NCBI RefSeq assembly: GCF_006345805.1
Contig: NW_021833175.1
Span: 1-34,775, forward strand
Length of the DNA stretch: 34,775 nt
Direction of reading: 5' to 3'
Source: Octopus sinensis
Lineage: Eukaryota
Made by a program: the position numbers and the translations under genes. Below are positions 1 to 34,775 of the stretch, in pieces. The notes under the pieces are model-generated. The model searched no databases. It saw nothing but the letters and a program-made list of their open reading frames with translations, and was not told the DNA's origin. How positions within the stretch are numbered: the first letter of the stretch is position 1; each line of letters starts with the position of its first letter.

Positions 1-10787: not shown

Positions 10788-11315
10788 TATATATATATAT
10801 GTGTGTGAGTTCAGAAACGAAAGAAAAGTGCACTCAGCACATGGTGTAGAGTCTAAGTTTTTCTGGGAAACAGTTAATGATTCAATTATGGTTACTCGGA
10901 TATTCGCAAATGAAAACTATATGCCAATGAGAAGTGTTACCTTAAAAGAACTAGAATGTCACTAACATTGTGATAACATCCAAATTATATGGAGGGTTAA
11001 ACCAAACTAAGCTAGGATAAAAGTCTACTTCCTGAAAATGCAGAACAGTTAATAATTAACCCAGAAGAGTTATCTATAATTTTCATTTTCTAGTTATAAT
11101 TATCTGTCACTACGTTCACAAGTTCAATTATCGTCAAGGATGAATTTATCTTTTGACTATTCCGGTGCCTATGAGAAAAACATAAAATAAAGATTATGAT
11201 CGTTATAATACAGTACATCGTTTTAAGAAATTTATGATAATGTGCCTTTGTGAGAAATCATTATTTCTACTGTAACACATGCACGCGTGCGCGCGCGAGT
11301 AAAATCACATGCGTA

Positions 11316-11317
11316 AT

Positions 11318-11382
<65 letters not shown>
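11316..11382. repeat. (GATA)n microsatellite
   Basis: Directly visible tandem repeat. Confidence 0.95.
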
Positions 11383-11383
<1 letters not shown>

Positions 11384-11561
11384 CCAATTGATCGATACAT
11401 ACATCCATATATACATGTGTACGTGTGGAAGTATATATATGTGTGTGATTAAGTATGTATGTGTACGGATGTATGTATGTATGTAAATATGTATTATATG
11501 GTAACCTTGAACAGCTTTATGAAAAATAACACATTTAATGATGGAGGGACTGCAGAACTGT

Positions 11562-11647
11562 AGTAGAGTAGAATTTATTGAACTCAATACATTCAGTAGA
11601 GTAGAATTTATTGAACTCAATACATTTAGTAGAGTAGAATTTATTGA
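11562..11647. repeat. 33-bp tandem repeat, ~2.6 copies
   Basis: Unit AGTAGAGTAGAATTTATTGAACTCAATACATT(C/T). Confidence 0.95.
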
Positions 11648-12617
11648 TGATATTAGAACTTTACTTTTCACTTCAACAGCTTATTCAAACAGAGATATTT
11701 TAAGTAATAAACTCCCCTCATATCCATACAGACAATTTTTCAGAAAAAGGGATGTTTACATAAGAAGCAATTAAAGGTTAAAGCCAAGACACAAGGAAGA
11801 AGGAGACGGGGGGGTGTAATCAGCCAGTAGGGATTAATCAAGCATTCAGGGATAAAACAAAGAGTGATAGATTAGTATTAGAACACGCAATAGGAGAACA
11901 GACTGTTCTGGTCGAGAAAGAGACTGGAGATTTAAATAGCAACGCGCTTCAAAATAATATTGTGTGTAATATAATGCATAAGTGCAACTCTGTTTATATA
12001 TCTCTATACGTACACATACACGCAGACATAGACATAAGCCTGTACACACGCATATATATATATACAAGTATTATACTTACCCTTCGCCGTTCTCTAAATT
12101 TAACTTATTTATTCATCACTGAAGTTGCTTAACTGGTAACTCATTTGAAAAAATATGCACTATTCACGTGAACTTGTAATTGATTCTATAATTAAATTAT
12201 AGAATTCTTTGGCTTGCCATTGTTCTAGAATAAATTTTATTCTAGAACAATCCAGAGAAATATCATTTTTATTGATCCATGTAAACTTGAAACTAGTCTG
12301 ATAAGTGCCAATGTACGAAACTCTTGATCCTAAAGTCACTCTCTAACTTCGGTTAATAATAAAGATGATATGTTTAATAATTGTAATATACACACGTGCT
12401 TTGAGTTCTATTTTCCTGTCTGCATCATGAAACTTGTGTGTGTGTGTGTTATGGAGATGACAGCGAAGTCTCGCCGCCAGTCGTACTGAACAAGCAACGA
12501 CAGGCGCTGAAATTTCGAAGTGACTGTCAATATAATCATAATAAATATTAGACTATGCATGTATTGAGCTCTTTATTCGGTCAATGTTCACTATATTTAA
12601 GTATTTGAAAGCACACA

Positions 12618-12653
<36 letters not shown>

Positions 12654-12660
12654 ACACACA

Positions 12661-12709
<49 letters not shown>

Positions 12710-13347
12710 ATACACACACACTTAGACATCTTATTCAAAGCTTGTTTATGTTTTATTTTCTCCCAGTCTTTTATATTTATTTCCAATTTCTTTTTATATA
12801 AAATTTCATTATTTATTCTCCTTATTCATTTTTATTTCACCTTGATTGGTTTTATTTAAATTTATATTAGTTTTTTTTTCGGTTCTTCTTAATTTTACAC
12901 AGAGTATAATTTTATTCTTATTTATATAATTTTATAATTTTAATTTAATTTTATTTTTTTTACATAGTTTTATAATTTTCATACAATTTTATCTTTATAT
13001 ATATTCATGCACACCATATTTATATATATATATATTCATATATATACATATATATATATTTATGTTCATCTTATTTCAGTATTATTTGTTTTTTATATTT
13101 AATTCTTATTCTAAATTTTATTTCTCTATCGCTCCATCTTTCACTTTTTTAATTTTTATTTCGTTTTCTGTTGTTTGTTTTGATTCGTTTTGTACCTTAT
13201 TTTTGAATTTTTTTTTTCATTTTTATTTATCTATTTATTTTTTCGTCGTGTTATTTTGTGTGGAAATGAAATGGCAGACAACACTCTATCAATAGTGTTA
13301 GCTGTTTTACAGATTGAATACTCTGATAAACAACAGCAGCTCTTCAG

Positions 13348-13370
13348 TAATAATAATAATAATAATAATA

Positions 13371-13436
<66 letters not shown>

Positions 13437-13670
13437 TAATGACCGATCGAAAAAAAATAATAATAAATGTCAAGAATGGTAAACTCACGATTTTTCAGAA
13501 CTAGCGCCATTGTTATTAATTCATCTTTGCTTCTTTTATATATATATTTCCTATTTTCTATCTGTCTTTCTTTCTTTCTTTCTTTCTTTTTTTCTCTCCC
13601 TCTCTCTTTTTCTTCTTTTTCCTCTGAACACATACACACACACGAATACACACACACATACACGCACACA

Positions 13671-13706
<36 letters not shown>

Positions 13707-13786
13707 GCATTTATGTATGCATGAATGCTTGTAAGATATATATATATATGGATGTATGGATGTATGTGTGTCTATGTATATATGTA

Positions 13787-13819
<33 letters not shown>

Positions 13820-13820
13820 C

Positions 13821-13865
<45 letters not shown>

Positions 13866-13875
13866 ATGCACATAT

Positions 13876-13906
<31 letters not shown>

Positions 13907-13936
13907 CTATGTGTGTGTGTGTGTGTATGCATGTAT

Positions 13937-13981
<45 letters not shown>

Positions 13982-13988
13982 TATATAT
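13348..13988. repeat. Cluster of (TAA)n, (CA)n, (TA)n and (GA)n microsatellites
   Basis: Directly visible, with short unique spacers. Confidence 0.9.
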
Positions 13989-14269
13989 TTGTCTCTGACT
14001 CACTGATACAATGGGACTTATTTTGTATTGCATCTCCTCCTCCACACACATACACACACACACTCTACCATATCCAAACATTCACCGACATTGCTCGTTC
14101 TTCAGATGTCGAGTTGAGGGTGGGGGTGGAAGCTCTTGACAGTGCAAAGCAAAGCTTAGCGATGTTCTTCTCTACGATATTTTATTAAAATTTATCACCA
14201 CCCTAGTGGTAGTAGTGGTGAGGTAGATAACTGTGGCGATATTAGTACTGTAGCGGTACTCGAGAAGCA

Positions 14270-14600
14270 TTATGAGTGGTTAAGACGTCAGCTTCTTCAT
14301 CACAAGGTCGAGGTGTGGATCGATCCTGCTCCACGGCATCTTGCGCGGGTGTCTTATTCTAGTTCGACCTTTGCTTAGTGAGGGAATAAATAAACGTTAA
14401 CTCTGCTGAAGTACCTCATTCAGGTTGTACTCGTAATTCAAAGGTACATATTTGAAATATTACATCACACTGATTTCTGATTGAGAATCACTTTGAGAGT
14501 ACACATATCTGTCGAACATTCAGCCAATTGTATACAAGTCCAAAAAGCCTGGTCGTTCAGTTGATCGAACAACTAAACTCTTATTGTCGGCAGAAGTGGT
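14270..14600 (+). mobile_element. Old degenerate tRNA-derived SINE
   Basis: Decayed head AGTGGTTAAG...GATCGATCC followed by a TGTACTCGTAATTCAAAGG...GTTGATCG tail recalled as a cephalopod SINE 3' region. Confidence 0.4.
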
Positions 14601-14619
14601 TTATGTCGCTAGAAAAGTG

Positions 14620-15700
14620 CCGTCGGTCTGATTTGAACAGGAACTCTAGGTGGGGAAGAATTAGAAGAGGTCTTCAGGAAGCTAGCCAATCTTACTCAGG
14701 AATTGATTGAAAAGACGTTGCCGCCTTAAAATAGTTCGAAGCGAATAGCGACTACATTGCCTCAGAGGTGTACTACAATCTGCATCGTCCCAGGGAGAAA
14801 AACGTGCCCTTATTGCACTGCATGTTTTCTTTGTACTCTTTCCATTCTTTTATGTGTGCTAGGGACAGATTCCGCTGATCAGGAGAGCCATCTGCTGCAG
14901 AAATTCACTCAACAGAGACCTCGTGATGCCTTAGCATATGAAACACAGGTACCTGCAGATATTCCTGGATCACACAGATGCCGACGACAATGGTGGAACA
15001 AGTGGGGGCCTTTTTTCGTGCACCATAACTTTCTATAGTTCGTCTCCTCGACCGAGATACAGTTCTCGACAAAGTACAAACGAAATTTGACCGTTTGATA
15101 TGTTACCAGACACCTATTGCACCCTACTAGCTCAACAATGCAATCTGTGAAAAAGAAAAGCTCAACTTTCGTTTCATATAGAGGGTTAGTTGTGGGTGTA
15201 AGTGATGGTGACCAAAGAACGACACTAGATAATGGCGGGAATAATGTGAGGCAATTTCCAAGAGTTCTTGGCTTGTCAGCACTATATATGGTAAAGTTAC
15301 TTATTTGGGTCCAAATCTACAGGTACGGAATCTTCGGCCGTCAAGATGACTCTGTGTGATAAGTGCAAGTATGAGGAAACCGCTCTGAACGTACTCGTTC
15401 TGTATCCATTATATTGCCAACAAGTGAATTCGTGTCGAACAGCTGAGAATTATAGGATCGATATAGCTATGAATCGAGTCTATTATGACTATTGACCTGA
15501 CGCCTTCCTTTAACAATGAAGAGCGGCCATGTTAAAATATTTGAGGACGTGTCTAACTAACACTTAACTTCAAATATCGCTTGAAGAATAATGTGCTGCC
15601 CTCAAATACACTCGCGTATTTTACGAAAAGTGTTTGGAATCGGTGAGATTGTTGAGACTAAAAGGGTCAGCACTGATTAAGCAGCTATAAACACGACGCA
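14620..15700 (+). mobile_element. Decayed Tx1/L1-clade LINE, ORF2 3' region
   Basis: Broken peptides V*FEQEL*VGKN* (14626), ANSDYIASEVYYNL (14741) and zinc-knuckle remnant CDKCKYEETALNVLVLYP (15355-15408) occur in the order expected after the RT domain. Confidence 0.55.
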
Positions 15701-15858
15701 AGAAACGAGGAAAGAGCGCTTTTGAGGACTCTGATGCCGCAGAATCATCCAGGATTTTCACCTGGGGGTTCACCCACCGTATTAAACCTGGTAATTTTAT
15801 CCCCTTTCTGATGGAGACAGTTTTTGTTGATATTGTATTGCTATATCTTTTTTTTTTT

Positions 15859-16069
15859 TATTAATAGTTATCGCCAAGCTAATATGGCAGTCCATAAATA
15901 TAGGACGAAAGCTGCCGTTGATTAATTCCAAGAGGCCATCGTCCCTAGCTAGCTATGTGATACATGAACCTGTGTCCATTATAACCTTCGAACTAGTTGG
16001 AGCTAATCAACGGCAGCTTCCGTCCTATATTTATGGACTGCCATATTAGCCTGGCGATAACTATTAATA
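15859..16069. mobile_element. Hairpin MITE with 66-bp TIRs
   Basis: 15859-15924 and 16004-16069 are reverse complements with 2 mismatches around a 79-bp spacer; termini TATTAA/TTAATA. Confidence 0.85.
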
Positions 16070-16242
16070 TCCAGTACCGCTGCCGTAGTCTCCTTTAGAG
16101 AGACTTAGAAATAATAATATTTCTATTTTTTATTTTTTTTCTACTGATTTCACCATTGTATTGTAATATTCTTTGTCGCTTTTGTATTGCGCCCAACTCT
16201 GAGGCCGGTGTGTCAATAAGTATAATCAACAGTAGCAGCACC

Positions 16243-16266
16243 AGTAGTAGTAGTAGTAGTAGTAGC

Positions 16267-16333
<67 letters not shown>
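16243..16333. repeat. (GTA)n microsatellite
   Basis: Directly visible tandem repeat. Confidence 0.95.
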
Positions 16334-16336
<3 letters not shown>

Positions 16337-17388
16337 CAGGGGGTCATGGTGGTGGCAAACAGCAGTATTGCTGATATTGTTATTAATGTATTTTTTATTA
16401 TTGTCTTCATTTTCATTTTGTTATAATTAAGGTTATGCTGATGAAGGCGATAAGCATGTTAATGAACGAGGTGCTTCTGTTGTTATAGTTGTTGTCGTCG
16501 TCATTGTCGCCACCTTCATCGACATCGCCCGTGATGGTGGCGGTTGAGTTGGTGTTCATGGCATTGGTGGTAGTGGTAGTGGTGGTGGTGGTGGTGGTGG
16601 TGGCGCTTCTGCTACTGCTGGCAGCGGCGGCGGCGGCGGTGATGATGATTTTTGACGAGGGGGGAATGATTGAGGATTATAGTAATTATCATTATCATGG
16701 TCATATCGACATCACTGTGTGTTACAACAATGTTGTTGTTGTTGTTGTTTTTGTTGCAATTGTGCGATATAGTCGATAATGCTACTTTTGCTAGTGATAT
16801 CTATGATGTTCGTAATTACAACAACAACAACAACACATACAACAACCGAACAACAAAAACAATAACAACTATTACAAACACTAGCAATGATGGCAACAAC
16901 AAACAAACAATACCATCGTCACCAACACATATAACAACAACAATAACAACAACAACAACAACATCTGCAACGACGCTTTGAAGATAATGAACAGGTCGAT
17001 TACATCACGTGGGGACCAATACCGCTTTACTAATTAACATCAAACAGTAAATGAAGATGCAAAAAATTATGAACAATAGACGAAACTATCTTGTACTTTC
17101 ACTTTCACATTCACTTTTGTCTTTTGTTCGAATTTGAATTGTTTTCATGTTAGTCTTGTCGTTTATTTCTTGTTGTAACATTAACTATTGATGGGGGTGG
17201 CAAGGGAACTCTTTTGTAGAGCGGGAGGCACCTTGCTTGCGGTCTTCTTAATATATTTTTAAAGTGTATTTACGTTGTCGTTTGTTTCCTTTAGGTCCTT
17301 GTTGTTTTGTTTGTCATTTATTTTGATCGTCTTCCTCTTTTTCTTCCATAAACATGGTGACAATGACAACGGCGACTCTGCCCGCAAC

Positions 17389-17470
17389 GATGATGATGAT
17401 GATGATGATGATAATGGTGATGATGGATATGATGATGATGGAGATGATGATGATGATGATGGAGATGATG

Positions 17471-17551
<81 letters not shown>

Positions 17552-17552
17552 T

Positions 17553-17584
<32 letters not shown>

Positions 17585-17623
17585 TTGATGATGATGATGA
17601 TGATGATGATAATGATGATGGAT

Positions 17624-17665
<42 letters not shown>

Positions 17666-17750
17666 TTGATGATGATGATGATGATGATGATGATGAGATG
17701 ATGATGTTGATGATGATGATGATGATGGTGATGATGGTGGTGATGATGAT
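17389..17750. repeat. Long (GAT)n microsatellite
   Basis: Directly visible; generates the poly-D and poly-M ORFs. Confidence 0.95.
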
Positions 17751-18237
17751 ACCTTATTGAGTTTTCTGTTTCAAGACATCTTCAAAATGCATTGTCTTAC
17801 GATACTTCAGACAACCATTATGAATATATACAAATATATGCATACATATATATATACACGCGCATACACACACACACACACACACACACATACATACACT
17901 CTGTCTGTCTGTTTATGCGCGCGCGCGTGTTAATGTGTGTGACGTTGTTATCTACCTATATTCATCTTTCCATACGTATGTCTACTTATCCGTTTTAGTT
18001 TTCATCTTATATTTACTACTAAGAATAAGAAGTTCTGCTATATCTACTTACCTTCCCCTTCCTTAATCCTTCTCTCTCTCTCTCTCACTCTCTCTCTCTC
18101 TTTCTTTCTTTCTTTCTCACTCTCCCTCTCTCTGAATAACTATATTTTTTACCATACACCCGTTCATATATACATTTTCCCATACACGCATGTACTCGCT
18201 GACATGTATGCATGTATTTAAGTACGCAGGAACGTGT

Positions 18238-18462
18238 GAGGGCACATGGTCTAGTGGTTATGAGATCGCGGTTTCAATTCCTGTACCAGGTGGTGGGTTG
18301 AGTTTTTTGCGCAGAACACTTCATCTCACGTTGCTCTGCGATAACTTCGACACCTGACGTGTGGTTACACCGTGCACCTGCTCAGACAACGTTGATTTCA
18401 TGGAGGTGGTGAGTTACTAAACAGCACAACCATTTGATCACACTAAACAAATAATTTCTGCA
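18238..18462 (+). mobile_element. Degenerate CORE-like SINE with a third type of 3' tail
   Basis: TGGTCTAGTGGTTA...GGTTTCAATTCC...ACACTTCATCTCACGTTGCTC, homologous to the 625 and 6091 heads. Confidence 0.65.
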
Positions 18463-18485
18463 GATTTTTAAGAAAGAAATTATTG

Positions 18486-18734
18486 CAGTTCTATATTTAA
18501 GAGACGAGGAATTATGTGCATTATTTACATTTGACGGATATTTGTGCTCATCTTGTTTGTTGTTAACACAACGTTTCGCCTGATAAACACTCCAGCCTTC
18601 ATCGGGTGCCTTGGGGAAATTTCGAACCTAAGTTCTCATTCCTATGGTATTTTTCGATGTTGTTGTTGTTGTTATTATTATTATTATTCAGGTCACTGCC
18701 TGGAATCGAACTCGGAATCTTAAATATAGAACTG
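18486..18734 (-). mobile_element. Small element with 17-bp TIRs, Pol III B-box and hammerhead-like motif
   Basis: Perfect inverted repeat CAGTTCTATATTTAAGA (18486-18502) / TCTTAAATATAGAACTG (18718-18734); minus-strand GTTCGATTCC at 18702-18711. Confidence 0.75.
18566..18609 (-). ncRNA. Degenerate minimal type I hammerhead ribozyme-like motif
   Basis: Minus strand GCAC-CCGATGA-AGGCTG[GAGTGTTTAT]CAGGC-GAAA-CG-TT-GTGT: one change in the CUGAUGA core and one stem II mismatch. Confidence 0.55.
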
Positions 18735-18742
18735 TATGTGTA

Positions 18743-18776
<34 letters not shown>

Positions 18777-18793
18777 TTGTGGGTGTGTGTGTT

Positions 18794-18847
<54 letters not shown>

Positions 18848-18881
18848 CGTGCGTGAGCTGTGTGTATTGTATGTGCGTTTG

Positions 18882-19089
18882 CCTCCACGCCACCACTGTT
18901 GGCAACTGGAGTTGGTTTGTTTACGTCGCTATAATATAGCAGTTGGGCAATTGACACCGACAGAATAAGTACCAAGTATGAAAAAAAAAAAAAAAAGAGA
19001 GGAAATACTGGAGCCAATTTGTTCGACTAAACTTTTCAACGAGTTGTTCCAGCGTGACCGCAGTCCAATGACTGAAATAAGTAAAAGAT
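18882..19089 (+). mobile_element. 3' half of the SINE family seen at 3632-4035
   Basis: GTTTACGTC...AGAATAAGTACCA...TTGTTCGACTAAA...CCGCAGTCCAATGACTGAAATAAGTAAAAGA. Confidence 0.7.
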
Positions 19090-19124
19090 GTACTTTCAGT
19101 TTATCTGAGAACTTCGCTAAATCG

Positions 19125-19833
19125 AGAAAGTGAGAGTGACAGAAAGACACAGAAAGAGACAGAGAGAGAGAGAAAGGTAGAGAGACAGAAAGACAGAGAG
19201 AAAGAGAGACAAAGAGAAAGAGGCAGTGAGACAGAAAGACAGAGAGAAAGAGAGACAGAGACAGAGAGACAGAGAGAGCGACAGAGAAACAGAAAGACAG
19301 ACAGAAAGAGAGACAGAGAGACAGTGATAGAAAGACAGAGAGAGAGACAAAGAGTCAGAGAGAGCGAGAGAGTGACAGAAAAGATAGAAAGAGAGACAGA
19401 GAGACAGGGAGTCAGTGAGACAGAGAGACAGTGAGTGACAGAAAGACAGAGAGACAGAGAGACAGAGAGAAAGAGAGACAGAAAGACAGAGAGATCGACA
19501 GAGAGACAGAAAGACAGACAGAAAGAGAGATAGGGAGACAACGATAGAAAGACAGAGAGAGAGAGAGACAGAGAGTCAGAGAAAGACAGAGAGTCAGAGA
19601 GAGACAGAGAGTGACAGAAAAGATAGAAAGAGAGACAGAGAGACAGGGAGTCAGTGAGACAGAGAGACAGTGAGTGACAGAAAGACAGAGAGACAGAGAG
19701 TAACAGAAAGACAGAGAGAAAGACAGAGAGTGATAGAAAGACAGAGAGAGAGACAGAGAGTCAGAGAGAGCAACAGAGTGACAGAAAAGAAAGAGAGACA
19801 GGGAGACAGAGAGACAGAGAGTGATTGAAAGAC

Positions 19834-19888
<55 letters not shown>

Positions 19889-20180
19889 TACATACAGACA
19901 GACAGACAGACATACATACAGACAGACAGACAGAGAGTGCGAAAGAGAGACAGAAAGACAGAGAGTAAGAGAGACAGAGAGAGAAAGACAGAGCGTAACA
20001 GAGACAGAAAGACAAAGAGAAAGAGAGACAGAGAGAGACAGAGAGAGGGACACAGAGGAGCAAGAAAGGAAAGCAAAAAGTGGGAAAAGGTAGAAAGATT
20101 ATGACAGAGAGAGAGGGGGGAGGAGAGGGAGAAAGGATAAGGAAAAGAGAAAAAGAAAGAGATTGAGAGAGAGTGTAAGA
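19125..20180. repeat. Purine-rich (GA/GACA)n complex satellite
   Basis: Directly visible; contains a higher-order duplication (19351-19460 vs 19591-19700). Confidence 0.95.
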
Positions 20181-20289
20181 GATGAGATTCAGGTTTTTAT
20201 ACTGTTTCTACTTTACACCCGTTTCTCCTTAACACTTCATCTTTGCTTACACGTATTTTGCTATAATTGAAAGTTCTATACACGCAGGT

Positions 20290-20940
20290 ACACACACACG
20301 CTCACACACACACGCGCACACACACACACGCCCACACACATACACATATCAACAAACTGACATACACACGAACTGTTTCATATACAGAAAGCTATATAGA
20401 GGAACGATGCTCCATAAACATATATACACACACACACACACAGACACTCACGCATGCAGACACACACACGCACACATACACACACACAGAAACTTACTCA
20501 CACTCACACACACACGCAAACAAGCACACAGAGACAGACGCATGCATAGACACACAAACACACATCACACATACACAGACATACACACACTCACACACAT
20601 ACACACACACTCACACACATACGCACTCACTCACACACATACGCACACTTATAGACACATACACAGACACAGACACACACATACAAAAGTTTACACACGC
20701 ACTTACACACACACAGAGACTCACACATACAGATGCATGCACAGACACAACACATGCAGAAACCTCCACACTCACTCACACACACACACATACACACAGA
20801 CACACACTTACACCGAGACTCATACTTATTGACACATGCACAGACACACACTCACATCACATGTAGAGACTCACATACACACTCACACACGCTCGCACAT
20901 ACACACATACACACATAGCTAAACACATCTTCACACGCGC
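20290..20940. repeat. Degenerate (CA)n tract
   Basis: Directly visible. Confidence 0.9.
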
Positions 20941-21114
20941 TCCCACCCACACGGGCATAGATACACACGTGAACAATGCTTGCCTCGTTCTGGTTCCTCC
21001 TCAGGTCGCCAGATACAATTGTCGAAGACATGATTTCTTCCTGTTGCTTTGTCTCAATGTTTACGCAGACTCATCATCTGTCTCAAGTTGACGACCATCC
21101 TCACCAGACTCACC

Positions 21115-21255
21115 CTACCATTATTATCACAACTATTACCACCACCACCACCACTACCACAAAGACTGACATCAACACCACTGATATTACTACTACAACC
21201 ACCACCACCACCACCACCACCACAATCGCTTCTATTACTACAACTACTCCAACTT

Positions 21256-21301
<46 letters not shown>

Positions 21302-21670
21302 CACTACTATTACTATTACTACTACTACTACTACTACTAACACCAACATCACCACTACGGCGACCACCACCACCGTTACTACAATACGATCATCATCACG
21401 CCACCACGACCATCACAAAGACCGACGTCAACACCACTGATACTACCACCACCAACACCACCACCAACACCCCCTCTACTACTACAACTACTACTACTGC
21501 CACCACGGCCACCACGACCATCACGATCATCACCATCACCACAAACACTATTACCGTGCACTACCACTACCACCACCACTACCATACCATCATCACCATC
21601 ACCACAACCATCACCACATTCATCACTATCAACACGTCCATCACCACCACCATCACTACCACCATAACCA
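21115..21670. repeat. (ACT)n/(ACC)n low-complexity tract
   Basis: Directly visible; explains the 328-aa and 154-aa ORFs. Confidence 0.9.
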
Positions 21671-21678
21671 CTCCTATA

Positions 21679-21876
21679 CAGGGTATAGTTAGGGTAAATG
21701 GCGCCCAGGCAAGCATGAAAATTGAGACCCCCATCCATCCAACCAACCAAAAGGTGGAAAACTCGCATAGAAATGGCTTAATTAGAGAACGATCTTGGCT
21801 AAAATTGCGCCTCCACCCCGATCAAAGTAGCGCCCAGGGCATGTGCCCTGCTTGCTCCACCTTAGCTACGCCCCTG
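21679..21876. mobile_element. hAT (Tip100-like) MITE
   Basis: Ends CAGGGTATAGTTAGGGT / ACCTTAGCTACGCCCCTG, subterminal GCGCCC motifs, partial 8-bp TSD CTCCTATA/CTTCTACC. Confidence 0.65.
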
Positions 21877-22008
21877 CTTCTACCATCGAGATCGCTAACA
21901 CCATCACCACTATCGCCACAGCCACTACAACTACCGTCAACCCAGCAGCAGCTTCCACTACGGCCATTCACCACGATGAACATCTTTACAACATTTACTC
22001 CAGTGCTT

Positions 22009-22230
22009 AAGGCGTCGCACTGGCAGAATCGTTAGCACGCTGGGCAAAATGCTTAGCAGCATTTCATCCGTCTTTGCCTTTCTGAGTTCAAATTGCGCCA
22101 ACGCTGACTCTGCTTTTTATCCTTTCGGTGTCGATAAAAGAAGTACCAGTTGAGCACTGGGGTCGATATAATTGACTTATCCCCTCTTCCGAAGTTACTG
22201 GCTTTGTGCCAAAATTTGAAATTGATATTT
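22009..22230 (+). mobile_element. Nin-domain SINE, near full length
   Basis: CTGGCAGAATCGTTAGCACG...TTCTGAGTTCAAAT...CCTTTCGGTGTCGATAAAAGAAGTACCAGTTGAGCACTGGGGTCGAT. Confidence 0.85.
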
Positions 22231-22243
22231 ATTCCAGCGTTTT

Positions 22244-22578
22244 AGACGGCGAGCTAGCAGAATCGTTGGCACACCAAGCAAAATGCTTAGCGTAGTGGCG
22301 GTGAGGTTGTTGATAGGGGCGGATGTCGGTGGCTGGGGTCGACGACAGGATCGGAGCGGGAGCAGCGAGGTCGTAACCGAGGCTGGCGATGGGGTCGGTA
22401 GTCGTGGTGGCAGTGATGGCGGTGGCATCTTTCATCCTACCATTAGGGTCGATAACATACCTATCAGTACAGTGAGGGTCGATAAAATACCAATCACTAC
22501 CAGTCAGTACCAATGGTATTAACTAACCACTTTCTTCCCAAAAATCTCTGGTCCTGTACCAAAATTAGAAAACAATCA
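22244..22578 (+). mobile_element. Rearranged Nin-domain SINE
   Basis: Head at 22244-22292, a GC-rich interruption, then a core with a duplicated AGGGTCGATAA block. Confidence 0.6.
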
Positions 22579-23008
22579 ATCGAATGATATTTTCTTTGAG
22601 GTCTAAGTTCTATGTAGACAGACACACAGACAGATGCTTAGACAGATAGGTAGATGTGAATATTCAGACAACGATAGCATGAGCCAGAGAAACATGAACG
22701 CTATAAATAATACGCTTCCGGTATATGACTATTAGATGATTCTTCTTGCCAACACAGGAAGCTTTCAGAGCTTCATTAAGGAGGAAAATAAGTCATAACG
22801 TTAAATATATCCTTCAAACTTACTAAATTCCAGATATATACATACACACACCACATACACACACACACACACACATACACACACACACCACATTGCTTTT
22901 CTTGCTTTCTTCTTTCTTTTCCTCTTTGTTTCTTACACCTTCCTTTGTATTTTGTTTTCCAAAAGAAAAACTGTTTTATATTAGTTAGAGTTGCTCAATT
23001 ACTACAAG

Positions 23009-34775: not shown

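What the first reader, a model, noticed from the sequence alone, without database searches (positions are those of the whole stretch)
18486..18734. Chimeric element combining DNA-transposon-like TIRs, a Pol III B-box and a hammerhead motif
Seen: perfect 17-bp terminal inverted repeats beginning CAG, flanked by TG (left) and TA (right). Inside, on the minus strand, are a tRNA-type B-box GTTCGATTCC, an (AAT/AAC)n spacer and a minimal hammerhead-like motif. Established: CAG/TA ends typify Tc1/mariner MITEs, B-boxes typify SINEs, and minimal hammerheads with a short palindromic stem III typify Penelope-like pseudo-LTRs and act as dimers. Inference: either a Pol III, ribozyme-processed parasite of Penelope machinery or a MITE that captured one. 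The A-box is missing and the right TIR joins at TCTT, suggesting collapse of a longer palindromic parent.
Basis: partly seen in the sequence, partly recalled or inferred. Interest (0 to 1): 0.72.

Follow-up and report, generated by a model that had tools for sequence, protein, structure and literature searches.

The report
Penelope retrotransposon end with tRNA promoter

Summary
The parts are there, but the element is not a MITE chimera. The 17-bp 'TIR' is the 3' end of a Penelope/Poseidon-type pseudo-LTR. It occurs 6,366 times in the genome, unpaired in 100 of 100 listed places. The junction that makes the second arm occurs once, here. The 'TA' is the element's own next sequence. Full-length relatives read ORF (RT, GIY-YIG-type end), stop, tRNA-like A and B boxes, (AAT)n, then ATG, hammerhead and tail. 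The tRNA head therefore belongs to the coding element. Copies show Penelope hallmarks: inverted 5' arms lacking a 25-nt tail and 8-15-bp target duplications. Of 84 arms reaching the A box, 52 stop within 20 nt upstream of it, against about 5 expected. This points to an RNA start there, likely by Pol III. The 2.7-kb sense strand has no TTTT (modest significance). This copy is dead: A box lost, hammerhead core mutated. No transcript evidence was obtained. The scan noted this family before on other DNA.

The parts
18486..18721 (-). 5'-truncated copy of the terminal repeat (tRNA-like head remnant, spacer, pseudo-LTR, tail) of a Penelope/Poseidon-type retrotransposon
   Evidence: 91% identical to the family majority over this span; same sequence ends full-length ORF-bearing copies L142 and L159
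18718..18737 (+). Short inverted arm: the family's 3' end (17 nt, plus 3 nt that match the element's continuation or the flanking microsatellite).
   Evidence: 100% to family tail; junction unique in the genome
18718..18721 (.). 4-nt microhomology shared by the inverted arm and the direct arm
   Evidence: both parent sequences contain these four bases at the joint
18690..18721 (-). 3' half of the tRNA-derived head; the first 35 nt from the A box onward are lost in this copy
   Evidence: alignment to family majority; full head scores 60 against the genome's tRNAs, reached by 0 of 150 shuffles that keep both boxes
18702..18711 (-). Pol III B box; in full copies it starts 45 nt after the A box, the tRNA spacing (spacing rule recalled)
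   Evidence: sequence; family head printed
18659..18688 (-). (AAT)n(AAC)n spacer, length variable between copies
18486..18658 (-). Pseudo-LTR core, which is also the start of the element's ORF
   Evidence: in L130, L138, L139 and L143 this sequence continues in frame into an ORF; 61% identity over 147 aa to the 806-aa RT protein P0014
18637..18639 (-). Likely ORF start ATG; in this copy a stop follows three codons later
18565..18610 (-). Minimal type I hammerhead (5-bp stem I, 6-bp stem II, CG in place of stem III; predicted cut after 18570). Degraded here: core U4 reads C, one G-G mismatch in stem II
   Evidence: layout matches min-HHRs of PMC4209133
18486..18510 (-).
   Evidence: inverted arms start at family position 225-237 in 37 of 53, direct arms at 261; same two ends seen as loose read ends

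Best explanation
The stretch is a dead, 5'-truncated, two-armed insertion of the terminal repeat of a Penelope/Poseidon-type retrotransposon whose repeat opens with a tRNA-derived A/B-box head, and the family's RNA likely starts at that head by RNA polymerase III. Shown: the unit is ORF, stop, 36 nt, A box, B box, (AAT)n, ATG, hammerhead, tail; most copies are two arms on opposite strands, one starting at the tail end and one 25 nt inside it, framed by an 8-15-bp duplication; most arms that reach the head stop just upstream of the A box. Inferred, by analogy with the anole element PAc: the element's protein nicks both DNA strands and starts reverse transcription inside the RNA at those two sites; cDNAs run off the RNA's 5' end at the head or break earlier and are joined head to head through short homologies. 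Any copy that keeps both boxes could then make a short RNA and act like a SINE, which would explain the excess of short copies. In this copy both arms began at the tail end and one is only 17-20 nt long, either made short or collapsed later at a 4-nt homology; that mimics a TIR. The hammerhead is a passenger of the pseudo-LTR, predicted inactive here.
For: Architecture: L142 and L159; P0014 aligns along residues 1-803 of L159 at 46-68%; RVT_1 hits; EN end aligns with the Pfam-positive GIY-YIG of L092 and has two cysteines inside the core but no linker zinc finger, the Penelope/Poseidon state in PMC8557442. Head linked to ORF end in 22 of 29 loci and to the pseudo-LTR in 38 of 40 head-picked loci. 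Two arms in 53 of 100; outer start 225-237 in 37 of 53; duplication of 8 nt or more in 30 of 53 against 1.3% in mismatched flanks. Strong stop: 52 of 84 arms end at -20..0 from the A box, 10 more at -40..-21, 22 go on, and only 5 of those 22 stop in the next 80 nt. Exact 19-mers: head 5,401, just upstream of head 965. No TTTT in the 2.7-kb sense majority or in L159 and L142; null 4.9 (P 0.006) and 2.7 by codon shuffling (P 0.036); two other Penelope-like ORFs here have 9 and 10.
Against: No transcript start, Pol III occupancy or cleavage was observed. A 12-nt palindrome lies at -14..-3 and blurs the exact ends; palindromes at pseudo-LTR 5' ends and inverted junctions are common in Penelope elements without tRNA heads (PMC3846280). 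The one dissected Penelope promoter resembles the TATA-less internal promoters of LINEs (PMC2377424). The TTTT test is modest, was one of several run types looked at, and GGGG is also absent (P 0.27). Rfam and ARAGORN do not call the head a tRNA, and its parent tRNA is unresolved. All 170 sampled copies are old (median 5-6% from the majority where measured) and no intact ORF was seen. The 100 tail-picked copies come from the first 45 Mb of one chromosome and include 5 near-duplicates (kept, removed).
Confidence: 0.7

Rival explanations
1. The head is a tRNA-derived SINE piece that became fixed in the element's 3' UTR. It drives only short SINE-like daughter RNAs (head plus pseudo-LTR), while the coding RNA is made by Pol II from an ordinary pseudo-LTR promoter. 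This differs from the best reading only in which polymerase makes the long RNA, and overlaps with it.
For: Head followed by an (AAT)n run looks like a SINE with a simple-repeat tail (sequence). Kojima proposes this origin for tRNA-bearing LTRs of Helenus and expects autonomous partners to use Pol II (PMC10886601). Short copies outnumber ORF-linked ones about 5 to 1 by 19-mer count.
Against: No free SINE with this head and another body: 38 of 40 head-picked loci continue into the pseudo-LTR. The whole ORF lacks TTTT, which this reading does not need.
Confidence: 0.45
2. The head is a passive tRNA-like relic. The RNA starts there by Pol II, or the pile-up of ends is caused by the small palindrome upstream of the A box (self-priming or template switching), and Pol III plays no part.
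For: Palindrome at -14..-3; junction palindromes in rotifer Penelope elements; LINE-like internal promoter in fly Penelope.
Against: Both boxes match consensus at tRNA spacing while the stems are broken. Ends spread from -15 to +11, and some stop at -13 or -14 next to unrelated sequence (L053, L216, L233), as expected of a template end. A 4-5-bp hairpin is a weak block for an RT that crosses 2 kb (inference).
Confidence: 0.22
3. A Tc1/mariner-type MITE that captured a SINE-hammerhead piece and moves as DNA through its 17-bp TIRs.
For: Perfect 17-bp inverted repeat starting CAG, TA on one side.
Against: Junction unique in the genome; 0 of 100 copies have the second end; the 17-mer is coding sequence of the Penelope ORF start; TA is the element's own; left flank is TG.
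Confidence: 0.02
4. A non-LTR retrozyme or Schistosoma Sm-alpha-like unit: RNA is cut by paired hammerheads, circularised and reinserted.
For: Intact minimal hammerhead in the family majority; core complete in 46 of 99 arms, with the free core position varying most among non-CpG core sites (T 74, A 21). Some loci hold short head-to-tail pseudo-LTR repeats.
Against: Copies are dispersed and head-to-head, with ends at the tail sites and the head, not at the cut site. In PAc, ribozyme mutants still insert in vitro (PMC11167929).
Confidence: 0.06

Closest known systems
Penelope/Poseidon-clade Penelope-like elements, e.g. anole PAc (PMC11167929, parts 1-2 of 4 read; PMC8557442 and PMC3846280, passages)
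   Same: One ORF with RT and C-terminal GIY-YIG-type end; hammerhead overlapping the ORF start; pseudo-LTR; inverted 5' arm; optional tail at one end; target duplications of about 8-15 bp; heavy 5' truncation.
   Different: A tRNA-derived A/B-box head opens the repeat and marks where most copies begin; tail is 25 nt rather than 30-40; sense strand has no TTTT. Clade assignment rests on domain layout, not on a tree.
Minimal hammerheads of metazoan pseudo-LTRs (Cervera and de la Pena 2014, PMC4209133, parts 1-2 of 4 read)
   Same: Short stem I, long stem II with an extra base before it, palindromic CG in place of stem III; predicted to need a dimer.
   Different: No activity test here; this copy's core is mutated.
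tRNA-derived SINEs (SINE2) (PMC5786205, passages)
   Same: tRNA head with A and B boxes, body taken from the partner's RT-recognised end, no coding capacity in short copies, thousands of copies.
   Different: The partner is a Penelope element, the head is also part of the coding element, the 3' end is set by internal start sites and has no poly(A) or repeat tail, and copies are two-armed. The same paper mentions a tRNA-like sequence in the LINE RTE-1_DAn, so a tRNA piece inside a coding retroelement has a precedent.
TRIMp3: Cassandra, Helenus, Ajax (Kojima 2024, PMC10886601, abstract and passages)
   Same: Small-RNA-derived Pol III promoter built into a terminal repeat.
   Different: Those are non-autonomous LTR elements with PBS and PPT; here the repeat is a Penelope pseudo-LTR of a coding element.
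Schistosoma Sm-alpha/Sj-alpha SINE-like hammerhead repeats and animal non-LTR retrozymes (PMC6765202, passages; bioRxiv 10.64898/2026.07.22.740005, parts 1-3 of 5; PMC7229834, passages)
   Same: Pol III-type promoter followed by a hammerhead (Schistosoma); derivation from Penelope pseudo-LTRs (retrozymes).
   Different: Those are tandem arrays processed by the ribozyme; this family is dispersed, head-to-head, and its ends do not map to the cut site.
Tc1/mariner MITEs (features recalled)
   Same: Only the look of this one copy: CAG-initial inverted repeat and a TA.
   Different: No paired ends or TA duplication in the family.

Membership tests
EN+ Penelope-like elements | RT domain in a single ORF | tested here: met
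   RVT_1 on L155 fragment (E 6e-8) and on relative P0014; P0014 aligns along all of L159. Genomic copies are broken; no intact ORF seen.
EN+ Penelope-like elements | C-terminal GIY-YIG endonuclease with cysteine pair inside the core | tested here: met
   Pfam GIY-YIG did not hit L142 or L159 ends, but the region aligns column by column with the Pfam-positive GIY-YIG of L092 and atlas neighbours carry GIY-YIG/HTH_animal/RVT_1.
EN+ Penelope-like elements | Pseudo-LTR holding a hammerhead and the ORF start | tested here: met
EN+ Penelope-like elements | Inverted 5' arm and optional tail at one end | tested here: met
   53 of 100 two-armed; 37 of 53 start 24-36 nt inside the tail end
EN+ Penelope-like elements | Short target duplication | tested here: met
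   family: 30 of 53 two-armed copies, 8-15 nt, null 1.3%; this copy has none
Penelope/Poseidon clade | No linker zinc finger between RT and EN | tested here: met
   absent where L092 has one; criterion from PMC8557442
Penelope/Poseidon clade | RT phylogeny with named references | not testable with these tools
   no labelled reference set (Repbase) on hand
tRNA-derived SINE (SINE2) | tRNA-derived head with A and B boxes | tested here: met
   family: both boxes at 45-nt spacing; tRNA likeness beyond the boxes, 0 of 150 shuffles. This copy lacks the A box. Rfam and ARAGORN negative.
tRNA-derived SINE (SINE2) | Copies begin at the head | tested here: met
   52 of 84 arms reaching the A box end within 20 nt upstream
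tRNA-derived SINE (SINE2) | Head not part of the autonomous partner; separate non-autonomous family | tested here: not met
   22 of 29 ORF-end loci run into the head
tRNA-derived SINE (SINE2) | Transcription by Pol III | not testable with these tools
   the three raw RNA runs laid show both directions equally and no start at the head; uninformative
Tc1/mariner MITE | Paired TIRs shared by the family | tested here: not met
Tc1/mariner MITE | TA target duplication | tested here: not met
   TG on the left; TA is the element's own continuation
Non-LTR retrozyme | Head-to-tail units each with a hammerhead | tested here: not met
   single hammerhead in the window; family mostly dispersed and head-to-head; some tandem derivatives exist elsewhere
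Minimal type I hammerhead | Intact core and stems | tested here: inconclusive
   met in the family majority and 46 of 99 arms; not met in this copy
Minimal type I hammerhead | Self-cleavage as a dimer | not testable with these tools
   needs an in vitro assay

The most novel reading that the evidence does not exclude
An autonomous, protein-coding Penelope retrotransposon transcribed end to end by RNA polymerase III from a captured tRNA promoter, with its 2.7-kb sense strand purged of TTTT terminators, whose terminal repeat doubles as a built-in SINE copied by the element's own enzyme.
Probability: 0.3. Interest if true: 0.8.

Novelty: new variant of a known kind. Interest (0 to 1): 0.5.

Why it matters
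SINEs are described as Pol III-transcribed parasites of LINEs, and coding retrotransposons as Pol II transcripts. Here the Pol III-type promoter appears to sit in the coding element's own repeat, in a class (Penelope) for which my searches found no tRNA-headed member. If Pol III makes the long RNA, an uncapped 2.7-kb transcript must be translated, which is unusual and testable. The family also gives in-genome support for the two internal start sites found in vitro for PAc. Practically, single copies like this one can be mislabelled as MITEs or SINEs by annotation pipelines. The copy in this window is itself only a dead fragment.

Tried and rejected
Rfam on the window stretch and on 17 fuller copies, ARAGORN on the window and 38 loci: no tRNA or hammerhead call. 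Pfam GIY-YIG search of the genome led to other Penelope-like families; 0 of 30 short and 0 of 20 long loci shared this pseudo-LTR. The partner was found instead through sequence continuing past the tail in L011 and L033. Parent tRNA: 42 distinct genomic tRNAs of 7 isotypes compared; Arg(TCT), Cys, Ala and Thr score within 7 points, so unresolved. Sequencing runs: no RNA holder on record listed. Three raw RNA runs of a related organism laid on L159: both directions equal, no start or end at the head or the cut site; uninformative on transcription. Metagenome scan: 7 distant relatives, none with the A/B pattern, too distant or fragmentary to test whether close relatives have the head. No target duplication for this copy, and its flanks could not be joined into one interrupted repeat. 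PDB search gave only weak RT hits. Fold of the whole element (z -4.9) is driven by the 17-bp repeat and was not used. Literature: nine searches listed no paper on a tRNA-headed Penelope element; most hits were seen as listings only. The library lacks most subscription journals, Repbase and Dfam were not searchable, bioRxiv supplements were closed, and the one supplement searched (PMC13282606) is a summary table. The family may already sit in a repeat library under another label.

Full report
Observation. The window holds a perfect 17-bp inverted repeat at 18486-18502 and 18718-18734, with TG on the left and TA on the right. On the minus strand follow a B box (18702-18711), an (AAT)5(AAC)5 spacer and a minimal hammerhead at 18565-18610. 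Rfam and ARAGORN call neither motif. The window lies in a 2.72-Gb animal genome. The host is probably an octopus; that is recalled from the repeat landscape and comes from no call.

The ends are not TIRs. The 17-mer occurs 6,366 times; among the first 100 places listed, the nearest outward-facing pair is 16 kb apart (read by eye). The 21-mer spanning the joint that creates the second arm occurs once, in this window. In 100 copies picked only by their 3' end (the first 100 hits), none has an inverted tail within 900 nt upstream. TA follows the 3' end in 64 of 100 and equals the element's own next bases. The MITE reading fails.

What the family is. In L011 and L033 the sequence runs on past the 3' end into an open frame. 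Searching with that stretch gave loci where hammerhead and tail are the first codons of an ORF; L143's frame is 61% identical over 147 aa to P0014, an 806-aa RT protein from another source. L142 and L159 hold whole, decayed elements: inverted arm, ORF, stop, head, spacer, pseudo-LTR. P0014 aligns along residues 1-803 of L159 at 46-68%. The C-terminal domain missed Pfam GIY-YIG but aligns with the Pfam-positive domain of L092, keeps the cysteine pair inside the core and lacks the linker zinc finger, the Penelope/Poseidon state (PMC8557442, passages). The window copy is 91% identical to this family's terminal repeat.

Penelope hallmarks. Of the 100 copies, 53 have an adjacent inverted arm. In 37 of 53 it starts at family position 225-237, about 25 nt inside the 3' end at 261; none starts beyond 237; most of the other 16 are parses that stopped at the spacer. 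Duplications of 8-15 nt frame 30 of the 53 (33 of all 100), against 1.3% for mismatched flanks. Five of the 100 are near-duplicates, kept in that count and removed. This is the structure described for Penelope elements (PMC8557442, PMC3846280) and fits the two internal RT start sites and two-strand nicking shown in vitro for PAc (PMC11167929).

The tRNA head. Full copies carry an A box and a B box 45 nt apart, beginning 36 nt after the stop codon. The head scores 60 against the best of 42 genomic tRNAs; 0 of 150 shuffles that keep both boxes reach that. The parent tRNA is unresolved. The head belongs to the coding element: 22 of 29 loci picked by the ORF end run into it (the query's own locus left out), and 38 of 40 loci picked by the head run into the pseudo-LTR.

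Where copies begin. Pooling both samples, 84 arms reach the A box: 52 end within 20 nt upstream, 10 at 21-40 nt (some probably over-extended through a palindrome), and 22 go on, of which 5 stop in the next 80 nt. At that background rate about 5 of 84 would stop in the first 21 nt. Exact 19-mer counts agree: 5,401 in the head, 965 about 58 nt upstream. The simplest cause is an RNA whose 5' end lies just upstream of the A box, where Pol III starts on tRNA-type genes (established knowledge, recalled). Caveats: a 12-nt palindrome at -14..-3 blurs the ends, and palindromic junctions are known in Penelope elements without such heads.

Pol III for the whole unit? The 2.7-kb sense majority has no run of four T, nor do L159 and L142; shuffles give 4.9 (P 0.006), codon shuffles 2.7 (P 0.036); ORFs of two other Penelope-like families here have 9 and 10, and two shorter control frames have 2 each. 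GGGG is also absent (P 0.27). This is a lead, not proof. Three RNA runs were uninformative.

The hammerhead. The family majority has the full core, a 5-bp stem I, a 6-bp stem II with the extra base before it, and CG in place of stem III, as in PMC4209133. The core is complete in 46 of 99 arms. This copy has C for U4 and a G-G pair in stem II. Copy ends do not pile up at the predicted cut, and PAc inserts without ribozyme activity in vitro. I read it as a passenger.

This copy. The direct arm runs from the tail end to head position +35, so the A box is lost. The inverted arm is 17-20 nt and also starts at the tail end; the two join through four shared bases. Two-tailed insertions are rare (0 of 100; L009 from the similarity search is another, also without duplication). 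A short-born arm and a later collapse of a longer palindrome cannot be told apart here. It can neither be transcribed by Pol III from its own promoter nor code (stop at codon 4).

Comparison and novelty. It is a member of the EN+ Penelope-like elements on all features tested, and works like a SINE in its short copies, but fails SINE membership because the head is part of the coding element. Nearest analogies are tRNA-bearing LTRs of Helenus (PMC10886601), the Schistosoma Pol III hammerhead repeats (PMC6765202) and pseudo-LTR-derived retrozymes (bioRxiv 10.64898/2026.07.22.740005). Nine literature searches listed no tRNA-headed Penelope element; Repbase and Dfam could not be searched. Eight earlier notes of this scan describe the same family in this and another genome. 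I saw them after my own reading was written (notes), and they are not independent support.

Verdict. Observation partly confirmed, MITE refuted, Penelope terminal repeat established, Pol III start likely (0.7), Pol III for the whole coding unit open (0.3). New variant of a known kind; interest 0.5.

Noticed in passing
L092:1474-5174, L095:4839-8539: A second Penelope-like family, with linker zinc finger, has a 479-aa frame upstream of and overlapping the 781-aa RT/GIY-YIG frame; L092 has 1,440-bp direct repeats 99.7% identical, each with a hammerhead-like motif, so it may be young. Two ORFs would be unusual for this class (recalled).
   Followed up: partly
L115, L116, L120, L121, L123-L125, L133: Short head-to-tail repeats of the pseudo-LTR plus about 120 nt of ORF start, several rejoining at the same point, each unit with a hammerhead: retrozyme-like dimers derived from this family. 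Several lie on one contig and may be duplicates.
   Followed up: no
L009: Another head-to-head insertion with the tail on both arms and no target duplication.
   Followed up: partly
L059/L060 (G000:C1:10889625-10889748): Two copies lie tail to tail 87 bp apart.
   Followed up: no
family hammerhead, core position 7: T in 74 and A in 21 of 99 arms, the position free to vary in hammerheads (recalled); may mark a subfamily and weakly hints at constraint on the core in source elements.
   Followed up: partly
window 18230-18340 and 18850-19095: Remnants of two other abundant SINE-like repeats flank the element.
   Followed up: partly
window 33223-34183: Tandem array of a 52-bp unit, about 19 copies, 80% alike.
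   Followed up: no
window 23194-24760 (-), 27567-28600 (-), 31541-32011 (-): Broken reading frames that look like RTE- and CR1-type LINE reverse transcriptases (labels recalled, not tested).
   Followed up: no
window near 5188 (-) and 4836 (-): Two further loose matches to the hammerhead core pattern, not similar to this family.
   Followed up: no
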